Positions 1 through 64,000 of a stretch of 64,000 nt of DNA are shown piece after piece. The DNA is taken from the sequence record MK327941.1, one strand, 5' to 3'. Numbering within the stretch: position 1 is the first letter of the stretch; each line of letters opens with the position of its first letter. The stretch is from Escherichia phage vB_EcoM_G37-3. A program made the translations under genes and the position numbers. Under the pieces are notes generated by a model. That model saw only the letters and a program-made list of their open reading frames with translations. It did not search any database and was not told the origin of the DNA.

Positions 1-14
1 ATTCAAATCTACTT

Positions 15-22
15 TATAAATA
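15..22 (+). promoter_or_regulatory. T4-type late promoter (TATAAATA) for gene 23
   Basis: Exact TATAAATA about 34 nt upstream of the ATG at 56. Confidence 0.7.
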
Positions 23-55
23 CTTTAGGTTAACAACAAACAAGGTTTAAAGAAC

Positions 56-1642
56 ATGAAAACTACCAAAGAACTGATGGAAAAATGGTCCCCGCTGCTG
101 GAGAACGAAAAACTGCCGGAAATCGCAACTGCGTCTAAGCAGAAACTGGTTGCTAAAATTCTGGAATCTCAGGAAGCGGATTTTGCTGTAGACCCGATCT
201 ATAAGGATGAAAAAGTTGTTGAAGCATTCGGTGGCTTTATCGCAGAAGCCGAAGTTGCTGGCGACCACGGTTATGACGCATCTAATATCGCGGCTGGTCA
301 GACTACCGGTGCAATCACCAACGTAGGTCCGGCTGTTATCGGTATGGTTCGCCGTGCTATCCCTAACCTGATCGCATTTGATATTTGTGGTGTTCAGCCG
401 ATGAGCACTCCGACTAGCCAGATCTTTGCAATCCGTTCTGTATACGGTGGCGATCCGCTGAAATCTGGTGCTCGCGAAGCATTCCACCCGATGTATGCAC
501 CTGATGCGTTCCATAGCTCTCTTGCTGCTAAAGGTGCAACCGTAGGTTCACCAACTGGTACTGCATTCGCTAAACTAACTCTTTCCCAGGCTATCGCTGC
601 TGGTGATATCGTATATCACACCTTCGCAGAAACTGGTATTGCGTATCTGCAAAACGTAACTGGTGATTCTGTAACCCCTACCAAAGCAGGTCAAGAAACC
701 GAAGACGAAACTGTTATGAAACTGATCGAAGAAGGTAAATTGGCTGAAATCGCTTATGGTATGGCTACTTCCATTGCCGAAATTCAGGAAGGCTTTAACG
801 GTTCCAGCAATAACCCGTGGGCTGAAATGTCAATGCGTATTGACAAACAGGTTGTTGAAGCGAAATCTCGCCAACTGAAAGCCCGTTACTCTATCGAAGT
901 TGCGCAGGATCTGCGTGCTGTACACGGTATGGATGCTGACGCTGAACTGAATGCTATCCTGGCTAACGAAGTTCTGCTGGAAATCAACCGTGAAATCGTT
1001 GACGTCATCAACTTTACCGCTCAGGTTGGTAAGACTGGTATGACTCAGACCGTTGGTTCTAAAGCTGGTGTATTTGACCTGCAAGACCCGATCGATACTC
1101 GCGGTGCTCGTTGGGCTGGTGAATCCTTCAAATCTCTGATCTACCAGATCGACAAAGAAGCTGCTGAAATCGCTCGTCAGACTGGTCGCGGTGCGGGTAA
1201 CTTTGTTATCGCTTCCCGTAACGTTGTAAACATCCTGGCTTCTGCTGATCAGGGTATCAGTCTTGCTATGCAGGGTGCTGCAAAAGGTCTGAATACCGAC
1301 ACCACTAAAGCTGTTTTCGCTGGTGTTCTGGCTGGTAAGTACAAAGTGTTCATCGACCAGTATGCTCGTCAGGACTACTTCACTGTAGGTTACAAAGGCG
1401 ACAACGAAATGGATGCTGGTATCTACTATGCTCCGTATGTTGCTCTGACTCCGCTGCGTGCAACTGACCCGCAGTCTTTCCACCCGGTTCTGGGCTTCAA
1501 GACTCGCTATGGCATCGGTATTAACCCGTTTGCAGACAGCAAATCCCAGGCACCGTCCGCTCGCATCACCTCCGGTATGTTGAGCAAAGACAGCGTAGGT
1601 AAAAACGCATACTTCCGTCGTGTATGGGTTAAAGGTTGCTAA
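56..1642 (+). CDS. 23: Major capsid protein gp23
   Basis: 528 aa; near-colinear with remembered T4 gp23 (PEIA...AKI..., GDHGY, MVRRAIPNLIAFDICGVQPM, KNAYFRRV). Confidence 0.95.
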   Translation: MKTTKELMEKWSPLLENEKLPEIATASKQKLVAKILESQEADFAVDPIYKDEKVVEAFGGFIAEAEVAGDHGYDASNIAAGQTTGAITNVGPAVIGMVRRAIPNLIAFDICGVQPMSTPTSQIFAIRSVYGGDPLKSGAREAFHPMYAPDAFHSSLAAKGATVGSPTGTAFAKLTLSQAIAAGDIVYHTFAETGIAYLQNVTGDSVTPTKAGQETEDETVMKLIEEGKLAEIAYGMATSIAEIQEGFNGSSNNPWAEMSMRIDKQVVEAKSRQLKARYSIEVAQDLRAVHGMDADAELNAILANEVLLEINREIVDVINFTAQVGKTGMTQTVGSKAGVFDLQDPIDTRGARWAGESFKSLIYQIDKEAAEIARQTGRGAGNFVIASRNVVNILASADQGISLAMQGAAKGLNTDTTKAVFAGVLAGKYKVFIDQYARQDYFTVGYKGDNEMDAGIYYAPYVALTPLRATDPQSFHPVLGFKTRYGIGINPFADSKSQAPSARITSGMLSKDSVGKNAYFRRVWVKGC

Positions 1643-1727
1643 TATAAGCCATTCCTGAAAAACTTCGGTCGGGTGCAATACCCGACTTATCATAAACCTT
1701 ATGACAGTGTAAAGTGTTAATTCCAAA

Positions 1728-1757
1728 GGGAAGACTCGAAAGGGTCTTCCCTTTTGC
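1728..1757 (+). terminator. Rho-independent terminator after gene 23
   Basis: GGGAAGACTC-gaaa-GGGTCTTCCC hairpin followed by TTTTG. Confidence 0.6.
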
Positions 1758-1771
1758 GTATTATATCCCGT

Positions 1772-1779
1772 TATAAATA
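1772..1779 (+). promoter_or_regulatory. Late-promoter-like TATAAATA in the 23-24 intergenic gap
   Basis: Exact TATAAATA; no long ORF follows for about 360 nt. Confidence 0.4.
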
Positions 1780-2142
1780 AGGTTGCAAGCCTATATTCTA
1801 TTTGGAGCGAAAATAGATACACACAACAAAGACAGGAAGATGCAGAACATCGGTGGGTTGCGATCCTAAATCCGGTGGCTATGATATGTGATTGATTTTG
1901 ATGCGGGATTTATTAAAACACAACAAACAATTCCACCAATTTTCGTAGTAACTGCATGGCAAAGGACCAATGAATGAGATGAGCGTTCATGCTGTGATAT
2001 TGGGTCGGATAGATTTGGTAGATATACAGATCTGGTGTATGCCGACCTTGTTATGACATTCCAGCGTGACGCTAGCGGTAATTTTTTGGTTTTGGTACGC
2101 TGTTCCCTGAATTAACCCAAAATTCTCCATAAGGAGGAATGC

Positions 2143-2295
2143 ATGAGTAAGAAAGAAAACAGCTATGTTATGACTCGTAAGGAATACAACGAATTGATGT
2201 TAGCATTAGCTTATGCAATTATTCGTTCTGATCATGCAATTAATCTGGTAAACAAAGTTAACCGTAGCGTTGATAATGTTTCTAGGAAGAAGTAA
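2143..2295 (+). CDS. Small hypothetical protein (50 aa)
   Basis: ATG preceded by AAGGAGG at proper spacing; ORF MSKKENSYVMTRKEYNELML...; below the ORF-track length cutoff. Confidence 0.4.
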   Translation: MSKKENSYVMTRKEYNELMLALAYAIIRSDHAINLVNKVNRSVDNVSRKK

Positions 2296-2334
2296 GTTTA
2301 TTTTTGGAATCCTTTGGATTCCTTTTTCTTTTTG

Positions 2335-2342
2335 TATAAATA
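2335..2342 (+). promoter_or_regulatory. T4-type late promoter for gene 24
   Basis: Exact TATAAATA about 38 nt upstream of ATG 2380. Confidence 0.6.
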
Positions 2343-2379
2343 TGATATATCCATTAAGGCAAATACAGGATTCATAAAC

Positions 2380-3621
2380 ATGACTCATATTTTTACTGAA
2401 CTGTTGCGGGAATCTACTTCCTCAGTAGCTAACCAGACAGCGCGACCGCAACTATTATCATTAACTCGCGCGGTAAACAACCTGATTTTCTCTGATCTGG
2501 TAGCAATCCAGCCAACGGATCAACCAGTATCTGCATTGTACGGCCTACGTTATCTTAATCATGATGGTCAGATGACTTTCCGAACTGCTGCAACCTACGG
2601 TGGCGCGGTTGGTGATCGCACAGAGATTGAAGAGTTTTCAAAAGAAAAATCTTATGACGAAGGCGCACTATTCAAATCAGGCGATGTTGTATACGAAGTT
2701 GTGACCGCTGGTACAGTCGGTGAAGATGCCGAAACTCCAGAAGCTGCGATCTTTAAAGGCGTAATGACAAACAAAATTCGTTTCTATAGCGATTGTGCAT
2801 CGGTAGAATACTTTGAAGATAAAAACACCGAAATTGCGTCTACCTCTATGCAGTTTGACAAGTGGCAAGTTAATGTAGGTTCTCGTAAACTGAAAACCTC
2901 GTTCACCACTGAATTAATGCAGGATCTTGAGGCAAGCCAAATCAACTCTGAAAACTCTGTAATTGATCTTCTGGCTACTGTTGCTTCCGAAGAGATCAAC
3001 AAAGATATTATTCAGAAGTTGATCACTGTATCATCTCGCTATAAAATTAAAGGGATCACCCCTGATGGCGTACTTTCTCTCGTTAGCGTTCAGGATGCAC
3101 CAACACAAGCGCGTGAACTTTACCGCTATGCTTGCGAGATGAGCAATCAAATGTTGCGGACTTCCTCCTTTGCTGGTACATACGTTTTGGCGTCTTCTCG
3201 CGTGGTTGGCCTCCTGCAATCATCCGGTTGGATGGAAGAAACCGACAATGCTCTAAGCGAAGGTCGTCTGCGTTGCGGTCTGGAAGTGTACGCAGACACG
3301 ACAACACCTTTCGATTATATGCTCGTTGGTTGTAAGCACATGATCGGTGATATGGAGAGTGTAGGTTCTCTGTTCTACTCCCCATATACAGAAGCCGACG
3401 GCGCTGGCGCGTATAAGAGCGTAATTGACCCTAATAGCTTCCAGCATCATGTAGCTATTATGAATCGTTATTCACTCTCTGTCAACCCATACACATCAAA
3501 AGTTGATCAGGAAGAACACCAGGTCATCAAGGGTGACGATTGGGGTAAAATGGCTGGGCGTTCAGAAATGTCCTACATTTTAGGAATCGAACTGCCACCG
3601 CTTGAGATTGACAACGCTTAA
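2380..3621 (+). CDS. 24: Capsid vertex protein gp24
   Basis: Homology to T4 gp24 (ELLRESTS, KWQ..V.SRKLKT, MAGRS); start placed at internal ATG 2380 with upstream AAGG. Confidence 0.9.
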   Translation: MTHIFTELLRESTSSVANQTARPQLLSLTRAVNNLIFSDLVAIQPTDQPVSALYGLRYLNHDGQMTFRTAATYGGAVGDRTEIEEFSKEKSYDEGALFKSGDVVYEVVTAGTVGEDAETPEAAIFKGVMTNKIRFYSDCASVEYFEDKNTEIASTSMQFDKWQVNVGSRKLKTSFTTELMQDLEASQINSENSVIDLLATVASEEINKDIIQKLITVSSRYKIKGITPDGVLSLVSVQDAPTQARELYRYACEMSNQMLRTSSFAGTYVLASSRVVGLLQSSGWMEETDNALSEGRLRCGLEVYADTTTPFDYMLVGCKHMIGDMESVGSLFYSPYTEADGAGAYKSVIDPNSFQHHVAIMNRYSLSVNPYTSKVDQEEHQVIKGDDWGKMAGRSEMSYILGIELPPLEIDNA

Positions 3622-4209
3622 CTAAATATCTAACCAAGACAAGTCAGATCCGCCAAAGATTTTTTCGACGGCGGATCTATTTTCTTGATGATATAAGTTA
3701 AAACATGGTATCCCATGTCTACGGGCAACATAAACAGCAATTCGAGTTCCTCCCGAAACGATTCCATTAACTTCTTTCGCCCAGAATATCACACAATCTA
3801 CAGGGTCATCAAGTGTCTCACCTAAGACTTGAGCGACATTTCTAGAAAACAGATTTTGCATGTATAACGGTATAGAACGAGGATTATCATAAACGTGTTC
3901 TAATTCATCCATCGCCAGATTTTTTTGTTCTAAGGTTTGCCATGCAATCACATCATGACCGTTATGCTTGTGGTCATAAAACTTCCAATTTGGAATGAAA
4001 ATTTTTCTATAATCTGGATCGTAATACTTCATGAAAGCATTGTCCATACCGTAAGCCCCTCCAGAATGCGCTACAACGCGATTTTCTGACAATACCCTCC
4101 CAATGGTACTAGCCATTATCAAAATGTCGCTAGGCGCTTTTCTAGAGCCGATTAAAGCACATCTACGAAGTGGTTTTACTCCAAATAGATCTTGTAACTG
4201 GTCAAACAT
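3622..4209 (-). CDS. SLOG/DprA-like Rossmann-fold protein (hypothetical)
   Basis: 195 aa; ALIGSRKAPSDIL...VVAHSGGAYGMDNAF resembles the DprA/Smf nucleotide-binding core; GGAGG RBS before ATG. Confidence 0.4.
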   Translation of the reverse strand: MFDQLQDLFGVKPLRRCALIGSRKAPSDILIMASTIGRVLSENRVVAHSGGAYGMDNAFMKYYDPDYRKIFIPNWKFYDHKHNGHDVIAWQTLEQKNLAMDELEHVYDNPRSIPLYMQNLFSRNVAQVLGETLDDPVDCVIFWAKEVNGIVSGGTRIAVYVARRHGIPCFNLYHQENRSAVEKIFGGSDLSWLDI

Positions 4210-4324
4210 AATATTTCCTCCATAGAAAGCAATATCATACTACAAGTTAATAACAAATACAAGTATCCGCGTAGCGGAAGCGAGCACAGCGAGCAATAAA
4301 ACACTTCCAGTAATTGATTAATAA

Positions 4325-4540
4325 ATGTTCGAAACAAATTTTTATTATTCTATAAGATAAGTCTTCGTTTTGATCATAATTTAATCATACATGTAAAAAC
4401 TACACAAAAGGATATCGCTTCGCGAACTCCTACGGAGTATAACATTTGTGTTACAATATGTAGTGATTAATAATTAACCAAAGATACATTTTCTATGTTC
4501 TAAAGATCTTTCTTCGTTTTGATCATAATTTAATCAAACA
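4325..4540 (-). repeat. Two copies of a conserved intergenic element (core AAAACGAAGA...ATCTT.TAGAA.ATAGAAAAT)
   Basis: Direct repeats TCTTCGTTTTGATCATAATTTAATCA at about 4362 and 4512; third copy at 57204-57292 on the opposite strand. Confidence 0.6.
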
Positions 4541-4589
4541 GTATTAATATTGTGCACATGTAAACTAAAATTATGTTAATAACAGATAC

Positions 4590-4614
4590 AAAAAAGCCGC
4601 CCCGAAGGACGGCT
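4590..4614 (-). terminator. Rho-independent terminator
   Basis: GC-rich hairpin (GCCGTCCTTCGGGGCGGC on minus strand) followed by T6. Confidence 0.6.
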
Positions 4615-4622
4615 AATGTTAA

Positions 4623-5060
4623 TTATTTGTTGATAACGATCTGATTTCGGCGAATGGTAACATTACTCTTAGAGATGATCAGATCATCCGGCACTACGTT
4701 AGTTTTGTATGGTTGGAAGCGAACAAGCATCTGATTGCGTTTAGACCCTTCCTTAATCTTGATTTCCATCTGAATATTGTTGCCTACGTGAGCAACCGCA
4801 ATTTCACCTTTATTCTCATAGACCCACTTGCTGGTAACGTCTCCAGCAAAAGCCTTAATAACTTGCAATGCTTCGTCGTATGCGGTAGAGCTGTGAACTT
4901 TCAGAAGGCCAGCCGTAGCAAGACGGGAGCAGGTGATCGCCGGAGATTGCCAAACATCAACATTAATTTGCTCAATCAGAGTAACACCGCCCTGGTCAAC
5001 TGCTTTGAATGCTTCAAACATTGTCTTTTTCATTGCTACGTGGTTTTTACGGAATTTCAT
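4623..5060 (-). CDS. Hypothetical protein
   Basis: 145-aa ORF, RBS AGAGGTGA, terminator downstream. Confidence 0.6.
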   Translation of the reverse strand: MKFRKNHVAMKKTMFEAFKAVDQGGVTLIEQINVDVWQSPAITCSRLATAGLLKVHSSTAYDEALQVIKAFAGDVTSKWVYENKGEIAVAHVGNNIQMEIKIKEGSKRNQMLVRFQPYKTNVVPDDLIISKSNVTIRRNQIVINK

Positions 5061-5106
5061 AATTAGTCACCTCTATTGATTAGTTATTCAGAATATTAAT
5101 TACAAA

Positions 5107-5382
5107 TCAGGACATTGCCCGTTTGAATGCGTCCATTATAACAGTGTTATTTGGCTTGTCAACACGTTTTTGAACTTTATTTTTAAATTTTTTGTTGATG
5201 TGGTGTTTACGATAAACAACCTTTTCACGGTTGGCGTAAGCCTCTCGTGCATCTTTTACCATCAACCATGCCTTAGCCGCATCTTGTCCGCTGATCCCGC
5301 CAATCTTCTTAGCAATATCAACAAAATTAAGACCGTGGTCTTCGCGTAGCATGTAAACCATTAACGCTGTTTTCTTGTCCAT
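5107..5382 (-). CDS. Hypothetical protein
   Basis: Start at internal ATG 5382 (MDKKTALMVY...) forming an ATGA overlap with the upstream gene. Confidence 0.5.
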   Translation of the reverse strand: MDKKTALMVYMLREDHGLNFVDIAKKIGGISGQDAAKAWLMVKDAREAYANREKVVYRKHHINKKFKNKVQKRVDKPNNTVIMDAFKRAMS

Positions 5383-5579
5383 CACTTCGCCCCATTGACG
5401 ATTAACAGGATAGTGATCAGCACCGGAAACTGGATCATGATAGTGCCAATAAACCGGATAAATGCATTTTCTGACTTCCACACATGACATGCGACTAGCT
5501 GATAGACCATTGTTGAAACCAGAACTAGGATATAAACCGAAAGCGGTGTAACTTCGATTAGTCGGGAAATCTCATTCAT
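5382..5579 (-). CDS. Small hydrophobic (membrane) protein
   Basis: 65 aa, predominantly hydrophobic; translationally coupled to the downstream ORF. Confidence 0.45.
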   Translation of the reverse strand: MNEISRLIEVTPLSVYILVLVSTMVYQLVACHVWKSENAFIRFIGTIMIQFPVLITILLIVNGAK

Positions 5580-5744
5580 ACTTCACCTCATACATTCATA
5601 AACACAACAACGAATAATACAGTAACAGTTATCAACGCCATTTTCAACCCCATATTCATAATATTTTCTTCGCCTCACTATGGACAGTAGCAGGTCGATG
5701 CGTGCCATTATAGGCATCTAAATCGCTCTGTCAAGCACAAAAAC

Positions 5745-5769
5745 AAAAAGCCACCCCGAAGGATGGCTG
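5745..5769 (-). terminator. Rho-independent terminator after hoc
   Basis: Hairpin AGCCATCCTTCGGGGTGGCT plus T-run on minus strand. Confidence 0.6.
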
Positions 5770-5779
5770 ATAGATTTCA

Positions 5780-6990
5780 TTAAGCAGGATGCGTTTCACG
5801 AATGCGTAGAACTCGCTCTAACGTCGCTCGGTCCAGCTTATGTAACTCTTTGGAATGATACATGAAACCATTGCGAGATTCCATGCAAGTGCAATCACTA
5901 TATTTTTCTTCCGCTGCCGCGATCGTCTCCAGATCTTTGGCGTACTTGCTGGTTGAATAAACTTCTCGATCACGCCACTCTAACCCAGCCTCATTGAATT
6001 TAACAATCTCGTCAAATACCCACCATCCAATGTAGATAAATGAAGTTTTGCGCCACGGGATCGGGTGTACGTAACGAAACATTTTAACAACTTCCATTGA
6101 ACATTTTCGGCTTGTACTTGCTGCAACTTCTACTGTTTCATCTTCGATCTGTTGATATAGTTTAGCAACACACCAGAATTTGGCTGTGTCATCGTAAGTA
6201 GCACTCTCTTTGAACAGATGACCGTCTGGCATGATAGAAAATCCTTCCAGTGCTTCGCCGACCTCACTACCGATTAGAGTCGGTGACGGTTGCCCTTCGC
6301 GCTGCAAATACCAGTTATATTTGATCGTCAATTAGGCATACCGCTAGAATCGCCTACAATGTCCTCTGACACAACATAATTAAGTGATATCTCATTACCT
6401 AGTGCCACGGTCTTTGATTCCACCACATCCTGATCTACGTTCATTGTTGCCAGCATGATTTTAGTCGATGCGCTAGCGGCTGAATCTTCCGACTCGCCCC
6501 ACTTTTACAGTATACACGCCGTTTTTATCTGCTGTAAATTCTTGGATCGTAATATCCTTTTTTGTGTCTATAACGTCATCGCCCTTACTCCAACTATAAT
6601 GTAGTTCATAGTTGTCTGCTGGAGTCTTCCCACCAGAAAAATTGACTGTTGCATGTAATTCTACGTCTGTTTGTGATGATACGTAGAATGCTGCGGTTCG
6701 GTGATATTTACGATTAATGCAGCTTCTTCCATGAGGAAAACTTCAGATTCTACTGATGTCATCGTATCGGTATCTTGTACCGTTACTTTATAGCTACCCG
6801 CATTTTCACTTGTTGCGTCTGCTACAGTTAGCGTAGCTGTGCTATTTTCATGCGGTTGGTCGTCTTTTGTCCATGTATATGTCAAATTGCTGGGTAATGG
6901 TTCGTCACCCGCTACAGTCGCCGTTAAGGTGAAACCATCTCCAGCAAGAAAACATCTTTTGTTAGATTGTATTGATACTGTGAAAGCCAT
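5780..6990 (-). pseudogene. hoc: hoc (highly immunogenic outer capsid protein), disrupted by frameshifts
   Basis: N-terminal Ig-like domain (MAFTVSIQ..., TYTWTKDDQ, GSYKVTV) and C-terminal capsid-binding domain (YVHPIPWRKTSFIYIGWWVFDEI...ESRNGFMYH) both match T4 Hoc but lie in different frames; at least three frame changes near 6661-6742, about 6490 and about 6335. Confidence 0.75.
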
Positions 6991-7085
6991 ATAAAGCCAC
7001 TCCCATCGAAAATCCGAATTTAATTAATTGAAATAGTTGATTGTCATCAACCAGATAACCATTGCGAGATTCCAATACATGAGTA

Positions 7086-7250
7086 TTAGAATAGTGATGC
7101 AACGAGGCCGAAATAGTATCGATCTCGTCTGGGTATTTGTTCTGCTATAAAGTCTGCTGTACTAACAACAATCTTTAACAGAAGTGGATGACCAACGGAG
7201 CCATAAACCGGATCTTCTGTTTGATGTAATACATTGATTTTGTTAGACAT
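7086..7250 (-). CDS. Small hypothetical protein (54 aa)
   Basis: ATG at 7250 preceded by GGGAGA RBS. Confidence 0.4.
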   Translation of the reverse strand: MSNKINVLHQTEDPVYGSVGHPLLLKIVVSTADFIAEQIPRRDRYYFGLVASLF

Positions 7251-7330
7251 GTAGTTCTCCCTTTTTAATTGCATAACGGAACTACAATTAAAATTATAAC
7301 AAATATTTCACAACTTTTATCACCCAAAAA

Positions 7331-8056
7331 TTACTTGAGTGTGTGGAATTGGCTATGTTTAGTCTCTCGCACCTTGACAGACCCATCGCGTTTGATATAA
7401 TAGATCAGTGACTTGAGGGTGTCGTGTACATACGCGTGTGGGAAACGCTCTGGATACTTCTTCCAATCTGGAGTATTAACGATCCAGTCGAAAATCCACC
7501 ACGGGCAGGAGTAGTAACCACGACCGCCACCGATCAAACAAATGGTTGGACGGAAACCAGTAAGATCGCAAAATGAATCAGTGTCATGTGCAGGAGAACG
7601 ATGTTCGGCTTCGTCAGAGAAAATGTTTGCTACCGGAGATTTCACTTTAACTTCCGGTGCTTCTTCAACATCTGACTTAACTTCTTCGACCACTGGTTCA
7701 ACTGCTGGAGATTCTTCTTTTGTTTCTTCAATGACGATCTCAGGTTCTTTCATTGCTTCAACCAGAGACGGATCAACTTCGTCGAATACTACTTTATCAT
7801 CTGCGGTGTCTGCTGCCAGAATAAGATCGTTAATACTGGTTCCTTCTGCCGGAGTTTCTTCTTCCATTTCGGAAGCCAGTTTAGTTAATTCGGTTTCTAC
7901 GAACTCGATCATGTTCTCTAGTGAGAACGTCTTTTTGACCTTAATATCAAATTGTTTTGCGTAGTCCGCTAATTCTGTTTTAGCGGTTTTCTGTGCTTCT
8001 TTGTCGTCGGACGCCGCAATAGCGCGGAGTTCTTCGAAATATTCTTTATCAAACAT
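7331..8056 (-). CDS. inh: Inh-like protein (prohead protease inhibitor) with Hoc-type C-terminal domain
   Basis: Acidic middle region; C-terminus CPWWIFDWIVNTPDWKKYPERFPHAYVH resembles Hoc capsid-binding domain; position matches T4 inh. Confidence 0.5.
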   Translation of the reverse strand: MFDKEYFEELRAIAASDDKEAQKTAKTELADYAKQFDIKVKKTFSLENMIEFVETELTKLASEMEEETPAEGTSINDLILAADTADDKVVFDEVDPSLVEAMKEPEIVIEETKEESPAVEPVVEEVKSDVEEAPEVKVKSPVANIFSDEAEHRSPAHDTDSFCDLTGFRPTICLIGGGRGYYSCPWWIFDWIVNTPDWKKYPERFPHAYVHDTLKSLIYYIKRDGSVKVRETKHSQFHTLK

Positions 8057-8082
8057 GTTATTCTCCTGATTGGGGGTGTTTG

Positions 8083-8090
8083 TATAAATA
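8083..8090 (+). promoter_or_regulatory. Late promoter TATAAATA upstream of uvsW
   Basis: Exact TATAAATA about 37 nt upstream of ATG 8127. Confidence 0.5.
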
Positions 8091-8126
8091 TTTGTATACT
8101 GTATTTATTGAGTGAGGCTATTCGCT

Positions 8127-9814
8127 ATGCAAGATATTAAATTCACTTTCTGAACTACTCCCATGTTCAAATTGAATGTAGCGATTCAATTTTATTAGAA
8201 ATGCGAGATTATTTTAGTTTTGAAGTCGAGGGAGCGCGGTTTCAAAAAAGATTTAAGTATGGTGGATGGGATGGGCGTATTCGTCTTTTAGATTACAACG
8301 GAAAGCTGCCAATCGGTCTAACTAAAACCGTGGGAATCTTCGCTAAAAATATGGGCTATAGCGTATGGGTAGATCCTCGCTTATTCGAAAAAGAACAAGT
8401 TACAGAAGAAGAAATTACAAAATGGTGTAATAACTTAGAATTATATTCCGGTGCTAACAGGATCACCCCTCATTGGTATCAATCAAAGGCCGTCTTTGAA
8501 GGTATTTCATCATAAACGCCGTATGTTAGTTTTGCCTACGTCCGCTGGTAAATCTGCGATTGCTTGTATGTTGTCTCGTTGGTACTTAGAGAATTACGAA
8601 GGGAAAGTGTTGATCATCGTTCCTACCACGTCGCTAGTGCTGCAAATGCGTGATGACTTTGTTGATTATCGCCAGTTTCCTTATGAAGCAATTCATACTA
8701 TCATGAGCGGTACTAGTAAACACGTAGGTGATCGCCTGATCGTTGTTAGTACGTGGCAATCTGCATGTAAACAACCTAGTGAGTGGTTCCAACAATTCGG
8801 GATGGTTATTGTTGACGAATGTCACAAGGCCACTGCTAAAACCTGCTAAACATCGTTACTGATATGGATCATTGTCAATTTAAGATCGGCATGACTGGTT
8901 CCCCTCGTGACGGGAAAGCTAACATGATGCAGTATGTCGGGCTTTTCGGTGATATTTCTAAGATCGTGAGTATTGACCGCCTGATGGAAGAAGGGCAGGT
9001 GACAAAACTGAAAATTAACTGTCTTTTCCTTCGTTATACCGATGAGGAATAGCGCGGTTAAGGGGCGAGAATATGCGGAAGAGATCAAGTACATTACATC
9101 TAACCCACGACGAAATAAGTTTGCTTGTAATTTGGCGCTAAAACTCGCTAAGAAGGGCGAAAACGTATTCCTGATGTTCCGCAACACTAAGCACTGAAAA
9201 TTAACTGTCTTTTCCTTCGTTATACCGATGAGGAATGTAGCGCGGTTAAGGGGCGAGAATATGCGGAAGAGATCAAGTACATTACATCTAACCCACGACG
9301 AAATAAGTTTGCTTGTAATTTGGCGCTAAAACTCGCTAAGAAGGGCGAAAACGTATTCCTGATGTTCCGCAACACTAAGCACGGAAAACTTATGTATGAT
9401 GCGTTACAGAAGGTACACGACAAGGTTTATTATATTGACGGTGGAGTTAAGACAGAAGAACGTGATGAATTTAAGAAATTAGCGGAAGGGGAAACCGGGA
9501 TCATTTGCGTTGCATCCTATGGTGTGTTCTCTACTGGTGTTTCCATCAAGAATTTGCATCATGTTATTTTCGGTCATCCAGTGAAGGAATCAACTATCGT
9601 TCGTCAGAGTATCGGTCGTGCATTGCGTAAACATGGTTCTAAGGATATTGCAACGGTCTGGGATCTTATAGATCATCTGGCGGTGAAGACAAAGAGCAAT
9701 AATGCTAAGAAACAGTTTAGCCACCTTAATTATGCTCTTAAACATGCGCTTGAAAGAATAAAAATTTACAACACCGATCGATTCGAATATGTCACGAAAA
9801 CAATCGAGATTTAA
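8127..9814 (+). pseudogene. uvsW: uvsW (DNA/RNA helicase), disrupted by frameshifts and a tandem duplication
   Basis: Fragments in alternating frames match T4 UvsW (FSFE..G.RF, GWDGRIRLLDY, LPTSAGKS, DECH, GSPRDGKANMMQYVG, VFSTGVSIKNLHHV, TVWDLID); frame changes near 8140, 8505 and 8840, plus duplication at 9009-9382. Confidence 0.8.
9009..9382 (+). repeat. Tandem direct duplication inside uvsW (186 bp + 188 bp)
   Basis: Copies 9009-9194 and 9195-9382 identical except for a 2-nt GT indel; copy 1 reads GAG GAA TAG (stop), copy 2 reads through; junction at GAAAA microhomology. Confidence 0.9.
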
Positions 9815-9819
9815 TAAAT

Positions 9820-9844
9820 AGGGGCTTTAATGCCCCTTTATTCT
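9820..9844 (+). terminator. Rho-independent terminator after uvsW
   Basis: AGGGGC-tttaat-GCCCCT followed by TTATTCT. Confidence 0.55.
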
Positions 9845-9857
9845 ACGGAGATTAAAA

Positions 9858-10094
9858 ATGATTAGCTTTAAACGTTTTTTGGTTGAGGCCGCTATTGACG
9901 GTTTCATGCGTAAGATTTATTCTTGTAATACTATCGAGGGATTAAATGAACTTGAGGCATATTATGAGAAGCGCAAGAAAGAAACAGAATTGAAACCTGC
10001 TGATGATATTTCGATCCGTGATGCCATCGCTGGACGCCGTAAGCAATTGGAAGCGGACAACGAGCCAGAAGAGGAGCCGGAAGAGGATTTTTAA
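9858..10094 (+). CDS. uvsW.1: UvsW.1-like small acidic protein
   Basis: 78 aa directly downstream of uvsW; GGAG RBS; position as in T4. Confidence 0.5.
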   Translation: MISFKRFLVEAAIDGFMRKIYSCNTIEGLNELEAYYEKRKKETELKPADDISIRDAIAGRRKQLEADNEPEEEPEEDF

Positions 10095-10099
10095 GATAT

Positions 10100-10124
10100 A
10101 AAAAAGCCCCATCAATGATGGGGC
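10100..10124 (-). terminator. Rho-independent terminator for the minus-strand uvsY-25-26 unit
   Basis: GCCCCATCATTGATGGGGC hairpin followed by T6 on minus strand. Confidence 0.6.
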
Positions 10125-10157
10125 AAAATAAACCAATTAAAATCGGTTATCAACAAA

Positions 10158-10330
10158 TTACATTAACAGCATTGTTTGCTCTACGAGTTGTTCTTGTTCT
10201 TCGCCGTTCGCATCTTCACTAATCGAACGTTCTGTTACTAGCTGTAAGCAGTAGCCAGTGTGAACAACGCCGTTTTCTGTCTGGACGGATAACGCATCCT
10301 CGACAGGTTGTTTACAACAAATACAGATTT
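10158..10330 (-). CDS. Small Cys-containing hypothetical protein (57 aa)
   Basis: ATG preceded by GCAGGAGGAA RBS; MKICICCKQPVEDALSVQ...; position of T4 uvsY.-1. Confidence 0.45.
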
Positions 10331-10355
10331 TCATAAAAATTCCTCCTGCATGTAT

Positions 10356-10763
10356 TTAGCGACCAGATTCCAGCATACGCAATTCTATAGCATTCTTGAT
10401 CGCAAAGCCACGAGATTTAACGATATCAAGTGCGCGACCAGCGAAATCCATTACCATCTGGTAATATGCAATTTTCGTATCAAGCGGTAAGATCTCGTCG
10501 TCTGCTGCCATGACAACTTTCAATTCTGATTTCTCATATTCAGCACGACACCAGTCATCACTACGGTTAGTGTAAAAGTCAAGACGATTTTTCATAGCCT
10601 TTTTCTTTTTAGCCTCAAGAGCAATCGTCTCTCTTTTCGCCTCGCTGTAAATCCTTAACCACTTTGAGTATACTACCGGATTATTCAGCGCCTCCCATTG
10701 CAACTTAGTCGCATCGATCTTCATGTCAGATTCTAATTGTTCTTTCAAATCGTTTAGGTCCAT
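10356..10763 (-). CDS. uvsY: UvsY recombination mediator
   Basis: 135 aa; matches T4 UvsY (KLQWEA.NN...YSKWL, KSRGFAIK). Confidence 0.9.
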   Translation of the reverse strand: MDLNDLKEQLESDMKIDATKLQWEALNNPVVYSKWLRIYSEAKRETIALEAKKKKAMKNRLDFYTNRSDDWCRAEYEKSELKVVMAADDEILPLDTKIAYYQMVMDFAGRALDIVKSRGFAIKNAIELRMLESGR

Positions 10764-10810
10764 AATATCCCCTTATTCACACTAAGACCTATATCATATC
10801 ACACACAAAA

Positions 10811-11197
10811 TCACTTTGCAAGTCTTATGCGTAGTTGTTCAAGATCATCTGGGTTATCTATTACTGAAAAGTAGATTGATACTATGATTGAGTTATCGTC
10901 GTACTGCGGAGTTACTTCTACTGTCAGGTTTCGGACCCGTGGTTCATAGTTTCGGATCGCCTCATTGATGTTTTTTGATAAGGTATCCACCGTCAGTGGG
11001 TTCATGTTCTCAAACAGTGATTTATTGAGATCGCATCCAAACAGTGGATCAAATGGACGAGATCCCTTGCGAGTAGTCACGATCAGTAGAATAGAATCTT
11101 TAACCGCTTTAATCCCTATGTTCTTTTTAACGTCGTTATTCCACGATCTGGATATATTGAGATCCAAATCAGTATACATCTGATTAATAGTTGCCAT
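10811..11197 (-). CDS. 25: Baseplate wedge protein gp25
   Basis: Matches T4 gp25 (TTRKGSRPFDP.FGCDL, FENM.PLT.DT, RNYEPR, FSVIDNPDD); start at ATG 11197 (MATINQMY). Confidence 0.9.
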   Translation of the reverse strand: MATINQMYTDLDLNISRSWNNDVKKNIGIKAVKDSILLIVTTRKGSRPFDPLFGCDLNKSLFENMNPLTVDTLSKNINEAIRNYEPRVRNLTVEVTPQYDDNSIIVSIYFSVIDNPDDLEQLRIRLAK

Positions 11198-11205
11198 GTT
11201 ATACC

Positions 11206-11835
11206 TCAAAGAATTTTAAGGAAACTGGATAGACCTGATAATGAATATACACCAGATTCCCCGCATTCGCACTTGATCGGTACTGCCAGCGTGATTTGAT
11301 TTCTTGTTAGCTCGTCGATCACTTCTTCCACTTTATCCGTGGTAAGCATATCCAGCACGCGGTCAAAGTCCTGTGCGTTCAGGTCGTCTATATTGAATTG
11401 CTGATCGCCGATCACGATATATTCGATACATGCAATTACCATCTGCATAATATCAACATCTTCTGTAAACTTAGGTTGACGAAATTTGATTTTTACTTGC
11501 CCTAAGTCCAGAATATACGGTTCAACTTCTGGTATCTGTGTGCGTGAAACATCAAGAGAGTATACTTTCTCTTTATTGCATACACCACACACCCAAGTAG
11601 CATCAATTTTCATCTTATTGAGGCTGTGACACCATAAGAGAAGAAAAATATATTCTGCTTCGCATTTCTCTAGCTCTAATGCATTGATCCCCGTACATTC
11701 ATGTATGATCTCTATAACAACCTCTGACAGCTTGCCAGTCTCTTTTGCTGCTACCAGTTTTTGAAATTCGCCGAAGGTGAAAGCACGGGCGTGTATCAAC
11801 TTTTCGCCTAATTGGATCTTGAAAAAGTATTGCAT
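11206..11835 (-). CDS. 26: Baseplate hub subunit gp26
   Basis: 209 aa; synteny (25-26 divergent from 51) and size match T4 gp26. Confidence 0.7.
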   Translation of the reverse strand: MQYFFKIQLGEKLIHARAFTFGEFQKLVAAKETGKLSEVVIEIIHECTGINALELEKCEAEYIFLLLWCHSLNKMKIDATWVCGVCNKEKVYSLDVSRTQIPEVEPYILDLGQVKIKFRQPKFTEDVDIMQMVIACIEYIVIGDQQFNIDDLNAQDFDRVLDMLTTDKVEEVIDELTRNQITLAVPIKCECGESGVYSLSGLSSFLKIL

Positions 11836-11877
11836 AATAAAACACCCTTTATAAACACATAGAATTATTTAGTATTT

Positions 11878-11885
11878 TATAAATA
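11878..11885 (+). promoter_or_regulatory. Late promoter TATAAATA for gene 51
   Basis: Exact TATAAATA about 20 nt upstream of RBS/ATG 11906. Confidence 0.6.
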
Positions 11886-11905
11886 CCCGAAAGGGGGATT
11901 ATACC

Positions 11906-12676
11906 ATGAATATTATCCGAATAAAACTACCGGAAGGTGTGCAGAGATTTAAACCATTCACGGTAAAAGATTATAGAGATTTCCTTCTGGTGTCAACTGA
12001 AATTAAGATGAATCCAGAAGAAGAACAAACGATTCTTGATGAGCTATTAGAAGAAATATATCCAGACGTAGATCCGGCATTTCGTGAATATATTTTCCTG
12101 AATGTCTTTACTAGTTCAATTGGTAAAACTAAGATACCGCTTTGTTTTACTTGCCCGACTTGCAACAAAGAAAGAAGAATGTTGCTTAACTTACAGGTTG
12201 AAGCACTAAAACCAATCGTTCTAGAGGCCGCAGGGCTTAAAATAACTTTCCGGTATGTTAAACCATCAACCGACTATGCAAAAACGTTTCTGGATGCGAT
12301 AGAGCGTGTATCTGATGGTATTAATGACTATCTATGGACTGAATTGCCGGAAGAAGTTAGAGAACAGGTTATCGATTCAATCTCATTTTCTGAATTTGAA
12401 GAAGTTGTTAAGCAGATGCACACAATCAAGATCGAACAAAAGATATCTTGTTGTGAGAGTCATGACCTGAAATACATAGGTCTTCTTCCATTATTCAAAT
12501 TGTTGTTGAATCCAGATGAGTTATTCATCTTTTATCGAATAAACCATCTATTGGCAAAATCAAATTATTCTATCAGTGATCTTATGGACATGTTACCCGT
12601 CGAGAGAAACATTGCACTGACACTGGTCGAGAAAGACGTAAAAGAGGCAAACAATGCAAAGAACGGGGTTTCCTAA
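11906..12676 (+). CDS. 51: Baseplate hub assembly catalyst gp51
   Basis: 256 aa; synteny and size. Confidence 0.7.
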   Translation: MNIIRIKLPEGVQRFKPFTVKDYRDFLLVSTEIKMNPEEEQTILDELLEEIYPDVDPAFREYIFLNVFTSSIGKTKIPLCFTCPTCNKERRMLLNLQVEALKPIVLEAAGLKITFRYVKPSTDYAKTFLDAIERVSDGINDYLWTELPEEVREQVIDSISFSEFEEVVKQMHTIKIEQKISCCESHDLKYIGLLPLFKLLLNPDELFIFYRINHLLAKSNYSISDLMDMLPVERNIALTLVEKDVKEANNAKNGVS

Positions 12677-13763
12677 TGTCTCAATAAAACTTTATCAGGA
12701 TTATGAGGCATTTCTAAATCATCGCTTTATAGAATTGGGTGCTACCTTTGTTACAATGACTCTGCGTGATTCGATTCGTGGGGTGAACGAAGGATTGTTG
12801 CAATTCTATGATAATAAGGCGATGCATACAAAATTAAACGGGAGAGAGATCATTCAGATTTCGCTATCCACTGCTAATACAGATGAAGTGTTTAACCGAA
12901 TCTATGGGATCTCTCATAGTAATGTAACAATTGACCAAAAATCCGACAACATTTTAACATTCCAGTTAAAGAGCTATCACGAATCATTAAACCTTAAATT
13001 TTCTCGCTCATTGACAAATAACGCGGTTAATAACGTAACTAGCATGATTGATGCCATCTATAAGGAAGTTCCTTTATGGAAACCTACTATAAAGGGTGAT
13101 AACGTTGTTATTCCTCGTTGTCCGTGGGTTAGTACCATAAATGACTATATGGATTTTGTGAGGGCATACGGGCAAAGCGTAGAAACCGAGTCTTTCGTGT
13201 ATTGCTGGGAAGATTTTGATGGTATAACGATCGCTGGACACGATACAATATTAAAAAATGAGCCAATACCAGCTATAATCTGTGAGCCTAGACTCATGGG
13301 GCAGTTTATTGATATGTCGCCTAATCTGATGGTTTTTAATTTCGAGTGGCAGACTAAGAGCAATGCTAAAGTTAAAAATTCATTTAGCAATGTGACATAC
13401 ACAACTATTGATTTTGTTACTAAGCAGTATAATAAAATTATTGTTGGTAATGGGGATAACATTGCACACTTTGCTCATGGTGGCGCTTATGGCGATTTAA
13501 CTTATAAGAATGCGTTTTTGGAAGGTTCTAAACTTGCCACAATAGAACAATATGATTCATATGCTACCGCCGTGTGTCACGGTAATTTTTCGTTGCGCCC
13601 CGGTATGGTTATTCGATTCTTTGATGAGAAGCAACAAGCACGCAATGATTTTATTGTTGACGAAGTTGTGCATGAAATTAGCCGAGAGCAATCATTAACT
13701 CACCTGTATATGATCGGTAACAGCGAAGAATTACAGGAAGTCAAATTTGAAGGTAAGATATAA
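12654..13763 (+). CDS. 27: Baseplate hub subunit gp27
   Basis: 369 aa; synteny and size. Confidence 0.75.
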   Translation: MQRTGFPNVSIKLYQDYEAFLNHRFIELGATFVTMTLRDSIRGVNEGLLQFYDNKAMHTKLNGREIIQISLSTANTDEVFNRIYGISHSNVTIDQKSDNILTFQLKSYHESLNLKFSRSLTNNAVNNVTSMIDAIYKEVPLWKPTIKGDNVVIPRCPWVSTINDYMDFVRAYGQSVETESFVYCWEDFDGITIAGHDTILKNEPIPAIICEPRLMGQFIDMSPNLMVFNFEWQTKSNAKVKNSFSNVTYTTIDFVTKQYNKIIVGNGDNIAHFAHGGAYGDLTYKNAFLEGSKLATIEQYDSYATAVCHGNFSLRPGMVIRFFDEKQQARNDFIVDEVVHEISREQSLTHLYMIGNSEELQEVKFEGKI

Positions 13764-14281
13764 TGACAGAAACTAAACCTATGTTAAAATTTGTTGTTCC
13801 TGTAAAAAAATTAGAGATAAACGGGAAACATATCAAGATCCCAAAAATGGGGATTAAGCAACATCGATTATTAAAAGATGTTCGTAGCTGTGATGAAACA
13901 TTAAAGATTCTTCTTGATTCAATCTGTCCTGGGTTAAACGCTGCCGAGTCTGAATTGGTTATGCTTAACCTTTGTGCGTTTAATGGTAAGTGTCTGGAAG
14001 AAAAAGATGGTCTTAAGCTGTCTGATGTGTATATTTGTACAGAGACTGAATTTACTTTAAATGGTAAAGTCTTTAAATTTAAAAATCCAATGTATACTTC
14101 TGACCCCATTATCGATGACGCTGATTTCTTGAGTCATCATTATCACGATCCTAGTGTAGACTTCCATGATTTCCCAGCTTTTATTATGGATTGGGCTACA
14201 GGATTAAGAAAAACTATTGCACTGGATACACCGGAAGGTACTATCTATGGTGGAATTAACATATTGGATCGCCTATCATGA
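13763..14281 (+). CDS. 28: Baseplate hub distal subunit gp28
   Basis: 172 aa; synteny; ATGA stop/start overlap at 14278-14281. Confidence 0.7.
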   Translation: MTETKPMLKFVVPVKKLEINGKHIKIPKMGIKQHRLLKDVRSCDETLKILLDSICPGLNAAESELVMLNLCAFNGKCLEEKDGLKLSDVYICTETEFTLNGKVFKFKNPMYTSDPIIDDADFLSHHYHDPSVDFHDFPAFIMDWATGLRKTIALDTPEGTIYGGINILDRLS

Positions 14282-14305
14282 ATGACGCATTAACATCATT
14301 TCGGG

Positions 14306-16009
14306 ATGCGCAAGGAAGCGGAAGAAAACCCGATTGATAAACTTAACAAATTAGATAAACTTGATTCTATTGATAATTTGCAAGCCGCTACCGAATTGGT
14401 GGCGGAGACAGTGGAACAAAAATCTAATGAAGTTGTTGGTGCGGTAGAGGATAACACCGCAGCCAATGAATTGACGGCAGAAAATACACAATCTACCGCT
14501 GGCAATACCCAAAAAACTTATGAAGAATTGCAAAAACTCAATAATTTCTCTTCTCAGATGAATGAGAAATTACGTGGTTTTGGTGTTATGATGGAACGTA
14601 GATTTGGTGTTGTCAGTAAAATGGCTAGCGGTATTGGTGCGATTGAAGAAGCATTGAAAAAACCGGAACAACCGCAAACAATGCCATCACCTCAGCCAGT
14701 TTTGCCTACTGTGCCGGAACAGCCTAATAATGACAACTATCAAGGTCTTCCAAAGAAAAAACCAGATGTTGAGGAACGGAAGAAAAAGAACGCCACAGAT
14801 AAGCGTAATGCAGATTCTATGGAAAATCTTCTTAAAGTTGTTCGTGGAGGATTTAAAGAAACCATAGGTATCTCTAATAAGGTCTTAGGGATGTTATTTA
14901 AGATCACTTTGACCGCTATGGCAGAAGCCGCAAAATGGGGTGCTATTTTGATGGGTATTGTTTTTGTCATTGATACCCTGATGGTTCATTTCAGATATTG
15001 GAGCGATTTATTCGAGACAAAGTTCAGTGAATTTATGGATAAGGCCGGAGAATGGGCTGGTCCTATTAGCGATATTTTAACTACTGTTCGTCAGGTTCGA
15101 GATTATTGGTCTAAAGGCGAATATGGGGAGTTAATTAAATCTCTTGTTATGGGTATTGGTGATGCATTCTATAAAACCTTTATCCAACTTGATCGAATTA
15201 TCACTACTGGTATTGCTAAAATTCTTCGCATGATCCCTGGTATGGGTGATTATGCCGATAAGTTAGAATATGGTGCTTTAAAATCTGCTGTCGCTCAAGG
15301 CTATACGCCAAATGAAAGAGAACTCGAATTAATGGATAAGATCGAGTCTGAACACGAAGAAGACAAATATGGAGAGCGCACAGGATGGACAGGAAAAGCC
15401 CGTGATATTGGCGAAGCTATTGGGGATTCTATTAAGGATAAAGTTAACGAAGGTCTTGTTAGTCTGGGCTGGAGAGATCAAAAGGATGTTGACGCAGAGA
15501 AACGACAAGAAGAATTAAAACGCGGGGAATATAAGTCTGTTTCTGCTGAACAACGATCTGCTAGTCGTAAACTTAGAATTAAAAGCGAGGGCGCGATCAA
15601 TAATATTAATGAAGTTATGGAGAATTTGAGCGGTGACTATGACAAAGAAAGAATGGGAGAGTTGAAAAAGGATATTGATGTTTACCGTGAGCAAGTTCAA
15701 GATCCTACATTAGTTGAAAGTGATCGTTCTCAGTTAGAGCGTCTTATTGAAAAATTTGATGAGATGTATGCTGATAAAACTAAGGGTGTGGTTCCAACTA
15801 ATCCTGTTCCTGCAACTGAAACGGAAACAGCAAAACAAGCGGAACGTACTGAACAAATGCAGAAACAAGCTGCAATCCAGCAACAAACGACAAATCAGAC
15901 CTCAAACGTAAATAATACACAAATTGTAACAAACAATAGAACTATTAAACAGGGTGCACCAACAACTAGAATTGATGCTCCCGGTACAATTAATATGGGG
16001 AACTTTTAA
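14306..16009 (+). CDS. 29: Baseplate hub / tail length determinator gp29
   Basis: 567 aa; synteny; start uncertain (coupled ATG at 14278 is in another frame). Confidence 0.75.
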   Translation: MRKEAEENPIDKLNKLDKLDSIDNLQAATELVAETVEQKSNEVVGAVEDNTAANELTAENTQSTAGNTQKTYEELQKLNNFSSQMNEKLRGFGVMMERRFGVVSKMASGIGAIEEALKKPEQPQTMPSPQPVLPTVPEQPNNDNYQGLPKKKPDVEERKKKNATDKRNADSMENLLKVVRGGFKETIGISNKVLGMLFKITLTAMAEAAKWGAILMGIVFVIDTLMVHFRYWSDLFETKFSEFMDKAGEWAGPISDILTTVRQVRDYWSKGEYGELIKSLVMGIGDAFYKTFIQLDRIITTGIAKILRMIPGMGDYADKLEYGALKSAVAQGYTPNERELELMDKIESEHEEDKYGERTGWTGKARDIGEAIGDSIKDKVNEGLVSLGWRDQKDVDAEKRQEELKRGEYKSVSAEQRSASRKLRIKSEGAINNINEVMENLSGDYDKERMGELKKDIDVYREQVQDPTLVESDRSQLERLIEKFDEMYADKTKGVVPTNPVPATETETAKQAERTEQMQKQAAIQQQTTNQTSNVNNTQIVTNNRTIKQGAPTTRIDAPGTINMGNF

Positions 16010-17067
16010 TGAAAATTAGTGTTATCAATGATGCCGTTGATAGCTTTAAAGCGGGGGTTAAAACCTCCGCTGGTTTTACCTCAAAAAATAAAGGGAAAAC
16101 ATTAACCGCTCAATTCCCCGCTGAACGTGCTAGCGGTAATGATGCTAGCGGTTATTATATCAACGACTTATATAATAATGGTCTGTTATTCACTGCATAC
16201 GATTATACATCTCGTACTACTGGTTCGTTGCGTGATTTCAGGAAAAAGAAAAATGTTGCTAGCGGTTTTGGCGGTAGCGTTAATATCGCTGGTTTTGATT
16301 TAAATTTGGGTGGGAGAAATGCTGCATTTGACCGAGAGGCAATTGCTAATATTCTTCTTCCTCGTAGTCAATCTGACGTTGACGCTGCTAGCCATAAGTT
16401 TAATGATGTTGGTGAATCTGTTATTTCTCGCGGTGGTGGTACTTTAGGCGGTGCTCTTTCTAATATGGCATCTACTGCCGTTTTTGGCGGTATCGAAAGT
16501 ATTACTGGTGGATACCTTGCCGATCACGGTGAGCAGATTTATAATACTGCGCGAAGTATGTATGCTGGTGCTGACGCACGAACTAAAAACTACGTATGGC
16601 ATCTAACCCCACGTAGTATTGAAGACCTTCGCAATATTCTGATCATATACGAAACGTTTTTAGAATTGTCTTATGGTTCTAGTGGTATTTCCAGCACCGC
16701 AAAAGAATTAAAAGCGGAAGTTGATGCGTGGTATAAAAATACACTATTGAGAAAATCCACCCCAGAGGAAGCGAAGAGAAATGATACTCTGTTTGAAGGG
16801 ATCACCGATTTTCTATCAAACGTAATTACTGTATCTAACCCGACAATATGGATGATCTCTAACTTCGGCAAGCGTACATCGTTTGAAGGGCGTAGCGATG
16901 CATTTGGTCCCGCTCAGATCTCAAGTGTACGTCTGGACAAGTCGCCTGATGGTAAGTTTAATGGCCTTGCTATTTCTCCTAACTTGCCGAGTACCTTTGT
17001 TCTGGAAGTATCATTTAGAGAGATCTTGACACTTTCCCGTGGTACTATATTTGGGAGTGCGGCATAA
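16009..17067 (+). CDS. 48: Baseplate tail-tube junction protein gp48
   Basis: 352 aa; synteny and size; ATGA overlap with gp29. Confidence 0.75.
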   Translation: MKISVINDAVDSFKAGVKTSAGFTSKNKGKTLTAQFPAERASGNDASGYYINDLYNNGLLFTAYDYTSRTTGSLRDFRKKKNVASGFGGSVNIAGFDLNLGGRNAAFDREAIANILLPRSQSDVDAASHKFNDVGESVISRGGGTLGGALSNMASTAVFGGIESITGGYLADHGEQIYNTARSMYAGADARTKNYVWHLTPRSIEDLRNILIIYETFLELSYGSSGISSTAKELKAEVDAWYKNTLLRKSTPEEAKRNDTLFEGITDFLSNVITVSNPTIWMISNFGKRTSFEGRSDAFGPAQISSVRLDKSPDGKFNGLAISPNLPSTFVLEVSFREILTLSRGTIFGSAA

Positions 17068-17999
17068 TGTTTGATTTAAATGATTTTAACGAACAAGCCG
17101 CTAACCTTGACTTTCAGCGATCTAACTTATTCAGCGTGGCATTTGCCACCACTCCAAGTAATAAGACACAAGCGATCCTAGAAAGTATGGGTGGTGCGGT
17201 ATATGATATTATACCAAATGCATTAAATGACTATTTCGGGATTACTCGTGGTGATTATACTGACGCATTAACAAATCTTGCTGTACAGGGTGTTAGGCGT
17301 GCTGTTGATTCATCTGGTGTCAAAAAGTATCTTTTAGGTGCAATGTCATCCCGCGTAGTTCAATCTCTTCTGGGGCAATTTGATGTTGGTACATATGCGC
17401 TTGACTGGTTCAATATGGCATATAAGACAAGCGGTCTTCTGGTGTATGCTGTTAAGGTTCCAGAAAACAGATTGAATTATGAAATGGACCGTAACCACAA
17501 TGCGCCAAACATTCGAATTACCGGACGTGATTTTGATCCGCTTGTATTGAGCTTTAGAATGGACTCTAGCGCATCAAACTATAGAGCAATGCAGGATTGG
17601 GTTAACTCAGTAGAAGACCCCGTTACAGGGCTTCGTGCGCTTCCTGTTGACGTTGAAGCAGATATTCAGGTTAACTTACATAACCGAATGGGAGTTCCTC
17701 ACACGATCATGATGTTTAATGGTTGTGTTCCTGTTGGTGTGAGTGCACCGGAATTAACCTATGAAAATAACAACGAAATTACAACATTCGATGTTACTTT
17801 TGCGTATAGGACTATGCAAACTGGTGCTGTAGGAGAGCAAGCCGCGCGAGAATGGATTGAGGATAAGGCAATAAACGCAATAACAAACACTTTCGGTAAT
17901 AATTTACTTGATAGTGGGTTATCTGCTGCTGGTAATGCTTTATCGCGTCTAAATGGCGTTGGTGGGCGTGTGGTGAATACTGTCACTAACTGGTTCTGA
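17067..17999 (+). CDS. 54: Baseplate tail-tube initiator gp54
   Basis: 310 aa; synteny and size; ATGA overlap with gp48. Confidence 0.75.
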   Translation: MFDLNDFNEQAANLDFQRSNLFSVAFATTPSNKTQAILESMGGAVYDIIPNALNDYFGITRGDYTDALTNLAVQGVRRAVDSSGVKKYLLGAMSSRVVQSLLGQFDVGTYALDWFNMAYKTSGLLVYAVKVPENRLNYEMDRNHNAPNIRITGRDFDPLVLSFRMDSSASNYRAMQDWVNSVEDPVTGLRALPVDVEADIQVNLHNRMGVPHTIMMFNGCVPVGVSAPELTYENNNEITTFDVTFAYRTMQTGAVGEQAAREWIEDKAINAITNTFGNNLLDSGLSAAGNALSRLNGVGGRVVNTVTNWF

Positions 18000-18008
18000 T
18001 AAACGAAA

Positions 18009-18033
18009 GGCGGGGATTATCCCCGCCTTTTTA
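18009..18033. terminator. Bidirectional rho-independent terminator
   Basis: GGCGGGGATTATCCCCGCC flanked by AAACGAAA and TTTTTA. Confidence 0.65.
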
Positions 18034-18543
18034 TTTGATTAAATCATCACATTGTTTGCGTAGTTTATAGCGATACTGTTTTGATTGTAGCAATTGAAGT
18101 TTTTCATAATCCCCTTCCTCATATGCAGCCGAAAGATCATCTTGATATGCTGCTTCCGTCCCGATTACACATACTCCAAATTTTCTACGACGGTCGGCAT
18201 CTTCCATTGCTTTGCGATTCATTTCTTCAATTGAATTTTCATGACCATAATAATATTCGTAAATGCGTTTCTTCTCTGCTTCTTTATCTGCCTTAATCTT
18301 TGCGATCTGTTCTGCTGATTCCGGTTGACGACCTAAACGCTGTAATGAGGCGTCTTTCTTTTCAAGGTAGTCAATCACGCAATCTTCAACGCTATTAAAT
18401 GGAAAACGTGACTCTTTCTGCCATCGTTCACATGACCGTACAAACTCGTGTGTATTCTTAGATGCAAGTGCCAGATCATGCACAGCGCACCCATTAAGCA
18501 TAGCCACTAAAGCCGCAAGACCAATCAGTTTAATCATTTTCAT
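18031..18543 (-). CDS. Putative lipoprotein
   Basis: N-terminal signal peptide with lipobox LNGC (MKMIKLIGLAALVAMLNGC). Confidence 0.55.
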   Translation of the reverse strand: MKMIKLIGLAALVAMLNGCAVHDLALASKNTHEFVRSCERWQKESRFPFNSVEDCVIDYLEKKDASLQRLGRQPESAEQIAKIKADKEAEKKRIYEYYYGHENSIEEMNRKAMEDADRRRKFGVCVIGTEAAYQDDLSAAYEEGDYEKLQLLQSKQYRYKLRKQCDDLIK

Positions 18544-19364
18544 TTAGTCACCTCACCGAAAATTGTAAATTGTCTACGATTCTCATCGCCGAAAGATTCT
18601 ACTACGTCGTTTACCTTGACGCAAGTCCCGCGCGGTAAAATTACTTCACATTCGCAAGGGTTCCATGCAATTGACCCAACAACAAAACCTTTATGATCTT
18701 TTACGTCAATTACCCATGATACATTACAAGAATGTTGCATCTTTCCGGTCATTGATTCATATCGATTCTCACAATAAAGGCTAGTGCTGTTTGATAGCCA
18801 TCCTCCAAAGATGATTGGTGTCATGCTGGTAGATACAAAGTTTTTAAAGGTAAACTCCTTATCTTCAATGATACGCTCTATTGTCTGAATGTCAAGATGT
18901 TGACCGCGATAAAGAGTACCGTTTAACTTTTCGGTTTTATCCATGACGCAATCCATCAAATCGACAATCTCTGATATCTCATCGGTCATGTCTTCTTCCC
19001 CTAAGAGAGCACCATTTACCCATTCGTATTGTTCAGACACATAATCACAGATTGCATTATATTCTGCTGGGGTTATGTTGTTATGTTTGTAATGTTTGAA
19101 TACATTATCTCCAAAGTCTTCGGAGTGTACTTCATACATCACATTAATGATTTTCTTGACAAATCCATAATCTTGTGTCTCACGCTCAAGGAAGCGGATA
19201 ACCTTCACATAATCATCAAAGTTAATCTGATCGCTAATCATCTCAGTGATCATGTAACCATTAATCCCCTCAATGTCATATGTTTCAATATAATTGTCCA
19301 TACGTTCCATCATTGATTCGCGTGATTCTTCCGAAAGACGAAAATCCTGTAATTTCTTGAACAT
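18540..19364 (-). CDS. ADP-ribosyltransferase (Mod/Alt-like)
   Basis: R-S-E triad context: TLYRGQ, FVSTS, CECEVILP; own early-type promoter upstream. Confidence 0.65.
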   Translation of the reverse strand: MFKKLQDFRLSEESRESMMERMDNYIETYDIEGINGYMITEMISDQINFDDYVKVIRFLERETQDYGFVKKIINVMYEVHSEDFGDNVFKHYKHNNITPAEYNAICDYVSEQYEWVNGALLGEEDMTDEISEIVDLMDCVMDKTEKLNGTLYRGQHLDIQTIERIIEDKEFTFKNFVSTSMTPIIFGGWLSNSTSLYCENRYESMTGKMQHSCNVSWVIDVKDHKGFVVGSIAWNPCECEVILPRGTCVKVNDVVESFGDENRRQFTIFGEVTK

Positions 19365-19385
19365 TTTAAACCTCCCATATAACAG

Positions 19386-19418
19386 AAAACGGGGCTAGTA
19401 TAAAACTAGTCCCCGTTT
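19386..19418 (-). terminator. Hairpin terminator after alt, overlapping the downstream early promoter
   Basis: CGGGGCTAGTATAAAACTAGTCCCCG inverted repeat flanked by A/T runs. Confidence 0.45.
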
Positions 19419-19425
19419 GAGTCAA
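19397..19425 (-). promoter_or_regulatory. Early sigma70-type promoter with stem-loop (PeSL-like)
   Basis: Minus strand TTGACT-N17-TATACT; hairpin overlaps spacer; RBS GGGAGG follows. Confidence 0.55.
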
Positions 19426-19442
19426 CCATTATTTCTTAAAAA

Positions 19443-21494
19443 TTACATTTTAAATTTATCTGGCATTGCGTCTACAGATACCAGATCAGCGATAAGCTGA
19501 CGTAGAGTTGCCTTATCTGCTTTCTTACGTTCGGTTTTAGCTTCGCTAATGAAGCTGGAGAAAGACAGGTCAGAAGCAGGTTTAACAACACCTTCACGGA
19601 TGAATGCATCGCCGTCCGCGATCATCTCGCCAGATTCTTGTAATGCTGCCAGTTCATTTTTGTTCATAATATGTGCCTCAATGTAATAAGTTTCTTGTGA
19701 ATCCGTCGATGCCGTAGCACGAGTTACCGTATCAAAGGATAACACAACACCGCGAGGAAGTAAAATCTCGCATTCTTTGTAAGCAAATGCTTTGTTACCT
19801 ACTGGCAAGACAGGGATGTTTTCCGCGCCAGCAATGGAGAAAGCAACATTAGCGCCACCTTCACCGCGAGAGCCAGCCATAGAATCAACACCAGCAACGG
19901 CACTAGCCACGTTTGCATTCCAGCCGCCAAAAATGTTAGGTGCAAGGGAAGTGCTCACATAGTTTTTAAAGTAAAACGCTTTTTGCTTACGTGCAGTTTC
20001 CCACATTTGCGACCGGAAGTCCATACCACGATACAGAATAGTACCAGGATCAAGTTTAACGCCATAGTTAGAGAAGGCATTATCCAGTGCATCGCACATC
20101 TTGACCAATTCTTCTGGATCTGCGATTCCCTCAAACTCTTCCAGCTTACGGTCGGTTAGGAAGTTGTTCATATTGATGTATGCTGCATCGGCATATTCGC
20201 TCAACACAAAACCTTCCGCGCCTGGTAGATCAAGATCAATATCTGCCATCATTTCACCCATGTTGCTAGCAATTGCTTCAAACATACCGGAAGCAACATT
20301 ACGTAGGGCATCGGTTTTAATCTGGGTGATATGACTACGCAGCATTTCAGCTTTTACATCTGCTGGCATAGACTGGTCTACTCGATCCATTGCCAGGGCG
20401 GTGATCTTGTTTTCGAATACTTCCTCGCTCATGATTTCTTTTAAGCGTTTGATTGATGCTGCGATAACTTCCGCAGACAATGGATCATATTGATCCTGAA
20501 CTTTTACCAGTTCGCTTACTGCGTATTTTGCATCGGCTTCGCTTTCAAAAATAGTACGCATGAAACCATAGCGAGTGATAATATCACTTGTCCAGTCATT
20601 CAGAGAACGGGCGGTTGAACGTTCTAAGGCTTGACGATCAATCAGAGTATTAAACTGTTTCTTAGGTTCGGCTTCGGTGATATCTTCTTCCGGTTTAAGA
20701 TTAATTTTTTCTGGATGATTCACATAGTCGCTGTTATAGGTCGCTTGAGTTTTCAGCATTTCTTCTTTAGTCAAACGAGATTTAGCCGCTACGCGTTGTT
20801 CCGCTTCCGCGTTTCGTTCTTCTTCTGACACCAGACTAGCCGCATACGCCTCATCTTTAGTCAGAGATTCACCAGTAGCCTTAGATACCCAGCGATCACC
20901 TAAATCACTTTCTACTTTAGTGAACAAGGAATCATCAAGTTTAATCCCTTTAATCTTATCAATCGCCATACCGCGACGCTTGACAACAACTAAAGCGATC
21001 TTTTTGCTGGTCATTACTTCCTGCTGGAATACTTCAAACTTCGGTGTACGACGCACCAAACGCTCTATAACGCGCTTAACCAGTTCGGTCTTACCTTTCA
21101 TGCGGGATACGTTAAAACGGAACATAACAGCGTCTAATTGCGCTTTACGGGCTGTTTCCATAACCACATCAAAAGCACTTGCCATAACTGCAATCGGGTT
21201 ATCGCCTAGACCATTTTTAAGCTGTACAATACGACCGCTTTTGTTCATTTCGCACAGTACAACATGCGCTGTCTTGTCACCCATACGAATGATTTTAGGT
21301 GTTTTGTTGGTGAAGTTACAAAGACGGACAATCACATCTTTATCGCGTGTCTGTACTGCAAAAAGCTGTTTAGGATTCTGCTTAGGCTTTAAGCACTGTA
21401 CCGGAGCAATACTACCAAAGTTTTCTTCCTCTTCCGTCAACAGCCATTTCTCGAAAGATTCAATCATTAGGTCGTCGATTTCTAAGTTAAACAT
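19443..21494 (-). CDS. alt: Alt ADP-ribosyltransferase (packaged)
   Basis: 683 aa (T4 Alt 682 aa); C-terminal ILYRGMDF, YVSTS, ECEILLPRG. Confidence 0.8.
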   Translation of the reverse strand: MFNLEIDDLMIESFEKWLLTEEEENFGSIAPVQCLKPKQNPKQLFAVQTRDKDVIVRLCNFTNKTPKIIRMGDKTAHVVLCEMNKSGRIVQLKNGLGDNPIAVMASAFDVVMETARKAQLDAVMFRFNVSRMKGKTELVKRVIERLVRRTPKFEVFQQEVMTSKKIALVVVKRRGMAIDKIKGIKLDDSLFTKVESDLGDRWVSKATGESLTKDEAYAASLVSEEERNAEAEQRVAAKSRLTKEEMLKTQATYNSDYVNHPEKINLKPEEDITEAEPKKQFNTLIDRQALERSTARSLNDWTSDIITRYGFMRTIFESEADAKYAVSELVKVQDQYDPLSAEVIAASIKRLKEIMSEEVFENKITALAMDRVDQSMPADVKAEMLRSHITQIKTDALRNVASGMFEAIASNMGEMMADIDLDLPGAEGFVLSEYADAAYINMNNFLTDRKLEEFEGIADPEELVKMCDALDNAFSNYGVKLDPGTILYRGMDFRSQMWETARKQKAFYFKNYVSTSLAPNIFGGWNANVASAVAGVDSMAGSRGEGGANVAFSIAGAENIPVLPVGNKAFAYKECEILLPRGVVLSFDTVTRATASTDSQETYYIEAHIMNKNELAALQESGEMIADGDAFIREGVVKPASDLSFSSFISEAKTERKKADKATLRQLIADLVSVDAMPDKFKM

Positions 21495-21534
21495 TTTATA
21501 TCCTCTAGTTGATAACCTATAAACCTATATTTAT

Positions 21535-21563
21535 GAAAACGGGGCTTAACGCCCCCTTTTTAT
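21535..21563. terminator. Hairpin terminator
   Basis: GGGGCTTAACGCCCC hairpin with flanking T/A runs. Confidence 0.45.
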
Positions 21564-21775
21564 TATAATGCACCATCGAGCAATTGCTCTAAGGTGTATC
21601 CTGAATAGTCTTTTTCAATCAGGATATATTTTCCTACTCGTTTAATACAACCGCGCATTTCAACATATTCTGCGTAGTTGATGGTGCGAGTTGTTCCATC
21701 TTCTAGCAAAGCAGTACCGATTTCGTTAATGCGGTCATAAGTTACGTAGGTAATGATGATTTCGATGTTAGCCAT
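21563..21775 (-). CDS. Small hypothetical early protein
   Basis: Start at ATG 21775 (MANIEII...) with AAGGAG RBS downstream of promoter 21810-21838. Confidence 0.55.
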   Translation of the reverse strand: MANIEIIITYVTYDRINEIGTALLEDGTTRTINYAEYVEMRGCIKRVGKYILIEKDYSGYTLEQLLDGAL

Positions 21776-21809
21776 TTGATACTCCTTAGTAGTTCGTTTC
21801 GGTATGTGT

Positions 21810-21838
21810 ATTATAGGGGATCGATGATCCCCTGTCAA
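21810..21838 (-). promoter_or_regulatory. Early promoter with palindromic spacer (PeSL-type)
   Basis: Minus strand TTGACA-GGGGATCATCGATCCCC-TATAAT, A-tract upstream. Confidence 0.7.
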
Positions 21839-21846
21839 CAACTTTT

Positions 21847-22365
21847 TTAGTTATTTTTTAATTGCTCATCTTGCAATAGGGCAATCACATGCTGGCGATG
21901 TTCTTCCGATTGAGGCACACCGAAAAAGTTTGTTTTGTAGAAATACTCTAATCGGTCTTCTCGTGTGCTCTCTTCCATCATGATCGCGGGTAGTCCGAGA
22001 TTTCGGAAACGTCGCTTTTCTGCTGGCGTAAAATCACTGTAATACAACATAGAATCATCATTACCAGCAATGCTAAACTCATCTTTCATAAAGGAGAATA
22101 TTGCGTTTAAACGCTGTTTACCGTCCACGATTTCGATCTCATAGCGAGAGCCATCATCAATCTTAGCCATTGCGATAGCACCAACCGGAAAATCATTAAT
22201 CAGGTTTTCGATAAACATACGTTTGTTTTCGGTGTCCCATACCAAAGGACGCTGATAATCTGGGTTCATGTTGATATATCCATCTTCTAACCACGCCTCA
22301 TAAACAGAGATGACAAAGTTTTTAGTATTGGTATAGTAACGGCGTTTAGGCGTTAAACGGTTCAT
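21847..22365 (-). CDS. DUF262 / ParB-like nuclease-domain protein
   Basis: DYQRPLVWDTENK...VDGKQRLNAI resembles the DUF262 (GmrSD N-terminal) DGQQR motif; start ATG 22365 with CAGGAGA RBS. Confidence 0.5.
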   Translation of the reverse strand: MNRLTPKRRYYTNTKNFVISVYEAWLEDGYINMNPDYQRPLVWDTENKRMFIENLINDFPVGAIAMAKIDDGSRYEIEIVDGKQRLNAIFSFMKDEFSIAGNDDSMLYYSDFTPAEKRRFRNLGLPAIMMEESTREDRLEYFYKTNFFGVPQSEEHRQHVIALLQDEQLKNN

Positions 22366-22366
22366 G

Positions 22367-22699
22367 TTATAGTCTCCTGAATGGATCATCACGTAAATCA
22401 ATATCTTTTAAGAACTCATCCCATGAATGGCGGATATTGTTCTTAATTCTCCAGATAAGCGCAGGGATTGAACGCTCTCCCATCTGGAAGTATGGATCAT
22501 ATGATCCGTATGCCCAATATGCTACTACAATTCCACAATCAGAGCAATAGTATTCTATTTCACTTGCTGGCGACCAAAGTCCATCAATATGATCGGTGAT
22601 CTTGCTTTCGATGTTATGGCTATGACAATCAGGGCAACGGATGCAATGACCTTGTTTATCGTAATTTGACGTTAGCGAATACTTAAACAATCTCATCAT
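22367..22699 (-). CDS. Zinc-finger protein (hypothetical)
   Basis: CIRCPDCHSH...CSDC, two CxxC pairs. Confidence 0.5.
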   Translation of the reverse strand: MMRLFKYSLTSNYDKQGHCIRCPDCHSHNIESKITDHIDGLWSPASEIEYYCSDCGIVVAYWAYGSYDPYFQMGERSIPALIWRIKNNIRHSWDEFLKDIDLRDDPFRRL

Positions 22700-23412
22700 A
22701 GATCCTTATTGGCTTCAAATACTGCCTTTGCGAATCCTCGCGGGGTAAGTGACCTTATAGTCTTTGTTTTCGTTCCTTTCCCGCCTAGCTTAGAATGCTG
22801 TTTACTGTACCCTTTATTAATCTGCAAAGGTTTCTTTTCTGGCATCATAAAGCCTTGTCCGGTCCATAAGCAAGTCTTTTTCGGGTACATATCACGGGCG
22901 GCAATATACTCAGGAAACGTAGGATGCTTATCATCTTCCGGCAAATAACCGCCATATTCCCACGGATGAAACATATAATCAGGCTTACGCCACATGCTAG
23001 AGATAACGCTTACAGGATTCTCTATCATGTAGGGAACTCCTAGCCATTCACCCAAATAAGCGGTTATTTTAGCTGCCCGTACATCATGAACTTGAATCAA
23101 TGGTCCTTGTTCTCGTTTCTTTCGTTCAAAGTGCGCAGCGCCACTAACAGCTAAATTGGTGCACGGTGGGAATGCAAAGATAATATCCGGTTTCCCCCAT
23201 TCAAGGTCCATTGCTCTTTCCAGCCAGTTCAAATCAATCCATGTGTTTACATAGGTAATGTTTGGATGTTCAAATCTGGTATTATACTTTTTGTATGTGC
23301 CGTGGTCGCCATCATCAGCATTAAAGCAGATCACCTTATGACCTGCTTTAGCCCATTCTAGCCCCATTATCCCCGATCCGTCAAAGTTACAGAATATTAA
23401 TTTTTGTTTCAT
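22696..23412 (-). CDS. C5-cytosine methyltransferase-like protein (catalytic core only)
   Basis: Motif I-like FCNFDGSG, motif IV-like FPPCTNLAVSGA, motif VI-like MIENP; no evident target-recognition domain. Confidence 0.45.
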   Translation of the reverse strand: MKQKLIFCNFDGSGIMGLEWAKAGHKVICFNADDGDHGTYKKYNTRFEHPNITYVNTWIDLNWLERAMDLEWGKPDIIFAFPPCTNLAVSGAAHFERKKREQGPLIQVHDVRAAKITAYLGEWLGVPYMIENPVSVISSMWRKPDYMFHPWEYGGYLPEDDKHPTFPEYIAARDMYPKKTCLWTGQGFMMPEKKPLQINKGYSKQHSKLGGKGTKTKTIRSLTPRGFAKAVFEANKDL

Positions 23413-23654
23413 ATACGCCCCTTTAATCCAACACAGATTTTAGAAGGTTCTTTGCCGTGCCACATTAAGTAAAGTCCGTTAATGCGGCCTTGTTTTGTAT
23501 ATGATTCTTTTCTGATCTTCTTATAGTGTCGTGTTTCCTCAGCCGATTGTTTAGAATACCAATCATAAAGGAAGATGAACAAAGGCCACCCATTAGCGGC
23601 CTTAATGCAGTTATTCAAAAATTCCTTATTGCGTTTAATTAATTTTCTTTTCAC
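23409..23654 (-). CDS. Hypothetical protein
   Basis: 81 aa, overlapping-stop coupling with neighbours. Confidence 0.5.
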   Translation of the reverse strand: MKRKLIKRNKEFLNNCIKAANGWPLFIFLYDWYSKQSAEETRHYKKIRKESYTKQGRINGLYLMWHGKEPSKICVGLKGRI

Positions 23655-23902
23655 GCTGCCCCCATTGGTTTGATAGTAACAGAATCTAAAAGACCTTTGT
23701 TAGCCAGTTCGCGGCAAGTTTTCAGATCCGCAACTTCCCAACCAGCCGCAATCAGGTTATCAATCAGGCTGTTAGCAACTTCTTCGCTCATGAAAGAGCA
23801 CTGTTTGCCGATGGTGTAGCGTACACGCTGTAATTTCAGTTTACGGAAGCCTTTAACGTTCAGGTCTTTAGCGATTTTCTTTGCGGTTTCGATGTTAGCC
23901 AT
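23651..23902 (-). CDS. Hypothetical protein
   Basis: 83 aa, first gene after promoter 23943-23971. Confidence 0.5.
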   Translation of the reverse strand: MANIETAKKIAKDLNVKGFRKLKLQRVRYTIGKQCSFMSEEVANSLIDNLIAAGWEVADLKTCRELANKGLLDSVTIKPMGAA

Positions 23903-23942
23903 TGTTTGATTCTCCTAAGTGGTATCTCGTCTTGATGGTTGT

Positions 23943-23971
23943 ATTGTAGGGGAGTTATCCTCCCCTGTCAA
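23943..23971 (-). promoter_or_regulatory. Early promoter with palindromic spacer (PeSL-type)
   Basis: Minus strand TTGACA-GGGGAGGATAACTCCCC-TACAAT. Confidence 0.65.
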
Positions 23972-23985
23972 CACTTTTTATAAAA

Positions 23986-24153
23986 TTATTTGTTAATTTC
24001 TGGTGCGTTGCTAGGATAGTAACCTTCTTTAACACCCAGATATTTTGCAACCATCCCTACAATCTTCTGTGCTACTACAATGTCAAATTTCAGATAATCT
24101 TCGCCGTGGGTTTCAATGATATATGCTTCACATGCTGCTTTAGTCTCGAACAT
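23986..24153 (-). CDS. Small hypothetical protein (55 aa), paralog of 27246-27413
   Basis: AGGAGA RBS; about 90 percent nucleotide identity with second copy. Confidence 0.5.
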   Translation of the reverse strand: MFETKAACEAYIIETHGEDYLKFDIVVAQKIVGMVAKYLGVKEGYYPSNAPEINK

Positions 24154-24186
24154 TTTGATTCTCCTATTTCGTTTCGTTATGTGTGT

Positions 24187-24215
24187 ATTATAGGGGATCT
24201 CCCGATCCCCGTCAA
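24187..24215 (-). promoter_or_regulatory. Early promoter with palindromic spacer (PeSL-type)
   Basis: Minus strand TTGACG-GGGATCGGGAGATCCCC-TATAAT. Confidence 0.6.
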
Positions 24216-24229
24216 CAACTTTTTTAAAA

Positions 24230-24511
24230 TTATTCGTGATTAGTTTCGATGTTGTGCATTTTGCACCAGTTCAGCCAATCACCCAGATCCTGATAGTTAA
24301 TGCTTTTATCTGCTGCCATCGTTTTTGTCTTGATACCCATATGTGCGTTATGAGTAAGCATTTTTACAGTGAACTCAATTTTATCACCTTTAGCTTTAAC
24401 ATCAACCAGTTTGGTCCACTGGCTACCAGCGCCGCGAATGTTCATACCAACGATGTTTCCGATGTATGCTTCTTTGTTTTTCAGGATTTCGGTTGCTTTG
24501 ATGAATTTCAT
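24230..24511 (-). CDS. Hypothetical protein
   Basis: 93 aa, GGAGA RBS. Confidence 0.5.
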   Translation of the reverse strand: MKFIKATEILKNKEAYIGNIVGMNIRGAGSQWTKLVDVKAKGDKIEFTVKMLTHNAHMGIKTKTMAADKSINYQDLGDWLNWCKMHNIETNHE

Positions 24512-24581
24512 TTTTGATTCTCCAGTTCGTTTCGGTATGTGTGTATTATGCTATGTTCTTACTTTGGTGTCAACAACTTTT

Positions 24582-24851
24582 TTAGATATTTTCAGAAATA
24601 AATTTTAAAACTTGACGTAAATGTTTCTCATCTTTGATAGTCGCCGGAAGTTCTTCTTTTACTTCCTGTGCAAGATAGATATTTCCGTTCCAAGTGAAAG
24701 ATCCGTCTTCGTTTACGCGATAGCTGAACATCCACTCGCAATCATTTTCGATTTCATATACACACAGAAGGGTGTAATCGTTAAAGCTATTGATTTCAAG
24801 GTCGAAGCCGTGACGTTTTGCAAAGTTGGTAGTGGTTTTAGTCAGAGCCAT
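24582..24851 (-). CDS. Hypothetical protein
   Basis: 89 aa, AGGAGA RBS. Confidence 0.5.
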   Translation of the reverse strand: MALTKTTTNFAKRHGFDLEINSFNDYTLLCVYEIENDCEWMFSYRVNEDGSFTWNGNIYLAQEVKEELPATIKDEKHLRQVLKFISENI

Positions 24852-24924
24852 TGTTTGATTCTCCTAAATGGTATCTCGTTTCGATGTGTGTATTATGCTA
24901 TAGGCCGGATCTGGTGTCAATGCC

Positions 24925-24954
24925 TTTTTTAAAAAAGCCGACACTAAGGTCGGC
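24925..24954. terminator. Hairpin terminator
   Basis: GCCGACACTAAGGTCGGC flanked by T6 and A6. Confidence 0.55.
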
Positions 24955-24962
24955 TAATAAAA

Positions 24963-25271
24963 TCATTTAGACAAGTAATCATTCTGTGCAATACGGTCGG
25001 CGTATGCTGGTGTTATGTCAATCGCCAGCACTTTAACGCGTGCTTTCTTGCGACCTGGGTTTTCTCGTAACCAGTGCTCATGACCGTGAACATTTTTATA
25101 CTTTGATGCTTCTTCAAATGTACGGATCGGACCTGGGTAATCAGCGTAAAGGATCTCTAGGTCTTCGGTGATGTAAAAATATACATCGTAATTACTGTTC
25201 TCTAGTTTAAGCAGAGAGTTGCGAAATTGTGGTAAATTCTCGCGGGTAAATTCAACTACAAGATTTTTCAT
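24963..25271 (-). CDS. HxHW-family small protein, member 1
   Basis: HGHEHWLRENPGRKKARVKVLAIDITP. Confidence 0.55.
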   Translation of the reverse strand: MKNLVVEFTRENLPQFRNSLLKLENSNYDVYFYITEDLEILYADYPGPIRTFEEASKYKNVHGHEHWLRENPGRKKARVKVLAIDITPAYADRIAQNDYLSK

Positions 25272-25321
25272 AGTGATATCCTCATTCAGATAGATTAAAA
25301 GGGGGCTTAACGCCCCGTATA

Positions 25322-25609
25322 TTAAAACAGTCCTTCCTGTACACCGTAGTAGAGTTCATCGCTGATAATTTCATTAATGCGACGGTGTGCATATTCCTGA
25401 TTTGCGAAGTTATCAGCAAGTTCTACTTTAGTTTCGCCGTCATGAGTCCATTTAGTGATAACTTTACCATCTGCAAATTTGAAGTTGAACTCTTTAGCTA
25501 CTGCATCGCGTACCAGACGTGCGAACTTGTTGTTACGGATTGCATTATCGGTTTCGTGTGCAGCGTGAGCGAATTTGTTAACTTTCAGAGTGATAGTAAT
25601 GTATGCCAT
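25322..25609 (-). CDS. Hypothetical protein, paralog of 28851-29162
   Basis: Shared AKEFN.K core with second copy. Confidence 0.5.
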   Translation of the reverse strand: MAYITITLKVNKFAHAAHETDNAIRNNKFARLVRDAVAKEFNFKFADGKVITKWTHDGETKVELADNFANQEYAHRRINEIISDELYYGVQEGLF

Positions 25610-25655
25610 AATTTGATTCTCCTAGTTAGAAAGTGTATCTCGTTTCGATGGGGAT

Positions 25656-25684
25656 ATTATGCTATATCCCCGATCCGGTGTCAA
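25656..25684 (-). promoter_or_regulatory. Early promoter with inverted repeat flanking the -10
   Basis: Minus strand TTGACA-N17-CATAAT with GGGGATAT / ATATCCCC arms. Confidence 0.55.
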
Positions 25685-25690
25685 CACTTT

Positions 25691-25969
25691 TTATAAAATA
25701 ATTTTTTGATATTTTTCTATGATGTTCGTGTAAGTCACATCAACCGCTAGCACCGTTGCTTCGAATCCACCGTTTAGCCAATGGCTATGATCATGATCGT
25801 GAAAGAAACCTAGACCAGTACGAAGACCTTCTTTATATTCTGCGCGTACATTCAGTTTGTCGTCGATAAACAGATAAAACCATGAATTTTTACTAGGATT
25901 GATGATACAACCTTTCAGATTAGGGAGAATATCACGACTAAGAATAAACTTATCACCTACTTTGAGCAT
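25691..25969 (-). CDS. HxHW-family small protein, member 2
   Basis: HDHDHSHWLNGGFEATVLAVDVT; start at internal ATG. Confidence 0.5.
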   Translation of the reverse strand: MLKVGDKFILSRDILPNLKGCIINPSKNSWFYLFIDDKLNVRAEYKEGLRTGLGFFHDHDHSHWLNGGFEATVLAVDVTYTNIIEKYQKIIL

Positions 25970-25983
25970 AATATTTTCCTCAC

Positions 25984-26292
25984 TTATAAAGTTTGACCGT
26001 TGTTTTTCGCGTAATGCTGAATGCGTGCTTGATCTGCTTCCGCTGGTGATAGATTCCATGCGATCACTACAACTTCTGACGCATCATGATCATTATCACT
26101 TACCCAATGATTATGATTCATACAATTGTTTGCTATCGCGTGAGCAAATGATCTCATTACCGGAGACGTATAATCATAGTAACGGATTTTCAGATTTTCA
26201 TCAACGTACAAGTAGATCGTATACGGCTTATATTCAGTAACCAGTAACAGACAGTTACGCAATTCTGGGAAAATCTTTTTAGTTAATTTCAT
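25984..26292 (-). CDS. HxHW-family small protein, member 3
   Basis: NHNHWVSDNDHDASEVVVIAWN; start at ATG 26292. Confidence 0.5.
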   Translation of the reverse strand: MKLTKKIFPELRNCLLLVTEYKPYTIYLYVDENLKIRYYDYTSPVMRSFAHAIANNCMNHNHWVSDNDHDASEVVVIAWNLSPAEADQARIQHYAKNNGQTL

Positions 26293-26293
26293 T

Positions 26294-26512
26294 TTATAAT
26301 CCTCGGTCGCGGCTATAGTACACGGTACGCCATACAATTTCATGTTTCGTGTCGCTCCAGCACACGATCTCATTTACTCTTAAATCTTTGTTATCAACAA
26401 AAGATGAACATTGTGACGCTTCTTTCATCATTTTATCTGCTGTTTTCTCATCAAATACAGCACAGATTTCTTTATACACTCGATAATCTTTGAATTGACT
26501 CTGGATACTCAT
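26294..26512 (-). CDS. Hypothetical protein, paralog of 26515-26730
   Basis: SQFKDYRVYKEICAVFDEKTADKMMKEASQCSSF versus SKFKEYKAYQQILRVYEPEFAEKMMEDASKCPSF. Confidence 0.45.
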   Translation of the reverse strand: MSIQSQFKDYRVYKEICAVFDEKTADKMMKEASQCSSFVDNKDLRVNEIVCWSDTKHEIVWRTVYYSRDRGL

Positions 26513-26514
26513 AA

Positions 26515-26730
26515 TTAACACCAATCAAGAGTTTTTGAGAAAACCTCTATCCATTGTTGAGTATATGCGGTTTCTTTCCATGATACAATACCAGTAGAAT
26601 AATGGTTTTTGTTTCCAGAAAAGGACGGGCATTTTGATGCATCTTCCATCATCTTTTCGGCGAACTCTGGTTCGTATACCCGCAAAATCTGTTGATATGC
26701 TTTGTATTCTTTAAATTTGCTCATAATCAT
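26515..26730 (-). CDS. Hypothetical protein, paralog of 26294-26512
   Basis: Tandem paralog pair. Confidence 0.45.
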   Translation of the reverse strand: MIMSKFKEYKAYQQILRVYEPEFAEKMMEDASKCPSFSGNKNHYSTGIVSWKETAYTQQWIEVFSKTLDWC

Positions 26731-26989
26731 TCACTACCTTATCAGCTTCTTTTGTTGTTTTTACATCAACTGCGATAACCCGTAAAGGTTCGTCATGGTT
26801 CCACCAATGATCGTGAATATCGGCTTGTGATTTATCACCAAAGGAATCACGAATATCATTTTTACATTTATAGCTAATGTGACCGTCATAGTCAACATAA
26901 AGGTAATTATCGAAAATCGGCGTTTTTAAGATCATACCGAAAAATCTTTCTTTGTGTGTCTTATCCAGTGTTGCAGTAATTCGCATCAT
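26711..26989 (-). CDS. HxHW-family small protein, member 4
   Basis: IHDHWWNHDEPLRVIAVDVKT. Confidence 0.5.
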   Translation of the reverse strand: MMRITATLDKTHKERFFGMILKTPIFDNYLYVDYDGHISYKCKNDIRDSFGDKSQADIHDHWWNHDEPLRVIAVDVKTTKEADKVVNDYEQI

Positions 26990-27001
26990 AATATATTCCT
27001 C

Positions 27002-27181
27002 TTAGAAAGGGATGGTCATTTCTTGAGCTTGTACATTCTCGTTAGGATTAAACTTCATCCAACCGATATTGTCTACCAGCATATGTACATTTTTATCATA
27101 TCCTACGTGAGTAGTCAACACTAAATGTGCTTTACCTTCAACGATGATTTCCATGTACTTCTGAACTTCGATAGCTTTCAT
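27002..27181 (-). CDS. Small hypothetical protein (59 aa)
   Basis: ATG with GGAGA RBS. Confidence 0.4.
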   Translation of the reverse strand: MKAIEVQKYMEIIVEGKAHLVLTTHVGYDKNVHMLVDNIGWMKFNPNENVQAQEMTIPF

Positions 27182-27245
27182 TTTGATTCTCCGTTTGTTG
27201 TCTTGATGGGAGTATCTTACTACTCCCTTTAATCATTGTCAACGA

Positions 27246-27413
27246 TTATTTGTTAATTTCCGGTGCGTTGCTTGGATAGTAGCCTTCTTTAACACCCAGA
27301 TATTTTGCAACCATTCCGGTGATCTTCTGTGCTACTACGATATCGAATTTCAGGTAGTCTTCACCGTGGTTTGCTACAATGTATGCTTCGCATTCTGCTT
27401 TAGTCTGGAACAT
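27246..27413 (-). CDS. Small hypothetical protein (55 aa), paralog of 23986-24153
   Basis: Near-identical second copy. Confidence 0.5.
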   Translation of the reverse strand: MFQTKAECEAYIVANHGEDYLKFDIVVAQKITGMVAKYLGVKEGYYPSNAPEINK

Positions 27414-27447
27414 TTTTGATTCTCCTATATCTCGTTGGTATGTGTGT

Positions 27448-27476
27448 AGTATAGGGGATCACCGATCCCCTGTCAA
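27448..27476 (-). promoter_or_regulatory. Early promoter with palindromic spacer (PeSL-type)
   Basis: Minus strand TTGACA-GGGGATCGGTGATCCCC-TATACT. Confidence 0.65.
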
Positions 27477-27484
27477 CAACTTTT

Positions 27485-27775
27485 TTATTCTTTATACGCA
27501 TATTTCATAAATTTGTCTGCTACTTCATCGGCATGTTCCGATTCTACGCCGGATTCGAGAACAATAGCAAGGTCGGTTTCGTCGTGACCTTCGTACCAGT
27601 GATTATGTGTGTCGTTTGAATCAATATAGAATTTATCACCTTCGTAAGTTCGAGCAAATACATCTAAATTCTCGTCGATGTAAAAGATCCAATCTTCATA
27701 AAGAATAACCGTATTAGCAAGGTTCTTATTACCTTCAACGAAAGGTTCGGCTACAAACAAATCAGTACGTTCCAT
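27485..27775 (-). CDS. HxHW-family small protein, member 5
   Basis: THNHWYEGHDETDLAIVLE. Confidence 0.5.
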   Translation of the reverse strand: MERTDLFVAEPFVEGNKNLANTVILYEDWIFYIDENLDVFARTYEGDKFYIDSNDTHNHWYEGHDETDLAIVLESGVESEHADEVADKFMKYAYKE

Positions 27776-27790
27776 AGTATTTTCCTCAAA

Positions 27791-27952
27791 TTAAGAAAAA
27801 GCGTTGAAAACACCCGCCAACACAACTACGTTAGCGATAAGGCTTAAAAAGCATTTCTTGATACTTTCAGTGCAGATACCAATACTGGCAGGAATTACAC
27901 CGATCACGATAGCATAAAGAATAACTGCGATTTCTTGAAATACACCGTTCAT
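27791..27952 (-). CDS. Small membrane protein (53 aa)
   Basis: Hydrophobic ORF MNGVFQEIAVILYAIVIGVIPASIGI... Confidence 0.35.
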   Translation of the reverse strand: MNGVFQEIAVILYAIVIGVIPASIGICTESIKKCFLSLIANVVVLAGVFNAFS

Positions 27953-28008
27953 AATATTATCCTCAATTTGTGGGAGAGTATTACCCTCCCGATTATTGTT
28001 ATACTACA

Positions 28009-28311
28009 TTACGCAAAATGGCGTGTCAATACTTCTTTTGCTGTTCCGCTAAGATTCTCGATCTCTCCTGGCATAACATCAACCGCCAGAACTTCTACAA
28101 CATCCTCTGATCCTAACCAGTGAGTATGACCTTTGTAGAACTTGATATCCCATTTATCGCTATCGCTAGCCCACCACACATCACCGTCTATAAAGTTGAT
28201 GTAAAGCACACTACGACACATTGAATTAGTTACTTTCAATACTGCGCCTTTCATCTCTTCCACGGTATGGTCTTCCATTTTGAAGACCTCGCCTACCTTA
28301 ACTTTTGCCAT
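28009..28311 (-). CDS. HxHW-family small protein, member 6
   Basis: GHTHWLGSEDVVEVLAVDVMP; start at ATG 28311. Confidence 0.5.
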   Translation of the reverse strand: MAKVKVGEVFKMEDHTVEEMKGAVLKVTNSMCRSVLYINFIDGDVWWASDSDKWDIKFYKGHTHWLGSEDVVEVLAVDVMPGEIENLSGTAKEVLTRHFA

Positions 28312-28312
28312 G

Positions 28313-28579
28313 TTACATGCTCCGAATATGTTTAGATGCATCTTCCAGTTCGTCGATAGTGACACTGTGAGCCAGTAAGTGTACTGGTTGTGGTTCTTCA
28401 CCTTCCATAGTATTGATCAGATGACCGTTTCCTGGGTGGAATGTATCGTTGCCGTTCCAAATAGCATACACATCATCTTCTGTTACGTAGATAATAAGTC
28501 CAATCGGTGATTCTGGTAATTGAAAAATTTTACCCACTGCATCTTTGCGATTGTTTACGATATCTTTTACTGTCTTCAT
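28313..28579 (-). CDS. HxHW-family-related small protein, member 7 (divergent)
   Basis: FHPGNGHLINTMEGEEPQPVHLLAHSVTIDE. Confidence 0.4.
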   Translation of the reverse strand: MKTVKDIVNNRKDAVGKIFQLPESPIGLIIYVTEDDVYAIWNGNDTFHPGNGHLINTMEGEEPQPVHLLAHSVTIDELEDASKHIRSM

Positions 28580-28598
28580 TTAGTTACCTCTCGTTAAA

Positions 28599-28778
28599 TT
28601 ACATCACAATCACGCCAGCCGTTGAAAGTTGATGTTTCAACTGAGCATTTTCTGCTACTGTCAAATCAATGATTTCTTGTGACGCTGCAATCATATAGCC
28701 ATTGGTGATATTGTTTTGCATCAGTTCAATGGTTTCTTCGTTGTAGCGGATTTTAGCGATGATTTCGTTGAAGTTCAT
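28599..28778 (-). CDS. Small hypothetical protein (59 aa)
   Basis: ATG with GGAGA RBS. Confidence 0.4.
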   Translation of the reverse strand: MNFNEIIAKIRYNEETIELMQNNITNGYMIAASQEIIDLTVAENAQLKHQLSTAGVIVM

Positions 28779-28812
28779 GTTTGATTCTCCTAGTTCGTTT
28801 CGGTATGTGTGT

Positions 28813-28842
28813 ATTATAGGGGAGTTTAACCTCCCTTGTCAA
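28813..28842 (-). promoter_or_regulatory. Early promoter with palindromic spacer (PeSL-type)
   Basis: Minus strand TTGACA-AGGGAGGTTAAACTCCCC-TATAAT. Confidence 0.6.
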
Positions 28843-28850
28843 CAACTTTT

Positions 28851-29162
28851 TTAAAGTTTTTCCATGATAACGGTCATAATTACATCTTCTGCGCGGGCGG
28901 TCAGATTATCAGCGTCAGCATGTGGGCGGTTGGTTGTTACAGAGATAACACCGTTGCGCACTGGTTTGATATTGATATCAAGATGATCCGCGAAACGTTC
29001 GCCAGTTACAGAATGAATTTTGGTGTTAAATTCTTTTGCCAGTGCCTTGCGAACTTCACGAATCAGGATAGCGTTTTTCAGTTGGTTCTCCGCGCTCATG
29101 GTCTTCTGGGTGTTCATGGTTCCGTCGAAGTCAATCATTGGCAGCGTTACGATGTATTTCAT
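28851..29162 (-). CDS. Hypothetical protein, paralog of 25322-25609
   Basis: Shared AKEFN.K core. Confidence 0.5.
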   Translation of the reverse strand: MKYIVTLPMIDFDGTMNTQKTMSAENQLKNAILIREVRKALAKEFNTKIHSVTGERFADHLDINIKPVRNGVISVTTNRPHADADNLTARAEDVIMTVIMEKL

Positions 29163-29207
29163 TTTTGATTCTCCGTTTAAGAAAGTGTGTTTCGTTTTGA
29201 TGTGTGT

Positions 29208-29236
29208 AGTATAGGGGATACGTGATCCCCTGTCAA
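29208..29236 (-). promoter_or_regulatory. Early promoter with palindromic spacer (PeSL-type)
   Basis: Minus strand TTGACA-GGGGATCACGTATCCCC-TATACT. Confidence 0.65.
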
Positions 29237-29249
29237 CAACTTTTTTGAA

Positions 29250-29594
29250 TTATTTTTTCATGAGCTTAATGGCTTCTTCCATAGCCAGCACATTTCGATA
29301 GTTAGGGTATCGTGTTAGATCGTCATACATTCGCTTAAGGGTGGAAACTTCCTCAAACTCTGGGTTTTCTAGATACAGTTGAACAAATTGTTTCTCTACC
29401 ATCTCGGCTTTTAGCTTGTCTGCTTGTTCCTGTTCATATGATTTCGTTGGACCCAACACCAACAAAATGATAAAGGTGATCAACGGGCTAATGATCAATG
29501 ATAGGATAACATAACCGATAACGCTACGGTTTAAACGGCTTGCGTACATGCCTACCAGGAAAACAAAAAGGATATAGATAAACAGAAAGAACAT
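29250..29594 (-). CDS. Membrane protein (hypothetical)
   Basis: Hydrophobic N-terminal half. Confidence 0.5.
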   Translation of the reverse strand: MFFLFIYILFVFLVGMYASRLNRSVIGYVILSLIISPLITFIILLVLGPTKSYEQEQADKLKAEMVEKQFVQLYLENPEFEEVSTLKRMYDDLTRYPNYRNVLAMEEAIKLMKK

Positions 29595-29601
29595 ATAATG
29601 G

Positions 29602-30075
29602 TTACTCCTTATTTTCGCGCTCGTACTTTTCGAAATAAAATTCTACTGGCTGGTCATGAATTGACAGCAAGCCAAAGCGTTTAGCCGCTCGCAATCCCAT
29701 ATTGCGCTGAATGTACTTCTGGAAGTTCTCGCGTATACACTTACGCCAGTATTCTAAGCCCATACAGCTTTTATAAAGATTGCATTGCACACACGCCGGA
29801 TTCATGTTATCAAGTATATCATGTTCCGGTTTATGCATTCCTACAACCTTATACTTCCACGATCCATCATCATTACGGGCAATTCGTCCATTTTCATCAT
29901 AGACTACCTTTGAGCGTCGCAATACTGGTTTGATGTGGTCTGCGTGCCAGCGATCCCCTAGTTCCTCGCCACAATAGGCACAACGTCCACCATATTTCAT
30001 TTTCAGGATCTGGCGTTGCTCTTTCTTTGACAATTTTTTAGGTTTAGGGGCTTTCGCCCCTTCATTATCACACAT
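29602..30075 (-). CDS. HNH endonuclease
   Basis: CAYCGE...HADHIKP...CVQCN motif set. Confidence 0.65.
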   Translation of the reverse strand: MCDNEGAKAPKPKKLSKKEQRQILKMKYGGRCAYCGEELGDRWHADHIKPVLRRSKVVYDENGRIARNDDGSWKYKVVGMHKPEHDILDNMNPACVQCNLYKSCMGLEYWRKCIRENFQKYIQRNMGLRAAKRFGLLSIHDQPVEFYFEKYERENKE

Positions 30076-31570
30076 CGAATACCTCTTTTACTGTATTTGC
30101 AGTGGTCTTGTCGTAGCGAATACGTTTGATGATCGGGAGAAATAAAGAGAACTCCGGTTCATCTTCTTTACGTGATTTGCTGCGGATATACCCGTTGCAT
30201 GTCATCTCAATGACTTTTCCAATCAGGTTATGACGGTCAGCCCATAACATTTCTCGGTCGAGTTCATTTCGACGATCGAACGGAATTACACGTTCAATAC
30301 CATCATCACCTTTTTCGGTTGTAGTGTCGGTTAATCCCGATCCGGTGTTAGTCATCATTCGTCCGCACGCACTACGGACAGTAAAACCGCCTACCTTATT
30401 GGGGTCTTTACTATGCGGATATACATCAACAATTTCCGCGTCGAAGTCAATCACTTCTTTAAATTTAACCTGATCTTTACTACGGCGATCTTCAAATACA
30501 CCATGTAAATTTTTAAGGATAATACCTTCTAAGCCCATGTTTACATAGCGATGATATACTTCGCGAGCTTCATCTATATTGTTAACTACAGTGTTTTCGA
30601 TTATCTGAACACGAGGATCGTTAAGTTCTTCAACAATCTGTTTTAGTTCTTCGAATCGATCTTTATATTGCTTCGTTGCTTTCTCGTTTCCGTAATACAC
30701 ATCACGGTCGATAACATCCCAGACAGTATAAACAATACATTGGGCTTCTTCTTTTGGAATAGTTCCTTTAAGTGATTTGTTGAGGATACCATTTCCGGTC
30801 TGACGGTCTGCAACAACGGATTCTTTTACTGCTTCCGCTACTGGCGTTAATGGCATTTCCTCTTCTTCAAATATCCATGACAGAGTACCATCATAAACGC
30901 TTTCAACGAAGTTCTGCGCTGGTGTTTGCGAAAGGGTAGGCATATATACCAATTCGCCATCTAGAACAATTCCACGGCCTCGTAGACGCTCTAAAACCGC
31001 AAACAAATCATCAAGTCCCTGATAGGTATTACCTGAACGGGTATAGATTGCTAATGTTTCCCCGTCAATATCAGCCATACCACGAGCACCATCGCTTTTA
31101 AGTTGTGCATACGCCGGATACTTGATATTAGCAATAGCCTTATCAGAATATGACGATGCAAGGTGACACGGTTGCTGGGGGATCAGTTTCTTCCATACCT
31201 TGTTTGCAGTGGTAGCGGAACAACCACATTCCAGATCACGATTCAGGACCATCATTGCAACTTTAGCATCATCTTCTGACAAGCAAGTCAGAGTATCGGT
31301 AACTAGCTGTAATGCTGCGTTACCAGTTACTTGACGCGTGGCAAGTTTATTTTTAAAGACCTGTAATGCACCGGATAAAGACAATACAGACGAATAACGC
31401 GATGGTTTATCGTATTTCTTTACGCCAAACGTAACCTGTTTGCAATATGCCAGATAAAAGCATTCTTTCAGTGTTTCATTGCTTGCAGATTCTTTCAGGA
31501 TCTTTTCTTTCAGCGATGTTTTGTCTGTTGCTGCAAGCTGGTTAATGATATTAAGAATTGACATTTTCAC
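30068..31570 (-). CDS. 30: DNA ligase gp30
   Basis: 500 aa; KADGAR lysine-adenylation motif; extended similarity to T4 ligase. Confidence 0.9.
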   Translation of the reverse strand: MKMSILNIINQLAATDKTSLKEKILKESASNETLKECFYLAYCKQVTFGVKKYDKPSRYSSVLSLSGALQVFKNKLATRQVTGNAALQLVTDTLTCLSEDDAKVAMMVLNRDLECGCSATTANKVWKKLIPQQPCHLASSYSDKAIANIKYPAYAQLKSDGARGMADIDGETLAIYTRSGNTYQGLDDLFAVLERLRGRGIVLDGELVYMPTLSQTPAQNFVESVYDGTLSWIFEEEEMPLTPVAEAVKESVVADRQTGNGILNKSLKGTIPKEEAQCIVYTVWDVIDRDVYYGNEKATKQYKDRFEELKQIVEELNDPRVQIIENTVVNNIDEAREVYHRYVNMGLEGIILKNLHGVFEDRRSKDQVKFKEVIDFDAEIVDVYPHSKDPNKVGGFTVRSACGRMMTNTGSGLTDTTTEKGDDGIERVIPFDRRNELDREMLWADRHNLIGKVIEMTCNGYIRSKSRKEDEPEFSLFLPIIKRIRYDKTTANTVKEVFDV

Positions 31571-32030
31571 CTCGTTTTGTTAAACGTTCACGAATATCAT
31601 TGAGGATACTACAAAATTCCGATTCAGTCAATATAGTCTTTAACGGATCAGTTCCACCTATGCTATGACGTAATTTCTTATTTCCTGTAGCGAGTAATGC
31701 TTTACAAAATTCTGGGTTATTCCGTGCCATCGTAACAAATGCCAGATGTACCAGTCTGTAATAATGCTCACTCATTCGATGAATCGGGCGACCCTGAAAA
31801 TATAACATGTGATTCTCAATCTTTTCAGTTCTTCCGGTTCTTTTTGCTTTGCCACCGTGCATCAAAAAGATTTCTCTTTGTCTCTGAGGGTTCTTAAATC
31901 TTAGCCCCTGTAAAAATCCTTCTGTGCTGTTAATATCGCAACCAAATAGACGGAATGGTCTTTTATTGAAATTACTCAATTCACCAGATGGATAAGGTCC
32001 ACCCGCATAGATATCAATTTCAGAAGTCAT
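31551..32030 (-). CDS. NADAR-domain protein (YbiA-like)
   Basis: ELSNF...PF...NSTEGFLQGLRF matches the NADAR signature (E. coli YbiA: DFSNF...PI...PTSEHYFQAQKF). Confidence 0.55.
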   Translation of the reverse strand: MTSEIDIYAGGPYPSGELSNFNKRPFRLFGCDINSTEGFLQGLRFKNPQRQREIFLMHGGKAKRTGRTEKIENHMLYFQGRPIHRMSEHYYRLVHLAFVTMARNNPEFCKALLATGNKKLRHSIGGTDPLKTILTESEFCSILNDIRERLTKRGENVNS

Positions 32031-32184
32031 TGAAACTAATCTCGCTAATCAGAGAGAACGGATCATAATCGTCATTAGGAATATCGATAGTAATCGAATG
32101 AGGATTTACCCATACACCAAACTGGTCTTCTTCGGTGAATACTTCGGTATGGATTTCGTGGATGTTTACATTCATAGTTTTCAT
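32024..32184 (-). CDS. Small hypothetical protein (53 aa)
   Basis: ATG with AAGGAA RBS. Confidence 0.35.
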
Positions 32185-32228
32185 AATAAAATTCCTTAAT
32201 AATCAATAACTTACAAAATCATATAGCC

Positions 32229-32255
32229 AAAATATAGGCGGGATTATTACCCGCC
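32229..32255 (-). terminator. Rho-independent terminator after gene 31
   Basis: GGCGGGTAATAATCCCGCC hairpin plus T-rich tail on minus strand. Confidence 0.55.
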
Positions 32256-32266
32256 GTTTAAAATCA

Positions 32267-32590
32267 TTAACCGTAAACTACCACAATATTCTGTTTGTGC
32301 GTTACAGTCCATTTCAGGTCGATCTCTTCTTCCTTCTTAACGCCGTTAATAACGTCTGGATGAGGAACTTTATTAAGTTTCCCATGAGGAAGCAATACAG
32401 TCTTGCCCAGCAATTCTTTATCAACGTTATCACCGATATCAATAATCTTACCGACTAAAGGAATCTCTCCCATAGTTCGTTTTTGCTCTATGATAATACC
32501 AAAATCGCTCTTTACTTCGGTCCCTGCGCTTTCCGCTTTAGCTTCAATGATCACATAGTCACCAAGTGCTTTAGGAGTTTTAACGGTCAT
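32267..32590 (-). CDS. 31: Co-chaperonin gp31 (GroES-like)
   Basis: 107 aa; GDYVII, VPHP motif; synteny with T4 gp31. Confidence 0.75.
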   Translation of the reverse strand: MTVKTPKALGDYVIIEAKAESAGTEVKSDFGIIIEQKRTMGEIPLVGKIIDIGDNVDKELLGKTVLLPHGKLNKVPHPDVINGVKKEEEIDLKWTVTHKQNIVVVYG

Positions 32591-32631
32591 AATTTTCTTA
32601 CCTCTTCAATTCATCTCAATAGTAAATTATT

Positions 32632-33242
32632 TTATTTCGCGACCTTTGGATTTCGCCGCAGACCGGAATGTATTTGCGCTATACAACAATAAGAAACATT
32701 AAACATATCAGCTATAATTTGCTTCTTAACTTTTCCTTTAAGCCGCATTATTTCTTCGACTTGCGCATTTGTCAGTTTTGCCCGTGAGTGGTTTTCACCG
32801 ACATTGTTATTGAGTCCAGTTCTAAATGAATGTCTCATATTTTCTAGTAAGGTTACTATTTCTAGATTCCACACATAATTGCAGGTTTTACACCATTGAT
32901 GTGATTAACCTCAAGTCCGGTAACGTCTCCTAGAAATGCATTTGCTACAAGTCGATGTATCTTTTCGGCTTTAACTGAGATTTTACCATTGTCTTTTTGT
33001 TTTGACAATGTTGAATAATAATATCCATATCGGTCTAAAATTGGTTTTATTATTTTACCAACACGTTTTTGTTTTACGAGCTTAATATTACCGGGAGAAA
33101 CTTCTCTATAAAATTCGATACTTCGGTCAATAGATCTCAATCTACCATAATTAGAGATTTCATACCACGGATAACCTACAGCTTGTCTCCATTCTTCCGG
33201 CGCTGGTAATATGATATTATCATCTTTTGTTTCCATTGTCAA
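32632..33242 (-). pseudogene. HNH homing endonuclease (NUMOD4 + HNH_3), frameshifted
   Basis: N-terminal ORF has YEISNYGRLRS and HRLVANAF...VNHINGVK, then stops; next frame continues NLEIVTLLENMRHSFRTGL; single frame change near 32870. Confidence 0.6.
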
Positions 33243-33565
33243 CTGCCACCGTAAATTTCGACGATCTGCGCTGGAGTCAGCCCATCCACATTAATCAGAC
33301 TATCAAGCCCAAAACTACGGAAACCTTCAACTGCAATTTCATATACTGGCAAAGATGTTTCTGATTCTTTACGCGGTTTTTCAACATTCGGAACTAACCA
33401 CTTTTCGTATGTTTCAAACGGCATCAGTGCCGGATCTCGCGTGGCGATCATCTCGCGGACAGTACCATCTTTCTTAGTAAACTGCAAAGAGTGAGTACCG
33501 ACCGAAAACATTTTCTTTAGTGCTTCACGAAGTGCGATATTATCAACTTGTTCAGTCATTATCAA
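33239..33565 (-). CDS. Hypothetical protein
   Basis: 108 aa. Confidence 0.5.
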   Translation of the reverse strand: MIMTEQVDNIALREALKKMFSVGTHSLQFTKKDGTVREMIATRDPALMPFETYEKWLVPNVEKPRKESETSLPVYEIAVEGFRSFGLDSLINVDGLTPAQIVEIYGGS

Positions 33566-34058
33566 TACCCTTCAAATCAGTCAATAATGCTTTTGGAATA
33601 CGCGTGATTGTAATATCTGTATTATTCAGAATATCAGCCCAATCACGCCCACCATTTCGATCATATGTGTCGCAATAGTATAAATGTTTAATTCCACTGT
33701 TTGCAATTGCTTTAGCGCAATCTGGACACGGTGAAGCAGTACACCACATACTAGCGCCTTCAATCGATACACCGCTACGGGCAGCAAACAAAATAGCATT
33801 TAATTCAGCATGGATCTCGTTTTTCTGTGACCATGCACTATGCTCTGGTCGTTTTTCTGGGATCATTTTGCCGTCATCATCCAGCCAACCGTTTTTATGT
33901 GCATGACAGCTACAATTTACTTGCCCTGCTGGAGTTCCGTTAAATCCAGTAGAAATGATTCGCCCGTCTTTTTCGATCAGTGCGCCTACCTTCCACGAAA
34001 CACATTTAGAGTTCTTTGCGATCAGATAGGCGATCTGCATGTAAGTTTGTGACAACAT
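33552..34058 (-). CDS. cd: dCMP deaminase
   Basis: Zinc-binding deaminase motifs HAELNAI and PCPDC. Confidence 0.85.
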   Translation of the reverse strand: MLSQTYMQIAYLIAKNSKCVSWKVGALIEKDGRIISTGFNGTPAGQVNCSCHAHKNGWLDDDGKMIPEKRPEHSAWSQKNEIHAELNAILFAARSGVSIEGASMWCTASPCPDCAKAIANSGIKHLYYCDTYDRNGGRDWADILNNTDITITRIPKALLTDLKGIDND

Positions 34059-34079
34059 AATATAATCCTCACATATTAA

Positions 34080-34283
34080 TTAACCGTATACGCGAAAGTA
34101 TTCTACTGATCCGTCGCTATACTGTTTTACATTGAATGTATTCACACCATGATTATTTCTCATGATGACATATACACTGCGACGTTCATCGCTAAACGGC
34201 ATAACTGGCGCTGGTTCAATATCAACACTAAAACCACGGTTAGCAAGTGCTTCGCCTAATTGCTTGAGTTTATCGGTAAACAT
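34080..34283 (-). CDS. Hypothetical protein
   Basis: 67 aa. Confidence 0.45.
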   Translation of the reverse strand: MFTDKLKQLGEALANRGFSVDIEPAPVMPFSDERRSVYVIMRNNHGVNTFNVKQYSDGSVEYFRVYG

Positions 34284-35161
34284 TAAAATTCTCCGTAGTT
34301 AACCTGAAAACATTCTACACCAATTGAGCGGTACATGTCAACCACTTGATCGCGGTCATCTACCGCCAAAACAACATGATAACGCGGTGCAATTTCAGAG
34401 AAGAAGATCTCTTTCTTCACTTCATGATCAGGACGACGATCATTAGTTTCACGTTGAAAGTGATCACTAGGTTCAATACCCTGTTCACGCAGCCATTGCA
34501 GAGTATCTTCTTCGCAAACATCCTCACGCCCTGAGCATGTAATGATACGATAGCCATTATCACGATACAGTTTAAGCATTTCGATCACTTGCGGACGAGG
34601 TTTATCTTCTTTGACCTTTGTCCAGTCAAACGGATGACGACCGCCCTTATCCGCTAATGTCCCATCAATATCAAAGATCACTGCCTTTGGCAGCATGGTA
34701 TTCGGTTTGTATACTTCTTGACCCATATATTCCTGCATCAGATAAAATTGGTTACGCAAATGAGAAAGTGGAATTGCTTTCTCGCCGCGATAGAAATTAC
34801 GTTTCTTTAGTGTCTCAAATGATTCATTGAACACTTGTTCAGTATACACCGCGTTAAATTCTTTTGCAAGTTCTTTGTAGAATACACGATGTTTTTCTTT
34901 CAGGTTGGTATCGGAGATAATGATACTCAATCCGCGTGATAGAGTCTCACGAGCAATCATTCTCTGAATAGACTCTACCAGTTTTTCTTTTTCCTTAGTA
35001 TACTTGTATTTCAAATGTGAGTCAACACCAAACAACATAAGACGAAGATCATCGCGATTCACATTACGATAATTACTAAACCGTTTACACGTTTCCATAG
35101 CCCATGTAGTTTTACCGGACCCAGAACAACCAACGGTTAAAATCACTTCACATTTCGGCAT
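34283..35161 (-). CDS. pseT: Polynucleotide 5-kinase / 3-phosphatase
   Basis: P-loop GCSGSGKTT, HAD-like DIDGTL; start at ATG 35161 (MPKCEVIL) with ATGA overlap. Confidence 0.85.
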   Translation of the reverse strand: MPKCEVILTVGCSGSGKTTWAMETCKRFSNYRNVNRDDLRLMLFGVDSHLKYKYTKEKEKLVESIQRMIARETLSRGLSIIISDTNLKEKHRVFYKELAKEFNAVYTEQVFNESFETLKKRNFYRGEKAIPLSHLRNQFYLMQEYMGQEVYKPNTMLPKAVIFDIDGTLADKGGRHPFDWTKVKEDKPRPQVIEMLKLYRDNGYRIITCSGREDVCEEDTLQWLREQGIEPSDHFQRETNDRRPDHEVKKEIFFSEIAPRYHVVLAVDDRDQVVDMYRSIGVECFQVNYGEF

Positions 35162-35613
35162 TATTTCTCCTTCGGTTTGCACCGTTCCTCATTAAGTTCT
35201 TTTCGATAATAACACATGATCAACTTACTTTCAAGTGTATATCTCTTAATATCCGCAAGCCAGACTCTAAATTTTTGGGAGTCCTCCCACGACATAGAAA
35301 CTCTAGGTTTACCGTCTATTGTATCCACTTTCAGGTCAATGTCAACTTTTTCTATTGGTGCTGGTAGTGAAGGATGTAATTTCGGTTCCTGTGAATAATG
35401 GTCCAGTGTACACGAAGAAAGCGCAAATACAATAGGCACAGCGAAAACATGGATTATGGCGGTCTGAAAATTCTTATGTGCTTTCTTAAACATCCAGTGT
35501 ATCACGAAAATTGAAAACACCATCAGGATAATAATGCTTGCACCTATCCCCAGATAATCAACCAGATTAAAATTGCTTATCTGCTCTTGCGTAGGCAATA
35601 TTTCTATGCTCAT
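35161..35613 (-). CDS. Putative o-spanin (lipoprotein); start uncertain
   Basis: Internal Met followed by signal peptide and lipobox LSSC; adjacent to i-spanin candidate. Confidence 0.4.
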   Translation of the reverse strand: MSIEILPTQEQISNFNLVDYLGIGASIIILMVFSIFVIHWMFKKAHKNFQTAIIHVFAVPIVFALSSCTLDHYSQEPKLHPSLPAPIEKVDIDLKVDTIDGKPRVSMSWEDSQKFRVWLADIKRYTLESKLIMCYYRKELNEERCKPKEK

Positions 35614-35933
35614 TTAGTAGCCTCCTTTAATTCTTCGGTAAACTCCTTAAATGAGTCATTAAGCTGTTTCTCTACCAACTTGGGTTTTTGTGCTACTACA
35701 TAGCCTCGTGTAGCGTCTTTCATTGCTTTGTTTTGTTCTTCTGCAAACTTAGTTCTTATTCCGTACATCTCCTTTTGTAGTGAGTCTACAATCTTCATCT
35801 TTTCATCTGTCTTTTTCTTATACTCTGTAAATTCCTGATTCAGTCGATCTACCTCCTTTTTATTTTCCCACCACATATTACCACCTACCCCTAGCAAGAC
35901 AGAGATGATAACAATGTATATCAGCTTTGACAT
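35610..35933 (-). CDS. Putative i-spanin
   Basis: N-terminal transmembrane helix followed by charged coiled-coil-like region. Confidence 0.45.
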   Translation of the reverse strand: MSKLIYIVIISVLLGVGGNMWWENKKEVDRLNQEFTEYKKKTDEKMKIVDSLQKEMYGIRTKFAEEQNKAMKDATRGYVVAQKPKLVEKQLNDSFKEFTEELKEATK

Positions 35934-35976
35934 ATTACCCCCAACGACAAAAGGCGGGAACTAGCCCCGCTTATTA

Positions 35977-37146
35977 TTACCAATCAATCTTATCAGCCGG
36001 AATCAGTTTCTTATAATTCCGTAGATAGTAAGTTTTCATTGAATCCAGAATACGGTCATAATCAAGACCATCAAATGCAATCATCAGACACATGAAAATA
36101 TATGCTTGTGCATCACCGTGTTTACGTGATTCGATAGTCGCATTTGATGCATATGTCTTTCTGTCTTCTCCCGCGTGTGCGTTATAAAATTCTGTTGCTG
36201 TCGTGAAGGCATTGCGAAGAATAGACCTGAATGCTTCCTCGAATAGCTCGATTCGTTCCAGTGCTTCCGGTTCGCCTTCATATGCAGCACGCAAATCATC
36301 GGTTTCGCTTTCTACGACATAGTAGATCAGGTTATTAGGAAACATCGATGTGTTTTTAATGTTATGCACACCAATATACCATTCACTCTTCACTTTGAAC
36401 ATTTGACCGTCTTTAGTGCGTGCAACAATTCCTTCGATACCTTCTGCGATCCGAACTTCATCAAGAATATTGCTAAAACGCGCTGAATCAACCTGTAACG
36501 CATTTACCAGATGAGAACGTAGGATTGCGTCAGCAAATAGCATTTGATGCGGTACGTACTCTCCTGTGACGTTATGGCGTACATTCAGAAGTGTTAGCGA
36601 CGGTTCAGAATATTCTACAACAATTCGGTTGCTGGGCGCTGTATATTCAAAGTTGAAAGTATAATCAGACCCAATATCAGCAATCTTAGCGCGTAGATCC
36701 GCATACTTCTCTGAATACAGAAGACCGTTTGCTCTCTCTGCTTGGCTTGAGTACAAGGCCGCTTTAGACTTCAACTGAACATAGCCGTTATCAATGTATG
36801 TGCTTACTAGACTACCGTCCATTTTGTCCATGACCATTTCCACATCTTCCGGCTTAAAGCGAGCGCGATCATTCTCACCCAAATTAAAAAACTTCTCCAT
36901 AGGACGAGATGCGATGCGGACCGGACGACCTTTATCGTCAATTTCAAACATGATCCCGCGACACTCTAACGCATCTGGTTTATTCCACATTTCCGGTTTG
37001 CTCAAGTACAGATAGCTAAAAATGCGCATACGGGTTTGCATCGCCGTAATTTCATCTTTGTAATAGAACGTATCAGATCCGTCACATAGTGCCATCAGAT
37101 TTTTGAACAATGCTAAAACTTTTTTGTTGTTTTCTTTTGTTGACAT
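35977..37146 (-). CDS. rnlA: RNA ligase 1
   Basis: Extended similarity to T4 RnlA (ECRGIMFE, PVRIASRPMEKFFNL, KxDGSLVSTY, NFE). Confidence 0.9.
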   Translation of the reverse strand: MSTKENNKKVLALFKNLMALCDGSDTFYYKDEITAMQTRMRIFSYLYLSKPEMWNKPDALECRGIMFEIDDKGRPVRIASRPMEKFFNLGENDRARFKPEDVEMVMDKMDGSLVSTYIDNGYVQLKSKAALYSSQAERANGLLYSEKYADLRAKIADIGSDYTFNFEYTAPSNRIVVEYSEPSLTLLNVRHNVTGEYVPHQMLFADAILRSHLVNALQVDSARFSNILDEVRIAEGIEGIVARTKDGQMFKVKSEWYIGVHNIKNTSMFPNNLIYYVVESETDDLRAAYEGEPEALERIELFEEAFRSILRNAFTTATEFYNAHAGEDRKTYASNATIESRKHGDAQAYIFMCLMIAFDGLDYDRILDSMKTYYLRNYKKLIPADKIDW

Positions 37147-37543
37147 AATTTGTGTTCCATTCTGGTTTAAATTTGGTGATCAAAACAGGTTCTTCGATAT
37201 CGGCAGTGCTTATAATATCTTTACCCGTTGGATTCTCAATATATAACTCAAAGCACTGGCGGTAATAGAATGTTACTGTCTTCCCTTCCTCTAGCGCCTT
37301 ATGAATATTCTTACTCTTGCGAGTATCCGCTGTTGGTGTTTGTCTGTTAATGCTAGTCCGGTAATAATTGATCCGCTTTCTGAGATTGACAGTCTGACCA
37401 ATGTATACCAGTTCATCATCAACCACAATAGCATAAAGAACATTTAAACGGTTCTTCTGAGGCGGTAGAATCACATCACCATCTTTACACTCTAAACATG
37501 AATATTTAACGAATCCATAGTTTTCTATTAGCTCATTAATCAT
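37082..37543 (-). CDS. denA: GIY-YIG endonuclease (endonuclease II-like)
   Basis: GIY-YIG motif LYAIVVDDELVYIGQTVNLRKRINYY; position adjacent to rnlA as T4 denA. Confidence 0.6.
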   Translation of the reverse strand: MINELIENYGFVKYSCLECKDGDVILPPQKNRLNVLYAIVVDDELVYIGQTVNLRKRINYYRTSINRQTPTADTRKSKNIHKALEEGKTVTFYYRQCFELYIENPTGKDIISTADIEEPVLITKFKPEWNTNYVNKRKQQKSFSIVQKSDGTM

Positions 37544-37559
37544 TATCCTTTCCTCACGT

Positions 37560-37590
37560 CACAACAAAGGCGGGATTTCTCCCGCCCACC
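37560..37590 (-). terminator. Rho-independent terminator
   Basis: GGCGGGAGAAATCCCGCC hairpin plus T-rich tail. Confidence 0.5.
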
Positions 37591-37593
37591 TTA

Positions 37594-37992
37594 TTAACTT
37601 TCCAGAATATCGCGAGCTTCGTTACGCTCCTTGATGATTTTCAGGACAAATTCCAGTTTTTCTTTGTTTAGTGTTCCGTTTTCCATTGCTTCTTTGACGG
37701 TAAACACTCCGCCACCTTGCCCGTATACAGTGACAGTGATTTCACCTAACATCGTGGTATGAAAACCGCCAATTTTCGGTGATTCGAAAGAAACAATTAC
37801 CTCGCGGACAGTATTACCGTCGTTGATTTCTGAGAGGGTAATGTCGTTTTTGTAGGCGGTTGCTTTAACCATACGGATCAGCATAGTCTGATCTGGGGAG
37901 ATGGTCATTTTGTCCATTGCATGTTGCAATGCAGCGTAACCGAAAACTTTAACGAAGTCCAGAACGTCTTTGCGAGTTTGAAATTTAATCAT
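37594..37992 (-). CDS. Hypothetical protein
   Basis: 132 aa downstream of early promoter. Confidence 0.55.
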   Translation of the reverse strand: MIKFQTRKDVLDFVKVFGYAALQHAMDKMTISPDQTMLIRMVKATAYKNDITLSEINDGNTVREVIVSFESPKIGGFHTTMLGEITVTVYGQGGGVFTVKEAMENGTLNKEKLEFVLKIIKERNEARDILES

Positions 37993-38015
37993 CTTGATAC
38001 TCCTTAGTTGTTTTG

Positions 38016-38044
38016 GTATGGGAGTATCTTACTACTCCCGTGAT
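38016..38044 (-). promoter_or_regulatory. Early promoter, second PeSL class (inverted repeat spanning the -10)
   Basis: Minus strand TTGACA-N17-TAAGAT within GGGAGTAGTAAGATACTCCC palindrome. Confidence 0.6.
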
Positions 38045-38063
38045 ATGCTGTCAACTGCTTTTT

Positions 38064-38212
38064 TATGCAACCGCAAACATCAACATTTGAACATTCTTGG
38101 CTGTCTGGCTTTCAAAGTTCTGACATTCTTTGATAATGTCCTCTACTTTCTCGCCGGAGATCTCCGCGTAAGTTTCGATTGCCATTTTAAGTACCGCGTC
38201 AAAGTTGTTCAT
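38064..38212 (-). CDS. Small hypothetical protein (49 aa)
   Basis: ATG start; ORF MNNFDAVLKMAIETYAEISGEKVEDIIKECQNFESQTAKNVQMLMFAVA. Confidence 0.3.
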
Positions 38213-38279
38213 TTGATTCTCCTTAAAGTGTATTTCGTTTCGATGGGGGTATATTACTACCCCCGTTTCATGCTGTCAA

Positions 38280-38498
38280 CTACTTTTTAATGACAAGTTC
38301 GAATTTTGCTACCTTGCGTCCTCGTTTATTGAAAGCAACCCACGGACGGTTTTCAATGTAGAACAATTCTTCACCAATAATGAATACTGGCTGATTGTAA
38401 AGGCGACCCATCAGGTCACGCTGGCGAATGGTAGTAGATTCGTATACTTCGCCCACTACAAAGTGTTTGCTGATAGAGTCGGTGCAAGTAAATTTCAT
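38280..38498 (-). CDS. Hypothetical protein
   Basis: 72 aa. Confidence 0.45.
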   Translation of the reverse strand: MKFTCTDSISKHFVVGEVYESTTIRQRDLMGRLYNQPVFIIGEELFYIENRPWVAFNKRGRKVAKFELVIKK

Positions 38499-38567
38499 TT
38501 TGATTCTCCTTTGTTTCGTTTCGATGGGAGTATCTTACTACCCCCGTTATTCAGTGTCAACTACTTT

Positions 38568-38786
38568 TTACTTGTTGTATTCATTCCACCATTGGGTGAG
38601 CTTATCAATTATTTTTGTGTTTCTATCCAACTTCTCCCACCGTTTTCTAGGGTTTATCAACCGGAATAGGTAAGGTGTACTTGTTAAGTGAACTCGGTCA
38701 ATGTAGTGATTGATGTACTGCTTTTCGATTCTAAGTTTCATCTTTTTACGATGAAAATATGCAATGACTTGTTCTTCTGTTTCCAT
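38568..38786 (-). CDS. Hypothetical protein
   Basis: 72 aa. Confidence 0.45.
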   Translation of the reverse strand: METEEQVIAYFHRKKMKLRIEKQYINHYIDRVHLTSTPYLFRLINPRKRWEKLDRNTKIIDKLTQWWNEYNK

Positions 38787-38846
38787 ATGTTCCTCCGTTT
38801 CGATGTGCGTATTATGCTATGGCAAGATCAGATTGTCAACACCCAA

Positions 38847-38878
38847 TAACAAAAAAGTCGCCACGATGGGCGACTTTG
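38847..38878 (-). terminator. Rho-independent terminator
   Basis: AGTCGCCCATCGTGGCGACT hairpin followed by T6. Confidence 0.6.
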
Positions 38879-38886
38879 AACAAACA

Positions 38887-39363
38887 TTAATCATGACCGT
38901 GATTTGCAATATCCGCTCGCGTCTTATCTTTGTGATTTCCTACGTCAAAGACACGATAACCATTTTCACGCAAAACTTTAATCACTTCTGGGTTATCCTC
39001 AAAGACTCCGACAACTTCATCTTTATCAAAGGATTTAATTACCTCTAATTTGATGTGATAGTCTTTACGGGAATCGGTACGGCCTCTCATAAAGATTTTA
39101 TCAAAACACACCCCGTTAGAAATTAACCAATCAATTGTTTCCATGTAAGCATGTGAACTTCGTCCGGTGAGGATGTAAATCAAATGCCCGTTGTCGGAAA
39201 GAGCATTAATAACACGAATTACATCGTAAATGGGGGAATCTCCCCCACATGCCTTGTTATATTCGATCCATGACTCGACTTTATCAAGATTTTCGGTTGG
39301 CATCTTTGCTAGTCGATGCGTTGGATCTGTGATCGTAAAATCTAAATCGACAAAATATATCAT
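38887..39363 (-). CDS. HAD-superfamily hydrolase-like protein
   Basis: N-terminal DLDFTI (DxD motif I). Confidence 0.4.
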   Translation of the reverse strand: MIYFVDLDFTITDPTHRLAKMPTENLDKVESWIEYNKACGGDSPIYDVIRVINALSDNGHLIYILTGRSSHAYMETIDWLISNGVCFDKIFMRGRTDSRKDYHIKLEVIKSFDKDEVVGVFEDNPEVIKVLRENGYRVFDVGNHKDKTRADIANHGHD

Positions 39364-40523
39364 AGATATTTCCCGAATCGGTTGTAGTCGTCGTCTGTTA
39401 AATCGGTATTAACCTGAGATACCAGATACATAATCTCTACTTCTTGCGCTGCATTCTGTACTTCGTCAGAGTTCAACCATTTACGCATCCACGGTAACGG
39501 ATGACGACGAACACTAAACGGGCTTTTCAGTCCGGCAGCACGCATACGGGAATCTGCCAGGTATTCTACATAGGTTTTCAGAATTTCCGGTGACAGGTTA
39601 GGAATTGCCCCCATTGCGAATAGGTGGTCTACCCATTCTTTTTCTTGCTCGACAACATCCAGAAAGATTTTCGTTGCTTCACCTTCAAGTTCTTCCGCAA
39701 TCTGTTTCCACTCATCACCATCAACCCCCGTTTGCCATTGACGAATAATGTATTGTGTGCCTTTTAAGTGAAGTTGTTCATCACGCGCAATAAATTTCAT
39801 GATCTTCGCGTTACCTTCCAGTAAACCACGTTCGGCAAAGCTGAAAGTACATGCAAAGGACACATAAAAACGAATTGCTTCCAGTGCATTGACGCAGTGT
39901 GCACACAGATAAATCGAAGCCATCAGATCTCGTTTTGTATCTTCAAAAAATCTTCTTGCATCATCTAATGCTGTCTGGTCGTCTCGTTCTTCCCAATAGC
40001 GGAGATCTTCTTTTGCATTCTCATACTTACGAATCCAATAAAGAACATCATCATAATATTTCCCGATAGATTCCGCTCGCTTCATGATAGCAGGGTTATC
40101 GATGATCTGGTCGAACTCACTAGCCGGATCAATGAAACAGTTACGCATAATGTGTGTATAGCTTCGGCTATGAATCGTTTCGCTGAATGTCCATGTTTGC
40201 AACCATGTATCGAGAGTTGGATCAGATACAATTGGACCAAATACACGGGCTGGCGCTCTGCCTTGAATCGAATCTAGCAAAGTTTGATAACGTAAGTTCT
40301 CGGTGAAGAAACGCTTTTCAACATCGCTCATATTCAGATATTGAATGCGGTCAGTTGCAAGTGAAATCTCTTCTGGACGCCAGAAAAATGACAACTGCTT
40401 CTCGATCAACTCTTCAAATACTTGATGACGCTGAATATCATAACGAGCAATCCCTAAATCACTACCAAAAAACATCGGTTCGGTCATAATATCAACATGT
40501 TCACGATTAAATACGCTCATCAC
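39360..40523 (-). CDS. nrdB: Ribonucleotide reductase small subunit
   Basis: 387 aa; R2-type ferritin-like motifs; synteny. Confidence 0.85.
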   Translation of the reverse strand: MMSVFNREHVDIMTEPMFFGSDLGIARYDIQRHQVFEELIEKQLSFFWRPEEISLATDRIQYLNMSDVEKRFFTENLRYQTLLDSIQGRAPARVFGPIVSDPTLDTWLQTWTFSETIHSRSYTHIMRNCFIDPASEFDQIIDNPAIMKRAESIGKYYDDVLYWIRKYENAKEDLRYWEERDDQTALDDARRFFEDTKRDLMASIYLCAHCVNALEAIRFYVSFACTFSFAERGLLEGNAKIMKFIARDEQLHLKGTQYIIRQWQTGVDGDEWKQIAEELEGEATKIFLDVVEQEKEWVDHLFAMGAIPNLSPEILKTYVEYLADSRMRAAGLKSPFSVRRHPLPWMRKWLNSDEVQNAAQEVEIMYLVSQVNTDLTDDDYNRFGKYL

Positions 40524-41062
40524 TATTCTCCATCAATTTTGTTTATATTGTAACCCATGTTGCCTTTTTCTATTTCTCTCAACGCAACTGAATTAAACGC
40601 TCTTGCCGCATCTTGTTCGCTATCAAATCTCCCTATATGAACACTCTTTCCTTGTATATTAATATGAACTAGCCATCTATTTGTGTACTTACACCAACTT
40701 ACCCCGTTATATTTTGATGATGCACCTTTAAATTTAGTTCTGTTTCGATTGTTGACAGAATAATCAGTACCTCGTAAATTTTCTATATGATTGTTCAGCT
40801 TGTTTCGGTCGATGTGATCTATAACTTTAGGCTTATGCCCGTGAAACATATGATAAATCACATGATGTATTAACTTCTTTCTATTGTCTACTGTTAGTTG
40901 AAGATATCCCCCATTATGTGGACTTCCAACCTCATCACCAACTTTAACTTTATTGCTTGTTGAAACCTTTCTGAAAAGTTTACCATCTTCGTATTTAAAT
41001 AGATAATGATACCTTTCGTAAAGTATTCGGTCCTCTTCCGTATAATGTATTACCTCATACAT
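40523..41062 (-). CDS. HNH-AP2 homing endonuclease (mobE-like position)
   Basis: HNH (HHVIYH...IDHIDRNKLNNHIENLR) plus AP2 domain (YNGVSW...GRFDSEQDAARAFN); located between nrdA and nrdB. Confidence 0.65.
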   Translation of the reverse strand: MYEVIHYTEEDRILYERYHYLFKYEDGKLFRKVSTSNKVKVGDEVGSPHNGGYLQLTVDNRKKLIHHVIYHMFHGHKPKVIDHIDRNKLNNHIENLRGTDYSVNNRNRTKFKGASSKYNGVSWCKYTNRWLVHINIQGKSVHIGRFDSEQDAARAFNSVALREIEKGNMGYNINKIDGE

Positions 41063-41079
41063 AATATTTTACTCACTTT

Positions 41080-41245
41080 TTAACACAAAAGAACTTAGTA
41101 TTTCTGTTAACTTCGCTATCCTGCTGCAATTCCTGCACAGCTTCAAAACAATTTTGATGTGATGAAAACTCTACGCTGGTAACAGTTCCTTTATTATATA
41201 CGCCTACGCTAACGGAAAGCAATAACCATACAGTAGCCATTATCC
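41080..41245 (-). CDS. Small hypothetical protein (55 aa)
   Basis: ATG start; hydrophobic N-terminus MATVWLLLSVSVGVY. Confidence 0.3.
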
Positions 41246-41407
41246 TACAACCTCAAAGCATTTATCATCAGGAAGAATAGCCCATTCTACGCCATATTCA
41301 TCCTCAACGTAGTAGCAAGCCCCATCATGTCGAGCATCATATACATCACCGACAACAAAGCTATCAGCTAGCTAAAAATCTACAGCAACACATTTTAATT
41401 TGGTCAT
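41243..41407 (-). CDS. Small early ORF with in-frame TAG at codon 12
   Basis: Early promoter and GTGAGGA RBS precede ATG 41407; MTKLKCVAVDF-TAG-LADSFVVGDVYDARHDGACYYVEDEYGVEWAILPDDKCFEVVG. Confidence 0.3.
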
Positions 41408-41438
41408 AATAAAATCCTCACTTGTTTTTGATGGTTGT

Positions 41439-41467
41439 ATTATAGCGGGGATTTCTCCCCGCGTCAA
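41439..41467 (-). promoter_or_regulatory. Early promoter with palindromic spacer (PeSL-type)
   Basis: Minus strand TTGACG-CGGGGAGAAATCCCCGC-TATAAT. Confidence 0.65.
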
Positions 41468-41475
41468 CAGTTATT

Positions 41476-43719
41476 TTACAGCTTACAGGATGAACACTCG
41501 CTAGCGTCTTCCGTACCATCAGCACCATCACGCACGTTAGCGTAATACAGTGTCTTGAGGCCGTAATATTGAGCAAACAGCATATCATCTAACACATCAG
41601 CAATATCGACTTTACCAGTCTTATAAGTGCTTGGATCATAGGATGTATTGGAACTAATCGCCTGATCTACAAACTTCTGCATGATCGCTGCCAGTGTCAG
41701 ATAGGGCTTGTTACCTTTCTTGATCAGTGTCCAAAGCAGGTCAATAACATCAGCATTATTCTCTACGTTCGGAATAACCTGATTAAATTGCCCTTCTTTC
41801 GATCCTTTAACCGATACAATCCCGCGAGGCGGTTCAATACCGTTTGTGCTGTTAGATACCTGAGAAGATGACTCACAAGGCATCAGCGCCGAAAGCGTAC
41901 TGTTACGAATGCCATATTTTTTCAGGTCTTCGCGCAGTTCTTCCCAATCCATCTCATACACCGGATCAACCAGTTCATCTACTGTCTTTTTGTACCAGTC
42001 GATAGGAAGTTCACCGCGACCATAGCGTGTTTCGTGCATCAGTTCGCAAGCACCCTTCTCTTTAGCCAGTCGCACACTAGCCTTAATCAGAGCATATTGC
42101 AAGCGTTCAAACGTTTTATGCGTAAACTCGTTAGCGTCTTCATATGTGAAGAAATTATCTGCTAGATATGATGCAAAGTTAGTCACGCCAACGCCCAGAG
42201 ATCGACGTTTTTTGGCTGTCAGAGCTTGTTCTACAGGATAATCCTGATAATCTAACAGGTTGTCAAGTGCACGCACCATAACCATAGCAATGCGTTCTAC
42301 TTCTTCCATATTTTCGATATCGAAATTACCTAAAACATATGCTGCCAAAGTACATAGGCTAATTTCTGAATCATCACGACCCATCGGTTTTGTTGGCAGA
42401 GCAATTTCACAACACAGGTTAGATTGTTTAATCGGTGCTACATTACGAATAAACGCCCCGTGATTGTTCATGTTGTCTGTGAACGCTGGATAGATTCGAC
42501 CAGTGTTAAAACGTTCAATTGCCACCGCTAAAAACAGGTCTTCGGCTTTAACACGAGTTTTACGAACACTCGGATCTTTTTCCAGTTTTTCGTAAAGCTG
42601 ACGGAAACCTTCCTCATCTCGGAAGTACAGATCCCACAACAAGCCACCTGCAACATCTGGACTAAACAGAGTAATGTAATCCCGTTTAAGGAATCGCTCT
42701 ACCATCAGGTTATTAATCTGTACGCCGTAATCAAGATGACGAATGCGGTTATCTTCTACCCCCTTATTGTTCTTTAACACAATCAGACTTTCAAACTCTA
42801 AATGCCACATTGGGTAATAGAGAGTCGCCGCCCCGCCACGAATACCGCCTTGTGAGCATGACTTAACGGCAGTCTGAAAATGTTTCCAGAATGGGATAAC
42901 TCCAGTATGACGAACTTCACCATGCCCGATCTTAGATCCTTCCGCGCGAATCATGCCAGCGTTGATACCGATACCAGCACGCTTGCTAATATACTTGATG
43001 ATTGCATTTGCGGTTTCATTAATACCCTGCAATGAGTCATCACTTTCAATCACCACACACGAACTAAATTGGCGTGTTGGGGTACGCACACCTGCCATAA
43101 TCGGAGTAGGCAGAGAGATTTGCTTATTCGCAACCGCATTATAAAAATCAATCACATGTTCAAGTCGATTTTCTGTCTCTTCTTGATGCAAGCACATACC
43201 GATCAGCATATACGCAAATTGCGGTGTTTCGATGATTTTCTTAGTGCTGCGATCCTGAACAAGATATTTCTCTTTTAACTGCATCGCACCAGCATAGGTC
43301 ATTTTAAAATCAAGTTTATGGTCGATGAATTTCTCCAGATATTCCACTTCTTCACGGGAATACTTTTGCAGAATTTCACGATCATATTTTCCGGTTGCAA
43401 TATTACGCTCAATATGGCTGTAAAAATCAATCGGTTGGAATTGACCGTATACTGATTTGCGAAGCGCGAACATTGCAAGGTTACTTGCTACATATTGATA
43501 ATCAGGTGTTTCTACAGTAATGTTATCTGCTGCGACCTTAATCAATACTTTCTGGATATCATTGGTAGACATACCTTCTGTCAGAAGTGGTTCAACCATA
43601 TCAAACAATTCATATGGATCAACGTTATGACCTTCGGCTGCCGCTTCCAGAATTTTCATTACTTTTTCTTTTTCAAACGGAACAGTCAGACCGGAAGACT
43701 TAACAACATTTTTAATCAT
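41476..43719 (-). CDS. nrdA: Ribonucleotide reductase large subunit
   Basis: 747 aa; ATP-cone N-terminus, C-terminal CSSCKL-type tail; synteny. Confidence 0.9.
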   Translation of the reverse strand: MIKNVVKSSGLTVPFEKEKVMKILEAAAEGHNVDPYELFDMVEPLLTEGMSTNDIQKVLIKVAADNITVETPDYQYVASNLAMFALRKSVYGQFQPIDFYSHIERNIATGKYDREILQKYSREEVEYLEKFIDHKLDFKMTYAGAMQLKEKYLVQDRSTKKIIETPQFAYMLIGMCLHQEETENRLEHVIDFYNAVANKQISLPTPIMAGVRTPTRQFSSCVVIESDDSLQGINETANAIIKYISKRAGIGINAGMIRAEGSKIGHGEVRHTGVIPFWKHFQTAVKSCSQGGIRGGAATLYYPMWHLEFESLIVLKNNKGVEDNRIRHLDYGVQINNLMVERFLKRDYITLFSPDVAGGLLWDLYFRDEEGFRQLYEKLEKDPSVRKTRVKAEDLFLAVAIERFNTGRIYPAFTDNMNNHGAFIRNVAPIKQSNLCCEIALPTKPMGRDDSEISLCTLAAYVLGNFDIENMEEVERIAMVMVRALDNLLDYQDYPVEQALTAKKRRSLGVGVTNFASYLADNFFTYEDANEFTHKTFERLQYALIKASVRLAKEKGACELMHETRYGRGELPIDWYKKTVDELVDPVYEMDWEELREDLKKYGIRNSTLSALMPCESSSQVSNSTNGIEPPRGIVSVKGSKEGQFNQVIPNVENNADVIDLLWTLIKKGNKPYLTLAAIMQKFVDQAISSNTSYDPSTYKTGKVDIADVLDDMLFAQYYGLKTLYYANVRDGADGTEDASECSSCKL

Positions 43720-43788
43720 ATTACCTCACTTCATATTTTAGCAGGAACAAGTTTTATCCTCCATATTGGGGGCTTTCGCCCCCTTTGT

Positions 43789-45009
43789 TTATACTGCCAT
43801 TTGAGCGGTGATCGCTGGATGGCTTTGATAGTTGTGAATTTTAAAATCTTTCGGAGTCTTTGTCAATACCTCATCTAAAGATTTAAATTCCGGCAACTCA
43901 ATTGTTGGTTTATCAAACGGAACACGGCTTAACTGTTCCATAACTTGATCAAAATGGTTTTTGTAAATGTGAGTATCTCCACCAGAGAAAATCAGTTCTC
44001 CTACCTCAAGATCACACATTTTCGCTATGATGTGAGTTAACAGCGCATAGCTGGCGACGTTAAAGGGCAAGCCCAAAAAGCAGTCTACGCTTCGCTGAAA
44101 CCACATACAAGACAGTTTACCTTCATTGACGTAGAATTGTACGAACGGATGACATACACCCAATACAGCATTATGTGTTCCTTGTACGTTCCATGAGTCA
44201 ATGATGATACGTCGATCCGTTGGATTGTTTTTAATTTGTTCAATCACGTTTTGTAACTGGTCTTCCCAAATCTTCGGGCGATAGACATATTCTTCATCGT
44301 CTTTAGTGCTTGATGTGTCTACGTCCATACTAACAAACATCGTGGTATCCGGTGCTATAATATCCCCACCCAGATAATCACTATCAAGCAGATAACCGAA
44401 ATAACCATCATCTACCCATTCCTGGAATCCCCACAAGCAATATGCATCATTAACAAAATTAGATTGAGTCTTCCAGTGGTCTGCTACCAGAATATAATCA
44501 AACTCTTCATAACGCATACCACGCCAGATAGCACATAAACGGTCTTCTGTGTCATTGGTTGGCGTAAAGTCTTCTACCCACGGGTGCTTAAATGTATGTG
44601 TATATTTGCTCTTAACGCGCTTAATTTTGATTTCACCATGTGGATGAATCGGTTTGCGTCGCCACGCCATACCATACATATTGCCGACATTATAACCATT
44701 GAATCGCAAGGGATTCTTTTCTTTCATATCAAGACAGTTGCCGCGCCAAATATCAAAGGCTTCCTCGTCAAACTTGCCGCGTGTAATTTCCTGTAAGCGA
44801 CGGCGGTCAAGTGATCCATCCATAAACCATAGCAATTCGCCAATTACAGAGGCTGTAGCCATCTTTTTAGTGGTCAGTAATGGGAAACCCTTGCTTAAAT
44901 CAATTCGCATCTCTGCGCCGAATTTAGAGAGCGTACCTACCCCCGTGCGGTCTTCACGAGGACAGCCATTATCAAGAACATCACGCAATAGTTTCAAATA
45001 TTCTTTCAT
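43789..45009 (-). CDS. td: Thymidylate synthase with about 125-aa internal insertion
   Basis: TS motifs (DRTGVGT, RRIIIDSWN, VCHPFVQFYV, RSVDCFLGLPFNVASYALL, GDTHIY) in one 406-aa ORF; T4 Td is 286 aa. Confidence 0.8.
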   Translation of the reverse strand: MKEYLKLLRDVLDNGCPREDRTGVGTLSKFGAEMRIDLSKGFPLLTTKKMATASVIGELLWFMDGSLDRRRLQEITRGKFDEEAFDIWRGNCLDMKEKNPLRFNGYNVGNMYGMAWRRKPIHPHGEIKIKRVKSKYTHTFKHPWVEDFTPTNDTEDRLCAIWRGMRYEEFDYILVADHWKTQSNFVNDAYCLWGFQEWVDDGYFGYLLDSDYLGGDIIAPDTTMFVSMDVDTSSTKDDEEYVYRPKIWEDQLQNVIEQIKNNPTDRRIIIDSWNVQGTHNAVLGVCHPFVQFYVNEGKLSCMWFQRSVDCFLGLPFNVASYALLTHIIAKMCDLEVGELIFSGGDTHIYKNHFDQVMEQLSRVPFDKPTIELPEFKSLDEVLTKTPKDFKIHNYQSHPAITAQMAV

Positions 45010-45250
45010 CCCACATCACCTTTTTCTTATTGATTGCTTTCTTACGCAGTTTTGCTACTGTCTCGTCAATGTCTATAAAGATAACACCACGGTCGAATAT
45101 AGTAGCAGGTCTTGATATATCGCTATTTTCTTGCACAGGAAGCCATGATGCGCTCGCTTCATCATAGAGATATTGTAAACCGTAATAATCTACGGCTACT
45201 GCGTAGTTTTCACTGGTAGCTGACCATAATTGAATAATACCGACTTTCAT
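44981..45250 (-). CDS. Hypothetical protein
   Basis: Start at ATG 45250 (MKVGIIQLW), overlapping-stop coupling with upstream zinc-ribbon ORF. Confidence 0.4.
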   Translation of the reverse strand: MKVGIIQLWSATSENYAVAVDYYGLQYLYDEASASWLPVQENSDISRPATIFDRGVIFIDIDETVAKLRKKAINKKKVMWDERIFETIA

Positions 45251-45333
45251 TATTGTTCCCGTCCGCAATGTAAACACCGACTACCAGCAAACATCAAAGA
45301 TTCACCACAATGTTTGCACTCATAATCTGTCAG
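45241..45333 (-). CDS. Zinc-ribbon micro-protein (29 aa)
   Basis: MKILTDYECKHCGESLMFAGSRCLHCGREQ; GAAGG RBS. Confidence 0.35.
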
Positions 45334-45343
45334 AATTTTCATG

Positions 45344-45925
45344 TTACGCCTTCTTACGTTCTAAAATTTGTTCGCTGATCAGGTAATCATCAAGGAAGTA
45401 ATTATGTTCTTCTTTTGTTGCAAAGTCAAAATATAATTCCTGAATCATTTCCTTAGAGATGCCAACATCATATTCAAACGGATCATTAATTCCTGGTCGT
45501 TGAACATACGTTAACACAATACGGTCCGCAAAGTCAACTGCTTTTTCAATCAGGGAAGGTCCGCCAATAACGCTTACCAAACCTTGCAATTTCTCTATGA
45601 CTTCTAATAATTCCTTCAATCCACCATCATTAGTAATCGCGGTATACACATCTGGTTGGTCGCCGTTTTTTGCTTTCGGTGCTGGCTTACTGGTATCGGT
45701 GCTAACAACCACATTCACACGACCTTCCAGTGCTTTAGGGAGACTTTCAAAGGTATTACGTCCCATTACAACCGCCGCAAGATCAACATCTCCCATAGTG
45801 CGCATTTTAAAGTTTTCCATGTCCTTTTTGATTGGACGTCCCCACGGTAAACCGCCTTTAAAACCAAAAGCCCAATTTTCATCTGACATTTTAGTATCAC
45901 CAATCGCAAATACACATTGAATCAT
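45344..45925 (-). CDS. frd: Dihydrofolate reductase
   Basis: 193 aa (same as T4 Frd); GLPWGRP motif. Confidence 0.85.
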   Translation of the reverse strand: MIQCVFAIGDTKMSDENWAFGFKGGLPWGRPIKKDMENFKMRTMGDVDLAAVVMGRNTFESLPKALEGRVNVVVSTDTSKPAPKAKNGDQPDVYTAITNDGGLKELLEVIEKLQGLVSVIGGPSLIEKAVDFADRIVLTYVQRPGINDPFEYDVGISKEMIQELYFDFATKEEHNYFLDDYLISEQILERKKA

Positions 45926-45940
45926 AATATAAATCTCCCA

Positions 45941-46270
45941 TCAAATCAGTTTGAAATAGTTTTCGTTTACATTTTCTTCTGTGATTGCTGTCTTAAATTC
46001 TTGACCGTTATCCGGTGTGATGAAATAACGGTCAGAATAATCACGAAAACGTTTTAAGTGAGATACCCCAACATTAACACCATTTTCCCAAAAACGAAAG
46101 GTAATCATTTTTGGTTCATATCGATAGTCGCTGGTTAACACAGTACCATCACCGCGACGGGCTTCATAAACCGTAATACATTCACGATTAGCGGCTTTAA
46201 GGCATTCTTCAATAGTGCCGCATGAGATAATACTTACTTTTTCATCTACGATTTGTTCTACAGTCCACAT
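45941..46270 (-). CDS. Hypothetical protein
   Basis: Start ATG 46270 with GAGGAT RBS; sigma70-like promoter upstream. Confidence 0.5.
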   Translation of the reverse strand: MWTVEQIVDEKVSIISCGTIEECLKAANRECITVYEARRGDGTVLTSDYRYEPKMITFRFWENGVNVGVSHLKRFRDYSDRYFITPDNGQEFKTAITEENVNENYFKLI

Positions 46271-46317
46271 AATATAATCCTCTCTTTGTTTCGATATGTG
46301 CATTATACACTATTGCG

Positions 46318-47541
46318 TTACGCTGTCAACTCTTTTTCAAAAGATTTTACGATATACATGATGGTGCTCAATTCGGACGGCGCTACTGTCTCTGTGTAGC
46401 CATCCGGCATATCTTCTTTCGAGATATAGGAAGTTTTACCTTTCATTGCTTCCTTGATTTTGTTCTCTAATTCTAAGATCTTTTGACCGTCTTGTAAAGT
46501 CAATTCATAAAAGATCTCATGATCGAACTTTGAAACACGAGATTGGTTTCTCATGCGCTCATGTGTTTCTTTGTTTGTTATTCCAAATTTCACGCCAACA
46601 AAGGAATCATTGTTGGTTAATTTCTGTATATAAAGAGTTCCTGTCTTTAATGCCTGATAACCATGCTTAGAACACAACGGGCAGCGTGTTCCGCGATTAA
46701 CAAAATTATCAATAGTTACATCCCATTCATGGTTACGTTCGCATGTCAGAAGTATTCTTGTTAATGCACCTTTCCACTTTCCTGAAATCCCAATAAATTT
46801 TAGTCTGTTGGTTTCGCATATTTTTTTAATTTGTTTTAATCGGTCACTTTTTGTTATTGGTGCTGTTCCGCTACATTTGCGACACCGACGACCTAGTTTG
46901 AACTTATCATAACTTTGTTCGTAAATGTGATTATTAGGACACTCAAATTTAAGTTTAGTTTTTGTTCCTCTCCATTCCCCAATTATACCCAAAAATTTAT
47001 AATCTCCTTTATTTTCATTTATATAAGATAAGGAATCTTCTTTATCATGCATCTTGCCCCCGTTACATAAAGGACATCTTGTTTTTTGATGAATGAAATC
47101 TGTATATGTTGGTTGGTATGTGTGTCCGTTTGTACAGTTCATAATGAGTCTTGTTCTGCTATTTTTATACTCCCCACCAACAAAACCAACAAATACATCG
47201 TTTGTTTCTTGTTTTATTCTTTCTATCACATTGTTTGGGTTTAATCTTTGAGAATCAACCACACATTTCTTACACGAAACTTTTTTCCTGATATTTGCTA
47301 GAGTTGATGTGTATTCATGCTTGTTATTACATAATATAAGAGCTTTTGTTTTGAGACCAGACCATTCTCCAACAAACCCCATGAAAGAATAACCAACTTC
47401 CAAACATGAATTTTTTACAACATTTTCCCAATAGAAGGGAGTTTTCGTGTTTCCTTTTATTTCTATACGAATCTCGTGTGCTTGACGTACCAACATATTT
47501 TTATCCTCCGTTGTTTCGATGATTGTATTATACATTACCAC
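46318..47541 (-). CDS. Zinc-ribbon-repeat protein with C-terminal T5orf172 (GIY-YIG-like) domain
   Basis: Four repeats of F.G..GEW.G..T...L.C...H.....Y..F....RC..C; C-terminal GTLYIQKL...VGVKFGITN..THERMRNQ. Confidence 0.5.
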   Translation of the reverse strand: MVMYNTIIETTEDKNMLVRQAHEIRIEIKGNTKTPFYWENVVKNSCLEVGYSFMGFVGEWSGLKTKALILCNNKHEYTSTLANIRKKVSCKKCVVDSQRLNPNNVIERIKQETNDVFVGFVGGEYKNSRTRLIMNCTNGHTYQPTYTDFIHQKTRCPLCNGGKMHDKEDSLSYINENKGDYKFLGIIGEWRGTKTKLKFECPNNHIYEQSYDKFKLGRRCRKCSGTAPITKSDRLKQIKKICETNRLKFIGISGKWKGALTRILLTCERNHEWDVTIDNFVNRGTRCPLCSKHGYQALKTGTLYIQKLTNNDSFVGVKFGITNKETHERMRNQSRVSKFDHEIFYELTLQDGQKILELENKIKEAMKGKTSYISKEDMPDGYTETVAPSELSTIMYIVKSFEKELTA

Positions 47542-47615
47542 ATCAGCATGTCAATACATTTTCATAAAATTTTAGGCAATAAAAAAGCCTTCCCGAAGGA
47601 AGGCTTTAAAATTCA

Positions 47616-48590
47616 TTACATCCCTAACAGAGCGTCAAGATCATCCAGATCAGAAGCGGAGGAAGTACCGCCACCCAGGTCCAGAGATGCCATCAGATCA
47701 TCAGCGGAAGAATCTAACGCCGTGCTAGCTGCGTTAATACCAACTACAGTGCTAACCGCGTTAATACCAGCATCGAATGCATTCATCTGTGCGTCAAAAT
47801 CGTCAAGCTGGCTGTTAATCGCTGCCGCAGCACTGGAAGCCGCAGCACCAGCTACCATAGACACACCCATAGTTTTCTTAAATTTGGTTTCCAGTTCATC
47901 GAACGGTTTAAACTGGCTAGGCGCTACAATCTCACTCAGGTCAACCATGTTTTCCATCAGATATTTCTGATATGCTTCGTCTTCAATTTTCGGAAGCTGT
48001 GATTGCTGCATGAAACGAGAATCATCATAGTTCTGGTGTTTATCAACCTTCTTAGCTTTCAGGAGGAAGTTAGCACCGGAGAACACACAAGTTACATCTA
48101 CCGGAACTTCGCCCATATCGGTATTCACGTTCACCATTGCAACGATCTTATCATAAATTTTCTGACCGAAGCGGAATTTGAATACCTTACCTTCATTTTC
48201 TGGTGCTTGAGGATCTTTCAGTACCAGAATATTTGCGTAGTAAGAGGCTTTACGCTTAATCAGTTGCCATTCGGTTTTATCGGTATTGTACAGGTCTTTT
48301 TCGTTAATATATTTGCACACAGGGCAAGAATCAAAATCACCGTGGGTGCTTGAGCAGTTTTCCCAATACCATTTACCATTAACTTTGAAGGAATGGTTTA
48401 CCAGTTTCACAATCGGCAGACCGTCTTCTGTCTTAGACGGCAGGAAGCGAATCAGGGCTTCACCGTTACCTGCTGCATCAGTCTTAATCTTCCACTCTTT
48501 CGGATCTTCTTTGGAGAAACCGTTGCCACCTTTCAGTGCGGCCAGTTGAGCTTGCAGTTTGGAAGAATCTTGGCGTTTAAACATATTCAC
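47616..48590 (-). CDS. 32: Single-stranded DNA-binding protein gp32
   Basis: Strong match to T4 gp32 ([49 protein letters not shown]). Confidence 0.95.
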
Positions 48591-48620
48591 TATTCCTTCT
48601 TTTGATTAATTTACTAGACT

Positions 48621-48648
48621 ATTATACAGATTTAAATTTACTTGTCAA
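48621..48648 (-). promoter_or_regulatory. Sigma70-type promoter upstream of gene 59
   Basis: Minus strand TTGACA-N16-TATAAT. Confidence 0.5.
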
Positions 48649-49325
48649 CTATTTGTTTCGGCTTTTAATTGAGATATTTCTTTACACTCTTTAACTACTT
48701 TAACAAATAATGCTCTTGCTTTTGCGGCGTCAATAACAAGTAGTTTCTTGTACGCCTTCATTTTAACACTATAAGTTTGCCAAATCAAGTCTTTGGCTAC
48801 CTTGTCGTGTTCGTCGATTATATTTAGAAAGCTATCTAACAACATAAACGACTCAAACGATATAATCCGATTTTGCAGTAGTTTAAAGATACCGCTAGTT
48901 TCGGTTGCGGGATTGTATGTAATTAGCTCTTTAAGAGTAACCCCGCGTTTCTCTGAGAAGTATACCAGACTTTTAATGTCATCGTCAAATCGTGTTGCTG
49001 CATCGGTTATCTTTCCTATGTATTCCATATAAAAGCCGTATGCGTCAACATCAGTGATTTCACCTACCCATGCATCGGTATTAGCTACCAGATTGCTTAG
49101 GAATAGGAAGTATAATTCTCTTAGATTGTACTTTTCCGCTAATTTTGCGAAATAATACTTATCTCTGCGTTTATTGAATGCGGCATCAGACAACCGCATC
49201 CTCCAATTGTATTTTACGCAATCATAACGCCCGTTCATGTGAGCTTTCATCATGCAATATAACATATACACAGATTTAGCATTAATTCGCATATCTGGAT
49301 CTGGAGGAAGACGGTTTCTGATCAT
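48645..49325 (-). CDS. 59: Helicase loader gp59
   Basis: Matches T4 gp59 (KSVYMLY...HMNGRYD..KYNW.MR.SDAA..KRRDKY.F.KL). Confidence 0.9.
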   Translation of the reverse strand: MIRNRLPPDPDMRINAKSVYMLYCMMKAHMNGRYDCVKYNWRMRLSDAAFNKRRDKYYFAKLAEKYNLRELYFLFLSNLVANTDAWVGEITDVDAYGFYMEYIGKITDAATRFDDDIKSLVYFSEKRGVTLKELITYNPATETSGIFKLLQNRIISFESFMLLDSFLNIIDEHDKVAKDLIWQTYSVKMKAYKKLLVIDAAKARALFVKVVKECKEISQLKAETNS

Positions 49326-49334
49326 ACATACCCC

Positions 49335-49604
49335 TTAAATATCGAGAGTGTTTGTCGGTTCGTCGATCACTCCCTTCCTGAGCGTTCTATTTACTATACA
49401 TTCTTGTGTGATCTTGTCAATAATGGACACTGGAATATATTTCTGATAGTGACCATATTCGATAGAGTTTTCCTCTACAAACTGCGTTGTCGCTTCAAGA
49501 TAAGTCAATCCATCTTCAACAACCAGTTTTTCGATTGCAAGACCGTTTGCTGTTTTATTCGCGGCTTTTACCGCATGTTCATTAAGCATTGAACACCCGA
49601 TCAT
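49335..49604 (-). CDS. 33: Putative late-transcription accessory protein gp33
   Basis: Assigned by synteny (between 59 and dsbA) and size only. Confidence 0.4.
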   Translation of the reverse strand: MIGCSMLNEHAVKAANKTANGLAIEKLVVEDGLTYLEATTQFVEENSIEYGHYQKYIPVSIIDKITQECIVNRTLRKGVIDEPTNTLDI

Positions 49605-49857
49605 AGAGTTCTACCGCTTCGTCGCGTTCTGCTTCGAAGGTTTCGCGCTGTTGCTGGTGATACAGTTTAAACAGAATGCCCCACATTTTACCATCTACGC
49701 CTAATTCTTCTTTAGCACGCTGTTTGATCTCTTTGATCTTATCGCCATATGCTTCTTGAATGGTTTTCTGATCGCTGGCTTCTTTAATCAGTTGTGCCAG
49801 GGTATTTCCGTGTACATTTTCATCGAATACTACTTTTTCTTTTTTCTGTTCAGTCAT
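49582..49857 (-). CDS. dsbA: Putative DsbA (dsDNA-binding late transcription protein)
   Basis: 91 aa (T4 DsbA 89 aa); synteny only. Confidence 0.45.
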   Translation of the reverse strand: MTEQKKEKVVFDENVHGNTLAQLIKEASDQKTIQEAYGDKIKEIKQRAKEELGVDGKMWGILFKLYHQQQRETFEAERDEAVELYDRVFNA

Positions 49858-49862
49858 AATAT

Positions 49863-50459
49863 TTAACCCTCTTTCGTCATTAATTGAAAACCACGTTCAG
49901 CTTTTGAGATTTCGCTAGGACTTAAATCGTCACCCACATATTCTAGCATCATTTCTCGGATAATGTCAAGTGCTTTTTCATCACCTGATTTTAACTCGAA
50001 CTCAAGTTCATAGTGAGCGTCTCCCATTACTTCGCCGACTTTGCAATAATAGAAAGTGTCTTTGCACATTTCCACTATAGCACCCTCAAGGTCAAGTGTC
50101 AATGACTTGCGGTATGTCATGACTTGCAGTAAAGGAACGATAAGGTCGGAGTTTACGCCTAGACTATCAACATAGTGATAGAAATCATCCATTGTTGAAA
50201 AAGTAATTTCTTCTCGGTTGAAGAGTCCAGATTCACTATCACCTATTTTGACCATGATCAATGATCTATTAACGTCAAGTCGAGCATAAATTCCTTTTCG
50301 ACGCAGTGCATGATCTTCGGTATCATAATAAAATTCGTGTTTTAGAGTGTTAGCACGATCTACTAGATTGCACCCGTCATACATTGCCACCCACAAATCA
50401 CAGATGGTTTCGACGCCAATTTGTGAGTGTGCATAGTATTTTAATTCAAGTTCTTTCAT
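49863..50459 (-). CDS. CYTH-like (triphosphate tunnel metalloenzyme-like) protein
   Basis: N-terminal MKELELKYY (ExExK-type strand) and later ELEFELK; inserted between dsbA and rnh relative to T4. Confidence 0.35.
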   Translation of the reverse strand: MKELELKYYAHSQIGVETICDLWVAMYDGCNLVDRANTLKHEFYYDTEDHALRRKGIYARLDVNRSLIMVKIGDSESGLFNREEITFSTMDDFYHYVDSLGVNSDLIVPLLQVMTYRKSLTLDLEGAIVEMCKDTFYYCKVGEVMGDAHYELEFELKSGDEKALDIIREMMLEYVGDDLSPSEISKAERGFQLMTKEG

Positions 50460-50469
50460 CTGTCAACCC

Positions 50470-51417
50470 TTAGAACTCACCAATTTTCTGCAACATTTTA
50501 ACTAACGCATTTGTTACAAAATAGTTATAAATTTTACCGCGTGGTGCTGGTTTAGATTTCTCCCATGCTAACAAAATTTCATATTCGATGTTATCGGGAA
50601 TAAATTCAAAATCAATAAGTTCGCGGTTTTCGTCAAAGCGTCGTGCTTCTTCCTCTGTCATCAAAGACTTTGGATCTTCGGCATCGAAAATTTGCTCTAA
50701 CCATTTGGTTGCAATTGGTTTAGCTCGTTCTCCTTCAAGTCGTGAGATAATGAAATCACTACGGCACTTGATCGAAGCTACACCGTCTTTTGCGTCACCC
50801 TTAACACATTTTACCATAAGGTCTTTGTAAGGGCTACCATATTTGCATTTCTTCCATGCTTTCTGTACTGGCGCCCACTGTTTCACGTTTTTGTATTTGT
50901 GCAACTGTGTGTAGTCACCATCGCCGGAGTTGATTAGCACCTGACGACCTTCTACAGAAAACTTTTTAGTTAATACAGCGATTATATCATCCGCTTCAAC
51001 TTTGTCAACCTTAATAACGTGATAAGGCATGTTCTCTTTAAACTCTTCGGTGATCTTATTGATCGCAGCAAAGATCATCTCCCAATCACGCGGATCTGCG
51101 TCTCGTTTTTCCTTACGGTTGCGTTTATAGTAAGGGGCGATATCACGTCGCCAGTAACCTTTACTTGAATCAAAGGCAAGTACCGTAATAGGGTATTGCT
51201 CTTTGAATTTTGTCATATTATAACGCATGGTGTCAAGGATAAGATGACGGATCATGCCTTCATTAATAGGATCTTCCGGTTTAAAGGTATGCGAGATAGT
51301 AGCAATCATAAGCTGCGACATATCAATCAAATGCACACCTTCCGGCAGTTTATCTTCTGGATCATCGAAGAAATCATTAAGTGTAGCGGTAGTTTTTGTA
51401 AACGGGTTATACGTCAT
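50470..51417 (-). CDS. rnh: RNase H (5-3 exonuclease)
   Basis: Matches T4 RNase H (GYWRRD.A.YYK.NR, SGDGD.TQLHKY.NVKQW, PPRGKIY.YFV). Confidence 0.9.
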   Translation of the reverse strand: MTYNPFTKTTATLNDFFDDPEDKLPEGVHLIDMSQLMIATISHTFKPEDPINEGMIRHLILDTMRYNMTKFKEQYPITVLAFDSSKGYWRRDIAPYYKRNRKEKRDADPRDWEMIFAAINKITEEFKENMPYHVIKVDKVEADDIIAVLTKKFSVEGRQVLINSGDGDYTQLHKYKNVKQWAPVQKAWKKCKYGSPYKDLMVKCVKGDAKDGVASIKCRSDFIISRLEGERAKPIATKWLEQIFDAEDPKSLMTEEEARRFDENRELIDFEFIPDNIEYEILLAWEKSKPAPRGKIYNYFVTNALVKMLQKIGEF

Positions 51418-51419
51418 AA

Positions 51420-51605
51420 TTAAGTTCTCTCCACTCTCACAACAACATATTCGCCAAACGAGTTAGATACTTCACGATCATACCCGTATTTCTCCATAAC
51501 TCGCAGAATTGCATTGTTTAGTTCTGCGCGAAAATAATTATAATCCTTATCAGGTATTCTGTCAACTATCCATTTTGCACCGTCTGACAAATCAAATTTA
51601 ACCAT
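51420..51605 (-). CDS. Hypothetical protein
   Basis: 61 aa. Confidence 0.45.
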   Translation of the reverse strand: MVKFDLSDGAKWIVDRIPDKDYNYFRAELNNAILRVMEKYGYDREVSNSFGEYVVVRVERT

Positions 51606-51611
51606 AATATA

Positions 51612-52193
51612 TCATCCTCTTTTTGGAAAATTTAAATAAGCATACTCGCCAACTATTTCATGTGCTGCACGGTCATAAGCCTTAGCCGCCTCAACTTCTG
51701 TCTCAAAGTATCCTAGATGTATATTCTTTCGATTGATAACAATATACGCCTTCCACGGCTTTTTCTTGCTTGGTGATAATGATACACCTTTATATTTGCT
51801 ATGGCAAGCCTTTTTCTTTGAGACGTTAAACTGATTTTGCTGTTCGGTTGCTTCTCTCATGTTTGACGGTCTATTGTTAGTTTTGTCTTGGTCTATGTGA
51901 TCTATTCGTTCAACCTGAGTACCATACTCTAAAAACCAGACAACTCTATGTACAAACAGATTAAGTTTATGACCATTGTTGTAAAATGTAAAGTATAAAT
52001 ATCCTTCTTTATGGAGACATACCCTTACCACATCACCTTTTTTGTATATGGACCCTTCTTTTCGGAATCCAGCAGCTACAGAATCCTTTAAATGGTATAA
52101 TATTCCATCGACATGATAGAATCTACCTTTTATCGCTTTCTGTGTCTCGATATCCCAAAATTTTGTTTTTGCCACAACAAACACCTCACACAA
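51612..52193 (-). CDS. HNH-AP2 homing endonuclease
   Basis: HRVVWFLEYG...IDHIDQDKTNNR (HNH) and YKGVS...GYFETEVEAAKAYD (AP2); between rnh and gene 34. Confidence 0.6.
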   Translation of the reverse strand: MCEVFVVAKTKFWDIETQKAIKGRFYHVDGILYHLKDSVAAGFRKEGSIYKKGDVVRVCLHKEGYLYFTFYNNGHKLNLFVHRVVWFLEYGTQVERIDHIDQDKTNNRPSNMREATEQQNQFNVSKKKACHSKYKGVSLSPSKKKPWKAYIVINRKNIHLGYFETEVEAAKAYDRAAHEIVGEYAYLNFPKRG

Positions 52194-52227
52194 TAAATAA
52201 TTTCATATTATAACAGGAGACCCAATA

Positions 52228-55200
52228 ATGGCAGATTTTTCTCAACATTTCAAGGCCACCTTTGGCTTTGACGCTGGTAATGAAAAGGTCGTCAATGTAG
52301 CATACGCAGATAAAAACACATCAACGGATGCGGTCAACGTTGAATTTTTCAATTACCATAATGGTATTACTCAGTATGACACAACTCGCGGTTATGATCA
52401 ATACGGAACTACAATCTATCAAAACCGTCCGTATTATGCAAAAGAAGATATCACAAAGCCAGCGGGTGATTTTGACCCGACGAAATGGCAAGCACTGCGC
52501 AACGATCCACGTTGGGATTATATTGCAGCAACTTCCGGTGATACTCCTTTAAAGTCTGGTGATTATATCGCAGCAGATGGTCAATTTGCAAACTTGACTT
52601 TCTCTATGCCAAACAAACCAGCAGAGGGAGACACTATAACAGTAAAAGATATCGGTGGCAAGTGTGGTGTTAACGAATTATCGTTCTTGAGTTCAGGGCA
52701 TGAGTTTTACCATAACGGTAATGTGTATAACCGAAAATGGTATTGCACTACCCCGTATGCAATGAACTATTTCATCTTTGTTCGTAATCGTTGGCATGTT
52801 TATCAGACAGGAACAGAGCCACGCGGTGTGTACGCACAGCCAGCGATTGATGCTATTCAAATGCAGAATGGTGATCAGGTATTTCGTCGTAGTTCGTTGG
52901 GTAATATTACCTTAGTGCTTCCTAAGTTTGCCAACAATGGCGACATGATCCAGACTACAGATCTTGACGGGTTAACCGCAACCAACCACGTTACGGTTAA
53001 AGTTCATGAGCACGCAGAAGAACAATCAATTGGCACGTCCGGTCTAAAAGAGATTATCGGTAAGCGTAGCGGTCATGGTGTATTCATATTTGACAAACCG
53101 GAAAACTTATGGCGTTTGTGGGATGGTGATCAGTCTGTTCGCTTGAATCCTATCATTAGTGATACTCGCTTATCCCCTAATAGCTATGTTGCAGTATTTG
53201 GTGATCGTGATGTTGCCTTGACTTTACCGACCAATGTCGAGCCGGGTGATCGCATTCAAGTTTCTATGCAGTATATGCACGGAAACCAGACTTGCCGAAT
53301 CATTACCTCAGAAGAGGATACAAAAATCCTTATGCAGAAAAACATGGTTCAGTTTCCTAAGCGTAGCGAGTACCCATTCAATGGGACCGATACATGGACG
53401 GGAGTATCTGAATTGTCTTTCAACGCTGCAAATGATTATGTACCTTATCTGGAGTTCTCTTATTCAGAAGGTGATGATGGTAAGAAATACTGGTTGGTGG
53501 CACATGCTCACCCGATTGTAGAACGAGTAGATCCGACTCGTAAAGATCGTGTTGGTGTAATTGCACTGGCTACCCAGGATGAAACAAACAAAAACCATGA
53601 AGATAATCCTAGCGACGAAGTTGCGGTGACTCCAAAGGTTCTGGCTAACAAAACAGCCAACGAAACTCGACGCGGTATTGCTCGCATTGCGACTCAAGCG
53701 GAAACGCATCAAGATACTGGTTCCAGCTTCCTGGATGATGTTATCGTTACGCCTAAAAAGTTAAATGATTGTGTTGCTACCGAAGCCCGTCGTGGTGTAA
53801 TGGAAATTGCAACTCAACATGAAACCAACGAAGGTTTAGACGATACTCGCGCAATAACTCCTAAGAAGTTAGAAGAACGTCGCGCTTCCGAAGATCTCGC
53901 TGGTATTGCTGAAATTGTTCAGGTTGGCGGTAGTGCTGCCACTCGACGTGGCGAAGCTGGTACAGGGATCTATAACATCAACGACCATGCTAAAATTGTT
54001 ACGCCACAAAACATCAACGAAGTCAAGGCGACCGAAACTTCCCGTGGTGTTGGCTATCTGGCAACTGACGCGGAAGTGCAAGGGGCTACAGAATCAACCC
54101 CGCAAGATGCTTTACTAATCACGACTCGCACGCTAACGAAGCGTACTGCTACAGAATCGCGTACTGGTATCGCTGAAATTGCAACTCAGGAAGAAACAAA
54201 CTTAGGTCAAAGTGATAACCATATCATCACGCCTAAAAAGCTGCATACTCGCCGCGCAACGGAAACTTTACACGGTTTAGCAGAAATTGCAACTCAGTCG
54301 GAATTTGACGCAGGTCGTGACGATGCTCGCATTTCTACCCCATTGAAGATTAAAACCTTCTTTGAGAATGCACAGCGTTTGAAAGTAGATCCGACTCAGG
54401 GGCTTAACCTTACGGGTGACTTGTGGCAAGGTATCACGATCAGCGGTCTTGATGCAACCGAAGACACAAAAGGTGTCGCTAAAGTTGCTACTACTCAGCT
54501 TACGGATGTTGGTCAAGATGATACTACAATCATCACGCCTAAAAAGCTGCAAGGCAAAAAAGCCACCGAAGGTAAAGAAGGTATTATCCGCGTTGGTACT
54601 CAAGCCGAAACCGTGGCTGGTACACTGGCTAATGTAGCAATTTCTCCGAAGAACTTCAAATATGTTGTTCAGACAGAGGATACATGGAAAGCAACCGAAG
54701 CTCGTCGTGGATTCTTGAAAGTTGCTACTCAGGAAAACTGTTTTGTTGGTGATAATCTGCAAGGTTCTACTCAAGAACTAGGAAACTACCAGCATGACGG
54801 AATTGCTGTTACCCCTAAAGGATTAAACTACGCACTTGCTAATTTCTTACCTAAGATGGCAACTGCCCAGAATAGTTTGAAATTGGGTAACGTAGATGCC
54901 GCTAAATGGGCGCGTAGAGACATTGACCAGACCATTGAGAGCAATTACACGTTTAATAAAAACGTTAACGTGAAGGGCGATTTAGAGTGCTTAAAATCAG
55001 GTTCCTTTGAAACTCTGTTTGTGACTAAGAACTCGACTGATGATCCGAGTAATGGTCATCTGGTGTTGGGTGAGCGTGGAGTTGACGGTCACACCGGAAT
55101 TACTCTGCATGGCACAACCGCATCGGAAGGCATGGAAAACTCATGGTCTATTATCGTTGGTGGCACTGGAACATCTCAAGTTGTTGATAGTAATGCTATC

Positions 55201-55968
55201 GCTTTCGGTAAAATCAATGATGGTGGAGTCGTCGAGCATTACGCCTTTGCTATGGAACACAATGGCGACGCGACAGCATATAGAGACTTTATTGCAGGTC
55301 GTAACCTGTATGCGAAACAAGGCGGTTTATACATTGTTGACCAGTCTAATCCGGCAATGACTCGTTCCCCAGATGGTATGCTGAATATCGGTCACGGTGG
55401 AAGTGTTAACATCAAGGCAGGTCATCAAACGTTAACTACAGAGATCGCCGGACAGAAATATCAGATCGTCCACGCAGGAAACGCAGACGAAGTTCTTAAC
55501 CGTCAGTTTGTTAAGAATGCTGGCGATACAATGGTCGGTAAGCTGACTATGGATAATGCGCCTATTGTTTCTGTTAAGCATGAAGCTAGCGCGGCAACCG
55601 CTCCGGCAATCAGCAACATCGGTTTCTGGAATATGCGCGTTACTACCCAGAACATCAAAGAAACTTATCCAGAGAAGAAAAACGGTACTCTGATGCAATG
55701 GGGTACTGACGCGGACGGGCTTACCCAGCTTTGGTCCCCCGATGGTACTCATAAACATTATATCCGTTCCGGTACTGGTGGTCAATGGACCGCATGGGGT
55801 GAAATTTACACCAAACAGAATAAGCCTACCGCTCAGGAAATCGGGGCAGTAGTTGCAGAAGGTGGTTTAATGAACTCTATGACGGTTCGTGACTGGATCA
55901 AAGTTGGTAATGTTAAAATCATCGCCAATAATCTGACTCGTACCGTAGACTTTATCTGGGAAGACTAA
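52228..55968 (+). CDS. 34: Long tail fiber proximal subunit gp34
   Basis: 1246 aa; N-terminus matches T4 gp34 (DAG..K..NVA.AD...TD.VNV, QYD.TRGY); synteny. Confidence 0.85.
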   Translation: MADFSQHFKATFGFDAGNEKVVNVAYADKNTSTDAVNVEFFNYHNGITQYDTTRGYDQYGTTIYQNRPYYAKEDITKPAGDFDPTKWQALRNDPRWDYIAATSGDTPLKSGDYIAADGQFANLTFSMPNKPAEGDTITVKDIGGKCGVNELSFLSSGHEFYHNGNVYNRKWYCTTPYAMNYFIFVRNRWHVYQTGTEPRGVYAQPAIDAIQMQNGDQVFRRSSLGNITLVLPKFANNGDMIQTTDLDGLTATNHVTVKVHEHAEEQSIGTSGLKEIIGKRSGHGVFIFDKPENLWRLWDGDQSVRLNPIISDTRLSPNSYVAVFGDRDVALTLPTNVEPGDRIQVSMQYMHGNQTCRIITSEEDTKILMQKNMVQFPKRSEYPFNGTDTWTGVSELSFNAANDYVPYLEFSYSEGDDGKKYWLVAHAHPIVERVDPTRKDRVGVIALATQDETNKNHEDNPSDEVAVTPKVLANKTANETRRGIARIATQAETHQDTGSSFLDDVIVTPKKLNDCVATEARRGVMEIATQHETNEGLDDTRAITPKKLEERRASEDLAGIAEIVQVGGSAATRRGEAGTGIYNINDHAKIVTPQNINEVKATETSRGVGYLATDAEVQGATESTPQDALLITTRTLTKRTATESRTGIAEIATQEETNLGQSDNHIITPKKLHTRRATETLHGLAEIATQSEFDAGRDDARISTPLKIKTFFENAQRLKVDPTQGLNLTGDLWQGITISGLDATEDTKGVAKVATTQLTDVGQDDTTIITPKKLQGKKATEGKEGIIRVGTQAETVAGTLANVAISPKNFKYVVQTEDTWKATEARRGFLKVATQENCFVGDNLQGSTQELGNYQHDGIAVTPKGLNYALANFLPKMATAQNSLKLGNVDAAKWARRDIDQTIESNYTFNKNVNVKGDLECLKSGSFETLFVTKNSTDDPSNGHLVLGERGVDGHTGITLHGTTASEGMENSWSIIVGGTGTSQVVDSNAIAFGKINDGGVVEHYAFAMEHNGDATAYRDFIAGRNLYAKQGGLYIVDQSNPAMTRSPDGMLNIGHGGSVNIKAGHQTLTTEIAGQKYQIVHAGNADEVLNRQFVKNAGDTMVGKLTMDNAPIVSVKHEASAATAPAISNIGFWNMRVTTQNIKETYPEKKNGTLMQWGTDADGLTQLWSPDGTHKHYIRSGTGGQWTAWGEIYTKQNKPTAQEIGAVVAEGGLMNSMTVRDWIKVGNVKIIANNLTRTVDFIWED

Positions 55969-56002
55969 TTAAAGGGGGCGAAAGCCCCCCTATGGGGTTA
56001 TT

Positions 56003-57142
56003 ATGACACAAGAGATAGAATTACGCAACACTGGAATTAGGTTTGCGCATTTCGACGAAGACTCTGCGACATTTACCAGCATTTCAGAAAATAACTCTGT
56101 GATGTATAAGCTGGAAGTGCGCGGATCTAATGCGGATTCTACCAAACCAGCAAGAATTAGATTTAATGGAGTGGAGATCGTCGGGACTGGCTATGAGACT
56201 GGCCTAAACTTTAAAGTTTTTACTCCAACTGGACAATTGCACGAAGAAAAGGTATTCTATGGTCGTGGTGCTGTATTGGCAATGCGTGATTATCTTTATT
56301 TGCTAAAAGGCGACTATATCATTGCGATGGCAACGCATGGAGAATTGTTTGCAGATCCGATAAGTGATGATATATTTTCTAAGCTGGGATCTGTATCATT
56401 CCCGAATCACATTTTGTTACAGCAAATGCCTCGTGTATCCTATGCAGCAATTTATTCTACTAAAATGGGTAAAATTGTGTGCGAAGGGATGCAAGCAACG
56501 CACGGAGAAGGTCAAGATTCGTCTATACAAATTGAGAAAGTTTATGATACTATAGACGATCTTGCAATAACAGGAACACCACAACGATTTTTAGATTATC
56601 CGGTTGAGTATGTTAGCGAAGATGCCGAACATTTCGAGATAATACAATGGCCTCATGATGAGATCAGCGCACCACTTGAACATTTTAACATAAAGGCAGG
56701 TGACAAACTATCAATATCCTTTGAATTGTTCCGTGATAGTGCCGCAGCCGCAGCCAACGTAACAGCGCGTTTCTATCACAACTACTTCACTGATGGACAA
56801 TATCAAACTGGCGTTCGTTATAATGCCAGCCAGAAAGATCAATGGGAAAAGTTTGAAACCGTCTATACCGTACCGGAAGGAGTTGATAGTGTTGCCACTG
56901 GTTGTATCAGATATCCAACCAACTCAAATGAAGGTATTGTTAAAATTAGAAACATACTAATAACGCCGATCAGTGGAGTCGTCAAAACTACTGGTCCTAC
57001 TTCCTTTGGTGTTAACGGTATTAGAACAACTCACATTCAGGATAACGGTAATTTCGATAACCCTGTTATGAGTCTTCTTAAACTACCTAGAGACAATAAA
57101 CATATCACATCCAACAACTTTAAAGAGTTCGATGTTGATTAA
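56003..57142 (+). CDS. 35: Long tail fiber hinge connector gp35
   Basis: 379 aa; synteny and size. Confidence 0.7.
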   Translation: MTQEIELRNTGIRFAHFDEDSATFTSISENNSVMYKLEVRGSNADSTKPARIRFNGVEIVGTGYETGLNFKVFTPTGQLHEEKVFYGRGAVLAMRDYLYLLKGDYIIAMATHGELFADPISDDIFSKLGSVSFPNHILLQQMPRVSYAAIYSTKMGKIVCEGMQATHGEGQDSSIQIEKVYDTIDDLAITGTPQRFLDYPVEYVSEDAEHFEIIQWPHDEISAPLEHFNIKAGDKLSISFELFRDSAAAAANVTARFYHNYFTDGQYQTGVRYNASQKDQWEKFETVYTVPEGVDSVATGCIRYPTNSNEGIVKIRNILITPISGVVKTTGPTSFGVNGIRTTHIQDNGNFDNPVMSLLKLPRDNKHITSNNFKEFDVD

Positions 57143-57154
57143 CATTTTTAACAA

Positions 57155-57184
57155 GCCGATCCTCGTGGTCGGCTTTATTTTTAT
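57155..57184 (+). terminator. Rho-independent terminator after gene 35
   Basis: GCCGATCCTCGTGGTCGGC hairpin followed by T-run. Confidence 0.6.
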
Positions 57185-57203
57185 ACAGTTGGTTAAAACA
57201 TAA

Positions 57204-57292
57204 CCAAAACGAAGAAAGATCTTTAGAATAATAGAAAATTTGTTTCGGTTAAAAAATAGTCAGTGCCTACGGCACGTCGCGAAGCGATATTT
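57204..57292 (+). repeat. Third copy of the conserved intergenic element seen at 4325-4540
   Basis: CCAAAACGAAGAAAGATCTTTAGAATAATAGAAAATTTGTTTCGG and CGCGAAGCGATAT blocks shared with the 4.3-4.5 kb region. Confidence 0.6.
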
Positions 57293-57303
57293 TGTTAACA
57301 TTC

Positions 57304-57311
57304 TATAAATA
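57304..57311 (+). promoter_or_regulatory. Late promoter TATAAATA for gene 36
   Basis: Exact TATAAATA about 33 nt upstream of ATG 57345. Confidence 0.6.
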
Positions 57312-57344
57312 CTCGGAACTATAACTAATTTTTGAGGTTACTTT

Positions 57345-58835
57345 ATGGCAGATTTGAAACATGGATCTACTGTAGGCGGATCTCCCATTTGGACGCAAGG
57401 AAACTTGACGATCCAGCCAGCGGGGGATCAGCTTTTCTACAAAGGTCATAAAATCTATACCGCTTTTGATAAACCTTCGGCTGCCGATTTTGATGCTGTT
57501 AGTGCATCCGAAGGTGGCACATTTCAAAAGCAAGTTCATTTCGAGGAAGGTTTAAGCGTAGGTAGCGCATCGGCTGGAGAAACCAAAAAGAACGGGATCT
57601 TTAAAGGAAATAGTGATGCGGCTAACTTTGATGGTGTAAGTTGGGGTTTGCATTCGTGGAAATCTATTGGTTTTGTTAATGCTCGTGATGATGTTATCAT
57701 GGCTTATATTGACACTACCACAGGTGATTTTAAAACTAAAGGGACTATCGAAGGGACAACCATTAAAGACACAGGTCAACGCGTCTATAGCCCTGTTAAT
57801 AAACCAACGAATAATGATTTAGATTTGGTGTCTCGTCGCGGTGATACCCTCACAGGAACATATAATTTAAACACTGTCACTGTTAAACTATCGGTTGATT
57901 CGAAATTAATTGCAAGGGAACGTGATTTAATTAATTTTGATGCGACTAAGATCTATTATGGTAACGTTCTTGATACGTTGGTCTTCCGAAGTAAAGATGA
58001 GCCTACCATTTTTGTTAATGGCAGAGAAGGTCGTTTTTATCACACCAACAATAAACCAACTAAAGCCGATGTTGGGCTAGGCAATGTCACCAATGATGCA
58101 CAGGTTAAACGTGCTGGTGATATTATGGAAGGTAACTTGCAAGCACCTAGAATGTTGGCGACAAACGATCCTGCTGGTCCTAATGAATTGGTTCGTTTGA
58201 GCTACTTTGAGAGAAAATCAATGGTAGCAAATCCAACCATCATTGGAAACGTTGATTGGAACACTCTTATTAATCGCGGTATCTATCGTGTGGAAAATGC
58301 TGGGTCAGGTACTAATAAACCGTCTGATAGCTATTATAACGGCGTTTTGATGGTATATCGCCCAGAAGATGCGGTCGGTACTCGTCGAATTGTTCAGGTG
58401 TATTATCCTGAATCTATTGACCATCCGATGTGCTGGCGTTCTTGTTCTAATGAATCATGGACTGCATGGAACTATGTAGATCACCGTAAATTGGCTGATA
58501 TTCGCTATGTTAACGTCACTGGCGATACCATGACAGGACCGTTAACTGTTCCGGCTGCAAACGGTGTTAGAACGGCTAGAGGTGCATATAATGGTGATAA
58601 CTACTATGCCGGGTTAAATAGTGCTGACGGCACGGCTATGATTCACCGTATCAGCGATATTAAAGCCACTGAAAAATTGGGTATTACACATGATTCGAAA
58701 GCTGTTTTCGTTAAATCGCGTGGAAATACTCAAGCCACAGACCGCTATGAACTTTACCACGAAGGGCATAAACCTACCCCTGCCGAAGTTGGTGCGGTTC
58801 CACTTAATGCGGTGATTGATTTCGGTACTTTCTAA
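57345..58835 (+). CDS. 36: Long tail fiber distal connector gp36
   Basis: N-terminus MADLKHGSTVGGSPIW.QGN matches T4 gp36; 496 aa, longer than T4 (221 aa). Confidence 0.75.
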   Translation: MADLKHGSTVGGSPIWTQGNLTIQPAGDQLFYKGHKIYTAFDKPSAADFDAVSASEGGTFQKQVHFEEGLSVGSASAGETKKNGIFKGNSDAANFDGVSWGLHSWKSIGFVNARDDVIMAYIDTTTGDFKTKGTIEGTTIKDTGQRVYSPVNKPTNNDLDLVSRRGDTLTGTYNLNTVTVKLSVDSKLIARERDLINFDATKIYYGNVLDTLVFRSKDEPTIFVNGREGRFYHTNNKPTKADVGLGNVTNDAQVKRAGDIMEGNLQAPRMLATNDPAGPNELVRLSYFERKSMVANPTIIGNVDWNTLINRGIYRVENAGSGTNKPSDSYYNGVLMVYRPEDAVGTRRIVQVYYPESIDHPMCWRSCSNESWTAWNYVDHRKLADIRYVNVTGDTMTGPLTVPAANGVRTARGAYNGDNYYAGLNSADGTAMIHRISDIKATEKLGITHDSKAVFVKSRGNTQATDRYELYHEGHKPTPAEVGAVPLNAVIDFGTF

Positions 58836-58839
58836 TTTT

Positions 58840-58866
58840 AGCGGGGATTCTCTCCCCGCTTTTCTA
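58840..58866 (+). terminator. Rho-independent terminator after gene 36
   Basis: AGCGGGGATTCTCTCCCCGCT followed by TTTCT. Confidence 0.5.
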
Positions 58867-58905
58867 AATAATATTATTCTAATAACCGTTTAAGGATTTT
58901 ATAAA

Positions 58906-61770
58906 ATGGCAGATTTAAACAGAATCCAATTTAAACGCACTAGCACTAAAGGTCGTAAACCTGATGCTAGTACGATGTATCCGGGGGAATTGGCAATCAA
59001 CCTTGCGGATCAATACATGTTTACTAAAAATGATTCGGGGACTCTCATCAATTTAAGTTGTCCTCCGGTGTATAACCGTGACGTTATAATGGCGGGTAAG
59101 GTTAAAGGGAATGATTATATTTTAAGCAAAACCGCTAATTATTTTGAAGACCAAACCGCGCGAGATCTTAATTATTTTGGTGCGTTTCGACCGAATAATG
59201 CTGATGGTTGGTCTAACTTGATTCTGAACATTCCTCATCCCAGCGGTAAAGCACACGGTCGCGGTTTTGAGTTCCAATATGGGTCCAGCTCACCTCAAGT
59301 TAAAACCTATGGCTTTGATAAAGATGGTAATAAGCGATTCAGCTTTCGCATGTATCACGAAGGTGATAAGCCTAGTCCGTCAGAATTAAATGTGTACAGC
59401 AAACAAGAAGTAGATCGGATGTTCCAAAAGACACTTGATTTTGGAACTGAGTCTGGTTGGTTTAAAATTGCTACTGTATATCTTCCGCAACACTTCGGTC
59501 GTAGTGCTAAAATTAGATTGGTTGGTGGTAATGGCTATAATGTAGGAAAGACAGATCGATGTAATATTATTGAATTAGTGTTGCGGAATGGCAACAATGC
59601 CCCTAAAGGAATTAATATTGTTGCTTATCATCACATTTCTGGGGGTGAAAACCAATTTTGTGCTATTAATACAAGCGACGATAATTATGATATATATGCT
59701 TATTATTTCGGACATACATCATTTGTTCTTGCTGAATATCAAGCGTCTACCGGTGTTAATTTAACTGTACTTGATCGACCTGAATATGTCGGCGAAAAAC
59801 CTGTAGCTGATCATATCTATGATGCATATACAATATACTCCTTTAACAGTTTCAGTAACCGTGGAACGTTAAATTTTGCTGGAAACCCTCAAGGCCAATA
59901 TGACATTGAGCATATGAACGAACAACCGACAAATGCTAAAAAGATGTTGCGTCGGTTTAGAAGCTCTGCTCTTTCCACTATCTGGCATGAAACCGTTGAT
60001 GACCAGAATTATCGTCTTGCCACTGGCTTTACAGATTCAGGTCAACAATTATTGCTGACAACAACCGGGTTACATGTCAAGAGATTAACATTGGATGGCG
60101 GTGCTGCGGGTGGAAATGCTGGTATTGATATTCGTCGAGGACCAAACGAAGCAAGCCATTTTAATTTTATGGATTATCGCACTGGTCAAGATGTTCGTAA
60201 TGGCTGGTTTGGTTTTGGTGATTTGACGACCAAAGATTTTATTTGGTGGAACGATAACGGTCAAAACTCGATAAACTTGGTCGAAAACGGTGAATTACAG
60301 ATTTCTGGCGGTAAAGGCCAGAAAATTGTAATGAATAGCGAAGTTGCATTATCTGAAAATGCTCGTTTGGCTGTTAGAGGTGGTAATTATGGCGTGATAT
60401 TCCGTAATGATGGAACGAGCTTTCATCTGCTTACTACCGATTTAAAAGATTCTTTTGGTAGTTGGAATAATCGCAGACCGTTCAGTTATGATTTCGCCGA
60501 AGGTGGATTAGATCTAGGTGGCACAACGACCGCTCGTTGTTTACATCTGGGAATTGATGGTAGTACCCGCATCGAGGATAACTTAGTTTTCCGGGCTGGA
60601 TCTCGTCAATCAATGGACTATATTGAAATGATCCATTGGGGTAACAGTAATATCGCTCGTGACAACGTTTTGAGTATGAAAGACTCGAAAGGATTCCTTG
60701 CTGAATTTGAACGCGTGGGTGGGACTAACGGCGTTAAAACCAGATTATTTGGCGAAACCTTCACTGACGGTACATTATACCTAAATCAGATGAATAATAG
60801 CTCTGAACGATTCTCTATCAACAATTGGGGAAATTCAGAAGTTGGACGCGCGGCAGTAATGGAGATCGGTGATTCCAAAGGTTATCACTTCTATACTGAA
60901 CGTAGAACAGATAACACCGTTTTATTTGATGTAGCTGGTGCTTTGACCGTGCATGGACCTAACGGAATAACCATCAAAAACTCAACTGGTGCACGCCATA
61001 TCTGGTTTAGAGATGACAGCGAATCGGAAAAGGCTGTTATCTGGGCTACAGATGAGGGTATTTTACATATTCGCAATAACCACGGTGGACAATTTAGTCA
61101 TCACTTCCAGGGTGCAATGATTAAAGCGGGAGAGCGTGTTCCATATAATAGTGAATACGCTCTTATCCGTGGTGATATTTCCGGTGGTGCATGGGTAGAC
61201 TGGCGAGCGCGTCCGGCTGGATTGTTGGTAGACTGTCAGGACTCACGAAATCAAGCATATAACATTTGGAAAGCTACTCATTGGGGCGAACAGCACCTTG
61301 CGGCGATGGGTGTTCATGCTGGCGGTGGTAATCCTCATGTTGTATTGCATGTGGGTGGGAATGATTATGCATTTGCATCTAACGGTGATTTTACTGCTGG
61401 TGCTGCTGTATATTGTAACGACGTTTATATTCGTTCTGACCGTCGTCTGAAAATTAATGTTGAAGACTACGAAGAGAATGCGGTAGATAAGGTAAATAAA
61501 CTCAAAGTTAAAACCTATGATAAAGTTAAATCTCTTTCTGACCGCGAAGTTATCGGCCATGAGATTGGTATTATCGCACAGGATTTGCAAGAAGTATTAC
61601 CGGAAGCTGTTAGCACTTCTAGTGTCGGATCTCAGGATAACCCAGAAGAAATTTTAACAATTTCAAACTCCGCAGTGAACGCGCTGTTAATTAAAGCGAT
61701 CCAAGAAATGAGCGAAGAAAATAAAATCCTTCGTGAACGTCTTGCTGCAATTGAGGCTAAATTAGGGTAA
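58906..61770 (+). CDS. 37: Long tail fiber distal subunit gp37 with C-terminal intramolecular chaperone-like domain
   Basis: N-terminus RIQFKRTSTKGRKPDAS..GELAINL matches T4 gp37; C-terminus IRSDRRLKINVED...GIIAQDLQEV resembles the S74 autoproteolytic chaperone domain. Confidence 0.8.
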   Translation: MADLNRIQFKRTSTKGRKPDASTMYPGELAINLADQYMFTKNDSGTLINLSCPPVYNRDVIMAGKVKGNDYILSKTANYFEDQTARDLNYFGAFRPNNADGWSNLILNIPHPSGKAHGRGFEFQYGSSSPQVKTYGFDKDGNKRFSFRMYHEGDKPSPSELNVYSKQEVDRMFQKTLDFGTESGWFKIATVYLPQHFGRSAKIRLVGGNGYNVGKTDRCNIIELVLRNGNNAPKGINIVAYHHISGGENQFCAINTSDDNYDIYAYYFGHTSFVLAEYQASTGVNLTVLDRPEYVGEKPVADHIYDAYTIYSFNSFSNRGTLNFAGNPQGQYDIEHMNEQPTNAKKMLRRFRSSALSTIWHETVDDQNYRLATGFTDSGQQLLLTTTGLHVKRLTLDGGAAGGNAGIDIRRGPNEASHFNFMDYRTGQDVRNGWFGFGDLTTKDFIWWNDNGQNSINLVENGELQISGGKGQKIVMNSEVALSENARLAVRGGNYGVIFRNDGTSFHLLTTDLKDSFGSWNNRRPFSYDFAEGGLDLGGTTTARCLHLGIDGSTRIEDNLVFRAGSRQSMDYIEMIHWGNSNIARDNVLSMKDSKGFLAEFERVGGTNGVKTRLFGETFTDGTLYLNQMNNSSERFSINNWGNSEVGRAAVMEIGDSKGYHFYTERRTDNTVLFDVAGALTVHGPNGITIKNSTGARHIWFRDDSESEKAVIWATDEGILHIRNNHGGQFSHHFQGAMIKAGERVPYNSEYALIRGDISGGAWVDWRARPAGLLVDCQDSRNQAYNIWKATHWGEQHLAAMGVHAGGGNPHVVLHVGGNDYAFASNGDFTAGAAVYCNDVYIRSDRRLKINVEDYEENAVDKVNKLKVKTYDKVKSLSDREVIGHEIGIIAQDLQEVLPEAVSTSSVGSQDNPEEILTISNSAVNALLIKAIQEMSEENKILRERLAAIEAKLG

Positions 61771-61809
61771 TTGGAAAGCGGGGAGAAAATCCCCGCTAAG
61801 GATTCTTAT

Positions 61810-62106
61810 ATGGGATATTGGGTCAGTAGTGAAATTAATACTAAAATCGATGCTTTAAAATGGCATGTATTTGATATTCCTAACGGCTATGGTACTGCTC
61901 GCGCTGGCGTTGCTGTCATGCGTCATAATGCTGGTGGTGGATGGTCTGATGCACATATTAACGTAGATGGTTTGACCGTTGCTCGTCGTCGTGGTGGGTC
62001 CAATTGGGGATCTACTATAAATTCGTTTGTTCCTGCTGGCTGTACCGTCTCCTTTGGTTTAGGGGGTGAAGGTGGTGTTGAATATTTTAAATTCATGGAG
62101 TTTTAA
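61810..62106 (+). CDS. Glycine-rich small protein, tandem paralog A (FDIPNG family)
   Basis: ATG 61810 with AAGGA RBS; FDIPNGYG, NAGGGW, TVSFGLGGEGG. Confidence 0.55.
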   Translation: MGYWVSSEINTKIDALKWHVFDIPNGYGTARAGVAVMRHNAGGGWSDAHINVDGLTVARRRGGSNWGSTINSFVPAGCTVSFGLGGEGGVEYFKFMEF

Positions 62107-62108
62107 TT

Positions 62109-62414
62109 ATGGCTGGATGGATAAATCAAAGAATGTCAAACGCTATTAGTATTTGGGCTAATGGTGGATATTTTGATATCCCTAACGGTTGGGTCACTGA
62201 TTCATGCGGAATTGTTTTTGCTCATATGGAAGCCATTAACGGTGCTGGTGATCTTGGTTCTGAATTGGCTGTAAATGGATTGATTGAATCAGGTCATCAC
62301 GCTGGTAATGCCGGAAGTTGGGGCGCTAGTTCTTTAGTTGGCGCTGGTGCTACCGTTAGCTTTACATTGGGTAAAGGTAGTTTGCATTATTTCAAATTCA
62401 GGAGAATGCACTAA
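62109..62414 (+). CDS. Glycine-rich small protein, tandem paralog B
   Basis: GGAG RBS; FDIPNGW, ESGHHAGNAGSWG, TVSFTLG. Confidence 0.55.
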   Translation: MAGWINQRMSNAISIWANGGYFDIPNGWVTDSCGIVFAHMEAINGAGDLGSELAVNGLIESGHHAGNAGSWGASSLVGAGATVSFTLGKGSLHYFKFRRMH

Positions 62415-62716
62415 TGGCATTTTGGGTAGATGGCGCTTTGGGGAATAGGGCGGGTAAAGCAAATCAAGGATGGTTTGATATTCCTAACGGTTGGACAGCC
62501 GACGCTTTCGGGACTATTTCATTTTCCGCTCATTCTTCCGGTGGTGGCGGCGGTGACTCTGAATTGTTTATTCATGGTTTTTGTGTTTCTGGAAGCCATA
62601 AGGGTCATGATTGGGGACAGATCCATTCTTGTATTGCACCGCAAGGGGCGGTAATTACCGTTAGCACAAATAGGGGGGTCGCTCATCTTCGTTATAGACG
62701 TTTGAGCAACCGCTAA
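62414..62716 (+). CDS. Glycine-rich small protein, tandem paralog C
   Basis: AGGAGA RBS; FDIPNGW, SSGGGGGD, SGSHKGHDWG. Confidence 0.55.
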   Translation: MAFWVDGALGNRAGKANQGWFDIPNGWTADAFGTISFSAHSSGGGGGDSELFIHGFCVSGSHKGHDWGQIHSCIAPQGAVITVSTNRGVAHLRYRRLSNR

Positions 62717-62771
62717 ATAAATAGAATTACGGAAAACTCCCAGGGAAGGGAACTACTAAGGAGAAACGGCT

Positions 62772-63011
62772 ATGGTCTATAATATCGTCATTGGTGCTTT
62801 GTCTAATTTCGGAATGAAACTATTGTCAAAGTTAATTAGTGAAAAGATGCTCACTAAAATTTTCTTCTATTGCGCTCGTCGTCTTGCGGCTTATACCAAT
62901 ACGCCAATTGATGATCGTTTTGTGGAAGAGCTTTATAAGGAGTTTAATAAAGATCAGTCAGAAGATAGCAACGAGCAAAATAAAAATAGTGATAGTCAAG
63001 TACCTAAATAA
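62772..63011 (+). CDS. Small hypothetical protein with hydrophobic N-terminus
   Basis: AAGGAGA RBS; 79 aa. Confidence 0.5.
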   Translation: MVYNIVIGALSNFGMKLLSKLISEKMLTKIFFYCARRLAAYTNTPIDDRFVEELYKEFNKDQSEDSNEQNKNSDSQVPK

Positions 63012-63044
63012 GAATACACTGTCATAGTTATCTTAGGGCATTAT

Positions 63045-63701
63045 ATGCAAGTTTCTGAAAAAGGGAAAGACTTTGCTATCTCAAATGTCCTGCGCGCTAT
63101 TTTCACAACTAAAAGCACGGAGTTGCTCGTACTTCGTGTTTTTGCTGCCGTCGTGTTGTCTATATTAGCATTTGTCGTTTATAGTAAAAACGAGTTATTT
63201 GCCTTGTATAAAGAGACTCGTTATGAGACTTATGCTCACGTTCTCCAGGTAGAGAAAGACCGCAATTTTGATAATGCAGCACAGGAGCAGTTACAGATAG
63301 TTCATGTGTCGGCTAATGCCGATTTTTCTGCTGTTTTTAGTTTTCGTCCGAAAAACCTAAACTATTTTGTTGATTTGGTGGCATATGAAGGAAAGTTACC
63401 TCATACAATCGACGAAAAGAATTTAGGCGGATTCCCTATCAATAAAACGAGTGAAGAATATCGTAGGCATCTTTTAGGTAAATCCTATTTTACCGATAAA
63501 GATTTCCAGTATATTCCATCAAGAGAAAAGAAATTAGAGAGTATCGATATAGGGTTTATGTATTCTTGCCCTATATTCAATCTCGATAATGTCTATTCTG
63601 GTAGTATCGCCATTGCATGGAAGAATAAACCGGATATTGACATTGAGAATTTAGATACTCTTTGCAATCAATCTGCCAGAATCCTCGGAAGGATTAGATA
63701 A
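63045..63701 (+). CDS. t: Holin
   Basis: 218 aa; strong match to T4 holin T (LEQLQIVH.S..ADFSAV.SFRPKNLNYFVD..AYEGKLP, YSCP.FNLDN.Y.G, ARILGR). Confidence 0.9.
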   Translation: MQVSEKGKDFAISNVLRAIFTTKSTELLVLRVFAAVVLSILAFVVYSKNELFALYKETRYETYAHVLQVEKDRNFDNAAQEQLQIVHVSANADFSAVFSFRPKNLNYFVDLVAYEGKLPHTIDEKNLGGFPINKTSEEYRRHLLGKSYFTDKDFQYIPSREKKLESIDIGFMYSCPIFNLDNVYSGSIAIAWKNKPDIDIENLDTLCNQSARILGRIR

Positions 63702-63706
63702 CTTAA

Positions 63707-63739
63707 AGGGGAAGCCTTTCGGCCTCCCCTTCTTTTTTA
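63707..63739 (+). terminator. Rho-independent terminator after holin gene
   Basis: AGGGGAAGCC-tttc-GGCCTCCCCT followed by T-run. Confidence 0.65.
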
Positions 63740-63985
63740 TTGGCGCATAGAAGCCCCTGAATCACATTTTGACGCTGTATGATGAAAACATGTAGCGTAC
63801 CAGTCATCGGCTTGTTTGTCTTCGTCAGAAAACGCATAATTTCGTTGTATGCCGTTTTCTACTTTGACCAGTGCAATAGCTGTTTCTGGAAGATCAATCA
63901 ATCGGACAAAATCACCATCTTCCCACTCTACACGAGCAATATCATAGCCCATCTCAAAGTATACAATCGCTTGTTCTAATTTCAT
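63737..63985 (-). CDS. Hypothetical protein
   Basis: 82 aa, convergent with holin gene. Confidence 0.45.
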   Translation of the reverse strand: MKLEQAIVYFEMGYDIARVEWEDGDFVRLIDLPETAIALVKVENGIQRNYAFSDEDKQADDWYATCFHHTASKCDSGASMRQ

Positions 63986-64000
63986 TCTGGAAACTTCCCG

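Follow-up and report, generated by a model that had tools for sequence, protein, structure and literature searches.

The closest described counterparts of the gene analysed here are the T5orf172 homing endonuclease genes (HEGs) with repeated CapR/DUF723/DUF4397 zinc-finger domains reported by Barth, Dunham & Seed in 2023 from ICP1 (gp165, gp174 and gp121), T5-like phages and Vibrio phages (PMC10448857). That study also described modular recombination, in which DNA-binding regions are exchanged on homologous nuclease domains, and T4 itself was found to be without T5orf172 genes; RB49, GEC-3S, Krischvirus and JSE are not named in its supplements (PMC10448857). Both kinds of domain have been tested experimentally in other proteins: the CapR domain of PLE CapR binds DNA in a cysteine-dependent manner (Netter et al. 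2021, PMC8096241), and the T5orf172 domain is a proven nuclease in ICP1 Odn/Gp88, which has a catalytic glutamic acid and is inactive as the E180A mutant (Barth et al. 2021, PMC8263062). A further group for comparison is formed by SegG and the other Seg endonucleases of T4 (Edgell, Gibb & Belfort 2010, PMC2988022). In T4 segG and some other HEGs a promoter lies within the coding sequence, an arrangement considered to help retention of the gene; the HEG-specific promoters of T4 belong to the middle or late class and in no case to the early one (PMC2988022). For ORFans of RB49/phi1, excision circles mediated by PeSLs (promoter-early stem-loops; Arbiol et al. 2010) have been demonstrated (PMC2839356).

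The window analysed in this study is a stretch of 64,000 nucleotides from Escherichia phage vB_EcoM_G37-3 (MK327941.1), which is a Krischvirus (RB49-like, T4-type coliphage). Our analysis indicates that a 392-amino-acid (392-aa) gene located beside gene 32 in this window is very probably a free-standing HEG of the CapR-zinc-finger/T5orf172 (GIY-YIG superfamily) type. The analysis shows directly the domain architecture, the fold and the promoters, a site at which the gene is present, absent or replaced in different phages, and a gene that stays conserved where its flanks diverge. Like the HEGs of Barth et al., the gene is free-standing, lies beside essential replication genes, varies in repeat number among its alleles and combines tandem N-terminal CapR-type modules with a C-terminal T5orf172/MUG113-type GIY-YIG domain; unlike theirs, its host lineage is a T4-type Krischvirus.

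The 392-aa gene and its protein

The gene order on the minus strand is gene 59, gene 32, the 392-aa gene, a 109-aa ORF, frd and td, all in the same orientation. Gene 32 (ssDNA-binding protein; 47616..48590, minus strand) borders the insertion site on the right, and the 109-aa ORF (phrog_16287; 45941..46270, minus strand), downstream of the 392-aa gene, borders it on the left; frd (45344..45925, minus strand) was placed from the ORF list and the GEC-3S annotation. The position between frd and gene 32 given in the earlier note is correct, with one 109-aa ORF intervening on the frd side. The 3.4 kb around the gene showed 99.0% identity to AV108 and 97.6% to GEC-3S, and no paralogue was found elsewhere within the 64-kb window.

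The longest mechanical ORF, which the earlier note had taken as the gene, is present at 46318..47541 on the minus strand (407 aa from GTG 47541), and its start needs correction. The true start is almost certainly ATG 47496, since GTG 47541 falls within the spacer of the promoter TTGACA-16-TATAAT, which rules it out as a start, since a Shine-Dalgarno GGAGG (47505..47509, minus strand) lies 8 nt 5' of the ATG, and since five relatives annotate 392 aa. The GGAGG was read from the sequence, and the RBS is annotated in Makalu. Based on the ORF scan, the promoter and RBS positions and the annotation of relatives, the putative homing endonuclease CDS spans 46318..47496 on the minus strand (392 aa plus stop). 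The corresponding 392-aa CDS is annotated in GenBank for GEC-3S, AV108, GoldenSnicker, Skers and Makalu; the entries for GEC-3S, GoldenSnicker and Skers name its product 'endonuclease' or 'putative GIY-YIG nuclease family protein'. The protein matches PHROG 681 'endonuclease' with an E-value of 7e-101.

Comparison of the 392-aa protein with Pfam revealed four stretches of CapR (PF21817; E 1.1e-29, 102.8 bits against a cutoff of 24.2) and a match to the 'treble clef' family DUF4379 (PF14311; E 2.5e-11, 44.1 bits against a cutoff of 24.5). All four modules contain C-x3-H followed, 14-15 residues on, by C-x2-C, giving the ligand set CHCC; this differs from the CCCC set (CxxC...CxC) reported for CapR (PMC10448857). 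The module cores, supported by PF21817, by the motif and by the AF2 model, lie on the minus strand at 47263..47385 (module 1, aa 38-78; C56, H60, C75, C78), 47065..47187 (module 2, aa 104-144; C121, H125, C141, C144), 46873..46995 (module 3, aa 168-208; C186, H190, C205, C208) and 46672..46794 (module 4, aa 235-275; C252, H256, C272, C275). In the AF2 model, module 1 consists of beta strands at 37-42, 51-55 and 61-65 and helices at 66-70 and 76-83, and module 4 is the top-scoring CapR/DUF4379 stretch in Pfam. Pairwise identity among the four modules is 32-39%.

The four tandem modules proposed from the sequence alone are borne out by the four PF21817 stretches. The length of about 40 aa given for them holds for the conserved core (41 aa, FxGF to CxxC) and not for the period, which is 64-67 aa (about 65); likewise, the ending RC..C is present in three of the four modules and is replaced in module 1 by SCKKC. 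Since the modules are CapR/DUF4379 zinc fingers, the reading of the repeats as DNA-binding is supported, and the sequence suggests that all four modules bind zinc as well as DNA.

The putative C-terminal nuclease domain (46321..46665, minus strand; aa 278-392, 115 aa) has the beta-beta-alpha-beta-alpha core of the GIY-YIG fold, and within the GIY-YIG superfamily we assign it to the T5orf172/MUG113 branch. With the 115-aa domain as query, phmmer retrieved 450 proteins at E<=1e-3 from among 1.8 billion representatives. Among 130 homologues scanned, Pfam matched CapR in 78, MUG113 in 50, T5orf172 in 20 and GIY-YIG in two, with top E-values of 5.8e-8 for MUG113 and 8.5e-8 for T5orf172, and the MUG113/T5orf172 match fell within the domain-aligned stretch in all eight members checked. 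The T5orf172/GIY-YIG-like identity suggested earlier is thus supported by way of homologues. When the protein was searched directly, the zinc modules were recovered by profile (PF21817, DUF4379), whereas T5orf172 stayed below threshold: it gave no Pfam match at E<=1 in the 392-aa protein or the isolated domain, and MUG113 reached 13.8 bits (E 0.088) with the isolated domain, below its cutoff of 22.3. The profile check named in the earlier note thus came out positive for one of its two halves. Inclusion of four allelic or related proteins in searches of Pfam and NCBIfam likewise yielded no T5orf172 or GIY-YIG match at threshold and weak MUG113 matches. The nuclease domain is therefore, unlike those of the HEGs of Barth et al., too divergent for the Pfam T5orf172/MUG113 thresholds of that study.

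Structure-oriented searches gave little. An HMM profile of 56 homologues found nothing meaningful among all PDB sequences, Foldseek with the full-length model found only insignificant, repeat-driven matches in the PDB, and hhalign could not align the domain's multiple alignment with the catalytic domain of I-TevI (the I-TevI sequence used being 100% identical to T-even td-intron records). A word-indexed protein search with the domain alone returned only eight proteins, all of them close but truncated relatives to which Pfam gave no nuclease-domain label.

The block LYIQKL / VKFGITN / RMRNQ singled out in the earlier note is real and is conserved in an alignment of 131 sequences. In this alignment E344, G366, E369 and T370 are invariant and Y289, K303, G305, I306, T307, R314, G337 and T368 are at least 90% conserved; K303-F-G-I-T307 and G366-Y-T-E-T370 stand out as conserved motifs. 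GIY-YIG enzymes carry their catalytic tyrosine in strand 1, their arginine in helix 1 and their glutamic acid in helix 2. Y289, R314 and E344 occupy these three elements, respectively, and are candidate catalytic residues, the presumed counterparts of I-TevI Y6/R27/E75.

Comparison with the tested proteins and with Seg revealed differences in architecture. PLE CapR is a repressor with a single module and without a nuclease, whereas the 392-aa protein has four modules and a nuclease domain; Odn binds DNA through a RepA_N domain and is directed against the origin of a satellite, whereas the 392-aa protein has a CapR array. Relative to CapR and Odn, the 392-aa protein looks like an undomesticated, selfish form. 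The nuclease domain is C-terminal here and N-terminal in Seg, the DNA-binding part is a four-module zinc-finger array unlike that of Seg, and the protein belongs to the T5orf172 branch, whereas Seg belongs to the classical GIY-YIG Pfam family.

Promoters and the PeSL-type leader

The intrinsic terminator of gene 32 (47584..47607, minus strand; 10-bp stem and T run, annotated in GEC-3S and Makalu) lies directly 5' of the promoter of the 392-aa gene, and the pair constitutes a PeSL-like element. This promoter, TTGACA-16-TATAAT at 47527..47554 (minus strand, annotated in GEC-3S), is of the early sigma70 type and matches the consensus at 12 of 12 positions, confirming the earlier suggestion that the gene has a sigma70-like promoter of its own. 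Its early type departs from the middle or late timing of T4 HEG-specific promoters (PMC2988022). A second sigma70 promoter, also 12/12 and annotated in GEC-3S, is located at 46302..46329 (minus strand) and serves the 109-aa ORF, frd and td. Its -35 box TTGACA coincides with codons L390-T391 of the 392-aa gene, and the stop codon TAA lies in its spacer. Location of the downstream gene's promoter inside the HEG coding sequence is shared with T4 SegG/Seg, as are the free-standing state of a GIY-YIG-superfamily HEG, the position beside gene 32 in the orientation of the neighbouring genes and the sporadic occurrence among relatives (PMC2988022). The difference is that the 392-aa gene occupies the 32/frd side of gene 32, whereas SegG occupies the 32/59 side.

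Comparison of relatives showed that the two promoters represent two types. The first type (spacer TGCTGATGTGGTAATG) is found behind the gene 32 terminator in every relative, the phages with an empty site among them, and drives whichever gene comes first: an HEG, a small ORF or, where the site is empty, the 109-aa ORF. The second type (spacer GCGTAACGCAATAGTG) follows every HEG allele and the small-ORF cassette, and drives the 109-aa ORF. Both types share the leader TATAAT-N5-CATCGAAACAA, which occurs 10 times in the window, always on the minus strand, against 0.58 copies expected. This leader motif, which is genome-wide, matches the PeSL promoter cassettes described in RB49/phi1 (PMC2839356). 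The upstream element has the stem-loop and 12/12 promoter of a PeSL cassette; the downstream element has a 12/12 promoter and the same leader without the stem-loop. Target-site duplication as the origin of the promoter pair was rejected, since a cassette without an HEG has these two promoter types on its two sides as well and since the leader motif is a genome-wide PeSL feature.

States of the gene 32-frd site and modularity of the array

Analysis of relatives with flanks 91-100% identical revealed several states at the exact site. The site is empty in JSE, PHB13 and LF73P4, with boundaries at the promoter and the leader. The 392-aa allele is intact in GEC-3S, AV108, GoldenSnicker, Skers and Makalu and frameshifted in FL15 (+1 G insertion at about codon 223). 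Other alleles encode 485 aa in RB49, 486 aa in Whisky, 417 aa in FL37 and 541 aa in JEP8; MIZ4 retains a 182-aa remnant comprising the last module and the nuclease domain only; and an unrelated 109-aa ORF cassette is present, with or without an HEG, in G5211, Makalu and FL37. The absence from close relatives that the earlier note proposed to look for was therefore found, as a clean empty site in three phages and as other alleles or remnants in others, and the association with a mobile element is supported by this variety at one site. The locus shows the marks of an HEG, namely an intergenic position between conserved genes, presence/absence, a clean empty site and degenerate copies. Unlike the HEGs of Barth et al., it brings together at a single locus five or more intact alleles, a truncated remnant, a small-ORF cassette that is not an HEG, and an empty state.

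The 392-aa allele shows 97-100% nucleotide identity in six phages. In the same phages identity is 90-99% for frd, 77-100% for the 109-aa ORF, 89-100% for the promoter/terminator spacer and 86-97% for the 3' end of gene 32; the allele is thus more conserved than its surroundings, as would be expected for recent horizontal spread. In a phage database, seven of 667 protein-matching records were at least 95% identical and all others were below 60%. The ratio dN/dS among copies of the allele is 0.05-0.5, a range that rests on just 4-19 substitutions and is not decisive. The flanks form a mosaic, with two alleles each of frd and of the 109-aa ORF (45941..46270; 77-78% versus 98-100% nucleotide identity for the ORF) and a variable 3' end of gene 32 (86-98% identity among relatives in the last 285 nt, 97-100% in the remainder). 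A cleavage site was sought from this flank divergence; no target could be deduced, and the pattern was not cleanly correlated with the HEG allele.

Comparison between alleles revealed that the array and the nuclease domain behave differently. Against RB49, nucleotide identity extends from the left flank across the final ~105 codons to 46632, at the start of the nuclease domain, is absent across the array and is back at 47494, at the start codon and promoter; identity breakpoints lie at 46641 in FL37 and at 46416 and 47470 in Whisky. RB49p240 (NP_891811; 485 aa, five modules) occupies the identical locus with a shared promoter, and its last ~80 residues are about 97% identical to those of the 392-aa protein, against 44% overall and at most about 50% per module in the array. 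T5p137 (AAU05276), annotated as similar to RB49p240, has the same C-terminal domain with two CapR modules, compared with four in the 392-aa protein, and is located in the tail-gene region of an unrelated phage. In ~35 protein clusters drawn from genomes and metagenomes, identity to the nuclease domain of the 392-aa protein is 74-97%, whereas the arrays are just 25-40% identical and total length ranges from 262 to 541 aa. This is the pattern of the T5orf172 HEGs of Barth et al., in which recombination replaces the DNA-binding region and leaves the nuclease domain in place (PMC10448857). Module counts are four in the 392-aa protein, five in RB49 and Whisky and six in JEP8; the modules of JEP8 share one near-identical consensus, implying a recent internal duplication. 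The presence of very different arrays at one site is awkward for a simple picture of one HEG and one target.

We tentatively propose, as a possibility short of an even chance, that the gene 32-frd site is a specificity-swapping locus, in which arrays are exchanged between fixed recombination anchors and rival alleles replace one another. The anchors may be the conserved T5orf172-type nuclease domain on one side and the promoter with the first codons on the other; arrays of roughly 3-6 modules may be exchanged, duplicated internally, as in JEP8, or lost; and competing HEG alleles may differ in DNA specificity at one address. If this is true and each ~65-aa module reads a defined DNA sub-site, the family would constitute a naturally modular, re-programmable nuclease scaffold.

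Proposed homing, alternative explanations and significance

Taken as an HEG, the 392-aa gene would be transcribed early by host sigma70 RNA polymerase, starting at the gene's own consensus promoter just beyond the terminator of gene 32. The four CHCC zinc modules, on helical linkers, would read an extended DNA site and tether the C-terminal nuclease (Y289, R314, E344). From these features we infer cleavage, a target site and homing: in a mixed infection the nuclease would cut the genome of a relative without the allele, in or near the 32-frd interval, and recombinational repair off the HEG-carrying genome would copy the gene together with adjacent markers (intronless homing with co-conversion). 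Because the promoter of the downstream operon is embedded in the last HEG codons, insertion would spare the downstream genes from silencing, and clean deletion would be disfavoured. The flanking PeSL-type promoter repeats and the conserved nuclease-domain DNA could serve as homology anchors for loss or gain of the cassette and for swapping of arrays.

PeSL-type promoter repeats could also account for gain and loss without nuclease activity (PMC2839356), and the gene may accordingly be a passive or decaying passenger, a former HEG that no longer cuts and whose patchiness results from recombination between the flanking repeats. Perfect promoter repeats with the leader TATAAT-N5-CATCGAAACAA on both sides of the gene, the excision circles of RB49/phi1 ORFans (PMC2839356), the frameshifted copy in FL15 and truncated copy in MIZ4, and the non-nuclease 109-aa ORF cassette that is present or absent between the same two promoters (G5211, Makalu, FL37) all fit this explanation. 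We nevertheless consider it unlikely: the putative catalytic residues have been preserved and vary little or not at all in 131 homologues; five other phages keep an intact 392-aa ORF with few, mostly synonymous-biased differences; and persistence of the nuclease domain at 74-97% identity across ~35 clusters with diverged arrays argues for selection on the nuclease. PeSL recombination and homing are, moreover, not mutually exclusive mechanisms.

Domestication of an HEG for conflict, so that the protein excludes phages or satellites like ICP1 Odn or regulates at promoters like PLE CapR, appears quite improbable. Both domestications are documented in the family (PMC8263062, PMC8096241), an immediate-early promoter would suit exclusion or regulation, unlike the timing of T4 HEGs (PMC2988022), and diverse arrays on one conserved nuclease resemble the pattern of an arms race. 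However, the gene is dispensable, with empty sites and pseudogenes in otherwise near-identical viable phages, the nuclease domain that CapR is without is kept in the 392-aa protein, and comparison of the protein with PADLOC defence models gave no match; marker exclusion, for its part, is a normal by-product of homing. That the zinc-ribbon repeats are joined to a C-terminal domain which is no nuclease, its T5orf172/GIY-YIG likeness being spurious, appears extremely improbable. In favour of this reading, Pfam at threshold, hhalign to I-TevI and Foldseek with the full-length model all failed to link the domain to a nuclease.

The exact protein is already in GenBank and the family architecture is already published; among HEG loci the type is known and fairly ordinary, whereas the set of alternative versions found here is unusually large. 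The main result is a correct annotation, that of a selfish nuclease gene and not of a phage replication or regulatory function, with the reading as an HEG considered very probable. Presence or absence of the gene explains the variable patch beside gene 32 in RB49-like phages, some of which were isolated for therapy. Results from this study extend the CapR/T5orf172 HEG family into the T4-type lineage, where screens at Pfam thresholds miss the gene. A locus with an empty state, five intact alleles with different arrays, a remnant and a frameshift offers a convenient natural setting in which to study how HEGs turn over and how arrays are swapped, and the immediate-early promoter together with the operon promoter in the last codons bear on how an HEG avoids both harm to its host genome and deletion.

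Occupants of the HEG site in related phages

Comparison of the related loci revealed that this site can hold an alternative cassette, placed between the same two perfect sigma70 promoters as the 392-aa CapR zinc-module/T5orf172-type gene (this HEG). The cassette is an unrelated 109-aa ORF (MFLNA...) for which no PHROG match was found. It occurs alone in G5211 (L007, 2015..2344) and downstream of a HEG in Makalu (L009, 2015..2344) and FL37 (L004, 2027..2356).

Degenerate copies of this HEG were identified in two phages. The FL15 copy (L015, ~1419..2600) contains one additional G at about codon 223 and is therefore split into two annotated ORFs; either the gene is truly a pseudogene in FL15 or the extra base is an error of sequencing. 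A remnant of 182 amino acids in MIZ4 (L008, 2019..2567) consists of the last module and the nuclease domain, followed by ~380 nt of non-coding DNA. The related protein P0024 (266 aa) shows 60% identity across the last modules plus nuclease domain; it is labelled Bacillus atrophaeus and encoded on a 4.4-kb contig, and is probably a phage contaminant in an assembly, not a gene of Bacillus.

Other HEGs and the thymidylate synthase gene

The window contains two further endonuclease genes, both on the minus strand and both matching phrog_99. The second free-standing HEG of the window is an HNH endonuclease ORF of 179 amino acids with an AP2-like C-terminal region (40523..41062; E 3e-48), flanked by nrdB and nrdA; at this position the ORF is absent from PHB13 and LF73P4, and JSE carries a different ORF labelled 'homing endonuclease' instead. 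The third HEG, an HNH/AP2-like ORF of 193 amino acids (51612..52193; E 2.5e-46), lies directly upstream of gene 34. Neither JSE nor LF73P4 has this ORF; PHB13 has it, and an ORF at this position in PHB13 carries the annotation 'homing endonuclease'. MIZ4 (L008, 3981..4577) and Skers (L017, 3840..4278) each have an HNH endonuclease gene separating genes 32 and 59, the same place as that of T4 segG.

The thymidylate synthase (43789..45009, minus strand) comprises 406 amino acids, ~120 more than T4 Td (286 amino acids). An in-frame internal insertion at ~aa 125-245 apparently accounts for the extra length. Identity to JSE and LF73P4 is only ~80% in the td segment 43900-44300, compared with 96-100% in the remaining td.

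Leader motif and flank mosaic

The leader motif TATAAT-N5-CATCGAAAC(A/G)A was found in 10 copies in the window against 0.58 expected. All 10 are on the minus strand, spanning 21794 to 47532 (for example 24876..24897, 38235..38256, 38516..38537 and 38795..38816), and this recurrence is consistent with the promoter-early stem-loop (PeSL) cassettes, early promoters known from RB49/phi1.

Comparison of window 45344..46270 with the related loci L001-L017 revealed two sharply distinct alleles both for frd (~90% versus 97-99% nucleotide identity) and for the adjacent flanking 109-aa ORF (45941..46270, minus strand; 77-78% versus 98-100%). The two sets of alleles sort independently of each other among these relatives, and thus a mosaic of exchange boundaries adjoins the HEG site.

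Follow-up and report, generated by a model that had tools for sequence, protein, structure and literature searches.

Three tandem genes of about 100 codons that directly follow the long-tail-fibre gene gp37 of Escherichia phage vB_EcoM_G37-3 encode paralogous proteins, hereafter A, B and C or the trio, which occur as a fixed triplet behind fibres ending in a Peptidase_S74 (S74) chaperone and are mutually exclusive with gp38. We see an even chance that the three form a heterotrimeric knob in a 1:1:1 ratio, attached to the fibre tip after processing and acting in place of gp38. The window analysed comprises 64,000 nucleotides of record MK327941.1, and the stretch described here holds the operon for the long tail fibres of a T4-type, RB49-like phage (Krischvirus), with all features on the + strand.

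The gp37 gene (58906-61770) encodes the 954-aa distal subunit of the long tail fibre. A self-cleaving chaperone had been proposed at its C-terminus, and Pfam Peptidase_S74 (PF13884) indeed matched aa 844-902 with 55.1 bits against a gathering cut-off of 22. The S-D-x-x-x-K motif is present as S844-D-R-R-L-K849, 111 aa before the C-terminal end, within IRSDRRLKINVED at aa 842-854. Self-cleavage is predicted at this SDRRLK motif, between R843 and S844, which would divide the product into a mature part (58906-61434, aa 1-843) and a 111-aa intramolecular chaperone (S844-G954; 61435-61770 including the stop codon). That gp37 does cleave itself and release the chaperone is suggested by its 95% nucleotide identity, over aa 610-940, to RB32/T6-type gp37. 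The mature tip (aa 610-843) is of the T6/RB32 type, likewise 95% identical at the nucleotide level, and in phages of that type it is the docking scaffold of its partner gp38.

Self-cleaving fibre chaperones occur in RB49 and most T-even relatives, in which the usual partner is a gp38 adhesin on the processed tip (PMC9569957), and fibres with this kind of tip have been described as being without a receptor-binding domain of their own (bioRxiv 10.64898/2026.05.12.724579). The original prediction that the gp37 end departs from the T4 arrangement thus holds insofar as an S74 chaperone is present, but this end is not unusual and is normally paired with gp38 (PMC9569957). It is the T4 arrangement that is the exception among T-even relatives, and fibres of the T2/T6/RB49 type ordinarily have an S74-ending gp37. 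The C-terminus found here clearly belongs to the S74 fibres and spikes, which include endosialidases, T5 pb1 and T2-type gp37, and does not differ from them; novelty is limited to the partner of gp37 and does not extend to gp37 itself.

The three ORFs of about 100 aa lie right after gp37 as originally placed (61771/61810-62106, 62109-62414 and 62414-62716). Of the two candidate starts of A, TTG 61771 and ATG 61810, the latter is most likely, based on its Shine-Dalgarno sequence, agreement with the annotated start in phage G2248 and the N-terminus M-[AG]-x-W-[VI] that A, B and C then share. On this assignment, A (61810-62106) has 98 aa and ends in ...FKFMEF, B (62109-62414) has 101 aa, and C (62414-62716) has 100 aa with GGGGGD and GSHKGHDWG loops. 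A and B are separated by 2 nt, the start of C overlaps the stop of B by 1 nt (TAATG), and each gene has its own Shine-Dalgarno sequence. A T4-type late-promoter-like sequence, TATAAATA (57304-57311), lies upstream of gp36, and no second match was found in the interval 52000-64000; one late transcript therefore probably covers gp36, gp37, A, B and C. Directly past the gp37 stop lies a GC-rich hairpin (61777-61797) with an 8-bp stem; the 56-nt stretch that contains it (61760-61815) has a folding energy of -17.6 kcal/mol. A terminator is annotated at the equivalent position in G2248. We rejected the hairpin as an intrinsic terminator because it is without a T-run and a terminator scan made no call, and it may instead reduce how strongly A-C are expressed compared with gp37.

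A, B and C are true paralogs on sequence grounds, with pairwise tblastn E-values of 2e-8 to 8e-12, far beyond chance, and invariant residues common to 30 trio-family members. The shared motifs noticed originally were recovered: FDIPNG[WY] is found in all three proteins, GHHAGN in B and GSHKGHDWG in C. A dN/dS of 0.04-0.24 against orthologs indicates that these are real genes under purifying selection. No signal peptide-like or membrane segment is visible in their sequences. The original remark that no described family fits the trio stood as well: searches of Pfam, PHROGs and NCBIfam with A, B and C gave no family match, the known chaperone families in these databases (Tfa, T4 gp38 and gp57A) included, and RefSeq labels the proteins as hypothetical. 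Full-text literature searches for these proteins or for such an arrangement, and papers on Krischvirus and gp38, yielded no description of the three proteins. A weak profile match to NC1 of collagen IV (E = 0.008), through a PNGW-like motif, was taken to be chance, with each domain by itself at E = 41 and no Pfam support. Two further candidates from an exhaustive search (P0052 and P0056) proved to be unrelated long repeat proteins whose matches consist of numerous weak segments, and the long repetitive proteins P0048 and P0054 were dismissed by the same pattern.

Structure prediction had been proposed as a check. AlphaFold models with pLDDT values of 87 and 82 consist of an N-terminal helix (aa 3-12 in A, aa 2-13 in B) followed by a small 8-stranded sandwich whose closest folds appear to be C1q/TNF domains, at modest similarity scores. 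The trio would have a fold of the type found in fibre-end knobs. In the AF2 models, A and B are ordinary 8-strand beta-sandwiches with no polyglycine-II sandwich, and the Gly-rich stretches are predicted to be sandwich loops rather than a gp38-type polyglycine domain; the GHHAGN loop of B is modelled at the distal end. The loops predicted to be distal are aa 36-50 and 63-64 in A and aa 37-50 and 66-67 in B. Compared to the gC1q A/B/C heterotrimer and the C1q/TNF trimers of BclA and viral C1q-domain fibre ends, which have about 130 aa and 10 strands, the trio domains are smaller, with about 85 aa and 8 strands, and they are not covalently joined to a fibre shaft. None of the 30 members matched Pfam C1q (PF00386) or TNF (PF00229) even at E <= 1, and with the modest similarity scores common descent is not implied.

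We counted scanned loci in which the array was undisrupted and fully on the contig. All 24 of these have exactly three members in the order A-B-C directly after a fibre ORF, in which an S74-like motif lies 95-115 aa before the end; one locus (L031) failed the motif search. The loci are found in Krischvirus myophages, in siphovirus-type prophages of E. coli and Salmonella, and in T7-type fibre contigs from metagenomes. Mean identity across phages is 49% between members at the same position and 28% between members at different positions, and the best match is at the same position in 79/90 comparisons, indicating that the A, B and C types are old and non-redundant. Some conserved features are type-specific: A ends in an acidic ...FMEF, B and C have basic ends, and an N-terminal extension is found only in B types. 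They suggest distinct structural roles. The family is tiny: the trio is present in 24 of 5,426 complete E. coli genomes, and a scan of species-representative genomes revealed no relatives.

Most of the fibre gene and the whole trio have been exchanged together. A block from 59128 to 62732, extending from about aa 75 of gp37 to 16 nt past the C stop, has 91.7% nucleotide identity to the fibre-plus-trio genes of an E. coli siphovirus-type prophage (L013), and RB49 homology resumes at 62717; the block is a cassette exchanged horizontally. Among prophages, an identical (100%) protein A accompanies three or four different mature tip types. One tip type, designated iv and found in G2248, has about 90 extra residues.

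The slot occupied by the trio, between gp37 and Dc5/holin, is the gp38 slot in the sister phage kvi, and trio and gp38 are mutually exclusive both in Krischvirus and in E. coli prophages. In G2248 the trio is intact, and tblastn over the whole genome found no gp38; in UPWr_E1 the trio is accompanied by a remote gp38 site that is empty. In RB49 gp38 lies at a remote position and the slot after gp37 is vacant, and KFS-EC has gp38 at the remote site and a trio reduced by deletion to an A::C hybrid with a frameshift. We note that KFS-EC is viable despite its broken trio, though gp38 is present. In the E. coli prophages L034 and L035, a kvi-like (Krischvirus) gp38 cassette with 93.8% nucleotide identity has replaced A, B and half of C, and the incoming gp38 matches Pfam Gp38_N and GP38, i.e., it is of the adhesin type. 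In the present window tblastn found no gp38, within a stretch that ends 1.3 kb after C and does not reach the usual remote Krischvirus site, which lies between the homologs of G2248_00078 and G2248_00079.

Like gp38 of the T2/T6/S16 type (PDB 6F45), the trio is encoded as a separate product directly after an S74-ending gp37, in the same genome slot and with the same two fibre-tip types (T2 and T6), and both have stretches rich in glycine and a helical element at the N-terminus for attachment, putative in the trio. While gp38 is a single monomer of 260 aa that combines a beta-helix with a polyglycine-II sandwich, the trio comprises three 100-aa jelly-roll sandwiches. True gp38 matches both Gp38_N (PF21721) and GP38 (PF05268), the trio neither, and trio variability is far below that of the hypervariable segments or loops of gp38. 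We rejected a truncated or diverged gp38 as the source of the trio, as hhalign with a gp38 alignment returned a probability of 0.4% and the fold is different.

We propose the following model. The gp37 chains would trimerise and then shed the 111-residue S74 chaperone at R843/S844, as in T2, T6, S16 and RB49. A single gp38 then sits on the new tip of those phages as the receptor-recognising protein; its place would here be taken by the three translationally coupled paralogs, each with a short N-terminal helix carrying an invariant Trp4 and a minimal C1q/TNF-like jelly roll. A, B and C would assemble 1:1:1 into a heterotrimeric knob and would attach, through the N-terminal helices and the charged C-termini, to a conserved platform at the fibre end, whose new C-terminus would read ...N-D-V-Y-I-R. 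Contact with the cell surface would be made by the opposite face, which bears the Gly- and His-rich, most variable loops. The gp38 attachment domain consists of three short helices on a hydrophobic gp37 platform (PMC9608196), and the trio would likewise supply three. The occurrence of the same orthologous types in the same order in very distant phages argues for one three-part assembly, and a tip adhesin best fits the use of the exact gp38 slot, the exclusion of gp38 and the predicted fibre-end-knob fold. Stated in full, as an obligate C1q-like receptor-binding A/B/C knob clipped non-covalently onto a self-processed trimeric fibre end, the proposal is tentative, and we rate it somewhat below an even chance.

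Part of this evidence would also suit proteins that help build the fibre and are absent from the virion. In that case, the trio would be assembly or maturation factors for S74-ending fibres, and the fibre tip would bind the receptor; roles in folding, in the control of self-cleavage or in release of the chaperone can be envisaged. The same protein A serves several mature tips, which makes the tip look like the diversifying part, and together with the low variability of the trio (dN/dS 0.04-0.24) this fits a conserved assembly factor as well. The extra residues of tip type iv could be a binding domain, and in T4 the gp38 encoded at this genome position serves fibre assembly and is not an adhesin. 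However, the fibre already has its own chaperone, and the tip types concerned are gp38 docking scaffolds. The gp38 with which the trio swaps is of the adhesin type, not a T4-type or Tfa-type chaperone, and the trio matches no chaperone family and has the predicted fold of fibre-end knobs. We consider this reading unlikely.

The original prediction had offered the three ORFs as alternative tip modules, adhesins or assembly factors. The tip or adhesin part is supported by the gp38 slot, exclusion and fold, while the fixed triplet and its order speak against "alternative". If A, B and C each capped a fibre alone, as monomer or homotrimer, a virion could display up to three specificities; gp38 is itself a monomer on a trimeric fibre (PMC9569957), C1q/TNF domains can form homotrimers, and the paralogs differ most in their predicted distal loops. 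One would expect gains, losses and duplications of such adhesins to differ from lineage to lineage, yet every fully covered, undisrupted locus scanned has three copies in one order with old positional orthologs. The type-specific ends and the B-only extension point to distinct structural roles, and translational coupling fits equal amounts of the three proteins, making independent adhesins distinctly improbable. A trio with no role in the fibre, carried as cargo for superinfection exclusion, for defence or as an accessory to lysis, would account for the adjoining Dc5 and holin genes and the missing functional annotation. Against this, the prophage trio sits between fibre and tail-tube genes, far from lysis genes, and decays exactly where gp38 is present; the proteins have no visible signal peptide-like or membrane segment and no family match, and the trio follows an S74 fibre in all three contexts. 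We regard cargo as very improbable. The S74-fibre linkage in myophage, siphovirus-type prophage and T7-type fibre contexts is in keeping with the heterotrimeric knob.

Other small proteins encoded immediately 3' of a fibre gene are T4 gp38, Tfa of Mu and P2, and Pam3 gp25, the last of which works as a trimer that surrounds the end of the fibre (PMC9608196). Each is a single protein without a family match to the trio and serves fibres without an intramolecular chaperone, in contrast to three distinct paralogs behind fibres that have one.

To our knowledge, a phage fibre tip made of three different paralogs has not been described. If the heterotrimeric knob is real, a symmetric fibre would carry an asymmetric tip, which would have converged on the A/B/C head of complement C1q and would be a second, unrelated solution to the job of gp38 in a fibre-end cassette exchangeable among lytic myophages, temperate siphophages and T7-like podophages. 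The trio-gp38 swaps show that cassettes pass directly between lytic and temperate phages. At present, gp37 and gp38 are the genes through which the host range of T-even-like phages is read and engineered, and sequence-based receptor predictors would miss the adhesin of phages like G2248 and UPWr_E1 because these have no gp38. UPWr_E1 features in poultry phage-cocktail and APEC papers. A recent survey expects "undetected external adhesin partners" for chaperone-bearing fibres (bioRxiv 10.64898/2026.05.12.724579), and the trio is a concrete candidate for such a partner. If the trio is a heterotrimer, fibres could be retargeted on a new scaffold that presents three different distal faces.

The genes of this region form the long-tail-fibre operon of a Krischvirus (RB49 group of T4-type phages), in which gp34 (52228-55968), gp35 (56003-57142), gp36 (57345-58835) and gp37 (58906-61770) are followed by three small ORFs, A (61810-62106; 98 aa counted from the ATG), B (62109-62414; 101 aa) and C (62414-62716; 100 aa), then by a Dc5-like ORF (62772-63011) and the holin gene t (63045-63701). 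The closest genomes in a phage collection of 50,697 records are Krischviruses, with ~85% identity across this stretch. Across the last 12 kb, a T4-type late-promoter motif occurs only once, at 57304, upstream of gp36. A and B are separated by 2 nt, B and C share one base, and each of the three has its own Shine-Dalgarno sequence. Directly 3′ of the gp37 stop is an 8-bp GC-rich hairpin without a T-run (61777-61797), which may have a role in setting the gp37:trio expression ratio; the surrounding 56 nt have a predicted folding energy of -17.6 kcal/mol (z = -2.3), and the record of the Krischvirus G2248 has an annotated terminator at the corresponding position.

The three ORFs are real genes and mutually related. 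As the original prediction held, they are glycine-rich paralogs sharing FDIPNG[WY]; they also have an N-terminal M-x-x-W in common, match each other in tblastn at E = 2e-8 to 8e-12, and show dN/dS of 0.04-0.24 against orthologs. Their placement outside any described family held up as well: searches of Pfam, PHROGs and NCBIfam with A, B and C returned nothing meaningful, and PGAP labels the proteins hypothetical. Homopolymeric G runs occur near the 3′ ends of A (G5, 62062-62066) and C (G6, 62673-62678). One metagenomic protein (P0018; 5 member sequences, 2 contigs) matches A exactly as far as the G5 run, beyond which it has a -1 frameshift, and B of prophage copy L018 carries a 1-nt insertion; such frameshifts may reflect sequencing errors, decay or switching by slippage.

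The family is very small, with 37 clusters in 5.8 billion proteins and 19 representatives in a second set of 1.84 billion, four of which were discounted as long repeat proteins (two were read and are unrelated; two were set aside by the same match pattern). Within the phage collection, the full trio was found only in G2248 and UPWr_E1, and KFS-EC retains a remnant. Siphovirus-type prophages of E. coli, Shigella and Salmonella also carry it, in the order terminase, portal, protease-capsid, fibre (Gp34_trimer + S74), A, B, C, tail tube, tape measure and J; a search of 5,426 complete E. coli genomes found it in 24, the top match being 98.9% identical to the window. On metagenome contigs the trio again lies behind fibres, one with a T7-type N-terminus and an S74 C-terminus. 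In the E. coli L3Cip3 prophage (L036 2747-3975), whose trio is 98.9% identical to that of the window, an IS3-family element splits the fibre gene just 5′ of the trio.

An HMM scan of the fetched loci identified family members in 27. Exactly three follow the fibre ORF in all 24 loci where the array is covered and undisrupted; the other three are the KFS-EC deletion, L018 with its frameshifted B, and L022, which meets a contig end. Among six divergent loci, same-position identity averages 49% versus 28% between different positions, and the best match in another phage occupies the same position in 79 of 90 comparisons. Type-specific C-termini persist (...F-x-F-M-E-F in A; basic in B and C), N-terminal extensions are confined to B types, and Arg/Glu in A corresponds to Asp/Arg in B and C. 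By these sequence comparisons, the triplet is an old, ordered set.

Pfam Peptidase_S74, the self-cleaving chaperone domain, matches gp37 aa 844-902 at 55 bits (cut-off 22), and from the S-D-R-R-L-K motif a cut is predicted between R843 and S844, freeing 111 residues. Drexler and colleagues reportedly demonstrated C-terminal processing of T2 gp37 in 1986. An autoproteolytic chaperone at this terminus had been proposed, and that part stands; it is an ordinary feature: RB49 and most T-even relatives have a self-cleaving chaperone, after which one molecule of the tip adhesin gp38 sits on the processed tip (PMC9569957; bioRxiv 10.64898/2026.05.12.724579). An S74-like motif lies 95-115 aa from the fibre ORF end in 26 of the 27 trio loci, L031 being negative in the motif search.

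Window positions 59128-62732, from about aa 75 of gp37 to just past C, form a single homology block with prophage fibre-plus-trio DNA (up to 91.7% identity), and homology to RB49 restarts at 62717. Because this is one block, the trio travels with the fibre end. Within it, gp37 aa 610-940 has 95% DNA identity to RB32/T6-type gp37, which pairs with a T6-type gp38. One trio, with A identical, was found with T6-type, T2-type and two further tip types, which means that any docking site has to be a conserved feature. All of these fibres, and gp38-bearing ones too, share the residues ahead of the cut, ...N-D-V-Y-I-R, making them a candidate docking platform.

In the Krischvirus kvi, gp38 lies immediately 3′ of gp37. 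RB49 and ~44 other records have it ~55 kb away in the early region (e.g. AY343333 44725-46625), and their gp37-Dc5 gap is empty, as described also in bioRxiv 10.64898/2026.04.02.716166. The remote site is empty in kvi, FL15, FL20, MIZ4/5, Skers and phiS; in the records of kvi, Skers, phiS and MIZ4/5, a gp38-type gene is annotated directly behind gp37. Together with the trio-bearing phages, these two locations therefore give three tip-gene arrangements in Krischvirus. The window ends 1.3 kb past C, and the remote site, where this phage may still carry a gp38, falls outside it. Across the whole 170.7-kb genome of G2248, whose trio is intact, we found no gp38, and in UPWr_E1 the trio is present and the remote site empty. 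KFS-EC has an A(1-88)::C hybrid followed by a frameshift, with the rest of C in another frame (L001 5802-6231) and the deletion junction within Gly-codon repeats; its gp38 (259 aa; L032 13142-13918, minus strand), annotated in GenBank as hypothetical, is an early-region gene 55 kb away from gp37. As a separate observation, minus-strand ORFs at about 5786-7250 of the window are relatives of G2248_00171 and G2248_00172, far longer versions (410 and 847 aa) that by eye resemble tandem Ig-like repeats and may partly account for the larger G2248 genome.

The same exchange is seen in two temperate siphovirus-type E. coli prophages (L034 4505-6213 and L035), where a kvi-type cassette with 93.8% nt identity to kvi (S74 domain end, gp38, intergenic DNA and the first 9 codons of Dc5) displaced A and B together with the first half of C. 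It left an in-frame 70-aa Dc5::C chimera, MVYNIVIGA-NSSGGGGGDSELL..., that keeps the C-terminal half of C. At the sequence level, this cassette is direct evidence that genes have passed from a lytic T4-type phage into a prophage. From the Krischvirus and prophage cases, two phage backgrounds have therefore seen a swap of trio and gp38, at least two events in all, and wherever gp38 occurs the trio is broken. The two are mutually exclusive in these cases; comparison of gp38 with the trio revealed no homology.

AlphaFold2, with a 30-sequence alignment, gave confident models (pLDDT 86.7 for B, 81.7 for A), each with a helix at the N-terminus (residues 2-13) and a beta-sandwich of eight strands. 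Foldseek matches in the PDB are nearly all C1q- or TNF-family chains (best E 8e-4; TM 0.4-0.56), and top matches among predicted viral structures include C1q-domain, collagen-repeat and tail-fibre proteins. As these scores are modest, we label the predicted fold C1q/TNF-like and claim no common descent. Assuming that direction reverses between consecutive strands, one sandwich end would hold the helix, C-terminus and b3-b4 and b5-b6 turns, and the opposite end the IPNG turn and the Gly-rich b2-b3, His-rich b4-b5 and Gly-rich b6-b7 loops. Allelic variation falls mostly at the latter predicted end. In A, R31 (loop after FDIPNGY) and E97 (near the C-terminus) take the place of the Asp and Arg-Arg of B and C, a charge swap between the paralog types; the two sites map to the same predicted end and may form a contact pair.

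The trio varies little and fibre tips are highly variable, which would suit a conserved assembly factor absent from the virion, a reading we consider unlikely. Slightly less probable still is that A, B and C are three alternative caps: the fixed triplet and its positional orthology disfavour the alternative tip modules originally suggested. That the genes are unrelated cargo seems very improbable. We found no description in the literature of the family, its three-paralog organisation or its fold; a separately encoded tip partner of a chaperone-processed fibre is an already known kind of system. The reading with most support, to which we give roughly an even chance, has A, B and C as a functional replacement of gp38, most likely in the form of a 1:1:1 heterotrimeric C1q-like knob. 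The gp38 attachment domain consists of three helices (PMC9608196), and the N-terminal helices of A, B and C would mimic it at the fibre tip.
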